From assembly GCA_963817915.1 (NCBI GenBank), contig CAWFQL010000011.1, forward strand, positions 192,001 through 256,000: a stretch of 64,000 bases of DNA, in the 5' to 3' direction. Both the position numbers and the translations under genes were made by a program. The notes under the pieces are model-generated. The model was given only the letters and a program-made list of their open reading frames with translations, was not told where the DNA came from and searched no databases. This document shows positions 1 through 64,000 of the stretch, piece after piece; within the stretch, counting starts at the first letter, position 1; every line of letters begins with the position of its first letter. Origin of the DNA: an uncultured candidate division Zixibacteria bacterium. Lineage in GTDB: Bacteria > Zixibacteria > MSB-5A5 > UBA10806.

Positions 1-93
1 ATTTATTCGCGACTACTTTCGGATTTGCTCAGCGGGATTATTTCGAAATCCCTGAAACCAAAACCGAACCCCCAAAAGTGAGTTTTACATAGC

Positions 94-972
94 GTGACTT
101 CGATTGGGCAAAGACTTGACAGCCCGGAAGCCTCGACTAAGCTATCATTAGCCGCAAACGTTTTATTACTGATTCTTAAGACTGCCGGTGGATTCTGGGG
201 CGGTAGCCGGGCATTAATCGCGGATAGTATTAATTCGCTGCTTGATCTTGTCGCTAATTCGGCTGTCTGGATTGGCATCAGGCTGGCCAAAAAGCCTGCA
301 GACTCAGACCATCAATATGGCCACGGAAATGCGGATGTTATCGCGGCGTCATTTGTGGCGATAATAATTTTCGTAACAGGCATTTTTATCACTTATGATT
401 CTATCGCGATCATAGTAAAGCAGGAATTCAAGATTCCGGCATTTTACGCGACTCTAATTGCGCTCTTTACGATTATCCTCAAGCAGATATTATATATATA
501 TACAAAAAAGGTCGGCGCTAAATTCAAAAGCCCTGCTGTCCTCGCCAACGCCCAGGATCATAAATCCGACGTCTATGCCTCATCGGGCGCGCTGGTTGGC
601 ATTATATTTTCACAATTGGGTTATCCGATATTGGATCCGATCGGCGGACTTTGGGTTTCCTTTTTTATTTTAAGAAATTCCATAAATTTGATAAAAGATA
701 ATGTTCACACCTTAATGAGCGGAGCTCCCAAAAAGGCGTTCGAGGATAAGGTAAAACAAACAATAAATGAGGTAAAAGAAGTCGAGGGAATAGTGGCCAC
801 CAGGATTCGCACTCTCGGCATGCGACATTATGTCGATATCGATATTTTTGTCGATGGCAATCTAAGTGTAAAACAAGGGCATTGTATCGCCCATCAGGTC
901 AGAGATTTATTGCTGGCCAGATTTGATGATATAATAGAAGTCATGGTTCATGTAGAACCGTCGCCGGAGTGA
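94..972 (+). CDS. Cation diffusion facilitator (FieF/YiiP-like) metal efflux transporter
   Basis: Hydrophobic TM segments, SRALIADSINSLLD, DSDHQYGHG, DHKSDV, C-terminal dimerisation domain ending VHVEP. Confidence 0.9.
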   Translation: MTSIGQRLDSPEASTKLSLAANVLLLILKTAGGFWGGSRALIADSINSLLDLVANSAVWIGIRLAKKPADSDHQYGHGNADVIAASFVAIIIFVTGIFITYDSIAIIVKQEFKIPAFYATLIALFTIILKQILYIYTKKVGAKFKSPAVLANAQDHKSDVYASSGALVGIIFSQLGYPILDPIGGLWVSFFILRNSINLIKDNVHTLMSGAPKKAFEDKVKQTINEVKEVEGIVATRIRTLGMRHYVDIDIFVDGNLSVKQGHCIAHQVRDLLLARFDDIIEVMVHVEPSPE

Positions 973-976
973 TTAT

Positions 977-2206
977 ATGAACATTACATTTTTTGAAGAT
1001 TTCTCATTTGGCAATTTTTATCCGATTTCACTTTCTCACCCTATTTATATGCTCTGGAGCGGCACGTCGAGACTATACGAAAAATGGCTGAGGAGTTTAT
1101 AAGCCTTCGCAATATTCATTTTTTTGCAGGCCTTATTTATCGCTGGCTTGGCCAATGAAACCGCGAAGAATGTCAATATCGTTCCTGAAAATGATGTCGT
1201 CTTTATCAATAGCAGATTCCTGCCGTCCAAGGCTCTAACTGCCGCCATCAAAAATCTTGGATCTGGTCAGGCGTTACTTTGCGAAGATATCCTGATTGCG
1301 TTCAGGGTTGGCAAAAATAGGACTTCGGCACAACTTGAGATTATCGAGAATCTTCTTGAACGGGACAGCATCGACAGAATAAAAGGCTCATTTAATATAA
1401 AAGAATTAAAGCTCGAACCGATCAATTACCTCTGGGATCTCGTAAGTCAAAACAGCGATATAATTACGAGAGAATTCAGCTATTTCAAAAAGCGGAGAAT
1501 GGGTAAAATCGACAATCAATCGTCGCTAATGAATAAATCCAAAATATACATCTCACCCAAGGCGACTATATTCCCGCATGTTGTTATTGACGCCACCGAG
1601 GGCCCCGTCATAATCGATGAGAATGCTACAGTCGAATCTATGACCTACATCAAGGGGCCGACCTATATAGGGCGCAATTCCAGGATTGTCGGTGGAAGAA
1701 TTCGTGAGGGATGCTCCATTGGCCCTGTTTGCCGCGTGGGAGGAGAGGTTGAGGATTCTATTATTCTCGGCTATTCCAATAAATACCATGAAGGATTTCT
1801 TGGTCATGCCTATCTTGGCGAATGGGTCAATCTCGGCGCGATGACTACCAATTCCGATCTCAAAAACAATTATGCTAATATCAATGTTTCAGTAGGGGAA
1901 AGGGTAGTCGACAGCAAGCAAATGAAGATCGGCTGTTTTATTGGAGACCATACAAAAACTGGCATTGGCACATTGCTAAATACCGGCATTTCGATTGGAT
2001 TTTCTTGCAATCTTTATGGGGGGAGCCTCTTCCAGGAGAAGCTGATAAAATCGTTCTCGTGGGGAACCCCCGATGATCTGGTCGAGTATCGTATAAACAA
2101 GGCGATTGAAACAGCTTCCCGGACCATGGCGCGGCGAGATATTCAGTTTTCGACCGTGCAAGAGAAGCTTTTTCAATACATTCAAAAGCTCGATGGAATG
2201 GTTTAG
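977..2206 (+). CDS. GlmU-like putative sugar nucleotidyltransferase with hexapeptide beta-helix (interrupted near 1100-1135)
   Basis: ATG 977 gives MNITFFEDFSFGNFYPISLSHPIY...EKWL; in-frame TAA at 1100-1102. KPSQYSFFCRPY reads in another frame, then the original frame resumes (ORF 1124-2206: GGEVEDS, HEGFLGHAYLGEWVNLGA, SDLKNNY). Consistent with two compensating indels. Confidence 0.75.
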
Positions 2207-2368
2207 TTCTTGCGATGGAATTACTTTTCGTTTGACAATGCTTAATTAAGAGATTTATTCATTCGGTGATGATAAAGGGTCAAGTGCAGTCTACAGCGGA
2301 CGATAACCTGTATAAGATGATTTTAATATTTGGGATTTAAGTTATGCATATAGCTAATTGGAGGGCAA

Positions 2369-3364
2369 ATGCCTGAGCTTCGTAAAGATCCTATTGTCGG
2401 CCGATGGGTCATTATTTCTACTGAACGGGGTAAACGGCCATCGGATTTCCCCACTGAATCTCATAAAAGAAACTCCAAATTATGCCCGTTTTGCCCAACC
2501 AATGAATCCGCGACACCACCAGAAATTTACGCGATTCGCGAAAATGGTTCCAGCTCCAATTCACCCGGATGGAAGTTGCGAGTAATTCCCAATAAATATC
2601 CGGCACTCAGAATTGAAGGCGACCTGAATAGAGTCGGCGAAGGCATTTTCGATAAAATGAACGGTATCGGTGCTCACGAGGTAATAATCGAGACCCCGGA
2701 TCATCTGCTTGATCTCGCCGATCTTGAAAATAAGGATATCGAAAATGTCATCTGGGCCTATAGAGGACGAATAATTGATTTAAAAAATGACCATAGATTT
2801 CGCTATATGATGATATTTAAGAACCAGGGCGAGGCGGCCGGGGCATCGTTGGAGCATTCGCACAGCCAATTGATCGCCACTCCCATAGTCCCGAAAAATA
2901 TTGTCGAGGAGATGGCCGGTGTTCAAAAATACTATGAATACAAAGAACGTTGTATTTTCTGCGATATCATTCGTCAGGAGATCAGGGAAGAGGCGCGCGT
3001 TATAAGCCAAAACGATGATTATATTTCTATGGAACCATTTGCGGCCAGATTCCCATTTGAAACCTGGATTTTACCCAAAAAGCATGATGCTTCATTCGAA
3101 AATATTCAAAAAGAGAGCGTTATCGCGTTTGCGGCAATTTTAAAGGACACACTTTTGAAATTATCGCGAGCCCTTAATAATCCGTCATATAATTATGTTA
3201 TTCATACCGCGCCCGCTGAAGTCGGCAACCCCATGGAATTCCACTGGCATCTAGAGATTATGCCCAAACTGACTAAGGTAGCAGGGTTTGAATGGGGTAC
3301 TGGATTTTTCATTAATCCAACATCGCCCGAAGATGCCGCACGCTTTTTAAAAGAGATAAAATAA
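2369..3364 (+). CDS. galT: GalT-family nucleotidyltransferase (galactose-1-P uridylyltransferase-like)
   Basis: MPELRKDP, CPFCP, NKYPAL, GASLEHSHSQ active-site motif, AGFEWGTG; SD GGAGG upstream. Confidence 0.85.
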   Translation: MPELRKDPIVGRWVIISTERGKRPSDFPTESHKRNSKLCPFCPTNESATPPEIYAIRENGSSSNSPGWKLRVIPNKYPALRIEGDLNRVGEGIFDKMNGIGAHEVIIETPDHLLDLADLENKDIENVIWAYRGRIIDLKNDHRFRYMMIFKNQGEAAGASLEHSHSQLIATPIVPKNIVEEMAGVQKYYEYKERCIFCDIIRQEIREEARVISQNDDYISMEPFAARFPFETWILPKKHDASFENIQKESVIAFAAILKDTLLKLSRALNNPSYNYVIHTAPAEVGNPMEFHWHLEIMPKLTKVAGFEWGTGFFINPTSPEDAARFLKEIK

Positions 3365-3417
3365 TATTCCCCGGATTATTCCATTCGTAATAGATTTTCC
3401 ATAATTGGAGGCATTTC

Positions 3418-4905
3418 ATGCAATCATTGAAAATATTAATTGTATCCCCCGAAGCTGTTCCCTATGCCAAAACTGGTGGGCTCGCCGATGTTGCCGGAGC
3501 TCTGCCCAAGGCGATTTCCGCATCCGGGCACGAAGTAAAGCTGGTACTTCCATTGTATAAACATGTAGATCGCGCAAAATTCGGTCTGGTGGAAATCGCA
3601 TCGAATATTTCGATGGAATTTGCCGGGAGAGATGAAAAATTCAGCCTCTATAAATGCGAGGCGGCAGGCGATGGATTCGAAGTTTGGTTCATTCAAAATG
3701 ATAATTTTTACAATCGTCCAGAGCTCTACCGCGACCCGGCGACCGGCAATGACTGGGCTGATAATGATGAACGATTCGCGTTCTTTGCTCGGGCAGTATT
3801 GGAATCCTGCAAGAATACAGGCTTTATTCCCGATGTAATCCATTGCAACGACTGGCAAAGCGGCCTGATTCCAGCATTTTTGAAAGTTGATCCGCGCTAT
3901 AGCCAATTTCAAAAAATCGCGACCATATTTTCGATTCACAATATCGCCTATCAGGGGAATTTCCCTCCTGAATGTTTTGCTAAATTAGGGCTGGATAAAT
4001 CGCTATTCGCTGCGGCAGGCGGCTTTGAATTTTGGAATAAACTGAGCTATTTGAAGGCCGGGGTTTGGTATACCGACATTATCAATACGGTCTCCAAACG
4101 ATACGCTGAAGAAATCCAATCGACAAATGAATATGGTTATGGTTTCGAAGGAATCTTAAAAGATCGCACCAAAGATTTATTCGGCGTTCTCAACGGTATC
4201 GATTATGATATCTGGAATCCTGCCACTGATGAATTGCTTCCGGCCAATTACACTCCTGAAAAACTCGCCGGAAAATCCAAATGCAAACGAGCCCTTCGCC
4301 AGATGGTCAAACTGCCATTGGTGAGAACCGATGTTCCGATTATTGGGATTATTTCCCGTTTAGCGGACCAAAAAGGATTCGACCTGATTGCTGAAGTCGC
4401 CGACAGCCTATTGGCTTTGGAATTGCAGGTAGTGGTTTTGGGTACCGGAGATCAGAAATATCACGAACTATTCGCGGCATTGCAGAAAAAATATCCCAAA
4501 AAGTTAGCGTTATCGCTCGAATTTAACAACCAACTGGCCCATCTAATTGAGGCGGGAAGTGATATGTTTCTGATGCCATCACGCTATGAGCCCTGCGGTT
4601 TAAATCAGATGTACAGCCTCAAATACGGCACTATACCGATTGTCCGCGAGACCGGTGGCCTTGCCGATACTATCCAAAACGCTAATCCCTCCAGAGGCAC
4701 CGGAAATGGTTTCGTTTTCAAAAGCTATAATTCTAAAGAGATGCTGAATACGATCAAATTTGCCTTGGAAGTCTATCGCGATAAAAATGTCTGGGAAGTC
4801 CTGATGCTCAAGGGCATGCGCCAGGATTTCTCCTGGAACGCCTCCGCCCAGCAGTATATAGAGCTTTATAATAAGGCCATCGAAAAGAAATCCTCCTGGA
4901 CTTGA
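3418..4905 (+). CDS. glgA: Glycogen synthase (GT5)
   Basis: KTGGLADV ADP-glucose motif, HCNDWQ, SRLADQKG, PSRYEPCGLNQ. Confidence 0.95.
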   Translation: MQSLKILIVSPEAVPYAKTGGLADVAGALPKAISASGHEVKLVLPLYKHVDRAKFGLVEIASNISMEFAGRDEKFSLYKCEAAGDGFEVWFIQNDNFYNRPELYRDPATGNDWADNDERFAFFARAVLESCKNTGFIPDVIHCNDWQSGLIPAFLKVDPRYSQFQKIATIFSIHNIAYQGNFPPECFAKLGLDKSLFAAAGGFEFWNKLSYLKAGVWYTDIINTVSKRYAEEIQSTNEYGYGFEGILKDRTKDLFGVLNGIDYDIWNPATDELLPANYTPEKLAGKSKCKRALRQMVKLPLVRTDVPIIGIISRLADQKGFDLIAEVADSLLALELQVVVLGTGDQKYHELFAALQKKYPKKLALSLEFNNQLAHLIEAGSDMFLMPSRYEPCGLNQMYSLKYGTIPIVRETGGLADTIQNANPSRGTGNGFVFKSYNSKEMLNTIKFALEVYRDKNVWEVLMLKGMRQDFSWNASAQQYIELYNKAIEKKSSWT

Positions 4906-4994
4906 TTCCTGCGAGTCATGGCTTGCCATGACCGCAATCCACTTGTCATTCCGCACCCGCCACGGCGGGCCTGAAGCAGCTTGATGCGGAATCC
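4904..4994. repeat. GTCAT-type palindromic repeats, one with a nested palindrome
   Basis: GTCATGG-CTTG-CCATGAC; ATTCCGCA(4948-4955)...TGCGGAAT(4985-4992) enclosing CCCGCC-AC-GGCGGG (4956-4969). Confidence 0.6.
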
Positions 4995-5022
4995 ATCCTG
5001 TTCGCCAAAATCACGAATCTCC

Positions 5023-5053
5023 TGTAGGGGCGGGTTTGAAACCCGCCCCTACA
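5023..5053. repeat. GTAG-family REP palindrome
   Basis: TGTAGGGGCGGGTTT-G-AAACCCGCCCCTACA, perfect 15-bp arms. Confidence 0.8.
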
Positions 5054-5115
5054 ATATATCAATCTTCGTATGGGACTGATTTATCAAACCCATTAATAAT
5101 TATTGCAAAATCCCC

Positions 5116-5179
5116 TGTAGGGGCCGACCTGCGCGTCGGCCCGAACATGTGGCGTGCGCACCCGTGTGTGCACTCCTAC
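5116..5179. repeat. REPIN/BIME-like pair of inverted GTAG REPs
   Basis: GTAGGGGCCGACCTGCGCGTCGGCCC followed by a degenerate inverted unit ending TGCACTCCTAC. Confidence 0.65.
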
Positions 5180-5295
5180 TTTGGCAATTTCTCGCGTCGT
5201 CAGGAACCCTTTCCTCACAACGGCAGGTACCAAATGGGTGTCATGGGTCATTTCCCCTGGAGAATGACGCCAGATTTTCTTTCTCATAAAAATTC

Positions 5296-5323
5296 TTGAC
5301 AAATCCTCTTTTTCGGATAATTT
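5296..5323 (+). promoter_or_regulatory. sigma70-type promoter for tRNA-Gly
   Basis: TTGACA-N16-TAATTT. Confidence 0.55.
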
Positions 5324-5357
5324 ACGTATCTGTCGCCGCCGGATGGCGGCATCCAAT

Positions 5358-5430
5358 GCGGGAGTAGCTCAGCTGGTAGAGCACCACCTTGCCAAGGTGG
5401 CTGTCGCGAGTTCGATCCTCGTCTCCCGCT
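5358..5430 (+). tRNA. tRNA-Gly(GCC)
   Basis: GCGGGAG acceptor stem, D-arm AGCTCAGCTGGTAGAGC, anticodon loop TTGCCAA, GTTCGATCC; CCA not encoded. Confidence 0.97.
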
Positions 5431-5481
5431 TATTTTTTTGCCCGCAATTTATATCGGAACAGTCACCGCGCCTGTTTTCGC

Positions 5482-5510
5482 TTGACACTTTTATGCCTCG
5501 TCTCTATTTT
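5482..5510 (+). promoter_or_regulatory. sigma70-type promoter for tRNA-Cys/Leu
   Basis: TTGACA-N17-TATTTT. Confidence 0.55.
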
Positions 5511-5529
5511 GCCGATGAAGTCTTATGAT

Positions 5530-5601
<72 letters not shown>

Positions 5602-5608
5602 TTGTCAT

Positions 5609-5694
5609 GCCGGAATGGCGGAACAGGTAGACGCAAGGGACTTAAAATCCCTCGGGCCTTACGGTCCGTGTCGGTTCAATTCCGACTTCCGGCA
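5609..5694 (+). tRNA. tRNA-Leu(TAA)
   Basis: GCCGGAA...TTCCGGC stem, anticodon loop CTTAAAA, long variable arm; Gly-Cys-Leu order as in glyW-cysT-leuZ. Confidence 0.95.
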
Positions 5695-5720
5695 TTAATC
5701 ATATCTCCCTGAAAATTATT

Positions 5721-5751
5721 ATCTTAGGCTCCCCCAGCCTGAGATTTTTTT
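5721..5751 (+). terminator. Intrinsic terminator after tRNA cluster
   Basis: ATCTTAGGCT-CCCCC-AGCCTGAGAT followed by a T run. Confidence 0.7.
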
Positions 5752-5772
5752 ATTGATAATTCCATACCAAAA

Positions 5773-5799
5773 TCAAGCCTATATCTATTAAGCCGATAT
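5773..5799 (+). promoter_or_regulatory. sigma28 (FliA) promoter of partner-switch operon
   Basis: TCAA-N15-GCCGATAT ending 10 bp before ATG 5810. Confidence 0.65.
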
Positions 5800-5809
5800 T
5801 AGATATGGT

Positions 5810-7141
5810 ATGGTGGAAAATATAATTTCAATCGATCCCGCCATCATCAAAGATTCGCCGGAAAAAGTTATCGCGATTCTCGATGAAAAATTGCAGGATC
5901 AAATCAATAAATTCAACGATCTCTCTCGGATCGGCACGGTCATCACCTCTGTTATGGAGCTCGACCGAATCCTTCCGGTAGTCATGGAATCAGCGTTGGC
6001 CATGATAAAAGGTGAGGTCGGCGAGATCGTTCTTTTTTCGCCCGATGGCACCAATAACACCTCGGTATGCTGGGGGATTTCGAAAAAAGTCACAAGCGTT
6101 CTGATGAATAAAAATGGCCAGAATATTTGGGACTACATAAAGGAATCCGGCGGCAATATAAAAATCGATGACCTATCCAGCGACCCCGAGTGGAGCATGA
6201 CCAAAAAAGGGGCTAATATCTCGTCGCTTGTTGCTGTCCCTTTGAGCAGTCAGAATCGAGTAATTGGCGCCGCGGTAATTGCGAATAAAATCGATGAACC
6301 GTTCTTCACCGATGATGATGTCTTCTCGCTCGAAATTCTGGGAAGATTCGCCGCGGTCGCTGTGATCAATAGCGAGCTTCACGCCGAGGCTCTTGAAAAG
6401 CAAAAGCTTGAGGCCAATCTAAATATGGCCCATCAGATTCAGAATACATTGATGCCTGAAAAAATAATCGATTTCGGCAATCTTAAGATTTATGCCCAAA
6501 ATACGATGGCCATGCAGGTCGGCGGCGATTTTTACGACGTTATTCAAGTCTCGCCAAACAAATACGTCATCGCCATCGCCGATGTCTGCAATAAGGGCTT
6601 TTCCGCCGCCTTGATGATGACCGCTACTCGAAGCCTGGTGCGGGCCTATGTCAATGAACCTATTGACCTTAGCGCTCTCGCCCGCAATGTCAATCTTCAA
6701 TTGAGCAAGGATGCCGCTCGTCTGGAAGGAATGTTTGTCACATCAATGCTGGTTTACGTGGATTTCGATGAGAATATTATAAAATCGGTCAATGCCGGTC
6801 ATCCACCTGGCTTTATTTGGTCTCCCGGAGGCGAAATCGAAAAAATGAAGACCGGAGGCCCGTTTCTGGGCCAATTTGAGGAATTCCAGTACAAAGAAGA
6901 GTCATTTCCGTTAACTCCTGGAACACGATTTTTTCTTTACACAGATGGTGTCTTCGAATGTGTCGATAAAAATGGTAAGATGTTTGGAATTTCAGGGGTC
7001 GAAAATTTTTTAAGGATAAATGAAGATGCCGAACCGGAGATTCTCATGACCAGTATGCTTGAAATACTCAAACAATATACAAGCGATCCGGAACGTTTGG
7101 ATGACACTACTTTTGTATTAGCTCACGTGAGGAATCTATGA
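5810..7141 (+). CDS. GAF + PP2C (SpoIIE/RsbU-like) serine phosphatase
   Basis: GAF region (LVAVPL..VIGAAVIANK..FT.DD), VGGDFYD, IADVCNKG, NAGHPP, YTDGVFE, DDTT. Confidence 0.9.
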   Translation: MVENIISIDPAIIKDSPEKVIAILDEKLQDQINKFNDLSRIGTVITSVMELDRILPVVMESALAMIKGEVGEIVLFSPDGTNNTSVCWGISKKVTSVLMNKNGQNIWDYIKESGGNIKIDDLSSDPEWSMTKKGANISSLVAVPLSSQNRVIGAAVIANKIDEPFFTDDDVFSLEILGRFAAVAVINSELHAEALEKQKLEANLNMAHQIQNTLMPEKIIDFGNLKIYAQNTMAMQVGGDFYDVIQVSPNKYVIAIADVCNKGFSAALMMTATRSLVRAYVNEPIDLSALARNVNLQLSKDAARLEGMFVTSMLVYVDFDENIIKSVNAGHPPGFIWSPGGEIEKMKTGGPFLGQFEEFQYKEESFPLTPGTRFFLYTDGVFECVDKNGKMFGISGVENFLRINEDAEPEILMTSMLEILKQYTSDPERLDDTTFVLAHVRNL

Positions 7142-7587
7142 GTAAATATTTTTTCTCATTCCCAAGTAATATGACAACGCTCAAAATTTCCGATTTTGTT
7201 TTTGAGGCTCTCATCGATACTATCGATACCGATGAAATGGAAAAGCACCGGCTAAAAGTCGTGGTCTCGGAGTTATTCGTCAACGCTTTCAAGCATGGAA
7301 ATAATTCCGATCCGTCAAAATATATCGATGTCATCTTCGATATCGACAAGCGCAATTTTGAAGTCGTCGTGAAGGATCAGGGAAGCGGGCTGGCTCGAGA
7401 GACATTCAGAGCGTTTGTTGATTCCTGGGCTGATCCCGAAGAAGAGCATGGCCGCGGTATAAAAATTGTCTGCAAGCTCAGCGATAATGTCAATATTTTC
7501 AAAGATTCCGATGGAAAATTCTGTGTCAGGGCTGTCAAAAATATAAAAGATAAAGTCAATAATTTTAGTCTGGTAATAAATAAATAG
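7138..7587 (+). CDS. RsbW/SpoIIAB-like anti-sigma factor serine kinase
   Basis: SELFVNAFKHGN, DQGSG, HGRGI. Confidence 0.88.
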   Translation: MSKYFFSFPSNMTTLKISDFVFEALIDTIDTDEMEKHRLKVVVSELFVNAFKHGNNSDPSKYIDVIFDIDKRNFEVVVKDQGSGLARETFRAFVDSWADPEEEHGRGIKIVCKLSDNVNIFKDSDGKFCVRAVKNIKDKVNNFSLVINK

Positions 7588-7605
7588 ATAAAATCGGAGG
7601 GTAAT

Positions 7606-7938
7606 ATGAATATTTCCACGAAAGTCGATGGCGACGTTGCGATTCTTGATCTGGCGGGTAGATTGGATCTGTCCAGCGCCTCGGATCTTAAAGACGCCTC
7701 GAAAACATATATAGGAAAACCAAACTGCAAATTGATATTCAATATGGAAAAAGTGGATTTTATCAATAGCTCCGGTCTTGGCGCCCTCGTATCTATTCTC
7801 AAGGATGTCAGAACATCCAAGGGGAAAATGAAATTGACAAATCTCGCTCCTTACGTCAAAGAGATTTTCGATATCACTCAGCTTTCGAATATATTCGATA
7901 TTTGCCAGACTGTGGACCAGGCAAAGAAAACCTATTAG
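7606..7938 (+). CDS. STAS-domain anti-anti-sigma factor (RsbV/SpoIIAA-like)
   Basis: GRLD, DFINSSGLGAL with phosphoacceptor Ser; SD GGAGG. Confidence 0.92.
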   Translation: MNISTKVDGDVAILDLAGRLDLSSASDLKDASKTYIGKPNCKLIFNMEKVDFINSSGLGALVSILKDVRTSKGKMKLTNLAPYVKEIFDITQLSNIFDICQTVDQAKKTY

Positions 7939-8071
7939 GTCTATTTAACCGTTTGCTGACAATCAATCCTGATAATGAAATTATCGGCCGATGCCGATAA
8001 TAATAATGTCGGCAGTCACGTTATTGAATCTTCTTCATTGAACTTCTCGACATGCTTAGAGGATGGATTAA

Positions 8072-8677
8072 TTGGAAAGAGATATCGAATTAAAAAATAA
8101 TCCGGCAATATCCGAGGGCATTCCCAGAAAAACTGATCTCGCTTCGATAATGATTGTCGATGACGAAAGTTTCGTTCTTGAGCTTTTGACCGAATTTCTG
8201 CGCGATGAGGGATACAAGGTGTTTTCCGCGACATCCGGCGAAGAAGCGATCACCCATATGCGTTCTGTCCAAGTCGATATCATTTTGATCGATTTCAAGA
8301 TGAGCGGAATGGATGGCCTGCAGACCGTAGAGCAGATAACCGAAATAGATCCCGACGCCGTGGCCATTCTAATGACCGGCTTTCCAACACTCGATACATC
8401 AATCAAAGCTATCAAAACAGGCATTTCGGACTATATTTTAAAGCCCTTCAAGCTCGATGAGGTCAGCTTCTCGGTGAAAAAAGCTATCAAAGAACACGAA
8501 TTGCGAATCGAGATGAAAAATCTCAAACGACGAGTTTCGGAGCTCGAAAAGAATATCAGCGAAAAGAAGGAATCAATAAAGATAAATCACAATATCGGAG
8601 TAATCACCACTCTCGAAGGATATTCCACGAAAATCATGGGCCATGATGAATCTTCCGCCGATGACTCGAAGAAGTAA
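8072..8677 (+). CDS. Response regulator receiver with coiled-coil tail
   Basis: IVDDE, IDFKMSGMDG, MTG, KPF. Confidence 0.85.
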   Translation: MERDIELKNNPAISEGIPRKTDLASIMIVDDESFVLELLTEFLRDEGYKVFSATSGEEAITHMRSVQVDIILIDFKMSGMDGLQTVEQITEIDPDAVAILMTGFPTLDTSIKAIKTGISDYILKPFKLDEVSFSVKKAIKEHELRIEMKNLKRRVSELEKNISEKKESIKINHNIGVITTLEGYSTKIMGHDESSADDSKK

Positions 8678-8758
8678 GCAACGCGCATATAGACCTACAT
8701 GACCATTTAATTCAAATGATATTTCTTTGGTTGTAATTGAAATCTTGATAGATTTAGG

Positions 8759-10039
8759 TTGAAAAATTATTTATATATGGTACAATCGATCGTTATGGGG
8801 AAAAAAGACGACGAATTGATGCGCCTGAAAAAACTTGCAGAATCCTTTACTTCGATGGACAGCCTTACGCGTTCTATTAATAATTCCTATTCACAAATGG
8901 AGACTAAATTTGCGGATGTCAACGCCAGGTTGGCGCATGTCAATGAGCTTCTTCGCCAATCACTCGATGATAGAAATCGTTTGGCCCATTATCTTAGCAA
9001 TATCCTCGAAAGCCTAAATTCCGGTGTAATAGTTACGGATCATGTTGGCATTATAACTGTTTTCAATTCCGCCGCCGAGAAATTAACCGGTATTTCCGCT
9101 GAATCGGCGTTAGGGAAGAAGTATATGGATATTTTTGGGCCGGAATGCGCTGGAAAGATTCAAGACATCCTCGAAGGCAAAAAAGAAAATATTTCCGGCG
9201 AAAAGATATTCAAGTCTTCGAGCGGTAATTCGGTGCCGGTGGCCTATTCGATAACACGCCTTCGTGACGATACTAATATCCAGCAAACCGGAATTGTCGA
9301 AATATTCTATGATCTTACAGAATTCAAGGCGCTCGAAGATAATCTTAAACGAATTTCGACATTGGCCGCTTTAGGAGAAATGGCGGCTACCGTGGCGCAT
9401 GAGATCCGAAATCCGGTGGCAGGCATTGCGGGATTTACCGCGCTTTTGATGAAAGACCTTGCCGATGACCCCGATAAGCTTCGGCTTGTTGAGAAAATCA
9501 GTAGGGGAGTAGCCTCGCTAAATGCCATAGTCGGGAATCTCTTGGATTATACACGATCCGTAATTTTGAATAAATCAGAAGTCGACCCGGAGCCTATAAT
9601 AGAAGAAACAATTCATGACCTCAAGACCGATGTCAAATTGGAAAATCATAAAATTAAAATTGAAAAGGCATCGAAGCATTTGCATATCAATGCCGATCCC
9701 TTTCTATTCCGCCAAATAGTATTCAATCTTATCAAAAACGCTCTCCAGGCCAGCCCCAATGGCGGCAGGATATGGATTTCAATGGATGGCGGATCGTCAA
9801 AGGGATTCACTCTGAGTGTATCGGATGACGGTCCCGGTATACCCGATAATGTAGGACAAAAATTATTTACGCCATTTTACACGACCAAAACAAATGGCAC
9901 TGGTCTGGGTTTAGCCACAGTAAAAAAGCTGACCGAGCTTCACGGCGGTAAAATTTCCTTCAAGAATCGTCTTGGGGGAGGAGCCGTTTTTACTGTGGAG
10001 ATACCGGGAGTAAAAGAAGGAGAATCGAATGAAAGCTAA
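8759..10039 (+). CDS. Cytoplasmic PAS sensor histidine kinase (FleS/FlgS-like); start may be 8777 or 8795
   Basis: PAS (FNSAAEKLTG), AHEIRNP, NLIKNA, DDGPGI, FTPFYTTK, GTGLGL. Confidence 0.9.
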   Translation: MKNYLYMVQSIVMGKKDDELMRLKKLAESFTSMDSLTRSINNSYSQMETKFADVNARLAHVNELLRQSLDDRNRLAHYLSNILESLNSGVIVTDHVGIITVFNSAAEKLTGISAESALGKKYMDIFGPECAGKIQDILEGKKENISGEKIFKSSSGNSVPVAYSITRLRDDTNIQQTGIVEIFYDLTEFKALEDNLKRISTLAALGEMAATVAHEIRNPVAGIAGFTALLMKDLADDPDKLRLVEKISRGVASLNAIVGNLLDYTRSVILNKSEVDPEPIIEETIHDLKTDVKLENHKIKIEKASKHLHINADPFLFRQIVFNLIKNALQASPNGGRIWISMDGGSSKGFTLSVSDDGPGIPDNVGQKLFTPFYTTKTNGTGLGLATVKKLTELHGGKISFKNRLGGGAVFTVEIPGVKEGESNES

Positions 10040-11381
10040 GATATTGATTGTTGACGATGAACCGATTGTCCGCGAATTTATAACAGAAGTGCTGATCAGA
10101 ATCGGGTATGCTCCGCTGTCAGTCGAAAGCGGCGAGCAGGCGCTTGAATATTTGAATCGAAGCGAATTCGATCTCGTAATTACCGATTTCAAAATGCCGG
10201 GCATCTCCGGCACCGATTTGATGCAAAGGACCCTAGAATTATGGCCGGATTGCAGAATTATTATTATTACAGCGTTTGGCACTATTGAGCATGCTGTCAA
10301 TGCCATCAAATTGGGTGCGCACGATTATATTACAAAACCTATCAGCCCCGACCATATCGAAATGGTAGTCTCGAAAGCCCTTGAGTATAAGACACTGCGC
10401 ATAGAGAATCGGATGTTAAAAAGAGAAATCAGTGATAAGTATTCATTTGAAAATATAATCGGCAAGTCAGATTGTATGATGAAGGTCTTTGAGCTTATCC
10501 GCCGAGCCAGCCCTTCGGATTCGACTATACTCATAAATGGCGAATCCGGAACCGGAAAAGAATTGGTGGCCAAGGCTATTCATTATAATTCTCCCCGAAT
10601 CAATGGGCCGTTCGTGAAAATGAACTGTGCCGCTCTCCCCGAAGGTCTTATTGAATCAGAACTTTTCGGCCATGAAAGAGGCGCGTTTACCGGCGCTATT
10701 CGCTCTACGAGGGGAAGATTCGAACTTGCCGACGGCGGAACCCTGCTTCTCGATGAAATCTCGGAAATTCCTCCCGCGCTGCAGGCGAAACTCTTAAGAG
10801 TACTTCAAGAAAAGGAATTCGAGCGGATCGGCTCCGGTCAGACTATTAAGACCGATGTTCGCGTGATAGCAACATCCAATCGCGATCTGAAATCTGAAAT
10901 CGCCAACGGGAGATTCCGGGACGATCTTTATTACCGTTTGAATGTTATACCAATCGATCTCCCTCCATTAAGACAGAGGCAGGAAGATATTCCCATATTA
11001 TGCGAATTTTTCCTCAATAAATATTGCCAGAAAATTGGAGTCCCGACAAAATCCTTATCCGACAAGGTTAAGGAATTATTTTTGAGCTATTCCTGGCCCG
11101 GCAATATTAGAGAACTGGAAAATGTTATCGAAAGAGCCGCGGTTATTTCCCGCAATCAGGAATTGAAAGTTTCCGATTTTCCCAATGATATAATTTCGGG
11201 TGTTCCAGATATACCGTCAAAAAATCTCGATTCAGGTATTACAATCGATGCTGCCGAGAGAGTTCTGATTCTCAGGACCTTAAAAGCTCATTCCGGCAAC
11301 AAAACCAAAGCCGCCGAAGCGCTGGGAATTAGCGCCCGGACATTGCGGAATAAATTGCAGGAATACGGCCAGAACGATTAG
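10029..11381 (+). CDS. sigma54-dependent response regulator (FleR/FlgR/AtoC-like)
   Basis: Receiver + GESGTGKE, ESELFGHERGAFTGA, WPGNIREL, Fis-type HTH ending RTLRNKL. Confidence 0.93.
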   Translation: MKAKILIVDDEPIVREFITEVLIRIGYAPLSVESGEQALEYLNRSEFDLVITDFKMPGISGTDLMQRTLELWPDCRIIIITAFGTIEHAVNAIKLGAHDYITKPISPDHIEMVVSKALEYKTLRIENRMLKREISDKYSFENIIGKSDCMMKVFELIRRASPSDSTILINGESGTGKELVAKAIHYNSPRINGPFVKMNCAALPEGLIESELFGHERGAFTGAIRSTRGRFELADGGTLLLDEISEIPPALQAKLLRVLQEKEFERIGSGQTIKTDVRVIATSNRDLKSEIANGRFRDDLYYRLNVIPIDLPPLRQRQEDIPILCEFFLNKYCQKIGVPTKSLSDKVKELFLSYSWPGNIRELENVIERAAVISRNQELKVSDFPNDIISGVPDIPSKNLDSGITIDAAERVLILRTLKAHSGNKTKAAEALGISARTLRNKLQEYGQND

Positions 11382-11461
11382 GCTGATTAGCCTTACAGCA
11401 AATATATAGTATTTATACCCAAATCTACCCGATTCAAATTTAAACATTTTATTTATATAGT

Positions 11462-11488
11462 TAAAACAGACCTATAGCCTGCCGATAC
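11462..11488 (+). promoter_or_regulatory. sigma28 promoter of motAB
   Basis: TAAA-N15-GCCGATAC. Confidence 0.75.
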
Positions 11489-11516
11489 AGTAGTAAAAAG
11501 GAGATTTAGTTAGCAA

Positions 11517-12278
11517 ATGGATATTGCAACTGTTGCCGGTCTTTTAATCGGTGTTGGCGCCGTAGTCTTGTCATATATAATGGAAGGCGGAGCTCTGTCA
11601 GCGGTCCTCCAATTGCCTGCCATGATATTGGTGATCGGTGGGACATTTGGAGCGGCAACTATAACGACATCCATCAAAACTCTCACGAATCTGCCTAATC
11701 TAATAAGAATTTCGCTATTTCAAAAAGCGGAAGATCCGCTCGAATTAATTAATAAAATTGTCGCTCTTGCTGAAAAAGCTCGGCGCGAGGGAATTCTCGG
11801 ACTTGAATCAGACCTGCAGAAAACTCATAATCCATTTTTCCGCAAAGCTATTCAACTTGTCATAGATGGTACCGAAGTTACGGTACTTAGAAATATCCTT
11901 GAGACGGAAATGGCCTATATCTCCGAACGGCATAAAACCGGCCAGTCCTACTTTCAAAAGCTCGGCGGTTTTTCTCCCACACTCGGGATTATAGGCACAG
12001 TATTAGGTTTGATAAATACCCTGGGTAATACTGAGGACGCTTCCAAAATGGCGCCTCATATCGCCGGGGCATTTATCGCCACACTATGGGGAGTTTCGTT
12101 GGCAAACCTGCTTTACCTTCCGATCAGCGATAAGCTTAAATATCGCAATGTCGAAGAAATGGAAAGCCTCGAACTAATTATCGAAGGCGTGATTTCTATT
12201 CAATCCGGCGAAAATCCCAGAGTAATAAGAACCAAGCTCCTCTCATTTGTGACTCCTAAAGCCCGAATGGAGTCCTAG
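11517..12278 (+). CDS. motA: Flagellar stator protein MotA
   Basis: ARREGILGLE, PTLGIIGTVLGLI, AFIATLWGV, GENPR. Confidence 0.95.
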   Translation: MDIATVAGLLIGVGAVVLSYIMEGGALSAVLQLPAMILVIGGTFGAATITTSIKTLTNLPNLIRISLFQKAEDPLELINKIVALAEKARREGILGLESDLQKTHNPFFRKAIQLVIDGTEVTVLRNILETEMAYISERHKTGQSYFQKLGGFSPTLGIIGTVLGLINTLGNTEDASKMAPHIAGAFIATLWGVSLANLLYLPISDKLKYRNVEEMESLELIIEGVISIQSGENPRVIRTKLLSFVTPKARMES

Positions 12279-12280
12279 TC

Positions 12281-13081
12281 ATGCCCCGAAAATCCAAAGG
12301 TGAAGGAGAGCACGAGAATCTCGAACGTTGGCTCCTGACTTACGCGGATTTGATCACATTGCTGTTGGCATTTTTTATCGTCATGTACTCGATGTCAAAA
12401 ATCGACGCCAAGAAATTCGGCCAGATGACCGAAGCTTTAAATACGATTCTCCGCGGCAGAGGAACTTCGGTATTAAAAGGGCAGGCCAATTTCACTAATC
12501 TGGACGGCGGCGGCGGGGCTATGAAAATCGGCGATTTAATGGTAATACAGGAAAAAATCAATAAGATGGCTGCCGAAAGAGGTTTGGGCGATAAAATCAA
12601 AGCCTCCATGGAAAAACGCGGCCTTATTATTCATATCTCCGAATCGGCATTTTTTGATCTCGGTTCCGCTGACCTGAAACCCCAGGCGCTTGATGTTTTG
12701 AATATCATCACAGATATGCTACTGGAAATTCCTAATGATGTTCGTGTCGAAGGGCATACAGATAACACTCCAATTAAATACGGCAAGAGATATCCGTCGA
12801 ATTGGGAATTATCAGTAACTCGCGCTACTAACTGTGTCAGATATATGATCGATTCGCGAAAATTTCCTCCAATGAAGATTTCTGCCCTGGGCTATAGCGA
12901 ATACAGGCCCATCGCTACAAATGACACGGAAGTCGGGCGATCCCGAAACCGCCGTGTCGATATCGTGGTGTTATCGTGGGATAGCAAAAAGGATGAACCA
13001 TCGGCCAGCCCAGAAGATATTTCTCAAATTCCGGAAAAAAATTCCAACTCAAAGGATTCGACATCTAAGGCCACCGATTAG
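12281..13081 (+). CDS. motB: Flagellar stator protein MotB
   Basis: WLLTYADLITLL, OmpA-like domain (EGHTD, NWELS..RA, NRRVDI). Confidence 0.95.
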   Translation: MPRKSKGEGEHENLERWLLTYADLITLLLAFFIVMYSMSKIDAKKFGQMTEALNTILRGRGTSVLKGQANFTNLDGGGGAMKIGDLMVIQEKINKMAAERGLGDKIKASMEKRGLIIHISESAFFDLGSADLKPQALDVLNIITDMLLEIPNDVRVEGHTDNTPIKYGKRYPSNWELSVTRATNCVRYMIDSRKFPPMKISALGYSEYRPIATNDTEVGRSRNRRVDIVVLSWDSKKDEPSASPEDISQIPEKNSNSKDSTSKATD

Positions 13082-13141
13082 ATCGCCTCGTAACATGATA
13101 TAAAATAACCACTTACATCATTATATCCGAATTACCCGTAA

Positions 13142-13157
13142 TGGCATGGGCTTTGCT
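13142..13157 (+). promoter_or_regulatory. sigma54 promoter of flgB operon
   Basis: TGGCATGGGCTTTGCT (GG-N10-GC). Confidence 0.8.
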
Positions 13158-13182
13158 GAATGAATGTCGGGAGTTATGGAAT

Positions 13183-13599
13183 ATGATGATTAAAAACAAA
13201 ATTTTCGATCAATCAGGAATCTCGTTTTATCAGCAGATACTAAAGGTATCCTCCGCCGCCGGTAAAACAACAGCCGCCAATATCGCCAATGTTGGCACTC
13301 AAGGCTATGATGCTAAATCGGTTGACTTCAAAGAAGAAATGAAAAACTTCCTTTCAACTCAAAAACATATTGCGCCAATTGCAACCGAGCCGGGCCATAT
13401 TGCGCCTCCCAAACCCAATGAAATCGTTCATATACAGGAAATTGGGGGCGACGAAAATGCATCTGGTATCAACAACGTTGATATCGAAAAAGAAATGACC
13501 AATCTGTCCGAAAGCCAGATTATTTATGAATTAGGCGCCAAGAAGGCTGCCAAGGCTTTTGGGCTATTGCGAATGGCAATAAGGGGTAAGAGCGTATGA
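13183..13599 (+). CDS. flgB: Flagellar basal-body rod protein FlgB
   Basis: AANIANVGTQGY, NNVDIEKEM; start moved downstream of the sigma54 site. Confidence 0.88.
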   Translation: MMIKNKIFDQSGISFYQQILKVSSAAGKTTAANIANVGTQGYDAKSVDFKEEMKNFLSTQKHIAPIATEPGHIAPPKPNEIVHIQEIGGDENASGINNVDIEKEMTNLSESQIIYELGAKKAAKAFGLLRMAIRGKSV

Positions 13600-14090
13600 G
13601 CGGAGTATTTGGGATTCTCGATGTAAGCGCGTCGGGTCTTTCGGCTCAAAGAAGAAAGCTGAATGCCGTCGCCGATAATATCGCCAATGTCGAAACAACC
13701 AATACGCCCGAGGGCGGTCCATATAGAAGAAAACAAGTTATCTTCAGTGAGGATAATCCGGGTGGCACTTTCATAGAGAATCTTAGCAACGCCGCGATGG
13801 AGCTCGATAGGACCGATTACCGGCATTTCGGAAATTCCGAGCCCAATATTTCTGTAAATAATGAAATCCCGGCAGTGGAATCCGAAGAAGTGCGTATCGA
13901 ACCGGAATCATTTAAAATGATTTATGATCCCACTCATCCCGATGCCGATGCAAACGGGTATGTTGCCATGCCCGATATAAATATTATTTCTGAAATGGTA
14001 GAGATGATGACAGCAAGCAGGGCTTATGAGGCCAATGTCTCCGTAACAAGAGCGGCCAAAGCCATGTATAAGGAAGCTTTAAACATTTGA
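13596..14090 (+). CDS. flgC: Flagellar rod protein FlgC
   Basis: SASGLSAQR..NIANVET, YDPTHPDA, EMVEMMTASRAYEAN. Confidence 0.96.
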   Translation: MSGVFGILDVSASGLSAQRRKLNAVADNIANVETTNTPEGGPYRRKQVIFSEDNPGGTFIENLSNAAMELDRTDYRHFGNSEPNISVNNEIPAVESEEVRIEPESFKMIYDPTHPDADANGYVAMPDINIISEMVEMMTASRAYEANVSVTRAAKAMYKEALNI

Positions 14091-14097
14091 GGTAGCC

Positions 14098-14355
14098 ATG
14101 AAAATCGAATTGCTATCAGGCGCGACCTATTTTCCATCGAGGGTGACGCCTAATTCGAAAATTGACAACGAACAGAAAGTACCGGAGCAAAAAGCGGCCG
14201 GCAGCAAAGAGCAGTTCAAAAATTTCCTTTTGGAAAACCTTTCCCCGAAAGAATCCGGCGCGATTCAAAAGCTTTTTGGTGAAATCCAGGCCAGGGAAAA
14301 CAATAAAGCGGTATCGGCAATTCCGCTCGGAAGCCTGATAGATATCACATTGTAA
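14098..14355 (+). CDS. Small hypothetical protein in flagellar operon
   Basis: SD GAGG; tightly packed between flgC and fliE; ends LGSLIDITL. Confidence 0.7.
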   Translation: MKIELLSGATYFPSRVTPNSKIDNEQKVPEQKAAGSKEQFKNFLLENLSPKESGAIQKLFGEIQARENNKAVSAIPLGSLIDITL

Positions 14356-14657
14356 TGACTAAGATATTACCAGGTTATCAGCAATTTAGCCTGCCGGATT
14401 TGCAGGGCAAAAAGATTGAAGTAGGCAATGCCGATTCTCCGTCATTCTTACAGGTCTTCAAAGATATGGTCAATGAGACCAACCAGCTTCAAACCGACGC
14501 CTCCGATATCGCCCAGAAATTCGCGCTGGGACAGGTATCTGACATTCATGATGTCATGATAGCGGCGGAAAAAGCCGGTGTATCATTCGAATTGGTAATG
14601 GAAATTAGAAATAAATTGATCGAAGCTTACCAGGAAATAATGAGAATGCAGGTATAA
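14355..14657 (+). CDS. fliE: Hook-basal body protein FliE
   Basis: IHDVMIA..KA, EIRNKLIEAYQEIMRMQV. Confidence 0.95.
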   Translation: MTKILPGYQQFSLPDLQGKKIEVGNADSPSFLQVFKDMVNETNQLQTDASDIAQKFALGQVSDIHDVMIAAEKAGVSFELVMEIRNKLIEAYQEIMRMQV

Positions 14658-14658
14658 T

Positions 14659-16197
14659 ATGAATCAAATTTCCGCCTACATTAAAGAGCAAATAAAACCA
14701 TGGTGGGACGCCCTGGATAAAACGTCCAGGATGACATATCTGCTGCTCACTGCGGCCGCCCTGATAGCCCTGGTGATAACCTCAGTATTCATGCTGAGGC
14801 CCCAATACGAGACATTATACACTGGCCTGGACCCCGCGGAAGCCGGGCAGGTCGTGGAGAGACTTAAAGAAGGCAAAATACCCTACAGGCTTGAAAATGG
14901 CGGCACTACTATTGACGTTGCCAGAAAAAGTATTTACGATGTCCGTTTGCAGATGGCATCGGAGGGTTTGCCTCGTTCTGGCACTGTCGGCTACGAGATT
15001 TTCGATAAATCCAACTTAGGCATGACCGATTTTCTGCAGAAAGTCAATTACCGGCGTGCTCTGGAAGGCGAAATTTCAAAATCAATTTCCAGTATTCGCG
15101 AAGTAAAATCTGCGAGAGTCCATCTCGTTATTCCGGAACCTCGCCTATTCAAAGAAGATAATAAAGATGCCACGGCATCGGTGATCTTAAACCTTGCGGG
15201 AGCGAGATCGATATCCCAAAGACAGGTCGAGGGTATAGCCTATTTGGTGGCCTCGTCGGTTGAGGGATTAAATCCTGATAACGTCACGATTCTTGATTCC
15301 AATGGTCGATTGCTTTCCGAGAAAAAATACGGCGATCAAATTGGTTCGCTATCGTCATCTCAGCTCGATCTGCGCAAGAATGTCGAGACTTATCTTGAGG
15401 CCAAAGCTCGATCGATGCTTGATCCGGTGATCGGCATGGGGAAATCTGTGGTTACAGTGGCCGCGGACCTGAATTTCGAGCAGGTTGAAAAGAATATTGA
15501 AAGCTATGATCCTGATAATACAGTAGTCAGATCAGAAGAAAAAAATACCGAGAAATCATCTGAATCCAATGCCAAAACCGACGGACTTGGCAAGACAGTA
15601 AGCAATTCCAAGGAAAACACTGTCACCAATTATGAAGTTACAAAGACCCTTCAGCATGTTGTGAGCCAAATAGGCAATATCCAAAGACTATGGGTCGCCG
15701 TAGTGGTTGATGGTGTCTATAAGGTGCCAGCCGGGGGAGATGTCAAAGGCGAAAAACAATATGCTCCCCGTTCACAGGAAGACCTTGATAAAATTACAGG
15801 TATCGTAAAAAGCGCCGTTGGATTTGTATCCGAGCGCAATGATATTATCGAGGTTGCCAATGTGCCATTTGAGAATAACCAGGAGGTCGAAGTTACCGAG
15901 GGGTATTTCTCACAAGATAGAATTGATAATTGGATTGCGATCGCTATTAAGCTGGCGATATTCGCGATCGTAATTATGATACTCATGAAAGCCCGAAAAA
16001 GCTACAGCGCCTTCATGAAACGACAAAAAATCGAATCTCAGCGCAAACAAGCGTTGGAAGAATCGCTTCGCCAACAGCAGGAATTGATGCCTAAATTGAA
16101 AAATGAACCTCAACTTGTCGATCACCTCAGGGCCATCGCCGATGAAAAACCTGAAGAAGTCGCGAAGGTGATAAGAACTATGATGGTAGAGGCATAA
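14659..16197 (+). CDS. fliF: MS-ring protein FliF
   Basis: GYEIFDK, YRRALEGEI, ARVHLVIP, ATASV; two TM helices. Confidence 0.96.
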   Translation: MNQISAYIKEQIKPWWDALDKTSRMTYLLLTAAALIALVITSVFMLRPQYETLYTGLDPAEAGQVVERLKEGKIPYRLENGGTTIDVARKSIYDVRLQMASEGLPRSGTVGYEIFDKSNLGMTDFLQKVNYRRALEGEISKSISSIREVKSARVHLVIPEPRLFKEDNKDATASVILNLAGARSISQRQVEGIAYLVASSVEGLNPDNVTILDSNGRLLSEKKYGDQIGSLSSSQLDLRKNVETYLEAKARSMLDPVIGMGKSVVTVAADLNFEQVEKNIESYDPDNTVVRSEEKNTEKSSESNAKTDGLGKTVSNSKENTVTNYEVTKTLQHVVSQIGNIQRLWVAVVVDGVYKVPAGGDVKGEKQYAPRSQEDLDKITGIVKSAVGFVSERNDIIEVANVPFENNQEVEVTEGYFSQDRIDNWIAIAIKLAIFAIVIMILMKARKSYSAFMKRQKIESQRKQALEESLRQQQELMPKLKNEPQLVDHLRAIADEKPEEVAKVIRTMMVEA

Positions 16198-17217
16198 ATG
16201 CCCCCTCTTAAAATTGATGAGCTGACACAAATTCAAAAGGCCGCCATCTTATTGGTTTCCCTTGGAGCCGATGTCGCGCCAAAAATACTCAAAGAGCTCA
16301 ATGAAACCGAGATCGAGAAAATAACTCTCGAGATCGCTAACCTGAGAGATATCGCTCCGGCAATCGAGAATAAAGTATTGCGTGAAGCCTCTGATATTAT
16401 TATGGCGCAGCAATACATCACTCAAGGTGGTGTGGACTATGCCAGAAGCCTTTTGGAAAAGGCGCTCGGACGGGACAAAACCAACGACATTCTCAGAAAA
16501 CTTGAAGGATCAATCCGTCAGACCGGGTTCGGCCTTCTCAAAAATATTGATCCCAGGCAGTTAATTAATTTTATTCAAAATGAGCATCCTCAGACGATAT
16601 CCTTGATCCTGACTCAAATACCACCATCGACAGCCGCGGCGATTCTGGCCGAATTGCCGCCGGAACTGCAGTCGGATGTATCATTCAGGATAGCTACCAT
16701 GGAAAAGATTTCGCCGGATATTATCAAGGAGCTCGAAGGCGTTCTGCAGGATCAATTTGCCGATGTCGGCGACCGCGATCTATCAGTTTCCGGCGGCACT
16801 AAGATTGTCGCGGAGATACTCAACCTTTTGGAAGCTTCCGCTGAAAAAGGCATTATGGAAGCATTGGAAACCGAAAACGCCGAATTGGCAGCCGAAATTA
16901 AGAACCTGATGTTCGTATTCGAAGATATTATTCTGCTCGATAACAAATCGATTCAGCGAGTACTCAAAGAGGTGGAGACAAAAGACCTGGCTATTGCTCT
17001 CAAGGCTGCTTCGGATGAAGTAAAGCAGAAGATATTTGCCAATGTCTCCGAAAGAGTCGCCGCCATGATCAAGGAAGAAATGGAATATATGGGTCCGATG
17101 CGCCTTAGCGATGTCGAAGCCACTCAGCAGAAGGTCGTTGAGACCATCAGAAGATTGCAGGATGCCGGCCAGATCATCATTTCAGGCCGCGGCGGAAGGG
17201 AAGAGTTAGTTGTTTAA
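16198..17217 (+). CDS. fliG: Motor switch protein FliG
   Basis: KAAILLVSLG, EHPQTI, MFVFED. Confidence 0.97.
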   Translation: MPPLKIDELTQIQKAAILLVSLGADVAPKILKELNETEIEKITLEIANLRDIAPAIENKVLREASDIIMAQQYITQGGVDYARSLLEKALGRDKTNDILRKLEGSIRQTGFGLLKNIDPRQLINFIQNEHPQTISLILTQIPPSTAAAILAELPPELQSDVSFRIATMEKISPDIIKELEGVLQDQFADVGDRDLSVSGGTKIVAEILNLLEASAEKGIMEALETENAELAAEIKNLMFVFEDIILLDNKSIQRVLKEVETKDLAIALKAASDEVKQKIFANVSERVAAMIKEEMEYMGPMRLSDVEATQQKVVETIRRLQDAGQIIISGRGGREELVV

Positions 17218-18010
17218 CAGACTTATAAAATCAAAAACGGAGATTTTGCAGGCAGTAGGCAAAAAAGAGCCCGAAAAAATATCGAGAGTTATTCCCAAAG
17301 AAAAGGTCAGATTTCTTGCGGACTCAGTTGCTACAGGGGCGATTCATTCGGGCAAAGGCGATAAAATAAATGCCTTGCGAAAAAAAACGGCAACGATTCC
17401 AGCTATCGTCTCTGCAGTTACTGGTTCTGGTTCGGATGAATCTACTGCGGCTCTTGAAGTCAGCAAAATCGTCGAGGATAGGCTCAAGGAATTCGAGGCG
17501 CGACACCAATATGAGAAAGAACAGGCCTCCAACGATGCCTACAATCGGGGGAAGCTTGCCGGTATGGCCGATGCAAGAAAAGACATCGAAAATATCGAGG
17601 CGATACTAACCAAAATGAACACCGATTTATCGCTCGAATGGCAAAAATTGATTGCCCAGGCCAACACGGTGTTGGCGAGGCTCGCCGTGGAAATTGCGGA
17701 AACAATCATCGGCGAAGCGGCCATGAAAGCATCCAATGAAATGCTCGAATACAATCTTAAAAGATGCCTCGATGTTTTGGGCGGCTCCGGTAAAGTCATT
17801 GTCAGAGTCAATCCGACCGACTTTCAATTCGCTCGCGATAATCTGAATATCGCGCGTGAAATGTCCAAGGATGGCTTTTCATTTGAATTCGAATCCGATC
17901 AATCTATCACTCCCGGCGGCTGCTTTTTGGAATCGCGAAATGGAGCCATCGATGCCAGAGTGGAAAAGCAATTCCAGGCCGTTAAAGATAATTTCCTTCA
18001 ATTAGCTTGA
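17210..18010 (+). CDS. fliH: Export apparatus protein FliH
   Basis: Between fliG and fliI; AYNRG..AG, VRVNPTD, GGCFLES..GAIDA. Confidence 0.85.
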   Translation: MFNRLIKSKTEILQAVGKKEPEKISRVIPKEKVRFLADSVATGAIHSGKGDKINALRKKTATIPAIVSAVTGSGSDESTAALEVSKIVEDRLKEFEARHQYEKEQASNDAYNRGKLAGMADARKDIENIEAILTKMNTDLSLEWQKLIAQANTVLARLAVEIAETIIGEAAMKASNEMLEYNLKRCLDVLGGSGKVIVRVNPTDFQFARDNLNIAREMSKDGFSFEFESDQSITPGGCFLESRNGAIDARVEKQFQAVKDNFLQLA

Positions 18011-18011
18011 T

Positions 18012-19334
18012 ATGGCATCATTAATAGAAGACGTAGAAAAAATCTCAAGGCATATCAGGAATATCAAGCCGATTCGACAGAGCGGAATTGTCGAATCAGT
18101 TGTCGGTTTGATAATTGAAGCCAATGGCCCGCCCGTGAGTGTGGGAGAGCATCTGGCTATCGAATGTCAGGACCAGAAAGAACGATATGTTACCGCTGAA
18201 GCGGTCGGCTTTAGAAATGGCCGCATATTGCTAATGCCATTGGGTGAAATGGCCGGTATCGCGCCGGGCGCCAAGGTCTGGGCTTATGGTCATCCATTGT
18301 CAGTGCCGGTTGGTAACGAATTACTCGGCAGGGTGCTCGACGCATTCGGGAACCCAATTGATAATCTTGGCCCGATCTATTCACAGGAGAAACGACCATT
18401 GAATTGCGAGCCTCCGCATCCATTGAGCCGCTCCAGAATTACTCAGCCGCTTATTACAGGTATCAAGGCGATCGATTGCTTTAATACCTGCGGCAAAGGC
18501 CAGAGGATGGGAATATTTTCCGGCTCGGGAGTAGGTAAGTCTACTTTGCTCGGTATGATCGCCCGTGATTCAAAGGCTGATATCAATGTTATAGGCTTGA
18601 TCGGTGAACGCGGTCGAGAAGTACGAGAATTTATCGAAAAAGACCTGGGGCCTGAAGGTCTAAAGCGATCAGTTATTGTGGCGGTCACCTCGGATAAGTC
18701 TCCGCTGCTCAGAGTCAAAGCGGCCATGGCGACTACTGCGATCGCCGAATATTTTAGAGATTTGGGCAAGGATGTTATTCTGATGATGGATTCGCTCACC
18801 AGAATTGGCATGGCTCAACGAGAAGTGGGTCTGGCCACCGGCGAGCCGCCAACTACAAAGGGATATACACCATCGGTATTTTCATTATTCCCCCGGCTTC
18901 TGGAACGGGCTGGATGCAGCGATAAGGGGAGTATTACGGGATTTTATACGGTATTGGTGGAGGGCGATGATATTCAAGATCCCATTGCTGATACTACCAG
19001 AGCCATTCTCGATGGCCACATTGTCTTGTCTCGCGATCTCGCCTCGAAAAATCATTATCCGGCGGTCGATATGCTGGGTTCAATTTCCCGTCTGATGATC
19101 GATATCACATCGAAAGAGCATATCGAGATGTCTGGGAGATCGCGCCGAATCCTGTCGGACTATAACCAGGCTGAGGATTTGATAAGCATTGGAGCCTATG
19201 TCAAGGGTTCGTCTCCCAAAATAGACTATGCGCTTGAGCATATTGGCCCGCTGAATAGCTTCCTTATGCAAGATATTAATGAGAAATCCGATTTCAATGC
19301 TTCATTGGAAAAACTTAAATCAATTCTGTCCTGA
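18012..19334 (+). CDS. fliI: Flagellar export ATPase FliI
   Basis: GSGVGKS, GERGREV, MDSLTR, LDGHIVLSR. Confidence 0.97.
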   Translation: MASLIEDVEKISRHIRNIKPIRQSGIVESVVGLIIEANGPPVSVGEHLAIECQDQKERYVTAEAVGFRNGRILLMPLGEMAGIAPGAKVWAYGHPLSVPVGNELLGRVLDAFGNPIDNLGPIYSQEKRPLNCEPPHPLSRSRITQPLITGIKAIDCFNTCGKGQRMGIFSGSGVGKSTLLGMIARDSKADINVIGLIGERGREVREFIEKDLGPEGLKRSVIVAVTSDKSPLLRVKAAMATTAIAEYFRDLGKDVILMMDSLTRIGMAQREVGLATGEPPTTKGYTPSVFSLFPRLLERAGCSDKGSITGFYTVLVEGDDIQDPIADTTRAILDGHIVLSRDLASKNHYPAVDMLGSISRLMIDITSKEHIEMSGRSRRILSDYNQAEDLISIGAYVKGSSPKIDYALEHIGPLNSFLMQDINEKSDFNASLEKLKSILS

Positions 19335-19342
19335 CATTTATT

Positions 19343-19807
19343 ATGAAACGGTTCACTTTCAGACTCGAACGGATACTGCGCTATAAGGTGCAAATCGAAG
19401 AGCAAAAAAGGCTGATATTAGCGTCACGCGTTGAAGAGCTAAAAGAAAATAAAGAAAAAATGCTCAGGATGACTCGCGAAAGAGAAGAATATTTTGTTCT
19501 ATATTCATCTTATTTTAATGGCATTATCGATATCAATAGACTCAAGATAGCAAGGCGATATCTGGATAAGCTTCATGTCGACCTTATAAATCAGGCAAAA
19601 AGAGTTATCGATTGCGAAAAAAAAGTCGAGAAAGCCAAATTGGAGCTGATAGAGGCCATGCGCGACCGCAAAAAATTCGAAAACTTAAGAGAACGAAAAC
19701 TGCAGGCATACGAAAAAGAAGCCAATAAAGAAGAACAAAAATATCTTGATGAATTTGCCGGTCAGTCCAGTACGAGAAATTCAGTATTTAACGACAATTC
19801 CCTCTAA
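19343..19807 (+). CDS. fliJ: Export protein FliJ
   Basis: MKRFTFRLERIL, coiled coil, EQKYLDE; follows fliI. Confidence 0.9.
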   Translation: MKRFTFRLERILRYKVQIEEQKRLILASRVEELKENKEKMLRMTREREEYFVLYSSYFNGIIDINRLKIARRYLDKLHVDLINQAKRVIDCEKKVEKAKLELIEAMRDRKKFENLRERKLQAYEKEANKEEQKYLDEFAGQSSTRNSVFNDNSL

Positions 19808-22259
19808 ATGGCGCCGCTCCGCCCTTAAAATAATTTACCAAATACACGACATCATTGCCATTAACCAGACAATCGCCATTGGCATCGGCGGCCAGATATG
19901 GATTGGGCGGCGAACCAATTCCTCTAAAAAAATTCACAAGATAAGTGACATCGAGGCCATTAACCGCTCCGCTTCCATTAGCGTCTCCTGGCAAGTAATC
20001 GCCGGCATACGACGTGTCAATGAATGTGATTGTTTCTGCGATTGAATTCCTCGTTTCGATATTTCCGGCAATATCATAATTTAATGCTTCAAAGCTGTAT
20101 CTATGATTATTTTGACCGCTATATTCGGCTACTGTATCAAGTGAATTATATATCCATCTTGACCAGGCGCCATTATCAATTTTTACCCACACATCGAATT
20201 TATTGGCCAGGCCCGATCCGCCATTATCGCCGCCTCTTGTCCACAAAACAGTAAATAGCATCGATGCCGAAGTGTCGGCGGAAGACGCTATGCATCCTGT
20301 TGGTCGAGTGGAATCGAAATTCAATATCACCTGGCTTCTGCTATTGTAATTGCTGTTGCCCGCGTTATCTATCAGCCATAGATATAATGGTACACCGCCC
20401 TGAATACTCATGGTCAACGTCTTTGGCGGATTTCCGATAAATGAACCGGTGGTATCATATATCCCTGTTGGTGGATTTGATAATTTATAAAGGGCCTTTT
20501 GAATTCCGCTTAAATCCACCGGGTTTGTCCAATTAATTGAAAACGCAGAATTATTGGTCCAGGCGCTGGGATTGGCGCCATTGCCGGTCAGATTTATGGG
20601 AGCTGCGGGAGAGGTGGCATCGATAATGACAGTCCATACCGCAGACCACGGTGACCATGCGCTGCCATTGCCTGCCCTGACTCGCCAATAATATAATGCC
20701 TCCGGTAAGTTCGAAGACGGCGTGAACTGCGATACGGCTAAATTGCTGACATCATAAATTGGAGATGAAAAATCGGAATTATTATCAATTTGTAAATGAT
20801 ATACATTTGCCCCCGATGAGTTTGCAAAGTCAAACAGAGGCCTTAAGTTATTGGTCGCCGAGCCTGTATTGGGCGAGATAAGCAATGGCGCGGATGGGGC
20901 ATTGGAGACAGCCAAATCCGCGGTCATGATGTTACCTGAATTCGATATATTCATAATCGAAACGAGAGTAGGGGAGCTGTTGTAACTATTGGAATTTGGA
21001 GTGCTGGCAGCATTGAATGTCCTATGCGTCGTCGACCCTGGATACGGATCTCCCGCGTCGCCCGAATTACTGTTTTGCTCCAAATTCCAGGCGCCATCGG
21101 CTTGCTCCAAGGCAACCATATAATGGCCATTCGAAGTATATCCCGGGTACCACTGATTATTATTCCCTGTCGATACAGTGTCATCAACATGGTAAATCAA
21201 AAGGCCGGACGATGGCAGATATGAATCAAATCCCGTCTGCTGACGGTTTTCGGCCAGAAAATATTCAGTGCTCGATTGACCATTAGTCCATAGTCTATAG
21301 ACCAGCCCGGTATCTTCTACCGCTGGAATTGAGGCTGATATTAAATTGGATGTGACATTCACCGCGGTCGCGAATCCAAGAAATACTCTGCCGTAAGCAT
21401 CAAACTGCGCCGGTGAATCGCCGGAGTAACCATTCCAACTGCCGAATGCCATCAATGACCAACTTCCAAGGCCTCTGGAATCATAGCCATAATCGTAAAA
21501 ATCGGGCAAACCGAACACATGTCCTAATTCATGGCAATAGACACCGCAGGTCATATCACCGGGATTGGACCAGAATTCAGGTTCCATCGAATAGCTTCGA
21601 ACCATTACGCCATCCACATTGGGCCAGAACATGCATTCCCACGCGTGTGACCAGATATCGTCGACACTGCCTGTCCATTCCGCGCCCTGGCCCGAATGAA
21701 TTATATAAAGGGCATCTACAACCCCATCGCCATCGTTATCATATTGGGAAAAATCAATATATGGATCGGCTGCCGCCACTGCATCCTCAGCCAGTTTCTG
21801 GGCATTGTTAGGATAATTTCCAAATCCATAATTGCCGTCGACATAATAGCCGTAATTTTGCGGCATTGTTCTCCATCCCGTGCTCGACGGCAAATTTACC
21901 GTAATAATATCCAGCCGCCCGTACGAGACTTCACTATAAAAATCTTTAACCGTATTTCCATTAGTTCCATATATGAGATTATCAAAATAGCTCGGGGTTA
22001 CCTGGCTGTTTTGGTCGCTGAATTTTACCAGTATGGCAATTGCCTTGAATGAGCCGGTTGGATTATCCAGCGCCGCCAAACGGCGGGGAAGACCCTGGTT
22101 AATATTTCTCGTCTTAAAATAATTCGGGTCAGACATAAAGGCAGGCTCAGGTATACTTTCGGCCTTGATCATATCCAGGACCCTTTTATTGGGAGGCATT
22201 CCTTTAATAGAAGATGTAAGCCCTACAATCAGCAGACAAAACAATATAAAACGTTTCAT
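19788..22259 (-). CDS. Secreted M6-family (immune inhibitor A-like) metalloprotease with Ig/FN3-like domains and C-terminal dockerin-I-like domain
   Basis: Signal peptide, HELGHVFGLPDFY, WSLMAFGSW, EYFLAENRQ; C-terminal GDANGSGAVNGLDVTYLVNFF / DANGDCLVNGNDVVYLVNYF. Confidence 0.88.
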   Translation of the reverse strand: MKRFILFCLLIVGLTSSIKGMPPNKRVLDMIKAESIPEPAFMSDPNYFKTRNINQGLPRRLAALDNPTGSFKAIAILVKFSDQNSQVTPSYFDNLIYGTNGNTVKDFYSEVSYGRLDIITVNLPSSTGWRTMPQNYGYYVDGNYGFGNYPNNAQKLAEDAVAAADPYIDFSQYDNDGDGVVDALYIIHSGQGAEWTGSVDDIWSHAWECMFWPNVDGVMVRSYSMEPEFWSNPGDMTCGVYCHELGHVFGLPDFYDYGYDSRGLGSWSLMAFGSWNGYSGDSPAQFDAYGRVFLGFATAVNVTSNLISASIPAVEDTGLVYRLWTNGQSSTEYFLAENRQQTGFDSYLPSSGLLIYHVDDTVSTGNNNQWYPGYTSNGHYMVALEQADGAWNLEQNSNSGDAGDPYPGSTTHRTFNAASTPNSNSYNSSPTLVSIMNISNSGNIMTADLAVSNAPSAPLLISPNTGSATNNLRPLFDFANSSGANVYHLQIDNNSDFSSPIYDVSNLAVSQFTPSSNLPEALYYWRVRAGNGSAWSPWSAVWTVIIDATSPAAPINLTGNGANPSAWTNNSAFSINWTNPVDLSGIQKALYKLSNPPTGIYDTTGSFIGNPPKTLTMSIQGGVPLYLWLIDNAGNSNYNSRSQVILNFDSTRPTGCIASSADTSASMLFTVLWTRGGDNGGSGLANKFDVWVKIDNGAWSRWIYNSLDTVAEYSGQNNHRYSFEALNYDIAGNIETRNSIAETITFIDTSYAGDYLPGDANGSGAVNGLDVTYLVNFFRGIGSPPNPYLAADANGDCLVNGNDVVYLVNYFKGGAAPFRGNCR

Positions 22260-22370
22260 GCTTCTCTCCTCGAGTTTAACGGGGCAATATCGAAGAAATT
22301 GACTGCGGCTATTTTTGAAACCGCCTAATGTAATTTAAGATAAAATAGAAATAGGTCAAGTCGATTCCCC

Positions 22371-22404
22371 AATAAAAAAGCCCCCCATGATTACAGGGGG
22401 GCTT
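22371..22404 (-). terminator. Intrinsic terminator of the S8 protease gene
   Basis: AAGCCCCCC-loop-GGGGGGCTT with an A run on the left (T run on the minus strand). Confidence 0.75.
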
Positions 22405-22425
22405 GTTCTTGAAATTCTAAAAAGA

Positions 22426-25400
22426 CTATTTTCCTAAACCACTTGGTTTGGCGTCATCGTTGTTGAGAATTGAAAGTCCCGTCGGCGGGCAATCCGGACA
22501 GAATGCCAGGGCAGCGCCGCCCTTAAAGAAATTGACCATATAAGTCACATCAAGACCATTCACTGTGCAGCTGGCATTGACATCGCAAGCCGCGTAAATC
22601 GTTCCGTTAGGCGGGCAATCGCACGAATTGATCGGTGCGTCTCCGCCTTTAAAGTAATTTACCAGGTATGTGACATCCAGACCGTTAGTGCTTCCGCTTC
22701 CATTGACATCACCGCCGACATACACACAACTTCCGCCTTGCTCTCTGACTACTAAATTTACCGGCAGTGTAATCAACTGCTGTGTGGGATCGTCGGAATT
22801 AACGTTGATCTGGCCTGTATAGGCCCCGGGTGTTAATGTTGTAGCGTCAAATGTGATAGCTGATGTATCCGATGAGGCTATAATTACTACTCCGGTATCT
22901 GGGAGTTCAGTTAGCCATGTTCTGTTGTCATGGATTCCAAAATGAAGTGTCGCTGTGCCCGAATTCGAAATTATCAGATTGGCTGAGTGCGTAAAGCCGG
23001 TCACTACCGTATCCGTAAATGATGCCGCGGATAAATTGATATGAGCAGCACCCAGCGAATTTACGGTTAAAGTCACAGGGACGTGCAGCAGCGGCTGGCC
23101 GGGATCGTTGGAAGTTATATCTATTCTTCCAGTATGCACTCCGGGAGCCAATGTGGCCGCGTTTAACGTAACGTGCCCGATAATAGTATCGTTGGCGGCG
23201 ATAGTGTCTGCCGCCGGGCTTATAAACAGCCAGGTATTCTGAATCACCGGAATATCACTATCGCCGGAGGAATTTGTCTGACCGGCAGCCTTTGAGTTAT
23301 TTGACTTTCCTGCTTTTGCGGGTGCAGGAATACCACCAATGTTCGAGCTCAGGGTAAGCTCTACAGCGCTGAAATTCACTATCAACGGCATCGTGCCGAC
23401 ATTTCTAACTATCAAATTCTCGGTAGATTGCGATCCTTCCTGCAATGTTTTCGTAATGCTTGCGGTTCCCAATTCGATTTGAGGCACCTGAGCGGAATTT
23501 ACATTGAATGTCACCGGAATATTAATACTCGGGGAAACCGGATCATTGGAGAGAAGATTGATTGATCCTGTATAAGTGCCCGCTACGAGGTCGGAAGCGT
23601 CAAACGAAATATCAGATACCGCATTTCCTCCAGGCTGAACTGTACCGGATACCGGCAATGCTGATAACCATTCTCCGGCGGTAATTTTAATGCTCAAATT
23701 GCTATGCATATAAGCGGCGTTGTAAACTACCTGTAGCCCATCTGTTCCAGTTGAATTTTCAATTCCGATTGTCGCGCTGGTCAGGCTAGCATTTCCTGGA
23801 GTCATGGTACCGTAATTCATCTCAATCTTGCCACTTGGATAAAGCACGGCCTGGAATGTCAATGAGCCAGTGCCGCCCCAATAATAGTAAAATGGAACAC
23901 CAACGAAACTGACGATATACCTCTGATTGGAACTATCGAAATATCTATATATCATTCCGCCCGAACCGGGATTAAGATCATCCCAGAACATGGGAATGAT
24001 ATCATTTGGTATGGCGTTGTTCGGCAGGTTGCTATTGCTGATTGAGCTCGTCCCCGCCCCGAATGATATTATGCCATTAGAGCTAATGTATAGCTGAGTG
24101 TATGTATTGTTATAGAAGGTAAAATTGAATCCAATATCGAATGGTCCCGCGTAAGAATCATCGGTTAAACTAACCGCGGTTCCAGGACCTGTAATATCGA
24201 TCCAGCTTACTGTCGGTCCATTAGGCTCACCCGAATCGATCCACTTATGCCCGAATGTGTCCGGGCCGCCTTGACCCTGTATAATGGGCGGATAGAGCGG
24301 TTCAGTTATTGAACCGGGTTTATTGCCTTTTGATTTCTGATATCCAATTGGACTTGGCAAAGTGGGCGAGATGTTGATTGGTATCTCACGTCCGCTATTT
24401 AGGAGAAGTCGGTTATTCGTGACTGTGTTTATGGCATAGCTCAGGATTCCGGGGCCGCCATTGGAAATAGTCAGATTGCGATGCTCTATTGCGCCCGGCG
24501 CACCCGTGACATTGAAGTTCTGAGGGCTAAACGAGATACTCGGAGGTATCGGAGGCACGGAGCCAATCACCACAACATCGTCTAGATACCATCCGTAATC
24601 TACTACCGAACCATCTGAGGCGAATCTCCAGCGGAATTTTACAGTGCTGCCGTTATAGCTCGAAATATTGTATCCTGCCAACACCCATCCGCCGGAACCT
24701 CCGGTATATCCGGCTTCCCCCAAAGCTGAAACATTGCTGTTGGGATATCCACCATCCGGGGTAAGCAGAGTCCATGTCGTGCCGTTGTTAGTGGAAATTG
24801 AGACATTACCGCCGTCCCATGTGTTTTCCATCGAATACCAATGATAAAATTCCAGCCTTGCGTTCGGATCGTTCAATGAATATTCGTGGCTTATCAAGGT
24901 ACCTTCGGCATTATTCGCATATTGCCCGCCAATAACGGTTCCCCAGCATTTTGTGCCGGAATACGCTGAAGGTGATCCGCCTGAAGGGACACCCCATTCC
25001 CAAACCCCCGAACCGGTATAATTTCCATTCGATGATTCGAATGTTTCTGCCGGAATAAGCTGAAAGTCCAACGTATTAGTTGCGCCGTTAATCACAAGAA
25101 TTGGCAATGTCGCCTGGCTATGGCCATCCGCCCTCGCGGTGACATTATATGTTGTCCCCGAAGGCACAGCGGCAAAATGATAAAATCCATTTGAATCGGT
25201 GGTATCGGGAGGAAGCGGTGTAGAATTGATTGTGACAATCGCTCCGGGCAATGGATCGCCCGAAGAATTCATAACCGTACCCTGCAGAACCGCGCTGGGA
25301 GCGGGGGAGAGGCTGAAACTATGCGAAACGGTATCATTAGGAGTGATATAAGTTGAAAAATCCTGCGGCAAAAAACCGAAGTATGATGCCCTGAAAACAT

Positions 25401-26991
25401 AAGTAGTTTCTGCCGGGGCGGAGAGTAAATAATATCCTGACGCATTCGCGTTGACAGAGATATGACCGTTTAGTATTTCAACCTTGCCTGGTAATGGATT
25501 ATTATTCGTCGAGTTCCTTATATATCCGTCAATGCTGCCGAAACCGGTTTGAGCCAACTGGACCGCTGTCAAAAGATTAATGACACCTTTTCCATAAGTA
25601 TTATCTTCCCCGATATCCCCCAAATCGGTAGCGGACTGAAGCAATATATCTTTTATCGCGTCGACATCGAGATTCGGATTGACCTGACGCAATATAGCGA
25701 TTGATCCTGTCACATGCGGCGATGCCATCGATGTGCCGCTCATTGTAGTATAGCCGCCGCCGGGGTATGAAGATCTTACATTCACTCCCGGAGCTACCAC
25801 TTCCGGTTTGATTACCGATTGTCCGCCGGGACCGCAATCGGTCGGACCTCTTGACGAAAAATCAGCTATGGGAAGGCTGGGATTGGAACCATCAACCGCG
25901 CCGACCGAAAAACAATTATATGGTGTTGTGCCTCTATCGGCGGGTCTTCTCAATGAATTTGGCGATGGCCCTTCATTACCGGCTGAGAAAATAACAGCCG
26001 ATCCGGCCGCTTCGCAATTATCTATGTATGTCCAGAATGTTTGATCGCAATTAGGATAGCCATGACCGGTTGTGACTCCCCACGAATTTCCTATAGCATC
26101 CGGGTTGTCTTGAGTGAGAGGATTGCCATCAGGATCAACTGCCCACTGAAATGATAGTATGGCATCGGATACTGTTCGCGGAATTGTTCCCGATCTGTCG
26201 ATTGCTCCCGCCGCAATCCATTTGGCATCTATCGCGACACCGATTGTATCACCGCTTGTAGTGCGGCCGCAGATTGTGCCCATTGTATGAGTTCCATGGC
26301 CGCCGTCATCGGTAGGGGTGGGGTAATGAGTGTCGTATGGGTCGAACCAGCTTTCGTTCACATTACCGTCGCCATTGACATCGCCGCGGAATCTCGCGGA
26401 TAGCGCCGGGTGGGTTCCTTCAACACCCGTATCGATATTCATTACAACTCTACCAAGGCCAGTCCATCCCTGCGCCCAGACCGCGGGAGCGTTGATGCGG
26501 GTCAGGCCTTCTTCATGCCCGGCTATCATTTGCTCCGATTCATGATTGGAGACAGGAATGATATTTTCTATAGGATAATCAAGGTAGATTGCATCGAGAT
26601 CCTCGCGGGCGGCCAATGCTTCATATCCTGCCTTGTTTGCCTCAACTATGAATGAATTAGTGATCCAAAGTAATTTATAACTTTTGATTTTGCCTTGTGA
26701 CTTTAGGCTTTCCAATACTGAAGCCATCTCCGGTTGGGTTTGAGAAGCGGCGTCCTGCAACGCCAAAATTACTCTGCGATTTCTTTCCGCCAAAGTTGCA
26801 TGTTCTGCTTTTAATTGCTGGCTTAGGGTTGGGATGTCAGCCTGATACTTGAAATAAACCAGACCGCTAACTGTTTCGCCCGCAGATAAATTGTCTAATT
26901 CGTTAGCCAAATTAGCGTCAATTTCCGCGGCATTGACCACTGCTGAGACCATGATGATGGTTAGGGCCAAAATTAATAGACGTTTGTACAT
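22426..26991 (-). CDS. Large secreted S8 subtilase (bacillopeptidase F-like) with carboxypeptidase-regulatory-like and Ig-like repeats and C-terminal dockerin-I-like domain
   Basis: Signal peptide; triad IDTG, HGTHTMG, GTSMASP; repeated SNDP-containing Ig-like units; GDVNGSGSTNGLDVTYLVNYF / DVNASCTVNGLDVTYMVNFF. Confidence 0.9.
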   Translation of the reverse strand: MYKRLLILALTIIMVSAVVNAAEIDANLANELDNLSAGETVSGLVYFKYQADIPTLSQQLKAEHATLAERNRRVILALQDAASQTQPEMASVLESLKSQGKIKSYKLLWITNSFIVEANKAGYEALAAREDLDAIYLDYPIENIIPVSNHESEQMIAGHEEGLTRINAPAVWAQGWTGLGRVVMNIDTGVEGTHPALSARFRGDVNGDGNVNESWFDPYDTHYPTPTDDGGHGTHTMGTICGRTTSGDTIGVAIDAKWIAAGAIDRSGTIPRTVSDAILSFQWAVDPDGNPLTQDNPDAIGNSWGVTTGHGYPNCDQTFWTYIDNCEAAGSAVIFSAGNEGPSPNSLRRPADRGTTPYNCFSVGAVDGSNPSLPIADFSSRGPTDCGPGGQSVIKPEVVAPGVNVRSSYPGGGYTTMSGTSMASPHVTGSIAILRQVNPNLDVDAIKDILLQSATDLGDIGEDNTYGKGVINLLTAVQLAQTGFGSIDGYIRNSTNNNPLPGKVEILNGHISVNANASGYYLLSAPAETTYVFRASYFGFLPQDFSTYITPNDTVSHSFSLSPAPSAVLQGTVMNSSGDPLPGAIVTINSTPLPPDTTDSNGFYHFAAVPSGTTYNVTARADGHSQATLPILVINGATNTLDFQLIPAETFESSNGNYTGSGVWEWGVPSGGSPSAYSGTKCWGTVIGGQYANNAEGTLISHEYSLNDPNARLEFYHWYSMENTWDGGNVSISTNNGTTWTLLTPDGGYPNSNVSALGEAGYTGGSGGWVLAGYNISSYNGSTVKFRWRFASDGSVVDYGWYLDDVVVIGSVPPIPPSISFSPQNFNVTGAPGAIEHRNLTISNGGPGILSYAINTVTNNRLLLNSGREIPINISPTLPSPIGYQKSKGNKPGSITEPLYPPIIQGQGGPDTFGHKWIDSGEPNGPTVSWIDITGPGTAVSLTDDSYAGPFDIGFNFTFYNNTYTQLYISSNGIISFGAGTSSISNSNLPNNAIPNDIIPMFWDDLNPGSGGMIYRYFDSSNQRYIVSFVGVPFYYYWGGTGSLTFQAVLYPSGKIEMNYGTMTPGNASLTSATIGIENSTGTDGLQVVYNAAYMHSNLSIKITAGEWLSALPVSGTVQPGGNAVSDISFDASDLVAGTYTGSINLLSNDPVSPSINIPVTFNVNSAQVPQIELGTASITKTLQEGSQSTENLIVRNVGTMPLIVNFSAVELTLSSNIGGIPAPAKAGKSNNSKAAGQTNSSGDSDIPVIQNTWLFISPAADTIAANDTIIGHVTLNAATLAPGVHTGRIDITSNDPGQPLLHVPVTLTVNSLGAAHINLSAASFTDTVVTGFTHSANLIISNSGTATLHFGIHDNRTWLTELPDTGVVIIASSDTSAITFDATTLTPGAYTGQINVNSDDPTQQLITLPVNLVVREQGGSCVYVGGDVNGSGSTNGLDVTYLVNYFKGGDAPINSCDCPPNGTIYAACDVNASCTVNGLDVTYMVNFFKGGAALAFCPDCPPTGLSILNNDDAKPSGLGK

Positions 26992-27264
26992 AACTCTCCT
27001 GGGTTTAAGAGTTTATTAAATTTATTTTATTAGAAGATTTTAAGTCCCATTCACCAAAGCGGTTTAACACGCCATAGAAGCTTACCAAAGCAAATTATAC
27101 AATGTTATTTATTAAAATCAACCATTAATATCGGAAATATCTTCCGGGAGCCCAGAAGATTTTGCCGAAGTTTCCAAAAGAGAGCAGAGTCCAAAATTTC
27201 GAATTCAAAATATAACCCGTTAACAATCAAGCCATTGAAACATTTTTTCGCGGAAATAAAATTA

Positions 27265-27280
27265 AGGCATGGCTCTTGCT
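27265..27280 (+). promoter_or_regulatory. sigma54 promoter of motE-fliK-flgDE operon
   Basis: AGGCATGGCTCTTGCT (GG-N10-GC). Confidence 0.75.
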
Positions 27281-27300
27281 TAATACGGCTGGGGAATACT

Positions 27301-27858
27301 ATGAACTTTTTGAAGAAAATACTAATGTTAGCGGTACTGAGCGTCATCAGCTTCGTTTTGTACATATTCGTTATTGGGCTCGCAATGGGCATTCATCCGG
27401 GTCAGGCGATATCAGCAATCATTAATCCTGTCCAGCCTGATAGCCTTTCACAATTATCTGACTCCACCAAATCCGCCGCCGATAGCACTTTGGATTCAAC
27501 CGCCATCACTCCGGATTCTACGGCCAAAGTGATTATTTCGACATTAGATGATTCATTGACCCAATTGCTTTCGAGCATCAAAAGTCAGCAAACCGAAATA
27601 AGTAAAATGAAATCCGAGGCATTAAAGCGCTCGGAGGCTGATAAAACTGAAGAAGAAAATAGATTATATACACTGGCCAAAATGTATGAGGGGATTGATC
27701 CAGTCCAATTGGCCGATGTCTTCTCCAAAATGGATGATTCTTTGGTCATCCGAATTTTGCCAAAGATGAAGAGTGCGAAGGCCGGAAAAATCATCGAATC
27801 AATGCCTGCGGACAGGGCCGCCGCAATTTCAAGTAGATTGTTAGGAAAGAGCAACTAA
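27301..27858 (+). CDS. MotE/FlbB/YlxF-like flagellar protein (MgtE N-terminal-like helical domain)
   Basis: N-terminal TM; LAKMYEGIDP..LADVF..MD..ILPKMK..AGKIIESM; usual position between fliJ and fliK. Confidence 0.78.
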   Translation: MNFLKKILMLAVLSVISFVLYIFVIGLAMGIHPGQAISAIINPVQPDSLSQLSDSTKSAADSTLDSTAITPDSTAKVIISTLDDSLTQLLSSIKSQQTEISKMKSEALKRSEADKTEEENRLYTLAKMYEGIDPVQLADVFSKMDDSLVIRILPKMKSAKAGKIIESMPADRAAAISSRLLGKSN

Positions 27859-29690
27859 TGGGCTTTATTTTCAATAACATAGCGCAACTGGCTAACCACT
27901 TGGTTAATGAATCCGAATCCAAAGCGCAGCCAAAAAACTCAGTTCATGAATCCTCTGATAATATCCTGGATTTCGCGTCTGTTTTAGGTTCCGCGCAATC
28001 CGGCCATAAATCAAAAACAACGACTAATGGACAATCGCAAGTTGACCCGGAATTCGAAACCAAAGAGCGGATTGAAATCCCGGCATCGATTGTCAAGGCG
28101 GCCATCTCCAATAACAAAGATAAGCTGACAATTCTAATCTCAGCAGAACAACTCAGCGGTCTTTTAGCCAAATTTAACCTGTCGCAATTTCGGCAAGTTA
28201 TACCAGATTCAAAGAATAGGGTCGTATCCGGGGAGGCCATATTAAACATGCTTCCTGGCGGTGAGCCCTTAAAGTTATCCTTTAACCCATCAGACCTATT
28301 TGACGCGGCGGGCAAGATTAATGTTGGCTCGATTCCGGTCGAGTTGGAAGGTGCCGGAGCCAGCTCCGAAACAAAAATTGATGTCAAGGAACTGATGAAT
28401 CTAATCGGCGAATTTCCCGATCCAATCGAAATGGAGATTTCGGAATCATTTAGCGCTGATGAGCTCTCGTCAGAATTTTCGACCTCAAATGATAACGGCA
28501 AAGGGCTTATTGAATCGTTCGATACTCCAGTCCTCAAATCATCATTTACCTTCGATTTGAAGGAAATAGCCAAAAATCTGGATAATAAAGTGCAGACAAC
28601 TATCAATGGAATTTTGACTCAATCTCAAAAGGCCGGTCATATTGATAATTCCGCGGCAACTATAGCATTAATGAAAAATAGCGGCAATTTTGAAGACATC
28701 TTCTCATTACCGACAAAATTCGAGAAACCCTCCGCCATTCCAGCTAAAATGGCGAATACGATATGGTCCGATATGAGCAATCCAACTTCGAATGTTTCGA
28801 TTTTCGGATCGGATAATACCGGTGATCTCAATTCGTCAAGGATAAAAAATAATCAGCAATTCGATCATTTCGTCAAACAAGTTAATACGATTTTCAAAGA
28901 ATCGCTGGCTCCGGAATCAGCAAAATCGGTGGGCAAGCAATTCATTCAAAGTTTTGGCAAAGATATTTTTAAGAATAACGGAATACAGATTCAGGACAGC
29001 CCCAAAGTATCATCGGTATCCGGTATTGCGGTCAAAGCCCCGGAGAAAACAATCGGCGATAAGAATATAATGTCGCCTGCCGAAGCAAAATCGGATTCGT
29101 TCCGATCAGCCTTGGACTCCAATAGAGTGCATTCGACAGAAGAAATTCACGATGATGCGAATAATATTCTATTAAAGCCGGAAATGCTTTTTGCTAAAAA
29201 TTCATCGAACAAAATATTGTCGAGTCCGAAAATCATTAACGCCGAGACTATCAAGTCCGCGATTTTGCATGCGGCATCAAATAACCTTACTAGTCTGAAA
29301 TTAAGGCTCCATCCGGAAAGCCTTGGCAATATCGATATTCGTATGATTTGGAAGAATGATGCAGTCTCCATATCGATAAAGGCCGATACAACCGAAGCCG
29401 CTCGTATAATGACATCAAATCTTGCCGACTTGAAAAGCGGCCTTGAAAATGCCAACTTTAAAATCAGCGAAATAAGTGTGGTTCTGGATAACTCCAGAAA
29501 TTCCAATAACTATAATCATGAAAATCGCGAATTCGCAAATTCCGCGGCCAATGGAGGCGGCCACCAAAGAAGATCAAATTCCGAATTTTCAAATCAGCTC
29601 GATAAAAAACATGAATCCGAATTTCTGTCCGATTCCCGTGAAGAGTACAACGCGTCTGTTGTCAGGGGATGGATAGATTTAAAAGCATAA
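27858..29690 (+). CDS. fliK: Hook-length control protein FliK
   Basis: Low-complexity N-terminus; C-terminal LKLRLHPESLGNIDI; precedes flgD. Confidence 0.85.
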   Translation: MGFIFNNIAQLANHLVNESESKAQPKNSVHESSDNILDFASVLGSAQSGHKSKTTTNGQSQVDPEFETKERIEIPASIVKAAISNNKDKLTILISAEQLSGLLAKFNLSQFRQVIPDSKNRVVSGEAILNMLPGGEPLKLSFNPSDLFDAAGKINVGSIPVELEGAGASSETKIDVKELMNLIGEFPDPIEMEISESFSADELSSEFSTSNDNGKGLIESFDTPVLKSSFTFDLKEIAKNLDNKVQTTINGILTQSQKAGHIDNSAATIALMKNSGNFEDIFSLPTKFEKPSAIPAKMANTIWSDMSNPTSNVSIFGSDNTGDLNSSRIKNNQQFDHFVKQVNTIFKESLAPESAKSVGKQFIQSFGKDIFKNNGIQIQDSPKVSSVSGIAVKAPEKTIGDKNIMSPAEAKSDSFRSALDSNRVHSTEEIHDDANNILLKPEMLFAKNSSNKILSSPKIINAETIKSAILHAASNNLTSLKLRLHPESLGNIDIRMIWKNDAVSISIKADTTEAARIMTSNLADLKSGLENANFKISEISVVLDNSRNSNNYNHENREFANSAANGGGHQRRSNSEFSNQLDKKHESEFLSDSREEYNASVVRGWIDLKA

Positions 29691-29702
29691 TAGGAGGTGG
29701 GA

Positions 29703-30431
29703 ATGCCTAATGTCGCCCCGGTAGGGGGTTTATCAACTCCAGGTCAAAACAATCAGGTTGCAGGCAAAAGCAATTTGGGCAAAGATGATTTTCTTAATTT
29801 GCTGGTGAAACAGCTGCAATATCAGGATCCGATGGAACCAATGAAGGATACTGATTTTGTGGCTCAGCTGGCAAGTTTTTCGTCGCTCGAACAGCTTTCC
29901 AATATCGGCACTTCATTGGATAACTCGACCCAGTTGAATTACATTCTGAGCCAGACAATTGCCAATACCATGGCAACTACCTTGATAGGCAAAGAGGTTG
30001 TAGCTAATGGCAATCAGATTCAACACGATTCCAATTCATCGAATCAGCTCAATTTTAATCTTGCTGATCCCGCCGCCAACGTCGAAGTCGAGGTGAAGGA
30101 TGAAAATGGGACAGTAATCCGCACCATTACCGCCAATCATCTCGCGAAGGGAAATAATTCAGTTGAATGGGACGGTCGCGATGATAACGGCGTACGGGTT
30201 GCCGCGGCAAATTATACTTTCTCGGTTTCCGCTAAAGATCAGGATGGGAAAGAAGTAAAGGCCGAAACTCGTTTGATTGGCCTGGTTGAATCTGTCAGAT
30301 ATGAAGAAGGCCAGGGATACTTGATTGTCAACGGTCAGAAGGTCTCGTTGTCGGATATTATCGAAGTCAACCTGGATAGATCATCTTCAGGCATGACCGA
30401 AAATGGCGGCAATTCGGACGGCCATAATTAA
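29703..30431 (+). CDS. flgD: Hook capping protein FlgD
   Basis: LGKDDFLNLLVKQLQYQDPMEP, WDGRDDNG; SD AGGAGG. Confidence 0.96.
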   Translation: MPNVAPVGGLSTPGQNNQVAGKSNLGKDDFLNLLVKQLQYQDPMEPMKDTDFVAQLASFSSLEQLSNIGTSLDNSTQLNYILSQTIANTMATTLIGKEVVANGNQIQHDSNSSNQLNFNLADPAANVEVEVKDENGTVIRTITANHLAKGNNSVEWDGRDDNGVRVAAANYTFSVSAKDQDGKEVKAETRLIGLVESVRYEEGQGYLIVNGQKVSLSDIIEVNLDRSSSGMTENGGNSDGHN

Positions 30432-30453
30432 TTGAAATCAGAAAGGAGTGAGA

Positions 30454-30834
30454 ATGGCAATCAAAACAGTAAATAACATTCAGCCGATTCAAGGCGATGC
30501 CTCGATCTCACGCCAACCGAAAGCTGGAAATCAAATAAATTCGGATTCGAAATTCAGGAATCTCCTGGATAATTCGCTTTCGAATCTAAAATTCTCAGGT
30601 CATGCCCTCAATCGTCTTTCGGACAGGGGAGTCGTAATGACGAACGAGAAGACCGAGCGTTTGATGAAGGCGGTCGATACTGCTGAAAATAAAGGATCGA
30701 AAGATTCATTAGTATTGCTCGATGAATTGGCGTTTGTGGTTTCCGTTAAGAATCGAACGGTAATTACCGCATGCGATATGTCGGGTTTCAAAGAGGGAGT
30801 ATTTACTAAAATCGATAGTACAATATTTGGATAA
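30454..30834 (+). CDS. Flagellar operon protein, TIGR02530-like
   Basis: LKFSGHALNRLSDRG...KGSKDSLVLL..AFVVSVKNRTVITA..VFTKIDS; position between flgD and flgE. Confidence 0.85.
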   Translation: MAIKTVNNIQPIQGDASISRQPKAGNQINSDSKFRNLLDNSLSNLKFSGHALNRLSDRGVVMTNEKTERLMKAVDTAENKGSKDSLVLLDELAFVVSVKNRTVITACDMSGFKEGVFTKIDSTIFG

Positions 30835-30842
30835 TAATAAAC

Positions 30843-30916
30843 GGCTGGACCCCTTTCGGGGAGGCCATTACCCGCATCAGAATGATGCGGCTTTACGCTT
30901 GTGCGATATCAAGCGT
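30843..30916 (+). ncRNA. Candidate structured cis-RNA in the flgE leader (three hairpins)
   Basis: GGCT-GGA-CCCC-TTTC-GGGG-A-GGCC; CCGCATCA-GAA-TGATGCGG; ACGCTTG-N8-CAAGCGT; then SD GGAGGG. Confidence 0.55.
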
Positions 30917-30933
30917 TCTGGAGGGAACTTAAA

Positions 30934-33241
30934 ATGATGGCATCACTTTTCGCGGGCGTATCAGGTCTGAAAAATCACCAGGTAAGAATGAACGTGGTTG
31001 GCGACAATATCTCCAACGTCAATACAATCGGTTATAAGTCCGGTAGAGCGACATTTCAGGAAGCGCTGGTTCAGACCATGCGCGGCGCCGGTCGACCGAC
31101 GACGACATCGGGCGGTACCAATCCGTTGCAGCTGGGATTAGGCATGAGCCTTTCGACAATTGATAACTTGTTCTTGCAGGGCGGTCTGGAAACAACAGGT
31201 CAGATAACCGATTTAGCTTTGCAGGGAACCGGGTTCTTTATTCTTTCCGATGGCCAACAGCAATATTATACAAGGGCAGGAGCGTTTGGGTTCGACGCTA
31301 ACTCCAACATGGTAAATCCCAGCAATGGCTATATTCTTCAGGGAAAATTAGCTGATGTTGACGGCACTATACCTGCTAATGCGTCGGTCGGTGATATAAC
31401 TCTGCCATTCGGGCAGCAAACACCTGCACGCATGACATCGCGTGTTCAATTGGGAATGAATCTTAATGCCGCAGCCACCGATTCGACAGCATCACTGGCA
31501 TCGGCCGGCACTTCAAATATTACGACAGTCTCAGGCCAGGCCACAAACGGAGCCGGCGGACAGCACGTAATCACTATTATTGGAAATAACGCTCAATATT
31601 CTCAAGCGTCAGGCGCTCATGGTCTGGTGCTGACCGATGTTGCCGCCGCCGATGTTGGCGCGGTAGCCGGCGCGGGTGGATCAGGGACGTTGCCTGCTGA
31701 CAATTATGTTTATACCGTAGTAGCGGTCAATTCGCTTGGTCAATCGACAGGACAAGAAATAACCGTTAATGGAGTCCCAGCCAATGGCTCAGTAGCTCTA
31801 ACTATAAACTACGCGGATGCTGACGCTACATCTGTCAGAGTCTATCGCAGAACACAGGGCGGAACTTATTCGAGCACATTGGGCGGATTAGTTTATGAAA
31901 GTCCTTATACATCTCCAGGGCCTCTGGCCTGGACCGATGACGGTTCGGTATCTGGTAATGGAGCAACACCTCCAGCTGTCAATACAACTTTGGCGCTTTC
32001 CGGACAAGAAGTGCTAGGAAGTAATCTTGGAGTCACCGATCTATCCGGTTTCAGAATAGCCGCGGATAATGGTTCCTGGATTTCACTTTCACAGCTGACA
32101 TTAAGCTCTACAGTAAATGACCTTATATCGGCGATTAATTCCTCAGTACCCGGTGTAACCGCGTCTCTAGTAGGCGGACAGATCCACGTGCAGCGTGATT
32201 ACGCCGGCAGCCCGTCGGTCTATAATGTAGCGATTCAGGATACCGTAACATCAGATTTGTGTGCTAAGCTTTTTGGCGCGGCAACTTTTAATGCCAATAA
32301 CGGATCCGCTTCCACACTGGAAGCTACGGATGTGTTCACACCCACAGGAGGCGCACCGCAGCCTGCAGAAACTTTAAATCTGGTCTATAACGATATTACC
32401 GGTATAGTTACTGGAATTTCGGGATTAGGCAATGGCGGCGTGACTGTTTCTGCCGGGGCGGGCGGCCTTGTAGGCGATCCTGACGGAGCAGGTCCTTTGG
32501 GATCATCAACATTGACCATCGACACTGCCGATACTCAGCATGCCACTTCGATTACGGTATTTGATTCTCAGGGTGGCAAGCATAATATGACAATGACATT
32601 CACCAAAAGCTGGCTGCCAAACCAGTGGTTCTGGGAAGCAAATCTTGGCGCGGGCGAGATCGTCCGTTCGGGCGGTTCAGGTGTTGTCAATTTCAATGCC
32701 GATGGATCATTGAGTTCATTCGATTATAATGGTGGAGCCACTCAATTACGTGTCGATCCCGAATAACGGCGCCGCTGAAATGGCTGTTGATCTTTTCGCA
32801 GGAACCGCCAGCGGATTCGACGGATTGACAGGTTTTTCATCTGAATCTACTGCGGCCGCCAGAAGCCAGGATGGTTACGGAATGGGAATTCTTTCGAATA
32901 TCAGTATCGATCCCAGCGGAACCATTACCGGTATTTTCACCAATGGCGTCTCCCGGGTATTGGCTCAAATTTATATTGCTGAATTCAACAATACCGGCGG
33001 TCTTCTGAAAGGCGGAAAGAGCCTATTCCAGGCTTCGGCAAATTCCGGTTCAGCGATTCTTGGAGTAGCGGGCCAGACAACGTCATCGACAATAACATCC
33101 GGCGCCCTTGAAATATCCAATGTCGATTTGGCGCAGGAATTTACCAACATGATAGTTTCTCAGCGTGGCTTCCAGGCCAACGCGAGAGTCATTACGACAT
33201 CCGATGAAATGCTAAATGAATTGGTATCATTGAAGAGATAA
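30934..33241 (+). CDS. flgE: Flagellar hook protein FlgE (~768 aa, large insert), one extra base near 32760
   Basis: SLFAGVSGL..NISNVNTIGYK, YTRAGAF in ORF 30901-32766; GALEISNVDLAQEFTNMIVSQRGFQAN in ORF 32729-33241; join at GATCCC(G)AATAAC. Confidence 0.9.
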
Positions 33242-33251
33242 AATCACAAGC

Positions 33252-33275
33252 CGGAGGGGGAGCGATCCCCCTCCG
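33252..33275 (+). other. Stable GNRA-loop hairpin after the flgE stop, no U-tract
   Basis: CGGAGGGGGA-GCGA-TCCCCCTCCG. Confidence 0.65.
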
Positions 33276-33295
33276 CGTGATGAAAGCCGCAAAAA

Positions 33296-33520
33296 GTGAT
33301 CAACGTAACGCGTTTAGATAATACCCGACTGGTAATCAATTCAGAGTTGATCGAGTTCGTGGAGTCAATTCCGGAGACAATCGTCTCCTTGACCACGGGC
33401 AAAAAGATAATGGTAAAAGAAACTATCGAAGATATCATCGCTGAAGTCGTGGAATTCAAAAGGAAATGCGCGATTTTGACGATAAAGAAGGATGAAGGAG
33501 GGATAACCGACAATGCCTGA
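33296..33520 (+). CDS. flbD: FlbD (SwrD) family flagellar protein
   Basis: MINVTRL..LVINSELIEFVESIPETIVSLTTGKKIMVKE. Confidence 0.9.
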   Translation: MINVTRLDNTRLVINSELIEFVESIPETIVSLTTGKKIMVKETIEDIIAEVVEFKRKCAILTIKKDEGGITDNA

Positions 33521-34070
33521 TACCGCCACTAAGGAAAAAATTGAAGACGATGAAATGATGGAGGATGAAAAGTCGGAAGAATCTGCCAAATCGAAAAAAT
33601 CGGGTGGCATGATGCAGACGGCAATAATCATCGCCTTATTTCAAGTAGTCATTGCAGTTGGAGCATACTTTTTTATCAAAATGGCAATAGCTCCACATAT
33701 GAAAAATGTCCCCGCATCATCGGGACAGAGCCAGGCCGAAAAATCAAACGCTGAGTCTCAGGGAGCCCGCGAAGTCAAGTTGATTGAAAATATCGTAGTT
33801 AATCCGGCCGGAACGAACGGCACACGCTATTTGTCAACATCGATTGGGCTCGAACTGGATAAAACGCCGGAAGGCGAAAAGCTAATGGAAGAAAAAACGC
33901 CGGTAATCCGAGACATAATAATTGCGGTGCTAACATCGAAAACATTGGAAGAATTAAGCTCGGCTGAAGGCAAAGATAATATAAGGACCGAAATACAAAG
34001 TAAATTGAGTGAAGCCATCGCTCCTGTAAAGGTTCACCGGATTTATTTTGTGGATTACGTGCTTCAATAG
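33513..34070 (+). CDS. fliL: Basal body-associated protein FliL
   Basis: Single TM; IVVNP, PVIRD..L.SK, IYFVDYVLQ. Confidence 0.9.
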   Translation: MPDTATKEKIEDDEMMEDEKSEESAKSKKSGGMMQTAIIIALFQVVIAVGAYFFIKMAIAPHMKNVPASSGQSQAEKSNAESQGAREVKLIENIVVNPAGTNGTRYLSTSIGLELDKTPEGEKLMEEKTPVIRDIIIAVLTSKTLEELSSAEGKDNIRTEIQSKLSEAIAPVKVHRIYFVDYVLQ

Positions 34071-34072
34071 AT

Positions 34073-35056
34073 ATGGCCAAAGTACTTTCACAAGACGAAA
34101 TTGATGCCCTACTTACTAATGTAGGGGATGCCCCGGAATCGCCTGCCGAACCGGAGCCGTTGCCGCAGACTACGAGCAACAGGAAAGCTGTCTCGTATGA
34201 TTTCAGGCACCCCAACAGAGTATCGAAAGATCAATTGCGGACGCTCGAATCGCTCCACGACAATTTCGCCAGCCAATTGGGCTCGTCGTTGTCGGGTTTT
34301 ACGAGATCGGTCGTCGATGTTGACCTTTTGTCGGTGGATCAAATTACATATTCTGAGTTTATTATCTCATTGGTTGCGCCTTCATGCACATATGTTGTTT
34401 CCATGCACCCGCTCGAGGGACTGGGAATTATCGATTTCAATCCATCGGTGGCTTTTTCGTTTGTTGATCGCATGTTCGGTGGTAGGGGGAAGACAATCAC
34501 CGCTGAACGTGAATTGACCGGAATCGAAAAATCAATCATGTTTAAGGTAGTCGGAAGAGCATTTGCTGCGCTCACCAAATCTTGGGAGCATGTCATAAAA
34601 CTGGAATTTGCCCAATCCGCGTTCGAAACTAACCCGCAATTCATTCAAATTATTCCGCCGGGCGAAACGGTGATAGTAGTCTCTATGCAGGTTAAGATGC
34701 TATCATCTTCAGGGATTGTGACCGTATGTTATCCATATCTATCATTGGAATCTATAATGGATAAGTTATCCGCCCAGCATTGGATCGATGCCAACAAGCG
34801 GAATGCCGATAAAAATGCTCTGGAGACTAATACCAGGCAGCTTTCCAATGTCAGAGCCGACCTTGTGGCAATCCTTGGCGAAACCAAATTGACCTTAAAA
34901 GAACTGATCGATATTAAGCCGGGGGATGTAATTAGACTTGATGCATTTGAAAATGATGAAATTGGCCTTTACGTCGGGGCGAAGCCGAAATTTCTGGCTA
35001 GACCCGGTCTATCCGGAAATCAAAAGGCTGTCAAAATAACTGACGTTGTAGCATAG
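34073..35056 (+). CDS. fliM: Motor switch protein FliM
   Basis: VLSQDEIDALL (CheY-binding peptide), YDFRHP, RELTGIE. Confidence 0.96.
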   Translation: MAKVLSQDEIDALLTNVGDAPESPAEPEPLPQTTSNRKAVSYDFRHPNRVSKDQLRTLESLHDNFASQLGSSLSGFTRSVVDVDLLSVDQITYSEFIISLVAPSCTYVVSMHPLEGLGIIDFNPSVAFSFVDRMFGGRGKTITAERELTGIEKSIMFKVVGRAFAALTKSWEHVIKLEFAQSAFETNPQFIQIIPPGETVIVVSMQVKMLSSSGIVTVCYPYLSLESIMDKLSAQHWIDANKRNADKNALETNTRQLSNVRADLVAILGETKLTLKELIDIKPGDVIRLDAFENDEIGLYVGAKPKFLARPGLSGNQKAVKITDVVA

Positions 35057-35065
35057 GTGGAGAAT

Positions 35066-35605
35066 ATGACAGAAAATGGTATGGACAATGGCAAAATTGA
35101 AGAGCCGAATTCGGGTTTAGAGGCCCAGAATATCGACGGAGATATTGCCAAGAACCTGGAGGGACTCTCCGAGCCGGGCGATCAGCCAGGCATTGTTGAG
35201 CCCAAAGTCGGCGCGAAAGCCGAACTCAGCCAGGAAGACCTCATAAGCCTTGGTCTCGGCGATACCAAAGAATTCGAAATGGCCATGAACCAGGTCAAGG
35301 CCAAAAATTTCGAGCAATTGCCCGAGACATCTCAGCAAAAACCGCAGAGAAGCATCGATATGCTGATGGATGTTACTCTTCCGATCGCAATCGAATTGGG
35401 AAGAACCAATATGACTATTGGCAATATCCTCAACCTGGGGCCTGGTTCAGTTGTCGAGCTTAATAAACTCGCCGGTGAACCGGTCGACCTGCTTGTAAAT
35501 GACAAATTGATAGCGCGTGGTGAGGTAGTAGTAGTCGATGAAAATTTTGGAATTCGTATTACATCGATGATCTCACAGCAGGAACGCATCAAGAGTTTAA
35601 GATGA
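35066..35605 (+). CDS. fliN: Motor switch protein FliN
   Basis: DV.L.I.IELGRT, LAGEPVD, GEVVVVDENFGIRIT. Confidence 0.93.
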   Translation: MTENGMDNGKIEEPNSGLEAQNIDGDIAKNLEGLSEPGDQPGIVEPKVGAKAELSQEDLISLGLGDTKEFEMAMNQVKAKNFEQLPETSQQKPQRSIDMLMDVTLPIAIELGRTNMTIGNILNLGPGSVVELNKLAGEPVDLLVNDKLIARGEVVVVDENFGIRITSMISQQERIKSLR

Positions 35606-36075
35606 TTCGTCGAATAGCCTTGATTTTTATAATCGCCATCCTGGTGATTCCGGGATGTGTTTTTGCGCAGCAGGCGAATCATGATTCACTCATGGTTCCG
35701 TCGGCTCAGTCGTTTGCTCCATCTATGATGGGTATTATAGCCAAATTAGTCATATCATTGATCCTTATTGTCGGATTAATCTACGCCTCGATGTTTTTCC
35801 TCAAAAAAATCAATGCCAGAGCCTCCGGCGGAGGTACAGTAGGGGATATTATTAAAATTGTGGGGAGGACTTTCCTATCCCCGAAACAATGCCTTTATCT
35901 GGTCAAGATAGGGGAGAAGTATATGGTACTCGGCGCCACCGAAGGCAGTATTAATTTAATCGATCATATAAGTCAGGCAGAATTTGAAGAATTGAAAAAA
36001 AATAATATAAAAGCAAATGATGTTAATCCGCAGTCTAAGTTTGCCATGATGTTGAAGGGAATAGTCAGACCTTGA
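35602..36075 (+). CDS. fliO: Export protein FliO
   Basis: Signal + TM; LSPKQCLYLVKIG..VLGAT; between fliN and fliP. Confidence 0.85.
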   Translation: MIRRIALIFIIAILVIPGCVFAQQANHDSLMVPSAQSFAPSMMGIIAKLVISLILIVGLIYASMFFLKKINARASGGGTVGDIIKIVGRTFLSPKQCLYLVKIGEKYMVLGATEGSINLIDHISQAEFEELKKNNIKANDVNPQSKFAMMLKGIVRP

Positions 36076-36818
36076 AAAAGCTCGTTCTTATTTTATTAAT
36101 TGCAGGTCTTGTACTTTCAATAGCATCACCGGGATTTACCCAGACAATTCCCAAGATTTCTATTCAGGTGGATAAATCGGATTCACCGAAGGATTTATCG
36201 GTAGCCCTTCAGATCCTGCTTTTCATGACAATCCTGACATTGGCGCCGGCCATCCTGATGATGATGACGTCTTTTGTCAGAATCGTTGTAGTATTTTCAT
36301 TTTTGCGACAGGCAATTGGTACACAGCAAATGCCGCCGAATCAACTATTGATAGGCCTGGCATTGATATTGACCGCTTTCATTATGGGGCCCAGGATTGA
36401 GACAATCAATCAAACCGCTATCCAGCCCTATATGCGCGGCGAAATAAACCAAAAACAGGCATATGATATCGGGATAATACCTATCCGTGAATTTATGCTG
36501 AGGCAGGTAAGGGAAAAGGATTTGGCCTTATTTGTATCCCTTGCCCATATTCCTCAGCCCAAAACTCCCGATGATATTCCAACTCATTTGATCATTCCGG
36601 GTTTTGTGATATCGGAATTAAGAATCGCGTTTCAGATTGGTTTTATTTTGTACATTCCATTTCTGATTATCGATATGGTCGTTGCCACAGTGCTAATGTC
36701 CATGGGTATGATGATGTTGCCGCCCATAATGGTATCATTGCCATTCAAGGTGCTTCTGTTCGTGTTGGTGGATGGATGGTATCTGATTGTCAAATCATTA
36801 GTGGAAAGTTTTCATTGA
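36072..36818 (+). CDS. fliP: Export gate protein FliP
   Basis: MMTSFVRI, GTQQMPPNQ, MGMMMLPP, FVLVDGW. Confidence 0.97.
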   Translation: MKKLVLILLIAGLVLSIASPGFTQTIPKISIQVDKSDSPKDLSVALQILLFMTILTLAPAILMMMTSFVRIVVVFSFLRQAIGTQQMPPNQLLIGLALILTAFIMGPRIETINQTAIQPYMRGEINQKQAYDIGIIPIREFMLRQVREKDLALFVSLAHIPQPKTPDDIPTHLIIPGFVISELRIAFQIGFILYIPFLIIDMVVATVLMSMGMMMLPPIMVSLPFKVLLFVLVDGWYLIVKSLVESFH

Positions 36819-36885
36819 TCTGAAATTGCGAAGTAAATATTAATTTATTCAATAACGTGAATTACAGCAAACTGGGGATATTCGA

Positions 36886-37155
36886 ATGAGCACAGAATTT
36901 ATTGTCGAATTAGCTCGAAGTTCAATTTACACAACACTACTTGTATCCGCGCCGATGCTTATTTTGGCCCTGATTGTAGGCCTTGCCATTTCAATCCTGC
37001 AGGCGATCACCCAGATTCAAGAAATGACGTTAACATTTATCCCCAAAATAGTCGCAGTTGGAATCGCTCTGGTAGTATTTTTACCATGGATGATAAACAC
37101 GCTGGTCACTTACACCGCCCAATTGCTATCGCTAATACCTACCCTGGCTCGCTAA
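36886..37155 (+). CDS. fliQ: Export gate protein FliQ
   Basis: QAITQIQEMTLTFIPKI. Confidence 0.96.
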   Translation: MSTEFIVELARSSIYTTLLVSAPMLILALIVGLAISILQAITQIQEMTLTFIPKIVAVGIALVVFLPWMINTLVTYTAQLLSLIPTLAR

Positions 37156-37286
37156 GGTAGATTTTTTCTCCTATCTCGGAATAATTTTCCCAGTCAATAG
37201 ATAAAACTCGTTTTCAGTCTTCGTGTTTGGCGAAGTAACTGCAAATAATATAACAGGTTAACTTTATTCTATTCCCTAATCCTTTA

Positions 37287-37302
37287 CGGCACATCGCTTG
37301 CT
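37287..37302 (+). promoter_or_regulatory. sigma54 promoter of fliR-flhB-flhA operon
   Basis: CGGCACATCGCTTGCT (GG-N10-GC). Confidence 0.75.
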
Positions 37303-37339
37303 TTAAAGCATTGACGATATGGGGAAAGAATAGGGAAAA

Positions 37340-38128
37340 ATGTCACCGATTGAAATTTCAGCAGCCAACTTCGAAAAATTTCTAATGGTATTGATGAGAG
37401 TGGGCGGAATGATGTTTACCGCGCCGCTCTTTAGCCATCGCAACATACCGCCGATGGCGAAAATTGGACTAATTGGCATTTTCTCATTGGTTCTGGTGCC
37501 GGTTATCCCATCGCCACCACCTGAACTATTAAATGATCTGGGCTCGGTTATCGGTGTAGTGGCAAAGGAGTTAGTGGCGGGCCTTCTAATGGGATTTATG
37601 GCCACGACAATAATGATCGGGATTCAAGTGGCGGGTGAGCTCGTCGCCTTCCAAATGGGTTTTGCGATAGTTCAAGCACTCGATCCATCGTCCTCAAGCA
37701 ATGTTTCGATTATATCCGAATTCCAATTCATAATGGCGATCTTGATTTTCCTCGCTATCGACGGTCATCATCTTTTGATCAACGCTGTCGCTGGAAGTTT
37801 CCAGGTTATCCCGCCCGGTATGATAAATTTTTCGAGCGCGTCGGTTGAAGTAGCAATAAGATTTTGTATCAATGTTCTCGCCATCGGCTTGAAAATCGGC
37901 GCGCCGGTCATCGTCACATTATTCCTGACAGATGTCGCGCTCGGCATCATGGCGCGCACCGTGCCCCAGATGAATGTCTTCATCGTAGGTATGCCGTTGA
38001 AAATAGGGACAGGGTTCCTAATTCTAGCCGCATCGTTTCCGTTTTTCAGCTACGTTTTTACGAAACTGCTTCAAAGCATGGATCGTGATCTAACCAGACT
38101 TATAACCGCATTGGCGCCGAGGACCTGA
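37340..38128 (+). CDS. fliR: Export gate protein FliR
   Basis: QMGF, DGHH, ARTVPQMNVFIVGMPLK. Confidence 0.96.
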   Translation: MSPIEISAANFEKFLMVLMRVGGMMFTAPLFSHRNIPPMAKIGLIGIFSLVLVPVIPSPPPELLNDLGSVIGVVAKELVAGLLMGFMATTIMIGIQVAGELVAFQMGFAIVQALDPSSSSNVSIISEFQFIMAILIFLAIDGHHLLINAVAGSFQVIPPGMINFSSASVEVAIRFCINVLAIGLKIGAPVIVTLFLTDVALGIMARTVPQMNVFIVGMPLKIGTGFLILAASFPFFSYVFTKLLQSMDRDLTRLITALAPRT

Positions 38129-39192
38129 TGGCTGATACATCATTCCAGGAAAAAACCGAACAGGCATCGCCAAAAAGGCGTGAGGATGCGCGCAAGAAAG
38201 GGCAAGTAGCCCGTTCGATGGAATTGAATTCGGTAGCGATCCTCTTTTTTGGTCTTATGTCGTTGACGTTTTTCTCCGGCTGGTTTTATCAGGGTCTCAG
38301 GCAATCATTCATATCAAACTACGCGATGATTGCCAATATCGATTTAACCGCGGTAAAGGCTTATGAGATTTTCAGAGTCAACGGTTTTGAATTGTTAAAG
38401 ATCATGTTTCCGATGCTGGCCGTAATGATGGTGGCGGGAGTTTTGGTAAATTTCGCCCAGGTAGGGCTTCATTTCACACCCGAACCAATCATACCTAAGG
38501 CCGAAAAGCTCAATTTCACGAAAGGGTTCTCACGCATATTTTCTAAAAAGACCGTCGTTGAGCTCTTCCGTGACGTTATCAAGATCTCAATCATAGGGTA
38601 CATTTCATATATAACGATCAGAGATGAAATCCCCAATTTCCTGCCGTTAGCGGATCAGGAATTGAGCCAGATCATGTCATTCGCTGGAATGATGGCTCTC
38701 AAGGTAGGGCTTCGAGTTGCGCTGGCGCTGTTCCTTTTGGCAATTCTCGACTACGCGTTCCAAAAATTCGAATTCGAGAAAACTATTCGAATGAGCAAGC
38801 AGGAAGTCAAAGAAGAATATAAGGAATTTGAAGGCGATCCTCAGATAAAGGCCAGAATCAGACGCATTCAGCGGGAAATGTCTCGTCGCAGGATGATCCA
38901 AGAAGTTGAGAAGGCCGATGTCGTGATAACGAACCCGACTCACCTTGCGGTCGCGCTGCGATATGATATGGATAAAGATTCCGCTCCCACAGTCGTGGCC
39001 AAAGGCGAACGGCTGATCGCTCAGAAAATAAAAGAAGTCGCCAAAAAATTCAATATTCCGATAGTCGAGGACAAGCCTCTCGCGAGAGCATTATTCGAAA
39101 CAGTCGATATAGGAATGCAAATACCTATGAAACTGTATCGGGCAGTCGCGGAAGTGCTGGCATATGTCTATAAGCAGAAGGGTAAAATCTAA
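38128..39192 (+). CDS. flhB: Export switch protein FlhB
   Basis: EKTEQ..KKGQV, EGDPQIK, NPTH autocleavage motif. Confidence 0.97.
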   Translation: MADTSFQEKTEQASPKRREDARKKGQVARSMELNSVAILFFGLMSLTFFSGWFYQGLRQSFISNYAMIANIDLTAVKAYEIFRVNGFELLKIMFPMLAVMMVAGVLVNFAQVGLHFTPEPIIPKAEKLNFTKGFSRIFSKKTVVELFRDVIKISIIGYISYITIRDEIPNFLPLADQELSQIMSFAGMMALKVGLRVALALFLLAILDYAFQKFEFEKTIRMSKQEVKEEYKEFEGDPQIKARIRRIQREMSRRRMIQEVEKADVVITNPTHLAVALRYDMDKDSAPTVVAKGERLIAQKIKEVAKKFNIPIVEDKPLARALFETVDIGMQIPMKLYRAVAEVLAYVYKQKGKI

Positions 39193-41282
39193 TGGCATCC
39201 AAGCCTGACATGGTTCCCGATAATACGCCATTTCTGGTAAAAATTACTAAGCATGCCGATATCGTGCTGGCAGTGATGATAGTTTTCATCATCGGCATTT
39301 TAGTTCTGCCATTGCCGCCGACTATTCTCGATTTTCTTTTGGCATTCAATATCGCGCTCTCCCTCGTGGTGCTACTGGTTACAATGTATATCACCAAGCC
39401 GCTTGAGCTCTCGGTATTCCCCGGCATGCTTTTGATTCTCACCCTTTTCCGCCTTTCTCTCAATGTTGCCTCGACTCGTCTCATCTTAGGCACGGCCTAT
39501 GCGGGCGAAGTTATTTCGTCATTCGGCAATTTTGTAGTCGGCGGAAATTACGTGGTCGGATTCATAATATTCGCGATTTTGGTAATTATTCAATTTGTAG
39601 TCATAACCAAGGGTGCCGGCAGAGTCGCTGAAGTTGCCGCCAGGTTCACATTAGACGCTATGCCCGGCAAGCAGATGGCTATCGATGCCGATTTGAATGC
39701 CGGCCTTATATCAGAAGATGACGCCAGAAATCGCCGAACTCAAATTTCCCGTGAAGCAGATTTTTACGGCGCGATGGATGGCGCTTCCAAGTTTGTTCGT
39801 GGAGACGCGATTGCCGGCGTCTTAATCACCATCATCAATGTTATCGGCGGATTTATTATTGGTGTACTCCAGATGGGCATGTCTGTCACCGATGCATTGA
39901 AAACTTATACGCTTCTATCGGTTGGTGATGGTCTTGTAACTCAGATTCCCGCCCTCTTAGTTGCTACTTCCGCTGGTATCATAGTTACCAGAGCCGCATC
40001 GGAAGCAAATCTCGGACATGATTTAACAAGACAGATCACCGCATATCCCAGAGCCATATTGATCGCTTCCGGGATGCTGTTTATTCTCGGACTTGTTCCC
40101 GGAATGCCGACTCTGCCATTTATGCTGCTTGGCGGTGTGACATCGTTCATCGCCTATTCGACAATAAAGAGCAAAAAAGAAGAAGCCGCCGAAGCCCCTA
40201 AAAAGGAAGCCGCTCCAACTGCCGCGCCGCCGGAAAAGATGGAAGATTTCCTCAAGGTCGATACTCTTGAAGTGGAAATTGGGTACGGCTTGATTCCGTT
40301 AGTCGATGTCTCTCGCGGCAATGATTTACTGGAAAGAATATCGATTATTCGCCGTCAAATTGCCTCAGAATTGGGTGTGCTTGTACCGCCAATTAGAATT
40401 CGGGATAATGTCCGCCTAAAACCGAATCAATATCAGATCAAAATAAAAGGAATCGGGATCGCGTCATCGAATTTATATCCCGGTCAATTATTAGCGATCA
40501 ATCCCGGTTCAGTAAGAGATAAAGTCGCGGGACTTGAAGTAACTGAACCCGCTTTCGGCTTACCGGCCTGCTGGATCGATGATAATCAAAAATCGTTGGC
40601 CGAAAAGAGAGGGTATACGGTTGTCGAGCCCACCGCGGTTCTCGCGACTCATCTAACCGAAATCATTAGATCGCATGCTGCCGAGCTGTTATCGCGTCAG
40701 GAAGTCTCGAAGCTTATCGCCAACGCCAAGGCCGATCATCCGGCGTTGATCGACGAGCTTGTTCCGGGTCAAATGACAGTCGGCCAGGTACAGCATGTGC
40801 TCCAAAATCTTTTAACTGAAAAAGTCCCGATTAAAGATCTGCCGACTGTTCTTGAAGCTCTGGCGGATCACGCGGCTACAATAAAAGATACCGATATACT
40901 CAGCGAATATGCACGCCACGCGCTCGCGCGGAATATATCGGCCTTATGTGTCAATGACGATAACGGAATGAAAGTAATTACTCTCGATCATCAGCTTGAG
41001 AAGTTGATCGGAGATTCAATTCAGAATACCAAACAGGGGATTCTGGCGATATTGCCTACTGAAGTTACTCAAAAGATCATCAACGAAGTAACTATGGCCA
41101 CCAACGAAATGGCAATCGCCGGATATTCACCGCTTATTCTTACAAGTCCCAATATTCGCCTTGCATTTAGAAGATTAATCGCGGCCGCGCTGCCAAAAGT
41201 GACGGTCATATCATTTAACGAGCTAATTCCAAATTTAGAGGTTGAAAGCATAAAAACAGTGAGGGTAACAGATGAAGATTAA
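39192..41282 (+). CDS. flhA: Export protein FlhA
   Basis: RFTLDAMPGKQMAIDADL, FYGAMDGASKFVRGDA. Confidence 0.97.
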   Translation: MASKPDMVPDNTPFLVKITKHADIVLAVMIVFIIGILVLPLPPTILDFLLAFNIALSLVVLLVTMYITKPLELSVFPGMLLILTLFRLSLNVASTRLILGTAYAGEVISSFGNFVVGGNYVVGFIIFAILVIIQFVVITKGAGRVAEVAARFTLDAMPGKQMAIDADLNAGLISEDDARNRRTQISREADFYGAMDGASKFVRGDAIAGVLITIINVIGGFIIGVLQMGMSVTDALKTYTLLSVGDGLVTQIPALLVATSAGIIVTRAASEANLGHDLTRQITAYPRAILIASGMLFILGLVPGMPTLPFMLLGGVTSFIAYSTIKSKKEEAAEAPKKEAAPTAAPPEKMEDFLKVDTLEVEIGYGLIPLVDVSRGNDLLERISIIRRQIASELGVLVPPIRIRDNVRLKPNQYQIKIKGIGIASSNLYPGQLLAINPGSVRDKVAGLEVTEPAFGLPACWIDDNQKSLAEKRGYTVVEPTAVLATHLTEIIRSHAAELLSRQEVSKLIANAKADHPALIDELVPGQMTVGQVQHVLQNLLTEKVPIKDLPTVLEALADHAATIKDTDILSEYARHALARNISALCVNDDNGMKVITLDHQLEKLIGDSIQNTKQGILAILPTEVTQKIINEVTMATNEMAIAGYSPLILTSPNIRLAFRRLIAAALPKVTVISFNELIPNLEVESIKTVRVTDED

Positions 41283-42453
41283 GAAGTTTATTGCAGCGAG
41301 TCTTCCTGAGGCTCTTTCCAAAGTCAAAGAGGATTTTGGGGAGGATGCTGTAATCCTAAAAACCAGATTCAGCAGCAAGAATGGAACATCAGGAAAGAAT
41401 CTCAAATCAGTCGAAGTCACGGCCGCTATCGATGAAAACGCTCCAAAGGTAGCAAATCCTGAGACCAAGACCATCAAATCTCCGGCTGGCACCAATCGTC
41501 TACTTACTACCGAAACGATCAGGCCGATGGAGATGAGACAAACTCCCAATGAGTCATTGAATGACATCAAGATTGAATTGTCATCGCTCAAGAAGGAGAT
41601 GGAACTTTCGCGAACACAGTCATTATTCGGGCAGCCATCGGGAATATTCCTTGATATAGCGCGACAACTGGTATCGTCAAATCTTCCCGAATCAATCGCG
41701 ATTGAAGTAGCAAAGAGACTTCAAGCCGAAGGCGCGACATTCCTGGGCACCGATGCCGCATGGTTAAAGGCAAAAAGCATTTTGGCAGGTATGCTATCTC
41801 CCGGCGATCCAATCCGCATGGCAGATAGCGGTTCAACCGTTGTAATGCTTATCGGTCCGTCAGGCGCGGGGAAATCATCCGCGGCCGCCAGACTGGCATT
41901 TCATTATAGTGTCGAAAAAAGAATCCCTGTCACATTAATCACGACCGACACATTCAGGGCCGATTCCAGAGAGCAGATTAAATCTCTCTCAAATGTAATC
42001 GGATGTCCGTTTGCCTCAGTATCGTCTCCCGAGGAATTGCTGGTAGCGCTCAGATCATATAAAGATGGCTTGATTATCGTTGATACAAGCGGAGCCGGTA
42101 ATGACGCCGAGATTCTCGAACTCGAATCTATGATAGGGGCCGCTAATCCGCATGAGGTACATCTTGTTGTGCCAGCCGATATTCCAGCCGATGATGCCAA
42201 GAGGCTTATCGAAAACCATCCAGATTTGCGCATCAATAAAATATTGGTAACCAAGCTCGATCAGAGCCGTTGCAGAGGCGGAATAATGGCCGCGGTAATC
42301 GAGAACAACCTGAGATTTTCATTCCAGAGCGCCTCGCGCGAAATACCCGGATTTTTCGGAACATTCGATCAGGAAAATTTCATAGATGCGTTTTTGCCAT
42401 CCAAGGCGACAACTCAAAGAGAATCCGAAGAGATTTATGAGGTGGTGAAATAA
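41272..42453 (+). CDS. flhF: SRP-family GTPase FlhF (divergent)
   Basis: MKIKKF..EAL.KVK..FGEDAVIL, GPSGAGKS, DTFR, DTSG, TKLD. Confidence 0.88.
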   Translation: MKIKKFIAASLPEALSKVKEDFGEDAVILKTRFSSKNGTSGKNLKSVEVTAAIDENAPKVANPETKTIKSPAGTNRLLTTETIRPMEMRQTPNESLNDIKIELSSLKKEMELSRTQSLFGQPSGIFLDIARQLVSSNLPESIAIEVAKRLQAEGATFLGTDAAWLKAKSILAGMLSPGDPIRMADSGSTVVMLIGPSGAGKSSAAARLAFHYSVEKRIPVTLITTDTFRADSREQIKSLSNVIGCPFASVSSPEELLVALRSYKDGLIIVDTSGAGNDAEILELESMIGAANPHEVHLVVPADIPADDAKRLIENHPDLRINKILVTKLDQSRCRGGIMAAVIENNLRFSFQSASREIPGFFGTFDQENFIDAFLPSKATTQRESEEIYEVVK

Positions 42454-43241
42454 TGTCGTTAACAATGGCAAAAGGTGTTGCCTTTCTATCCGGCTCCGGA
42501 GGCTCTGGAAGAACTACGGTCGCTTCCAATCTGGCGTTCTACGCGAGCCGGAAAAGAAGAAAAGCCTTGCTTGTTGATTTCTGTTTTGGATGGAATGGTA
42601 TCGATTTCGGATTGCCGGAGCTGCCTGATTATAATCGTATAATCAACACCCGCGAGGACATCCGAAATTCTGTTTTGCATACCGAGTATGGTTTCGATGT
42701 TCTGACTTGCACTCCGCCTGAAATTCTCGATCCCAAATTGGAGGATATGCGGAAGCTGGCCAAGCATGTCAATGAACTCGGCAAGCAATACGATTATCTG
42801 ATAATTGATCCACCCTCGGGCGGTCATCCATTGGCGCTTCTTGCCGCAGGATTGTGCGAGCAGATTTGCCTTTTGACCAGGCCCGATGCTTCATCAGTAG
42901 CGACCTCATACAGCCTGCTGAAATCCTTGAATACCGAAGGGCTATTCTCGAGGACGAAGTTGATTTTCAATCTCGTGGAGTCGCCGGATCACGCGCTGTC
43001 ATTGAGAAACCGTTTCGATATCATCACCAGGCAATTCCTCGGGTTGAGCGTCGAAGACGGTGGATTCATATTCAAGCGCGCTTCTCAGCCATCGGATGAT
43101 CTTTACATCAATGAATTCAACGAAGAATCACAAGCATCTCTAAGCAACATTAATCTTGGGGAATTGTTCGTGTTACAGGATGAAACAAGGCCTGTCGAAT
43201 CATTAACGAATGTTCCAGAATCGGTTTTTGAGAGACGATAA
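42453..43241 (+). CDS. flhG: MinD-like FlhG/FleN with degenerate Walker A
   Basis: Between flhF and fliA; SGSGGSGRTT..NLA, YDYLIID. Confidence 0.75.
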   Translation: MSLTMAKGVAFLSGSGGSGRTTVASNLAFYASRKRRKALLVDFCFGWNGIDFGLPELPDYNRIINTREDIRNSVLHTEYGFDVLTCTPPEILDPKLEDMRKLAKHVNELGKQYDYLIIDPPSGGHPLALLAAGLCEQICLLTRPDASSVATSYSLLKSLNTEGLFSRTKLIFNLVESPDHALSLRNRFDIITRQFLGLSVEDGGFIFKRASQPSDDLYINEFNEESQASLSNINLGELFVLQDETRPVESLTNVPESVFERR

Positions 43242-43278
43242 CCATAAGAGCAGTCAACTTTTATTGTAGGAAGAGGAT

Positions 43279-44037
43279 ATGGCCACATTAGCAACTTGGG
43301 AAAGATTTAGAAGAACTAACGACGTTGAAATGAGAACTAAGCTTTTAGAGGACTATCTGCCATTGGTGAAGAATGTCGCCGGACGTATGGCAGCGGGTTT
43401 CCCGAAATCCGTAGAGCTGAATGATCTCATCAATACCGGGGTTATCGGCCTTATTGAAGCATTCAACAATTTCGATCCGCAAAGAGGAGTCAAATTCGAA
43501 ACCTTCGCGGTCCCGCGCATCAGAGGAGCCATCCTCGATGAGTTGCGCGCGCTCGATTGGGTGCCTCGTTCTACCAGAGCCAAAGCCCGAAATATCGACA
43601 GGGCGATTCTTAAGCTCGAAGGAGAATTGGGTAGAGGGCCATCGGATCATGAGCTGGCGGCAACATTGGATATTTCAATGGAAGACTACCATGCGGCTAT
43701 GAAGGATGTCAGCGTAACGTCGTTGCTTTCGCTGGATGAATTAATTTGCCGGGAAGACGACAACAGGCAAGTACCACGAATAGAAACTATCGAAAACACC
43801 AACACGATCGATGTTTTAAGCGACATGGAAAAGCTCGAACTGAGAGTGTTTTTGATTCACGCGATCAGCAGCCTTACGGAACAGGAAAGGCTGGTTGTAT
43901 CGCTCTATTACTACGAGGAATTGACCTTGAAGGAAATCGGAGAAATAATGCTGATTTCCGAATCGCGAGTCTCCCAGATTCATACCAGAGCTGTAAATAG
44001 ACTTAAATGCATGATAAGGGACAAATTTGCCATCTAA
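43279..44037 (+). CDS. fliA: Flagellar sigma factor sigma28 (FliA/WhiG)
   Basis: RIRGAILDELRALDWVPRS, LYYYEELTLKEIG, SESRVSQIH. Confidence 0.96.
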   Translation: MATLATWERFRRTNDVEMRTKLLEDYLPLVKNVAGRMAAGFPKSVELNDLINTGVIGLIEAFNNFDPQRGVKFETFAVPRIRGAILDELRALDWVPRSTRAKARNIDRAILKLEGELGRGPSDHELAATLDISMEDYHAAMKDVSVTSLLSLDELICREDDNRQVPRIETIENTNTIDVLSDMEKLELRVFLIHAISSLTEQERLVVSLYYYEELTLKEIGEIMLISESRVSQIHTRAVNRLKCMIRDKFAI

Positions 44038-44063
44038 AGGGTGAATTTCCGAAGGGATCAGGA

Positions 44064-44378
44064 ATGTCGGACAGGGTAGAATTAAATACATCGATTTCTG
44101 CCGCAGAAAGTATCAAAAGCGTCGGGCATACAAAAGATCCTCGGTCGGAAGAAGCCAAAAGGCAATTTGCCATGGAGCTTGACAAGAAGCTTGCAGAGGA
44201 AAAACAGAAGAATAAAAAGAAGAAAGACGAAGACGAGATAATTATTCAAGGCGATAAAAAACAAAATGAAGATGAAAACGACAAAAATAGAGAGGAACAC
44301 GAACATCAATCATCGTCGAGCCAGCAGGATGGAAGCAAAAAGCCGTCTCAGGGTAATACGATCGATTTAATTGTTTAG
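44064..44378 (+). CDS. Small charged hypothetical protein
   Basis: Follows fliA; Lys/Glu-rich; ends GNTIDLIV. Confidence 0.65.
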   Translation: MSDRVELNTSISAAESIKSVGHTKDPRSEEAKRQFAMELDKKLAEEKQKNKKKKDEDEIIIQGDKKQNEDENDKNREEHEHQSSSSQQDGSKKPSQGNTIDLIV

Positions 44379-44388
44379 GAGGTTTAAA

Positions 44389-44784
44389 ATGTCAGGCATT
44401 ACAATCATAGCGGTCATGTCCATCATCAATGCCGCGCTGCTTTCGGCGATATTATATATTTTCGTTACTGAAAGCAAAAAGCATCAAAAGCTGATAGCGG
44501 AAGACCGGCAGAATCTCTATAGCTCGATTTCCGGATTAACCGATAAAGTCAAAAAGATATTCAAGGCTCCGGAGCCGCATTATTCCAATGAGATGACCGC
44601 GCAAACGATCTCGCCCAATATCGGCCTAAGCAGGGCGGAGATGGTTGTGCAAAGGCTAAAGGGCGGCGCTTCCCCGGAACAAGTAAGCAGAGAATTAGGA
44701 TTTTCTCGTTCTGAAATCGGAATTATCATGGCTACTGCCAAAACATCGAATAAAAATCATGAAACAGTCGCGGCAAGGCTGTAG
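44389..44784 (+). CDS. Membrane-anchored hypothetical protein with C-terminal HTH-like motif (DUF2802-like)
   Basis: SD AGGAGG; N-terminal TM; GASPEQVSRELGFSRSEI. Confidence 0.7.
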   Translation: MSGITIIAVMSIINAALLSAILYIFVTESKKHQKLIAEDRQNLYSSISGLTDKVKKIFKAPEPHYSNEMTAQTISPNIGLSRAEMVVQRLKGGASPEQVSRELGFSRSEIGIIMATAKTSNKNHETVAARL

Positions 44785-44845
44785 AAAAATCGAGTTTTGC
44801 CGATAGCAATAATGACGAAACACACTTCAATAGAAGGCAGGGTCT

Positions 44846-46030
44846 ATGGCTTATCAACAGCCGCTTTTTAATACCAAAATAGAATGTCCGATATGCAAGA
44901 CCTCAAATGAATTCGAGACAATAAAACAGGGTGCGTACACCGAATCGAACCGAGACACCGATTTCTGTCCCACCGGCGTGAACTGGGTCGATCCGGCATA
45001 CCAGAAATTTAACCCGTTATTGTTTTATACCGCGACCTGCAAGAGTTGTCATTATACACGCGAACTGAATGCTTCTTATAAGGACTGGCAATCCGATCCT
45101 AATTTCAAATCCTATCGTCTGCCCCAGCTCAAGGTCAAACATATGGAAGAATTGTCTCGGGATAATAGTTTCATCGGCCTTCTTGGAAGCCATATCAATC
45201 AGCAAACATTTCCCAGAGAATCCGCGATTATCAAATTCATGCTTTTGATATTCGATGAAGAACTTAATGAAAGAATGTCCAATCTCGATATAGCTCGTTA
45301 CTTTCTGAGAATCGCATGGCTGTACAGAGAAGAAAATCTCAAATCGAAAAATAAGGGCAGTATCCCTGGTCAGATGATCCTTAATCGTGTACAAACCGAA
45401 ATCGATCGTCTTAAGACTCTAATCGATGATTTTGGCGAAAAGCTTTTGCCTTTACACAAAATGGTGCTTTCCGATGATATTACGAATTCCGGTACGGATA
45501 AGAACTCCGCGGTTTCCGAGGGCCTAAGGGGAGCCTTTGGAAATGTGGAATCCTACTGGGAATCGTTGAAATCCGATATCACCAAATTGCAGACAGAATT
45601 TGAAATTGTGCGCAAGGGCATCATGGTGCCCGGCACAAATACTGTCGCGACAGAAAATGACCAATTTGGGAGATTCGCGACATTTGGAGAATTTCTTCAA
45701 AGGGCCAAAGAGCTTTGGGCGGAAACTCCATTGACCGAATTCGAAGCCATGACTAGGGCCCAGGATTATTACCTAAAGGCCTATCAAAACAGCAGGGAGA
45801 TCAAGAAAGGTCTCCAGCAATTGCAGGCCGCTTATCTTATTGCCGAACTCTCGAGAAGAACAGGCAATATGCCGCAGGCCAACGAGTATTTTAAAATTAC
45901 GACAAGGATGGCTCATGAAATGGTGACCAGGGAAAAAGACAAGGCCCTGATTGCTAACGCCAGGAAAATCCTTGAAATGGCAGTAGAGCAATCCCGCATC
46001 GTAAAATCGCCGGCAGGAGTTAGCGCATGA
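44846..46030 (+). CDS. DUF2225-like protein (Zn-finger + helical/TPR-like)
   Basis: ECPIC..F, DTDFCP, CKSCHY, LRIAWLYRE, YLIAELSRR. Confidence 0.75.
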   Translation: MAYQQPLFNTKIECPICKTSNEFETIKQGAYTESNRDTDFCPTGVNWVDPAYQKFNPLLFYTATCKSCHYTRELNASYKDWQSDPNFKSYRLPQLKVKHMEELSRDNSFIGLLGSHINQQTFPRESAIIKFMLLIFDEELNERMSNLDIARYFLRIAWLYREENLKSKNKGSIPGQMILNRVQTEIDRLKTLIDDFGEKLLPLHKMVLSDDITNSGTDKNSAVSEGLRGAFGNVESYWESLKSDITKLQTEFEIVRKGIMVPGTNTVATENDQFGRFATFGEFLQRAKELWAETPLTEFEAMTRAQDYYLKAYQNSREIKKGLQQLQAAYLIAELSRRTGNMPQANEYFKITTRMAHEMVTREKDKALIANARKILEMAVEQSRIVKSPAGVSA

Positions 46031-46773
46031 TTGAACAGCGCGCTGAATCCATTGAACATATATCGCTCTGGGAGCGAGTGGTGCTTACCCTCCAACGTGA
46101 AGGTCAGCGTGCCGATTTTTTGACTCGGATTGAAGATATTAGAAAAGATTGTTTTAGACTTGAGATGCCAATCAGACAGAATGGCAGCTTGCATTTACAA
46201 AAGGGAGATGTTGTGGACGTTACTTTTAATAGAAAAGATGCCTCATACTCATTCAAGGCCAGCATTCTCGATCTCTTCGAGGGTGAAACAAAATCAATGA
46301 ACATACAAAAAATAACAGATACCGATAGAGTCCAACGAAGAAAGTATGTCAGGCTCGATATTTCGGGTGAGATGACCTACAAGGTCGTCGAAACATCAAC
46401 TTCCGGAGATGAAGGATTGAGTTCTGAAAAAGATGGAACGATCCTGAATCTTTCGGCCGGCGGAGTACTGTTTGAAGTTGCAAAAAAGATTAAAGTCGAT
46501 TCTATTTTGATAGTTGGCTTTGTTCTGAAAGAAAACCAGGCTCTAAATAATATCCTGGCCATAGTAAAAAGATGCGAAGGTTCCAAGGCAGACGGTTATC
46601 TGGTAGGAGCTGAATTCCTGACAAAAAATAATATTGCGCAGTACGGCCTCAATAAACTACAAGATTTTCTCCCTCCGGGCTCCGGCACATTCGACGAAAA
46701 TCTTCAAAAACTGATTGTTCAGTTCATTTACGATCAGCAGGTTGAACTGCGGAAAAAAGGTTTATTGTTTTAA
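46027..46773 (+). CDS. PilZ-domain flagellar brake (YcgR/MotI-like)
   Basis: QRRKYVR and NLSAGG c-di-GMP motifs. Confidence 0.85.
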   Translation: MIEQRAESIEHISLWERVVLTLQREGQRADFLTRIEDIRKDCFRLEMPIRQNGSLHLQKGDVVDVTFNRKDASYSFKASILDLFEGETKSMNIQKITDTDRVQRRKYVRLDISGEMTYKVVETSTSGDEGLSSEKDGTILNLSAGGVLFEVAKKIKVDSILIVGFVLKENQALNNILAIVKRCEGSKADGYLVGAEFLTKNNIAQYGLNKLQDFLPPGSGTFDENLQKLIVQFIYDQQVELRKKGLLF

Positions 46774-47330
46774 TGAATTACTGTTTTAAAATAATTGCAA
46801 TTTCATTTGTCGTTTTAATCGCTTCATTTAGTGTCCTGGAAGCAAAAAAGCTCAGCAAGAATATTTCTATATCAATTGGATATGAATCGGGCACGGATTC
46901 CCTCAAAGCAATGTCGCTGGCAGAAAATATCGAAAGAGAGCTAAGTCTATCGGGATATTCCGGTCAGCTTAAAATTGTAGAAAAGTCTGCTCCCACCGAC
47001 AGTTCCGAATTCAGGGCATATATTGAAGTGACCAAATCAAGTTGGGAGACCGGCAGGGCGTTCTCAATACCTTATATAATGAATCGCTATAAGCGAATAT
47101 TTTGGGTAGAGTCAATATTGGATATACCGTCGGCAGGGAAGAAGAAGACCAGATTTTATAAATCATTTGCGGTCAAACAATCATGCGGCGTACAAGCGCA
47201 ATTCCTGACGAATGATAAATACGATCCTGATCTTTTTCCGGATCAGAATGAAAAAATAAGAATGGAAGACGCAGGTTATCAAAAACTTGCGAAAGAGCTG
47301 GCGAAAGGGTTGAGTGAGAATCTAAAATGA
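46773..47330 (+). CDS. Exported hypothetical protein
   Basis: Signal peptide; overlaps both neighbours. Confidence 0.65.
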   Translation: MNYCFKIIAISFVVLIASFSVLEAKKLSKNISISIGYESGTDSLKAMSLAENIERELSLSGYSGQLKIVEKSAPTDSSEFRAYIEVTKSSWETGRAFSIPYIMNRYKRIFWVESILDIPSAGKKKTRFYKSFAVKQSCGVQAQFLTNDKYDPDLFPDQNEKIRMEDAGYQKLAKELAKGLSENLK

Positions 47331-47770
47331 CATACCCGATCGTATCAACATCAAGAGTCAGCGATTTGCGATTAAAATCCAGAAAGATTCTTGTAGTTGA
47401 TGACGAAGAGTTTGTCTGCAATTTGGTATCTACGATTCTCGAAAAATATCTTGGATTTGAGGTAAGTAAGGCAAAAAACGGAAGTGAAGCGATCGCGGGA
47501 GCGTTAACCGGCGGATATGACGCCGCAATAATTGATCTCTCCATGCCAAATACCTCGGGAATGAAAGCCATTAAAACTATCAAAACTATGTGCCCCAATT
47601 TCCCGATTATCGCCATGAGCGGAAAAACCCTCGATTTTCGTCCCTCAGAAATAGAAAAGGAACTCGGTTGTGAACGATTTTTACAAAAGCCATTTAAGAT
47701 ATCATCGCTAATACTTGAAATAACATCGCTATTTGATTCGGACGATAAACCGTCCGAAATGCAATTTTAA
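47327..47770 (+). CDS. Single-domain response regulator
   Basis: LVVDDE, IDLSMP, MSG, KPF. Confidence 0.88.
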   Translation: MTYPIVSTSRVSDLRLKSRKILVVDDEEFVCNLVSTILEKYLGFEVSKAKNGSEAIAGALTGGYDAAIIDLSMPNTSGMKAIKTIKTMCPNFPIIAMSGKTLDFRPSEIEKELGCERFLQKPFKISSLILEITSLFDSDDKPSEMQF

Positions 47771-47783
47771 TAGCGTCTAAACA

Positions 47784-48635
47784 ATGGAGGGTTGGGTGAC
47801 CCGGAATTCTAATAGAACCGGTCCAGTCTCACTGGAACAAGAATTAAAAGTACTTTATGAAATCTCCGAGATGGTGCAGCAATCGGCTATCGAACCTAAT
47901 TCATTCGAGGAAATCCTCAAAAAACTTGGGAAGGTGGTCGATTATCGATCTGCTTCTCTTTTTACCATCTCCAAAAATGATTCGAAACTTGAGGAAATTT
48001 CGACAATCGGAAGACGAGTTGATCTGATCGATTTTGTTAAATTTGATCTGGGAACCGGCATCTCCGCATGGGTGGCGAAACAACAGCGGCCCATAATGCT
48101 GAATAATCTCAGGAAAACCAAGGGTGGCACGCATACCAGATCATTTCTCTCCGCCCCTATCGTTTTCGTCAACGAGACGGTGGGAATTTTAAACCTCGCT
48201 CACGATGAGCCCGAAGCCTTCACGAATAGGGACGTTGAAATAGTCGGAGTGCTTACTTCGACATTGGCTTTGCTAATAGAGCGAATCGACTATCAAAAAG
48301 AGCTTGCTCTCAAGACCGAAGAATTACTGGCCAAAACAACCGAATTGGAAATGGCCAAAAAGAAATTGCTTTCGGTCCAGCAGGTACAAAACACCAATGA
48401 ATTGGTTGTGACATTAAATCAGAAAATCAATAACCCTCTGGCGATAATTGCCGGCAACGCCCAATTTCTCTTGATGACGATGAAAAATTCCAGCGGCTCC
48501 GTTTTAAAACGGCTAAAAGCGATCGATAAAGAAGCGGCTAATATCCTCACGATTACGGAGCAACTCCGCGATTTTCATGCGGGCCACCAAATAGGCAAAA
48601 CCAATTTGGAGTATTCTGAAATCAAGAGACTCTAA
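47784..48635 (+). CDS. GAF domain + His-less DHp helix pair, no ATPase domain
   Basis: GAF (GTGISAWVAK, SFLSAPI); NQKINNPLAII where HEINNPL is expected. Confidence 0.75.
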   Translation: MEGWVTRNSNRTGPVSLEQELKVLYEISEMVQQSAIEPNSFEEILKKLGKVVDYRSASLFTISKNDSKLEEISTIGRRVDLIDFVKFDLGTGISAWVAKQQRPIMLNNLRKTKGGTHTRSFLSAPIVFVNETVGILNLAHDEPEAFTNRDVEIVGVLTSTLALLIERIDYQKELALKTEELLAKTTELEMAKKKLLSVQQVQNTNELVVTLNQKINNPLAIIAGNAQFLLMTMKNSSGSVLKRLKAIDKEAANILTITEQLRDFHAGHQIGKTNLEYSEIKRL

Positions 48636-48656
48636 ATTATTTGACATGTAATTCAT

Positions 48657-50388
48657 ATGAGATTGGCAACCGAACAGATTCAAGTGCCGGATATTGACGG
48701 CAATTTAGCCTTATTTTTTAAGCTAAATGATCAATATAAAATACAGGGGCTTCACGGCCATGAAATCCGTTTCGCTGGCAAGATTGCCGATGGTGAAAAT
48801 ACCAATGTCCCCGATATCCTGCCGATGCATTCTCAGGATGTAATCGAAGCCCTGAAGCAGGCATTCGCGGGAAAATCATCAAAAGTACGGTATAGCCTCA
48901 AAGCGCAGAATGAAATATATCATTGCGAGCTCCATTGTTTTCCCGATTTCGGTACCGACAACAAAGTGATAAATTGCTTTCTTACCGATAGAACAATCGA
49001 AGAAAATAATTCAGCCGGCCTGCAGAGGAAAATATATGAACTCGATATGATTAATCAGGCCGTGCGGGCGTTTGCCGAGACAAGGAATCTTTCCGATATC
49101 TTGCGAATAATCCTGCTTGGAGTAACTGCCGGTTCGGGGCTTGGCTTCAATCGCGGATTCATACTTCTTTCAAATGAAAACGGATCCAATCTAAGGGGAT
49201 GCCTGGCAACCGGTCCGTCAACTCCGGAAGAGGCTGGAATTATCTGGCAAAATCTTTCAAAAAATCCGCTGACGCTCGAAGAAGTGCTTCGTCTTGTACA
49301 AAGCCGGAGGCGACGATATCGAAGATATCCAGGTCAACAGGCTGGTAGCTTCGCTAAGGATTTCGCTTGAGGACGACGCGAATTTTATAGTCAACGCTGT
49401 CAAAGAGAAAAAATCAATTGTCGCGGGACCTGAAGTAATGCTCGGTGTTGCCAACGACGAAATACGAAAGAAATTCGGCGTGGAATATATGGCGGTCGTG
49501 CCGTTAATCTCGAGAGAGACTCTCCAGGGCGTGATTTTGGCTGATAATCTTATTACGAAAAAGCCTATAACCTCGAATGATATCAAAATATTGGAAATTT
49601 TCGCGAGGTATGCATCGGATGCCATCGAGAATTCGCGCCTTTACGGCAGACTCGAACAGCAGATTTCACGCCTAAAGGAAGCCAATGAAAAAATAATTCA
49701 ATCAAGAGAGAATCTGATTAAAGCTGAAAAATTGTCGAGTGTTGCCAAAATGGCTCTTGATGTAGCCCATGAAATCAGAAATCCCCTGACCGTGATTGGC
49801 GGATTCGCGAACAATCATCTAAGGAAAATCGGGCCTGAAGATGCTTCCAGAAAAATCTGCGAAATTATCTCCAAGCAAGCCACCAGAATCGAAAATGCGC
49901 TCGATCGATTTTCCAGCGTTGTCCAACTCAGCGAAAAGAAGGAGGGACGATTCAACCTGGCTAATCTGCTTAAAGAAATAATCGCAATGGTCTCACCCGG
50001 AGAAAATCAGGAAATTCCGAAGCTTATTATAAATTCCGACGCTGAGCCGATCGATATTTTTATCGACCAGGGATTATTCAATCAGGCGTTGATGGTAATC
50101 CTAAGAAACGCCGCCGAAATCGCCGGGGGTATCGGCAAAATCAGGATTCGCCTTGAAAGAGCCGAGAAATCAGGGCTGATATTTATCGAAAGCGCTGATT
50201 ATCATACAAAATTTGCCGAAGAGTTCTATAGGGTTGTTCGAATTGGCAGGGGAGAGATGAAATATCAGGAGATGGCCGTATCTCTGGAGATTCTCCAGTA
50301 TTACGGCGGCGGGATTGGGATGCTTTCCAATGATCAAGAGCGAGCCCGCGTCTATGTCGATATACCGCTTTATAAGGAGGTAAAATGA
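48657..50388 (+). CDS. GAF sensor pseudo-histidine kinase, one extra base near 49293
   Basis: GLGFNRG GAF in ORF 48657-49370 continues as LYKAGG in ORF 49294-50388; AHEIRNPL intact; G1/G2 boxes absent. Confidence 0.72.
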
Positions 50389-50741
50389 AAAGTATTCTCA
50401 TTGTCGATGACGAAGAAGATATTCGTTCTCTGTATGAAAACGAATTGTGCGGTGAAGGCTATACCACTATTTCGGCCTGTTCCGGCGAGGAAGCACTGCA
50501 GGTAATTGATAAGACGCCTAATGTTGATCTTGTGATTCTCGATATTAAAATGGCACAGCTCGATGGACTTCAAGTGCTCGAGCAATTGCGCTGTAAATCG
50601 GCCAATATCCCGATAATATTGAATTCAGCCTATTCCACTTACAAAAATAACTTCAGCTCATGGCTGGCCGATGCCTATTTAGTAAAATCATCAGATCTCT
50701 CTGAGCTCAAAAACAAGGTAAAGGAGCTTTTGTCATTTTGA
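50385..50741 (+). CDS. Single-domain response regulator
   Basis: IVDDE, LDIKM, NSAY, ADAYLVKSS. Confidence 0.88.
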   Translation: MKSILIVDDEEDIRSLYENELCGEGYTTISACSGEEALQVIDKTPNVDLVILDIKMAQLDGLQVLEQLRCKSANIPIILNSAYSTYKNNFSSWLADAYLVKSSDLSELKNKVKELLSF

Positions 50742-51106
50742 AGATCGGCGAAGAAAAAGAAAGCAACGCATTACTCAAGCGAATCGAAAGCGTATCGAGC
50801 GAGATACAGCTTCTGGCATTGAATATCGCTGTCGCCGCCGCAAAGTTGGCGCATGAACGTGAACTGGGATTCGAAGTTAATCAAAAATTATCTCAATTGG
50901 TCAATCAGGCGACTCATGCGGTCAGGCAGTTGAATCAGGTGCTTAAGGCTGCCAAGACTGATATTAAAGTCGATGAAGAGGCCGATGGTGCCAACTCGAT
51001 TATGCTGGAAGATTCCCTGATGGAAAATATTGAAAACGCCATGAATATGATAATCGAAGACTCGGAAAGAATCACAAAACTGCTATCAGAAATAAAAAAG
51101 AAGTAA
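50738..51106 (+). CDS. Small soluble protein resembling a degenerate chemoreceptor signalling hairpin
   Basis: IESVSSEIQLLALNIAVAAAK..E.GFEV vs MCP tip I..IA.QTNLLALNAAIEAARAGE.G.GFAV. Confidence 0.6.
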   Translation: MKIGEEKESNALLKRIESVSSEIQLLALNIAVAAAKLAHERELGFEVNQKLSQLVNQATHAVRQLNQVLKAAKTDIKVDEEADGANSIMLEDSLMENIENAMNMIIEDSERITKLLSEIKKK

Positions 51107-51111
51107 GAATT

Positions 51112-51519
51112 ATGAATAAGATTACAATTTTGGTCGTCGAGGATGAAAAGGATGTCAGGAATATCCTGACCGAAATTGTTTCTATGCTCGGATATAATTA
51201 TGATATGGCTTCCGATGGAATCGAGGCCTGGTACAAGATCCAGAATAGCGGCTATGATCTTATTATTACGGATTTCGGCTTACCTCATATGGACGGGCTC
51301 GAGCTTGTAGGCAAAGTACGAAATTCCGGTATTAAAACACCGGTGATTTTGATGGCAGGCATCGATATGAAATGCAAAAAGAAGGACCTGGGCCGGTTTG
51401 CCGATTGCGTATATATCGAAAAGCCGTTTACGATTGATGATATTAAGTCAATTATCAATAAATTCATAAATAGTGATTGCAACACAAACAAAAACCCGAG
51501 GTCTGATTGCCACAAATAA
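51112..51519 (+). CDS. Single-domain response regulator
   Basis: VVEDE, TDFGLPHMDG, KPF; the conserved T/S is replaced by A (LMAG). Confidence 0.85.
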   Translation: MNKITILVVEDEKDVRNILTEIVSMLGYNYDMASDGIEAWYKIQNSGYDLIITDFGLPHMDGLELVGKVRNSGIKTPVILMAGIDMKCKKKDLGRFADCVYIEKPFTIDDIKSIINKFINSDCNTNKNPRSDCHK

Positions 51520-51588
51520 ATATGCCATCGGAATGGAAGACCCAAATTAATTGCCTGCGCTCGGGACTGTAAAAAAGAGGCAAATAAC

Positions 51589-52005
51589 ATGAAAGAGTAC
51601 GTGAAAATTTTAGTCGTAGATGACGAAGCGATAATGAGGAATTTGCTCCTCAAAATTCTTGAAAAAGAAGGATACCCGGTAACGGTCGTATCATCCGCGC
51701 AGGAAGCTCTTGATATTCTCTCTAAGGAGAAATTTGAGCTGTTGCTTTCAGATATAAGGATGCCGGGAATGGATGGATTCGAGTTATTGAAAAGATCCAA
51801 GAGCCAATGGCCAGACATGGCTGTCATAATGATGACCGCATATGGCGATGCCTATACAGTCAAGGAAGCCCTGATCAATGGCGCCGATGAATATGTCAGC
51901 AAGCCATTCAAAAATCACGAAATCTCTTTGATAATTGAACGAGCCTACTGGCGTCTTCAATCCTCAAGGACATCACCGGAGAGTCAAAAAAAAGAACCTG
52001 TTTGA
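51589..52005 (+). CDS. Single-domain response regulator
   Basis: VVDDE, SDIRMPGMDG, MTAY, KPF. Confidence 0.9.
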   Translation: MKEYVKILVVDDEAIMRNLLLKILEKEGYPVTVVSSAQEALDILSKEKFELLLSDIRMPGMDGFELLKRSKSQWPDMAVIMMTAYGDAYTVKEALINGADEYVSKPFKNHEISLIIERAYWRLQSSRTSPESQKKEPV

Positions 52006-52032
52006 TTGACTAGTCAAGCAATCATTTCATTG

Positions 52033-52072
52033 ATGGCCAGAATAATCGCCGATTGTTCTGGCCATTTTATTT
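52033..52072 (+). terminator. Intrinsic terminator
   Basis: ATGGCCAGAATAATC-GCC-GATTGTTCTGGCCAT followed by TTTATTT. Confidence 0.7.
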
Positions 52073-52301
52073 CTATTCATGATTACTTTTCGAAAATACT
52101 ACCGCACGCAAATAAGAAAAATATTCTTTCATTGAAGAAATAATTTCCGCATTGCTATTCCAAACCGAAAAGAAGAAATTCCCCGGGGCTTCACGAGCAG
52201 CTTTAATAGTGTGTCGCAACGTGTTGATAGATAGGGCGATATCGGACAGGCGGGTTCGGTCGTAAAATAAAAATTCCGACATTGCTCAGGCAAAACTATC
52301 G

Positions 52302-52317
52302 AGGCACGGGAATTGCT
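52302..52317 (+). promoter_or_regulatory. sigma54 promoter of flgF operon
   Basis: AGGCACGGGAATTGCT (GG-N10-GC). Confidence 0.8.
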
Positions 52318-52358
52318 CTATCCCAGTTAAGCTATAGTCATTTGGAGGAGGACAGCCA

Positions 52359-53087
52359 ATGATAAAAGGAATCTACAACTCGGCCTCGGGAATGTTACCG
52401 AGGATATTAAAACAAGAAATCTACGCCAATAATATGGCCAATGTTAATACGCCCGGTTTTAAGAAAGACGATGTTTTCCTAAAGACCTTGAGTGATGCGC
52501 AAAAGGGCGATATCATCACAGATTTTCCGTGGGAGACTCCGATGGCTGATGAAGTCTATATCGACTACCAGCAGGGGAGCCTCGAAAAAACCGATGGTGA
52601 AAATGACCTCGCAATCGAGGGCAATGGCTTTTTCGCGGTTGAAACTCAAAAGGGAACAAGATACACTCGCGGCGGAGAATTCTCGATATCATCGCAAGGT
52701 GTCTTAATCGATGGTCAGGGGAATCCGGTTTTGTCAGATTCCGGCCCGGTATTTATTCTGGGTGAGAGAATGGATGTCGGCCAGGACGGGACAATCTCAG
52801 TCGATGGTTCGGTTATAGGGAAGATCAAAGTTGTCGATTTCGACAAGCCATATAAACTCAAGAAAACGGACAATGGCTATTTTATACCTTCCGATCCTAC
52901 GGCGGCAGAGAAGCCATCGCAAGACGCGCAGGTAAGGCAGGGGTATCTGGAAAAATCGAATATAAATATAGTCGAAGTCATGGTTGATATGCTTGCCTCA
53001 TTCAGATCGTATGAGGCCAGTCAAAAAGCGATTCAAACACAAGACGAGACATTGGATAAAGCCGTTAACGATTTAGGTAGAATATAG
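52359..53087 (+). CDS. flgF: Rod protein FlgF
   Basis: [27 protein letters not shown]; precedes flgG. Confidence 0.9.
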   Translation: MIKGIYNSASGMLPRILKQEIYANNMANVNTPGFKKDDVFLKTLSDAQKGDIITDFPWETPMADEVYIDYQQGSLEKTDGENDLAIEGNGFFAVETQKGTRYTRGGEFSISSQGVLIDGQGNPVLSDSGPVFILGERMDVGQDGTISVDGSVIGKIKVVDFDKPYKLKKTDNGYFIPSDPTAAEKPSQDAQVRQGYLEKSNINIVEVMVDMLASFRSYEASQKAIQTQDETLDKAVNDLGRI

Positions 53088-53101
53088 TCAGGGGGATTTA
53101 A

Positions 53102-53890
53102 ATGATTAAAGCGATGCGAACAGCGGCCTCGGGAATGGTCGCGCAGCAAATGAATGTCGATACTATCGCGAACAACCTCGCGAATGTTAATACTACCGGA
53201 TATAAGAAGAACAAAGTCGAATTTCAGGATGTCTTATATACGCAGCTTCGCGCGCCGGGAGCAGCTTCGGCGGCAGGGTCTCAAACACCCTTGGGCCTTG
53301 AAGTCGGTTACGGTACAAGGCCAGTCGCGACCCAAAGATTTTTTACCGAGGGCAATTTACAGCAGACCGGCAACCCGCTCGATGTAGCAATCGAAGGGAA
53401 CGGTTTTTTCCAGGTGTTGCTTCCGAATGGCACCCTGGCATACACCCGCGATGGTTCATTCAAGATGTCTGCCGATGGTCAGGTCGTGACATCGGATGGA
53501 TTTTTCCTTCAGCCGTCAGTCACAATTCCGCCGGATTCCGATGATATTTCAGTCAGCCCCGATGGTATGATAAGTGTCAGAGTCGCGGGCGACCCTACTC
53601 CTCAAGAGATAGGTCAAATAGAGATGGCCAAGTTTATAAATCCCACAGGCTTAGAAGCCATCGGACACAACCTCTTTATCGAAAGCCCGGCCTCGGGAAA
53701 TGCCACACTCGGCACTCCGACCCAGAATGGTTTCGGAAGGGCGAATCAGGGCTATCTTGAAATGTCCAATGTCGAAATAGTCGAAGAAATGGTGAATATG
53801 ATTATCGCTCAAAGAGCATACGAAATTAACTCCAAGGCAATCCAGACATCGGAAGAGATGACGCAAATTGCCAACAACTTGAAGAAGTAA
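53102..53890 (+). CDS. flgG: Distal rod protein FlgG
   Basis: AASGM.AQQ..D.IANNLANVNTTG, FQDVLY, QRAYEINSK. Confidence 0.96.
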   Translation: MIKAMRTAASGMVAQQMNVDTIANNLANVNTTGYKKNKVEFQDVLYTQLRAPGAASAAGSQTPLGLEVGYGTRPVATQRFFTEGNLQQTGNPLDVAIEGNGFFQVLLPNGTLAYTRDGSFKMSADGQVVTSDGFFLQPSVTIPPDSDDISVSPDGMISVRVAGDPTPQEIGQIEMAKFINPTGLEAIGHNLFIESPASGNATLGTPTQNGFGRANQGYLEMSNVEIVEEMVNMIIAQRAYEINSKAIQTSEEMTQIANNLKK

Positions 53891-53891
53891 A

Positions 53892-54566
53892 ATGAGAATA
53901 TTTTTGCTGCCTTTCATTATTATCGCGCTCAATAACGCTGATATTGAAAAGACAATACTATCTAATCTGAATCAGCGGTTTCCATTGACCAACGCTCAAT
54001 ACGTCTGCGATTTTTCGCGGCTAAACCTAACCAATATGCCGGTTTCCGATAGCGTGGCGATCGACGGTTATGGAAAAGATAAGCCTAAGGGGCTGGTCGT
54101 GATTCGGCTCTCATTCTTTAGAAATGGTGAAAGGGTTTTTAAAACTGCAGGTACTGTTAATGTCGGTATCTTAAAGAAAGTCATGTCAGCCGCGATGCCG
54201 ATTAAAGGCGGAGAAAAATTAACAACCGATAAAATCATTTTCGAGACCAGGGATGTCTCTTCGTTGAATGACGCCTCCTTGGATTCCCTGCCACAGCTCG
54301 ATGGCAAAATCGCCGCGAAATTTATTCAATCAGGCGCAACACTTACGGCATCGATGCTGGCCTCACCGCCACTGGTAAATCCCGGTGATCAGGTGGAGAT
54401 TCAATTCAGTAATGGCGACATCACGCTCAGAACCCGCGGGATTGTTAAAGATAAGGGTTCATCGGGAAGCAGGGTTAGAGTAATGAATGTAGATACCAGA
54501 AAAGTAATCAGAGCAACTGTGATAGACAAAGGATTAGTAGCCATAAATAATAAGGAGGGGGAATGA
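53892..54566 (+). CDS. flgA: P-ring formation chaperone FlgA
   Basis: SAF-like region; LVNPGDQV..G..VRVMN..RKVI; between flgG and flgH. Confidence 0.85.
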   Translation: MRIFLLPFIIIALNNADIEKTILSNLNQRFPLTNAQYVCDFSRLNLTNMPVSDSVAIDGYGKDKPKGLVVIRLSFFRNGERVFKTAGTVNVGILKKVMSAAMPIKGGEKLTTDKIIFETRDVSSLNDASLDSLPQLDGKIAAKFIQSGATLTASMLASPPLVNPGDQVEIQFSNGDITLRTRGIVKDKGSSGSRVRVMNVDTRKVIRATVIDKGLVAINNKEGE

Positions 54567-55147
54567 AATTGAGAATTTTTCTTTCGATAATGGCATTCCT
54601 GCTGATTGTTCCCAAAGTAAATTCCGCGAATTTCGAGGAAGCAAAAAGCAAATCGCTATTTACGGATATCAAGGCTTGTAAAGTTGGCGACTTGGTAACC
54701 GTGCTGATAGTAGAAGATGCCCGCGCCAGTAATAAGGCTAAGGCGACCACCAAAAAAGACAACAAAATCGAAGCCACCGGCGGGCCCGGCGCGGGATTTC
54801 TTGATTTTATCCCAATGTGGGGAATCTCCGGCGAAAACAAAAATGAATACAATGGCGAAGGCGGTCTGGAAAAGGCTGGAAGTGTTCGCGCCAAGATGAC
54901 TGTCAGTGTGATTGCTGTCAAAGATAATGGTGATCTCGCTATCGAAGGTAACCGCCTCATGAATATCAACTCCGACAAGGAGACGCTCTATCTATCAGGG
55001 GTTGTACGGCAAAAAGATATCTCAGCCGCAAATACGATATTCTCCTATCAAATCGGCGATGCTCAAGTGTCATTCAAAGGAAAAGGGCAGACCCATGACG
55101 GCGCTCGCCCGGGATTTTTCGCAAGAATTTTAAACTGGATATTCTAA
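54563..55147 (+). CDS. flgH: L-ring protein FlgH
   Basis: SLFTD.KA.KVGDLVTV, L.IEG, LSGVVR.KDI..N. Confidence 0.9.
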   Translation: MKLRIFLSIMAFLLIVPKVNSANFEEAKSKSLFTDIKACKVGDLVTVLIVEDARASNKAKATTKKDNKIEATGGPGAGFLDFIPMWGISGENKNEYNGEGGLEKAGSVRAKMTVSVIAVKDNGDLAIEGNRLMNINSDKETLYLSGVVRQKDISAANTIFSYQIGDAQVSFKGKGQTHDGARPGFFARILNWIF

Positions 55148-55149
55148 TT

Positions 55150-56265
55150 ATGAGAAAATCAACGTTAATAGTTCTGCTAATCGCAATGTGTTCGATCTAT
55201 CTGATGCCGACCGCAATTCCAAGCGATGTCCGTATCAAGGATATAGTCTCATTTCAGCTTGATAATGATATCCAGCTTATTGGATATGGCCTGATTGTCG
55301 GACTTGACGGCACCGGCGATTCCAAGAGCACAAGGTTTACTATTCAATCATTGACGAACATGATGCAACGGATGGGCATGACAGTTTCGCCGGACGAGGT
55401 GAAAGTCAAGAACGTGGCGGCCGTAATGATAACAGCCACGTTATCACCATACGCCAAAATCGGATCAAAAATAGATATCACGGTGTCATCGATGGGTGAT
55501 GCTTCGTCGCTTCAAGGGGGAGTTCTGTTAGTTACACCGTTATCCGGTCTCGACGGTCAGGTTTACGCGACCGCGCAGGGACCGGTATCGATTGGCGGAT
55601 TTAATGTACAATCAGGCGGGGGAGATAAGATTACGGAAAATTACGCGTTGGTAGGGCGAATCCCCAATGGCGCGATAATCGAAAAGCAAAAAGAGACAAT
55701 AGCCAATATGGAATTCCTCAACGCCCGGCTTATCAACCCTGACTTTACTACCAGTCAACGTATCGCGGACAAAATCAATAAAACTGCCGGCGAGGGCGCT
55801 GCTCGCGCAATCGATGAAGCCAATGTTCAGATTAAATTGCCTGATAAATACAAGGTTTCCGGAGGAGTAGTTGATTTTATCTCCTCAATAGAAGCAATGG
55901 AAATTGTCCCGGATGCCGTCGCGAAGGTCGTAATCAACGAAAAGACCGGCACAATTGTCGCCGGAGAGAATGTGACATTATCAGCTGTCGCCTTAGCGCA
56001 TGGCAATCTTAAGATAGAAATCAAAGCCACACCGCAGGTTTCTCAGCCTGAACCGTTCTCTCAAGGAAAAACAGTGCTGACCCGCGATTCCGAAATATCG
56101 GCGTTCGCAGAGCCAGCGCGCATAATAAGTATGAAGGAACGGACAAGTATCGGAGATCTGGCAACAGCGCTAAATGAAATCGGCGCGACACCAAGAGATA
56201 TCATCGCGATCTTTCAAGCGTTAAAAGTCGCTGGAGCATTAAGAGCGGAACTGGTGATAATGTAA
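55150..56265 (+). CDS. flgI: P-ring protein FlgI
   Basis: RIKDI, LIGYGLIVGLDGTGD, KNVAAVM, QALK.AGAL.AEL. Confidence 0.97.
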   Translation: MRKSTLIVLLIAMCSIYLMPTAIPSDVRIKDIVSFQLDNDIQLIGYGLIVGLDGTGDSKSTRFTIQSLTNMMQRMGMTVSPDEVKVKNVAAVMITATLSPYAKIGSKIDITVSSMGDASSLQGGVLLVTPLSGLDGQVYATAQGPVSIGGFNVQSGGGDKITENYALVGRIPNGAIIEKQKETIANMEFLNARLINPDFTTSQRIADKINKTAGEGAARAIDEANVQIKLPDKYKVSGGVVDFISSIEAMEIVPDAVAKVVINEKTGTIVAGENVTLSAVALAHGNLKIEIKATPQVSQPEPFSQGKTVLTRDSEISAFAEPARIISMKERTSIGDLATALNEIGATPRDIIAIFQALKVAGALRAELVIM

Positions 56266-57277
56266 TGAAAATCCAAACGAGCCATCTTACGATTCAAAGC
56301 AAGAAGACGCCGCCTAAGGCTGTGGCGCCAAAACCCGCAAGTCCGACTAATCCCGAGTTGATCAAACTCAAAAAGGCCTGCAAGAATTTCGAATCGATCT
56401 TCATTTCATATGTTCTGAAAAATATGAGGAAGGGCACCGAAGAGTCCGGCTTTTCGGCGATGGATTAGGCTCGAAGCTCTATACTGAAATGTTTGATGAG
56501 AAACTGGCCGACCAGATGGCGGAAACCGGCCAACTTAAAATAGGGGATATTCTTTATAAACAATATGAATCATTGATTACGGGCCAGAAAAATGCGCCGC
56601 AGAATAATGAACTTGACTGCAAGCCTGAAATTGGTGAATCATCGATACCTCTTTCGCGAAAGATTCACAATGAAAAATCGCCGATTCCTCTAAAAGTGAA
56701 TCAGGAAAAAATCGCGAGTCCAGCTGTAGCGACTCCAATAGCACTTAAGGCCGATGTCCCCGTCTTCGCGAAAAAGGCGGAAGTTAAACCCGATAACACG
56801 AAAGTTGCGGCTATCAAGAGCGATATTTCTTCCAAGAAGAATGATGGTCACGAAGATAATAAAAAATCAAATGGTGTTCTTGCGGGATTTGAGAAAATTA
56901 TTGAATCAGCCGCCAAAAAATTCGAATTAAGCCCGGAATTGATCAAGGCAGTTATTCATCATGAGTCAGGCGGCAACCCTCAAGCGGAATCCAGTCATGG
57001 CGCCAAGGGTCTGATGCAATTAATAGATTCGACATCGACCATGATGGGGGTTGTCGATCCCTTTAATCCTATCGAAAACATCATGGGCGGAGCAAAATAT
57101 CTTGCGATGCTTATGAAAAAGTTCGGCGGCGATATGGAAAAAGCGCTGGCATCCTATAATGCCGGACCGGGCGCCGTAGAAAAATATGGTGGTATTCCAC
57201 CTTACCCCGAGACGCAAAATTATGTCCAAAAGGTCCTGGGGACGTTTAAAAGTGCAACAAATGATAATAAAAAGTAA
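56265..57277 (+). CDS. flgJ: FlgJ: rod-binding domain fused to an SLT lytic transglycosylase; one base missing in the T run at 56451-56454
   Basis: LKKACKNFESIFI..LK.MRK, then after restoring a T: GFFGDGLGSKLYTEMFDEKLA; C-terminal IHHESGG, GAKGLMQL, ALASYNAG, ETQNYV. Confidence 0.82.
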
Positions 57278-57291
57278 TATTTAGCCGATAG
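57265..57291 (+). promoter_or_regulatory. Probable sigma28 promoter of flgN-flgK
   Basis: TAAT-N15-GCCGATAG. Confidence 0.55.
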
Positions 57292-57296
57292 AAGTA

Positions 57297-57803
57297 ATGA
57301 TGCAAAATGAACTAAATGAATTAATTAAGATTCTCAGCGCTGAACATAAGATATATCAGGATTATCTTCAGTGCCTGATCGAACAGCAGGAATTCCTTAT
57401 CCAGAGCGACCTTAAGGGTATCAAGACCTCGATTGATAAAATTTCAGTTCTCGCGCAAAAAGCGATGAATATGGAGAATGGCCGCCGTACAGTTATTTCG
57501 AGGCTTTCAGCAAAATTGGGCATGAATCCGCACGACGTGACTGTCAGCAAAATTCTTCAGCAATTTGAGGGCCCTCGATTCGAGGAATTGGATAAACTCA
57601 AGGATAAGATTTTGGACACATATTCAAAGGTGATCAATCAGAAAACTCGCAATGAGCTTTTGATAGATCAATCGATGAATATAATCCAGCAAACAATGCA
57701 GATTATTAACGACGTGGAAAATCCCCAGCCGACTTATGATAATCCGGCAGCGTTCAGAAATGGGGCCAATAATATCAAGACAATTGTTTCAAGGACGGCT
57801 TAA
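57297..57803 (+). CDS. flgN: Export chaperone FlgN
   Basis: Helical protein before flgK; N.LLI.QS..TY near the C-terminus. Confidence 0.8.
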   Translation: MMQNELNELIKILSAEHKIYQDYLQCLIEQQEFLIQSDLKGIKTSIDKISVLAQKAMNMENGRRTVISRLSAKLGMNPHDVTVSKILQQFEGPRFEELDKLKDKILDTYSKVINQKTRNELLIDQSMNIIQQTMQIINDVENPQPTYDNPAAFRNGANNIKTIVSRTA

Positions 57804-59198
57804 ATGTACGGTCCAAATGTAGGGCTTGAAATCGGCAGAAGGGCTCTCATGGCCCAGCAATTAGCGCTCAATCTTACCGGCCACAATATTGCCAATGTAA
57901 ACACACCGGGCTTTTCAAGACAGCAGGCCGTAATGAGCAGCAATCTGCCGTTGGCCATGCCTTTTGGTGTGGTTGGCACCGGCGTGGATGTTACCGAGAT
58001 CAGGCGGCTCAGGTCTGTTTTCCTCGATCAGCAATTCAGAAATGAATCTCAGAAACTCGGCCAATGGGATAAACTCGATGAAACCTGGAAACAGGTCGAA
58101 GCTGTCTATTCCGAGCCGGAGGATACTGGATTATCCGCGATGCTTGATCAATTCTGGAATTCCTGGCAGGCCCTTTCCAATAACCCTGAAAGCCAGGCCG
58201 CCAGAGTATCCGTGCGGGAGCAGGCATCATTATTGTCGAATTCATTTAAGCATTTGTCAGGACAGCTCAACGACCTTCGCAATTCGCTCGATAGCGACAT
58301 TTCCAAGATGGTCGAGCAGATTAATAGTGTCGCGACTCAGATTGCCGATCTCAATCATTTGATTTCGGTTGCCGAGCTTTCCGGAGGAAAAGCAAATGAT
58401 CTCAGAGATCAACGAGACTATTTGGTTGATACTTTGTCTCAATGGGTGAAGGCTGGAGTTGTTGAACAGCGCGATGGTTCTTACACAGTATTTATAGGAT
58501 CGATGGCGCTTGTTGACGGTACTAACAGCTTAACTCTCGGTACTGAAGTCCAATCAAACGGAGCTACTACCACGCATAGAGTCTTTTTCGAGGGTACCGG
58601 TGTCGATATCAGTAATCCCGGAGGACAATTTCAGGGATTAATAGAATCGAGAGACACGGTATTGGTAAAAAGAATGAATGATCTCGATCAACTTGCCAGC
58701 GAACTGGCACGAAGCGTTAATGATGTCCATCGCACTGGTTTTGGCGCCGATGGCTCCACCAATATGAATTTCTTTAAGCCAGATATTACGGGGGCGGCGG
58801 ATTTTGAAATCGATCCCCTTATAGAAGACAATGTCAATCTCATTGCGGCAAGCTCTAATGGTGAAATTGGTGATAATTCCAATGCCCTGAATATCGCAGC
58901 CCTTCGAAATGAATTGAAATTTCAAGGTGGAAGATCGACATTCAACGGGTTTTACGACGCCATGGTAGGCGAAATTGGTATAGGTTCATCGGAATCGAAT
59001 AATATGAAAGCTAATCAACAGGCGATGGTTTCCCAAATTTCCAATTCCAGGCAATCGCTAAGCGGTGTCTCATTGGACGAGGAAATGGCCAATATGCTTC
59101 AGTATCAGCATTCCTATGAAGCGGCGGCCAGGGTAATCACCGCAATGGACAGCGCGCTTGATACTGTAATTAATGGTATGGGCCTTGTTGGCAGGTAA
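57804..59198 (+). CDS. flgK: Hook-associated protein FlgK
   Basis: [35 protein letters not shown]...QHSYEAAAR. Confidence 0.96.
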
Positions 59199-59224
59199 AC
59201 GTAGTAAATCGAATTGAGATTGTA

Positions 59225-59470
59225 ATGCTAATTTTGACGAGAAAGCCCGGAGAGACGATTGCGATCGGTGAAGATATAAAAATCACGGTCCTCGGCATTC
59301 AGGGCAAGCAGGTAAAAATCGGTATCGCAGCTCCTGAGAATGTCAGCGTGTTTCGCGAAGAGATATTCAAAAAGATTCACGATGAAAATGTCAAAGCCTC
59401 GCTTTCTCTCAAAGAAGACCTTCAGACGCTCGCCAAGATTATCAAGACCGGAAAAGGGAAAAAACGGTAA
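59225..59470 (+). CDS. csrA: Translational regulator CsrA
   Basis: [27 protein letters not shown]; extended C-terminus. Confidence 0.95.
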
Positions 59471-59678
59471 AATGCCTGCAATTAATGCCGAAAATATTAA
59501 TGGCTATCAGATAAATAAAACCACAGCGATGGATTTTCCTCGTTATTGGCAGAATTTTACCGGAAAGACTAAATGGAATTATTCCAACTGTATAATGATA
59601 TTTTGCAGCAATGTGGTACGCCCAACAAAAATTAAATGGCCGTCCGGCCCCAAGTTTATTGAGACAAGGAGTTAGGCT

Positions 59679-61592
59679 GTGAGAGTTACCAATGGCATGC
59701 TCCTGAATACTATTTTAAGGAATTTATCCTTATCGCAGGAGAGATTTTTAAATCTTCAAAGCATTAGTAGTTCAGGCAGGCGTATTAATCGGCCATCGGA
59801 CGATCCTATTGGAATTACGAAGGATCTTGGATTCCGATCAACATTAACAGGGATCGGACAGTTCAGAAAAAATATCGATCAGTCCAAATCATGGCTGACA
59901 TACGCCGACCAATCCTTGGGAAATATAAATGAATTAATAATTTCGGCCAAGGACCTCGCTGTCCAGATGGGCAATGATACTTATGATGAAAATGCGCGCA
60001 GAACATCGGCATCCCAGGCCAACCAGATATTCGAGCAGATTCTCGCCGCCGCGAATTCGACATTTGAGGGAAATTTCATTTTTTCAGGTACCAAGACCAA
60101 TATCAAGCCATTCCTGGCCAATGCCGTCGGTATAGAATATCAGGGCGACTACTCAAAGATCTATTTGGAGACCGAGCCGTCATCATATCTTGATATCAAT
60201 ACTGTCGGCGCGAATTTCCTCACCAATCCTGTCAGAACTCTTGGCGACGGATCAGACCTGAATCCGGGCCTACAGCCGGATTTATGGCTCGATTACCTTC
60301 ATCAGGGCGCCGGGGTTGATCTCGGAGCGGGCATTTTTAGAATCAGAACACTGAATGGTGAATATAATGTTGATGTATCCGCCGCAAGGAATGTCCAGGA
60401 TGTACTTACGGCAATAAACGGCTTAGGAATTCCGAATCTGACAGCATCGATAAGTCCTGCCGGCAATAGCCTTATGATGAACGACACCACAGTTCACCAT
60501 ATGACTGCCACTACGCCATTAGGCATTTTGAATGGCGGTTTGGGAGTCGATCAGGCGCCCGGACTGATAAATTTCACGACCGGGGCAACTACAGTAAGTG
60601 TCGATATTTCCGCAGCCACCAATGTTGGTGATGTAATCACGGCAATTAACACTCAGCTCGCCGCGGGCGGTATCAATAATGTCACTGCTTCAATCGATAT
60701 CGAAAAAAATGCGCTTGTCATCACCGATTCGAATGTAGCTCCGCTAAATATCACAATTTCGGAAGGCGCTCCATCCGGCCATACCGCTACTGATCTCGGC
60801 ATTATCGGCGAAGTGGTCGGATCATTATCGGGGCAGGAGCTTAATCCCTACCATATTCAGGTGATCGAAGACGCTCCCGGGCAAAAAACCGCCGAATCCC
60901 TTGGACTTCTCGAAGCAACCAACTTCGAAGCGTTGGATGGGAAAGACCTCAATCCGGAATTGGCATACTTTACCAAATTATCGTCTCTGAATAGCAACGC
61001 GGGCTATCCGCTGGGAAAAATCAGGATAGTCAATGGACACGATTACCAGGATGTAGATCTTAGTCCTCTTTCTGCCGATCCCAATGCGACGATAATGGAC
61101 CTTATTAAAATGATTAATTCGTCGGGCGTGGAAGTTGAGGCAAGGGTCAATAACCAGCATACCGGTATCCAGGTGTTCTCGAAAGTAGAGGGACGATCAT
61201 TAATGATTACCGAGGCCGATACTGGGAGAACCGCCAAAGATTTGGGTATTTTCGGCTCTCCAGACTTACTGGGCAATTTAATGATCCTGCACAGCTCGCT
61301 CGAACGAAATAATACTGAAGAAATTAATCTTGCGATTGAAACATTCGATGGCGCCCAAAACAAGGTACTTATAGACCTGGCCGATGTTGGCGCCCGTGTT
61401 AATAGAGCCGATTCGGCTTCAAGTCGATTTTTATCGTTTGAATATCAGGTTACCAGTCAATTGTCTAACATAGAAGACGCCGATATGACCAAAGTAGTCA
61501 CCGAGCTTGCGTCGGCCCAGGTAGTATATCAGGCGGCATTGGCCTCAGCGGCCCAGATGCTTCAACCGTCATTACTTCAATTTTTACAATAA
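59679..61592 (+). CDS. flgL: Hook-associated protein FlgL (long, with internal repeats)
   Basis: MRVT, SSGRRINRPSDDP, FIFSG.KT, EDADM, YQAAL..A...QPSLLQFL. Confidence 0.93.
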   Translation: MRVTNGMLLNTILRNLSLSQERFLNLQSISSSGRRINRPSDDPIGITKDLGFRSTLTGIGQFRKNIDQSKSWLTYADQSLGNINELIISAKDLAVQMGNDTYDENARRTSASQANQIFEQILAAANSTFEGNFIFSGTKTNIKPFLANAVGIEYQGDYSKIYLETEPSSYLDINTVGANFLTNPVRTLGDGSDLNPGLQPDLWLDYLHQGAGVDLGAGIFRIRTLNGEYNVDVSAARNVQDVLTAINGLGIPNLTASISPAGNSLMMNDTTVHHMTATTPLGILNGGLGVDQAPGLINFTTGATTVSVDISAATNVGDVITAINTQLAAGGINNVTASIDIEKNALVITDSNVAPLNITISEGAPSGHTATDLGIIGEVVGSLSGQELNPYHIQVIEDAPGQKTAESLGLLEATNFEALDGKDLNPELAYFTKLSSLNSNAGYPLGKIRIVNGHDYQDVDLSPLSADPNATIMDLIKMINSSGVEVEARVNNQHTGIQVFSKVEGRSLMITEADTGRTAKDLGIFGSPDLLGNLMILHSSLERNNTEEINLAIETFDGAQNKVLIDLADVGARVNRADSASSRFLSFEYQVTSQLSNIEDADMTKVVTELASAQVVYQAALASAAQMLQPSLLQFLQ

Positions 61593-61601
61593 GGGGGAAA
61601 T

Positions 61602-62060
61602 GTGGTCTTAGAATCAACTCGATTTGGAACTATCACTTACAAAAAATCGGAAATTATCACAATGGTCAGGGGACTTTTGGGTTTCGATCAGTACAAGGAA
61701 TTTATTGTGGTTTCAATTAACGGCCAGGAGCCATTCAAATGGCTGCAATCATTGGAAGAACCGAATCTTGCATTTCTCATGATCGATCCGATGTCATTTA
61801 ATCCTGATTATATGGTAGAAGTAAATCCGCGCGATATAGAGATGCTCGGCGCCAAGAACCCGGAAGAAATAGCGATATTCGTGTTGGTCACTATTCCCAA
61901 CGGCCAGCCTGATAAGATGTCCGCCAATCTCCAGGGCCCGATCATTATCAATAGCAAAAACATGAATGGCGCTCAATTAGTCTTGAGCGACAGCGGATAC
62001 AATACGAGGCATTCAATATTCAAAAATATTGAAAAGACTTTGGAAGCAGTCACGGCCTGA
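61602..62060 (+). CDS. fliW: CsrA antagonist / flagellin assembly factor FliW
   Basis: STRFG, GLLGF, WLQSLE..LAF..DP, ANLQGPIIIN. Confidence 0.93.
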   Translation: MVLESTRFGTITYKKSEIITMVRGLLGFDQYKEFIVVSINGQEPFKWLQSLEEPNLAFLMIDPMSFNPDYMVEVNPRDIEMLGAKNPEEIAIFVLVTIPNGQPDKMSANLQGPIIINSKNMNGAQLVLSDSGYNTRHSIFKNIEKTLEAVTA

Positions 62061-62198
62061 TTTTCCTGAGGCCAGATTTCGTTTAGCGCAGGGTCATATC
62101 GATCCTAATGCCGGCAAAATGATTATGCTCCGGCGACAAATGATAGAAAAAAGAATAGAATTTCACATCGTAAAGATTAATTCAAGTGAGGCCTGCTA

Positions 62199-63893
62199 AT
62201 GCCGCAAATTTTAGATTCTAAGAGATCAGATACAGAGACGAGAAAAAGCCTTGCCCGCCTGCTGGAACTCGGTGAAGACGATAAAGCAGAAGTCCTTCTA
62301 AAAGAACTGCTGATTGATTCACCCGACGATGTCAGCCTTCTGAACGCAAGGGGTTCGATATTCGCCAAGAAGGGCGATCTTGATAATGCCGAGAACTTAT
62401 TTCTGCAGGCAATAAAATTGGACGGAAGCCATGCGGATTGCCATTACAATCTCGGACTATTGCACAGCCGCCAGGGACGAATTCCAGAGGCGATAGATGA
62501 TTTCTTGAAGGCTATCGAAATAAACCCCTACGATTGGGCCGCCCAGAATGACCTCGGCGTGATGTACCACAATCAGGGCAAAACACTATTGGCCAAGGGC
62601 CATTTCATTAAATCACTTGAGGCTAATCCGCTATTCAAATTTGCTTTAATAAATCTTTTCGAAATTTGCTGGGATTACGGTTCTTATTCCGAGGCGTTGT
62701 TCTGGATCGAAAAATATCTCCAGAATGTGCCAAAGGACGAAAAAGAAAATATCTCTATGAATACGTCGGAACAATCTAATGCTGTGAAGTCGGATAATAA
62801 CCCAAAGGTTGAACCCGTCATTCACCACGATACTCAGACGAAGGGATCGCTCAAGATAAAAAGAAAATCAACATCGAAAGCCGATGAGATTTTCAATAAG
62901 CATGTCCCGGCAGAACTTCAAGAAAAAAAGACCGGAATGAATATCGCGGTGGTTGCCGATTTCAATATCGCCGGCCAGTTGTCTTTGCTTTTTAGAATGA
63001 TCAATCGCTATACGGTTCATAAGGCGAGAATGGTCATTTTGCAGGGAGATTATCTTTCCTATGACAAAGATATAATTCTATCAGAAAACAAACCTGAATT
63101 GCTAAGTGAAGCATACGAAATAATCAAGAATGCCGATTTCTTTCATATTGGCAGATTCCCGGTGAATTTCGGCGATATTGATTGGAATAAAATACTCCGC
63201 CCCGATAATTCTATTTTACAGTATTACGGCTCCGAAATCAGGCAGAACGCCAGACAGATTTACGAATGGCATAAAAATAAGAAGATCGCCGGTATATCAG
63301 CCTGGGATTACACCATGCTTGAGAACGCGCCACTTTTCTACCATGTCAATATCATGTGCGATATGGCGAAAATCAGGCCATGCAAGCCGCCCAAGGATGT
63401 TGTCAGAATATGTCATCCGCCTACCAATCGGGCATTTAAGAAAACAGATTATTTCCTATCCGTAATGGAGAATCTCAAAAAGAAATATCCGGTCGAAGTT
63501 GAACTGATCGAAAAGAAATCCAATGACGAATGTCTGGAAATCAAGAGCCGATGCCATATCACATTCGATCAAATCTCGGTTGGGATATACGGACTTTCAG
63601 CGATCGAATCTATGGCAACCGGCCATGCAGTGCTTTGCGGTATGTCTAATTTCGCGTCAAGCTACCATCCGGATAATCCCATTGTTTACGTGGACGAGAA
63701 AAACTTAAGCAGTAAAATTGAATATCTTTTGAATAATAAAGAAAAGATCACATCGATCGGTAATGCCGGCAGAATATGGGCTCGTCAAAATCATGACCCG
63801 CATAAAATTATTCGCCAGTACCTCTGGATGTATGATTTGGTTAAGAATGGTCACAGGCTTGTTTCTGAGCCCGACGCCTATATTCTTAAATAG
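62199..63893 (+). CDS. TPR-repeat protein with C-terminal GT-B-like glycosyltransferase domain
   Basis: TPRs (YNLGLLH, NDLGVMY); HPPTNRAFKKT, DQI..YGLSAIESMA. Confidence 0.75.
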   Translation: MPQILDSKRSDTETRKSLARLLELGEDDKAEVLLKELLIDSPDDVSLLNARGSIFAKKGDLDNAENLFLQAIKLDGSHADCHYNLGLLHSRQGRIPEAIDDFLKAIEINPYDWAAQNDLGVMYHNQGKTLLAKGHFIKSLEANPLFKFALINLFEICWDYGSYSEALFWIEKYLQNVPKDEKENISMNTSEQSNAVKSDNNPKVEPVIHHDTQTKGSLKIKRKSTSKADEIFNKHVPAELQEKKTGMNIAVVADFNIAGQLSLLFRMINRYTVHKARMVILQGDYLSYDKDIILSENKPELLSEAYEIIKNADFFHIGRFPVNFGDIDWNKILRPDNSILQYYGSEIRQNARQIYEWHKNKKIAGISAWDYTMLENAPLFYHVNIMCDMAKIRPCKPPKDVVRICHPPTNRAFKKTDYFLSVMENLKKKYPVEVELIEKKSNDECLEIKSRCHITFDQISVGIYGLSAIESMATGHAVLCGMSNFASSYHPDNPIVYVDEKNLSSKIEYLLNNKEKITSIGNAGRIWARQNHDPHKIIRQYLWMYDLVKNGHRLVSEPDAYILK

Positions 63894-63901
63894 GAGGAAT
63901 T

Positions 63902-64000
63902 TTGAGTATCATAGGTAAAAGGATTTTTATATCGGGTGGAGCCGGTTTTATCGGATCAGCCCTGACTTCCCGTCTCATAGACAAAAACGATGTCGTTATA
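63902..64000 (+). CDS. NAD-dependent epimerase/dehydratase, 5' part (runs off the window)
   Basis: SD AGGAGG, TTG start, IFISGGAGFIGS Rossmann motif; not in the supplied ORF track. Confidence 0.8.
   Translation, partial: MSIIGKRIFISGGAGFIGSALTSRLIDKNDVVI

Follow-up and report, generated by a model that had tools for sequence, protein, structure and literature searches.

A short RNA hairpin, hereafter hairpin 1, lies between the gene of a TIGR02530 protein and the hook protein gene flgE in flagellar operons of bacteria from many phyla. It is a real cross-phylum RNA motif, apparently uncatalogued, and has an RNase-like flagellar protein as its partner. The motif and the TIGR02530 protein probably control the supply of hook protein. 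Taken across the readings discussed below, it is likely that the protein reads hairpin 1; that it is a dedicated RegB-like RNase, which recognizes the hairpin and cuts out the flgE message, is our tentative proposal, to which we give slightly less than an even chance. The binding, the catalysis, the position of the cut, and the direction of the effect on flgE are what we infer from the comparisons presented here. The hook needs far more FlgE than FlgD or FliK, and such a system may explain how hook subunits can so greatly outnumber those of cap and ruler when all are encoded in one operon. The widespread TIGR02530 family, tabulated as function unknown (PMC13277936), thereby acquires a putative substrate, together with a candidate catalytic residue and a predicted cleavage site.

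Flagellar Operon of the Window

The window, i.e., the whole 64,000-nt stretch of DNA analyzed, is part of a 3.3-Mb genome. Among named homologs, those nearest to its TIGR02530 protein bear the label Zixibacteria, which suggests this lineage for the genome. The gene order is flgD, the TIGR02530 gene, flgE, flbD/swrD, and fliL; the first four genes and all hairpins described below are on the + strand. The hook cap gene flgD occupies 29703..30431 (Pfam FlgD, FlgD_ig, and FlgD_tudor) and provides the upstream context. The next ORF (30454..30834, 126 aa) had been called TIGR02530-like in a sequence-only reading, and this assignment holds: the protein scores 101.6 bits against the cut-off of 83.2 and matches PF12611 (Flagellar_put, DUF3766). 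As a member of the family, the gene stands between flgD and flgE, the place described as usual for it (10.1101/2024.12.16.628780), with spacers of 22 nt to flgD and 99 nt to flgE. The flgE gene (30934..33241; ORFs and a profile match) starts with ATG at 30934 and is preceded by a Shine–Dalgarno (SD) sequence at 30920..30925, which is about half unpaired in the fold ensemble. After a gap of 54 nt, flbD/swrD (33296..33520; Pfam FlbD, 81.6 bits) follows as the downstream context, starting with GTG at 33296. The motA and motB genes sit between flbD and fliL in many Bacillota; in the window, they are absent from this interval (33521-34070).

The flgE gene of the window is frameshifted near 32759-32760 (the site lies within 32755-32766) and occupies two frames in the assembly. 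In all five relatives compared, flgE is unbroken (767–771 aa), and among the 14 ORFs of one relative, flgE alone maps onto the window in two frames. This is either an assembly error or a recent lesion (loss of the hook).

The sequence-only reading had also held that flgE is specially bracketed in an otherwise tightly packed operon. Indeed, between the gene before fliK and fliA, 10 of the 17 junctions are overlaps or spacers of no more than 2 nt; however, judged by length alone, the fliP–fliQ (67 nt) and fliQ–fliR (184 nt) spacers are long as well. The latter (37156-37339) is AT-rich and is the longest of the operon. The gene before fliK (27235-27858) carries an MgtE_N domain and shows a weak match to the collar protein FlbB (MotE-like).

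Conserved Hairpin Upstream of flgE

Three consecutive leader hairpins, previously drawn at 30843-30866, 30872-30890, and 30895-30916, were reproduced by folding. The region 30835-30920 has a folding energy of -33.8 kcal/mol (z -3.16), and one of 200 shuffled sequences folded equally well. The three-hairpin description proved too broad for other genomes: hairpin 1 is the invariant core, whereas hairpin 2 is optional and hairpin 3 is family-specific.

Hairpin 1 (30843..30866), whose conservation is indicated by folding, a weight matrix, and covariation, consists of a lower stem, an internal loop of 5'-GGN opposite R, an upper stem, and a variable terminal loop. In the window, the internal loop is a 3x1 loop, GGA/A. 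The comparison set comprised the 30 best-scoring loci of the same phylum, the best 80 of 579 titled loci across GTDB, and 47 further regions (Bacilli, close relatives, and one phage record). These 157 regions, 155 of them distinct and a few still near-duplicates, carry at least 13 phylum labels as written by the submitters; cultured Paenibacillus, Cohnella, and Geomonas strains are among the titled loci. The hairpin was located with a two-block weight matrix that contains no pairing information, and it was found in 147 of the 155 distinct TIGR02530–flgE junctions. The other eight fell under the matrix score and were left out of the covariation count; by eye, most of them contain a recognizable variant.

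By MI-APC, the six top-ranking column pairs all correspond to nested base pairs in the lower and upper stems of hairpin 1. Not one of these six values was matched in 300 null alignments simulated along the protein tree, and a slower-rate null matched them in at most 1 of 200 alignments; the null is our own tree-based simulation and differs from R-scape. In a model-fitted alignment, which is biased towards the model, paired cells make up 95% and 79 double changes can be counted, exceeding 500 shuffles and all slid controls. The expectation of a conserved, covarying motif at this junction was therefore borne out. Hairpin 1 has a single match in its own genome; a loose descriptor scan of that genome gave 136 mostly chance matches, and covariance models were used instead.

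Neither the window nor 20 related loci matched Rfam. Two families of structured RNAs located before flagellar genes, Termite-flg (RF01729) and flg-Rhizobiales (RF01736), are similar in position (PMC2864571) and differ in consensus and host taxa. Searched at E<=10, the own genome contained no Termite-flg match, and the 20 related loci contained none at the gathering score; flg-Rhizobiales gave no covariance-model match in the window or in these loci. A search of full-text literature, covering mostly papers outside subscription journals and Rfam as the motif catalog, returned no paper on the motif or on the function, RNA partner, or fold of TIGR02530.

On the 5' strand, G30847, G30848, and C30850 are invariant (147/147), while the third base of the loop triplet varies (A in 115 loci, C in 17, and U in 15). 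A leader bound by CsrA has an invariant GGA in a terminal loop. Hairpin 1 could be such a site, given that GGA is its commonest triplet, but 32 of the 147 loci read GGC or GGU, the triplet is in an internal rather than a terminal loop, and the motif follows the presence of TIGR02530. Although CsrA does bind GGA in flagellar leaders (PMC4894983), we consider this explanation very unlikely. The invariant unpaired G-G suggests a specific reader.

Throughout the set, hairpin 1 is located upstream of an accessible SD sequence, which lies outside the hairpin. The distance from the hairpin to the flgE start varies from 5 to 199 nt, with a median of 60 nt where hairpin 2 is present and 30 nt where it is not. 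Sequestration of the SD sequence is inconsistent across loci.

Hairpins 2 and 3 and the Closing Hairpin

Hairpin 2 follows hairpin 1 at a near-fixed spacing in 87 of the 147 loci compared, with the loop pattern GA-HY-GA-YN-GA, and is absent from most of the own phylum. The window contains a shortened form (30872..30890), which is a worn copy of this optional GA-rich loop. A K-loop is a stem closed by tandem G–A steps around a short loop; the pattern of hairpin 2 presumably resembles it and fits it in 87 of the 147 loci, the window copy excepted. PF01248, the L7Ae family, was found in one of five (incomplete) genomes with hairpin 2 and was not found in the own genome. Bacterial homologs of this family do not bind K-loops, according to a title cited in PMC4316175. 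Hairpin 3 (30895..30916) has a positional counterpart of different sequence in some genomes of the same family; it is local and lies outside the wide motif.

The closing hairpin after the flgE stop codon (33252..33275) was confirmed by folding as described earlier, with 10 bp, a GNRA loop (GCGA), and no U-tract; it is a candidate 3' barrier. The region 33242-33300 has a z of -4.87. In Bacilli, the median energy of the post-flgE hairpin is -19.9 kcal/mol in 37 gene-positive loci vs. -16.0 in 30 gene-negative ones (p 0.004, without correction for GC or kinship). In the other loci, a hairpin at -12 or lower occurs in 71 of 78, a few ends being mis-called, and its sequence is not conserved; it is absent in three loci with gaps of 6–11 nt. 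One lineage has neither hairpin 2 nor the closing hairpin. The structural bracketing of flgE is therefore real in the window but dispensable, because the closing hairpin is missing in some lineages where the protein and hairpin 1 remain.

Co-Occurrence of Hairpin 1 and the TIGR02530 Gene

The TIGR02530 gene was found in 124 of 151 genomes of the own phylum, and the other 27 also have no FlgD match. In a Bacilli sample, FlgD was detected in 68 of 91 genomes and the TIGR02530 gene in 38; in a Desulfobacterota-type sample, the numbers were 32 of 61 and 2, respectively. The weight matrix passed 36 of 37 gene-positive junctions (training loci) and 1 of 47 gene-negative ones, the exception scoring marginally and lying within flgD. 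With covariance model R2, no match was obtained at any of the 30 gene-negative Bacilli junctions or at any of the 17 gene-negative Desulfobacterota-type junctions examined (of 30 loci). Whole genomes were searched with R3, a two-hairpin covariance model, at E<=0.01. It matched 39 of 40 TIGR02530-positive genomes, including 22 of the 23 outside the training set, and none of 40 flagellated TIGR02530-negative genomes (30 Bacilli and 10 of 30 Desulfobacterota-type genomes; best E 0.015). The weaker R2 matched 20 of 38 positive genomes and gave one strong match among 60 negatives, which is inside a coding sequence. The off-junction whole-genome matches inspected, which include part of those at E>0.03, are inside coding sequences. 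No copy of the motif was found before flgG in the 40 gene-positive genomes.

In four Bacilli (L156, L158, L160, and L162), the TIGR02530 gene, the motif, and flgE stay together, while the FlgD match is elsewhere. In these genomes, FlgD is best matched by a long gene that stands alone, at a great distance from the flagellar operon. On the FlgE tree, the TIGR02530 gene changes state 10 times, and strong branches compel 4 of these changes; the motif, whose absence was assigned from the junction scans, never changes opposite to the gene. A sign test is not supported, because there are only 4 independent contrasts on well-supported branches (10 on all). The motif was thus not found independently of the gene, a result that would have refuted the sequence-only reading, apart from one marginal matrix score among the 47 junctions lacking the gene.

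One may suppose that the RNA, alone or with general host nucleases, serves as a signal for processing or stabilization and that TIGR02530 has a separate role at the protein level in hook assembly, the two being mere neighbors. Neighbors are easily lost together, and the evidence of co-loss is weakened by the fact that one deletion can remove both. Clostridial stem-loops are described as setting subunit ratios, one predicted case being flagellar (PMC8219983). However, a leader acting on its own should outlast the loss of the gene, yet the 47 gene-negative junctions have no motif apart from that marginal score; the invariant G-G and the RNase-like fold of the protein also argue against it. We regard this explanation as improbable. 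A parallel is the selective RNA processing and stabilization of the cip-cel operon of Clostridium cellulolyticum, where intergenic stem-loops possibly set subunit ratios (PMC4423207, PMC8219983); unlike them, hairpin 1 shows sequence conservation across phyla and is accompanied by its own candidate nuclease. Neither flagellar terms nor motif words occur in the supplements of PMC4423207. PMC8219983 lists a flagellar stem-loop but does not print its sequence, and that stem-loop is not tied to the hairpin 1 motif.

The gene-positive genome G277 contains a second full two-hairpin motif (L215:1014-1067 (-), G277:C24). It lies outside the flagellar operon: an EF-hand protein gene immediately precedes it, a terminator-like hairpin follows, and neither TIGR02530 nor flgE adjoins it. 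This copy is a hint of action in trans.

Several single loci deviate from the common arrangement. In L163 (G229:C1:1451606-1451875), the TIGR02530 gene has an internal stop and the motif is intact; three close relatives fall under the family cut-off. The TIGR02530 gene of L202 (G126) is also split. In the gene-negative Bacilli loci L134 and L148, the flgD–flgE gap contains a hairpin before flgE without the YGG strand; in L134, this hairpin may be what remains of hairpin 1. Locus L205 (G180:C40), from a Bacilli genome, is on a contig with a very high GC content, which is probably a contaminant. An unverified "bacteriophage" record (MT835480, L111:3175-5900) contains flgD, TIGR02530, the motif, and flgE; this stretch is probably bacterial DNA or a captured piece of the operon. 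The phage-record search returned that one unverified record and did not recover phage G, and no relative was found in IMG/VR.

Fold and Conserved Residues of the TIGR02530 Protein

The family includes 2,415 cluster representatives at E<=0.001. Its near-invariant residues are S48, H50, R54, R58, K80, T105, T118, I120, and D121; the first four are invariant in 146 of 147 alignment rows, the remaining row having a gap. H50 is the only conserved His. AlphaFold models show a helix, a short strand, two helices, three strands, a short helix, and a strand. The model mb493fba80a9c (pLDDT 83.5) contains two core helices and three strands with an N-terminal helix and a C-terminal strand; the BECR-like core covers approximately residues 31–126. 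The predicted topology agrees with the BECR layout of a pre-alpha helix, a core helix, and an antiparallel sheet, in which loss of beta1 is allowed (10.64898/2026.08.28.747851).

Similarity searches point in the same direction. DUF4258 is weakly matched by 81 of 150 members at E<=1 (best E 0.0016), with 12 for the next family. RelE/ParE/HigB chains top both PDB fold searches; the RelE/ParE scores are Z 5.0–5.8, the best match (Z 5.8) having an rmsd of 3.3 over 70 aligned residues. The T4 RegB protein (Z 5.0, rmsd 3.2, 90 of 97 residues) is the sole fold match that spans the whole domain. Among viral folds, the top match is a phage "site-specific RNA endonuclease" (E 0.0065, TM 0.57), and a DUF4258 protein ranks sixth. 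Foldseek gave no match at E<=0.001, and type III pantothenate kinases score Z 4.1–4.8 in the same fold search. A PDB sequence search returned nothing useful, and ESM Atlas contained only family-like clusters, below 0.9. A prediction of the TIGR02530–FlgE complex for one Bacilli locus scored 0.00 and says nothing either way. The RNase-like fold proposed earlier is thus supported by the topology and by matches to DUF4258, RelE, and RegB, but all scores are weak; from models and alignments, the protein looks like a BECR-fold member on weak but consistent signals.

S48, H50, R54, and R58 align with S46, H48, R52, and R56 of RegB. In a RegB profile match of 19 columns (probability 8.6%), H50 is opposite the catalytic His48. 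RegB His68 is outside the aligned columns; Leu70 and Arg69 are found at that offset, and there is no second conserved His. DUF4258 belongs to the colicin-like group of BECR RNases, whose active sites are formed by the pre-alpha helix and the terminal strand (10.64898/2026.08.28.747851), and H50, R54, R58, and T105 fall at such positions at the sequence level. DUF4258/Ntox49 and RelE/ParE of the BECR superfamily share with TIGR02530 the topology and the conserved His on the pre-alpha helix. TIGR02530 differs from these toxins in its fixed place in a flagellar operon, its scores being below significance. No flagellar family is mentioned in the main text of a 2026 survey of BECR proteins (10.64898/2026.08.28.747851).

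A type II toxin–antitoxin or polymorphic toxin system was rejected: the neighbors are flgD and flgE, and no antitoxin or immunity gene adjoins. In type III toxin–antitoxin systems, tandem RNA repeats are located upstream of the toxin gene. An arrangement of this style, in which hairpin 1 mainly inhibits a toxic RNase and ties its activity to the flgE message, would suit the toxin-like fold without an adjoining protein antitoxin gene, the obligate neighboring RNA, and the second copy elsewhere in one genome. However, the RNA is present as a single copy in almost every genome, with no repeat array, and is downstream of the TIGR02530 gene; moreover, the gene has a fixed place in a housekeeping operon, being found in 124 of 151 own-phylum genomes, while the other 27 are without FlgD. 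This reading is highly improbable.

Proposed Mechanism

Our preferred reading is that the TIGR02530 protein is an endoribonuclease of the BECR fold that has been domesticated and whose nearest counterparts are DUF4258 and phage T4 RegB. It would recognize the GGN/R internal loop and cut within it, so that the long transcript of the flagellar operon is split; the predicted cut is placed between 30848 and 30849 by analogy with RegB alone. The downstream flgE piece would gain a 5'-OH end, the leader hairpins, and, in many lineages, a 3' hairpin, and it would outlive the upstream fliK–flgD–TIGR02530 piece. FlgE would thereby be raised over FlgD and FliK, and the nuclease would limit its own synthesis.

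RegB uses the catalytic residues His48 and His68, recognizes GGA, leaves a 5'-OH, and cuts its own mRNA, whereas RNases E and G prefer a 5'-monophosphate (PMC3014915). The flgE piece may thus be protected, since a 5'-OH end of the RegB type is disfavored by RNases E and G. The two proteins are alike in the extra N-terminal helix on a RelE-like core, the S-x-H-xxx-R-xxx-R segment, the GG-centered target, and the site in their own transcript; they differ in that the second catalytic His of RegB is unmatched. In addition, RegB acts with S1 on the unstructured SD sequence GGAG/U in many phage mRNAs, whereas the candidate site of TIGR02530 is GGN-C in one structured internal loop upstream of the SD sequence of a cellular operon. 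RegB is blocked by RNA structure, depends on S1, and mostly destabilizes its targets (PMC3014915). These properties, along with the variable third loop base, weaken the analogy, and because RegB cuts more often destabilize, the sign of the effect on flgE may differ.

The strict co-occurrence, the covariation, the weakly supported RelE/RegB-like fold, the invariant polar residues, and the absence of a conserved internal promoter favor the RNase reading. It is weakened by the lack of a significant fold match, the missing counterpart of RegB His68, and the lineage without hairpin 2 and the closing hairpin. The invariant His and Arg fit pure RNA binding equally well. The protein might then bind hairpin 1 without cutting and regulate flgE translation or protection from host nucleases, as in ribosomal-protein autoregulation. 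All the co-occurrence and covariation results, the single conserved His, and the constant position of the motif upstream of an accessible SD sequence are compatible with this. On the other hand, hairpin 1 leaves the SD sequence uncovered at a distance to the start codon ranging from 5 to 199 nt, a full copy follows an unrelated gene with no flgE downstream, and the invariant residues are at colicin-like BECR active-site positions (10.64898/2026.08.28.747851). Binding alone is the main alternative and appears somewhat less likely than cutting.

If the cutting takes place, a 126-aa nuclease and a 24-nt site would form a compact RNA-processing tool. The fullest form of the RNase reading is possible but somewhat doubtful: an ancient toxin-fold RNase recruited as a flagellar housekeeping enzyme, with one structured site in its own operon, a protected 5'-OH end, control of the FlgE:FlgD:FliK ratio, self-regulation, and reach in trans to further transcripts that have acquired the site. 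If it is true, the 5'-OH end would be missed by standard 5'-end sequencing.

No conserved internal promoter was found: sigma28-, sigma54-, and sigma70-like patterns occur in 4, 2, and 3 of 141 upstream regions, compared with 4, 2, and 2 in the controls. In the window, three sigma28-like promoter matches can be noted on the + strand, at 7973, 11462, and 59468.
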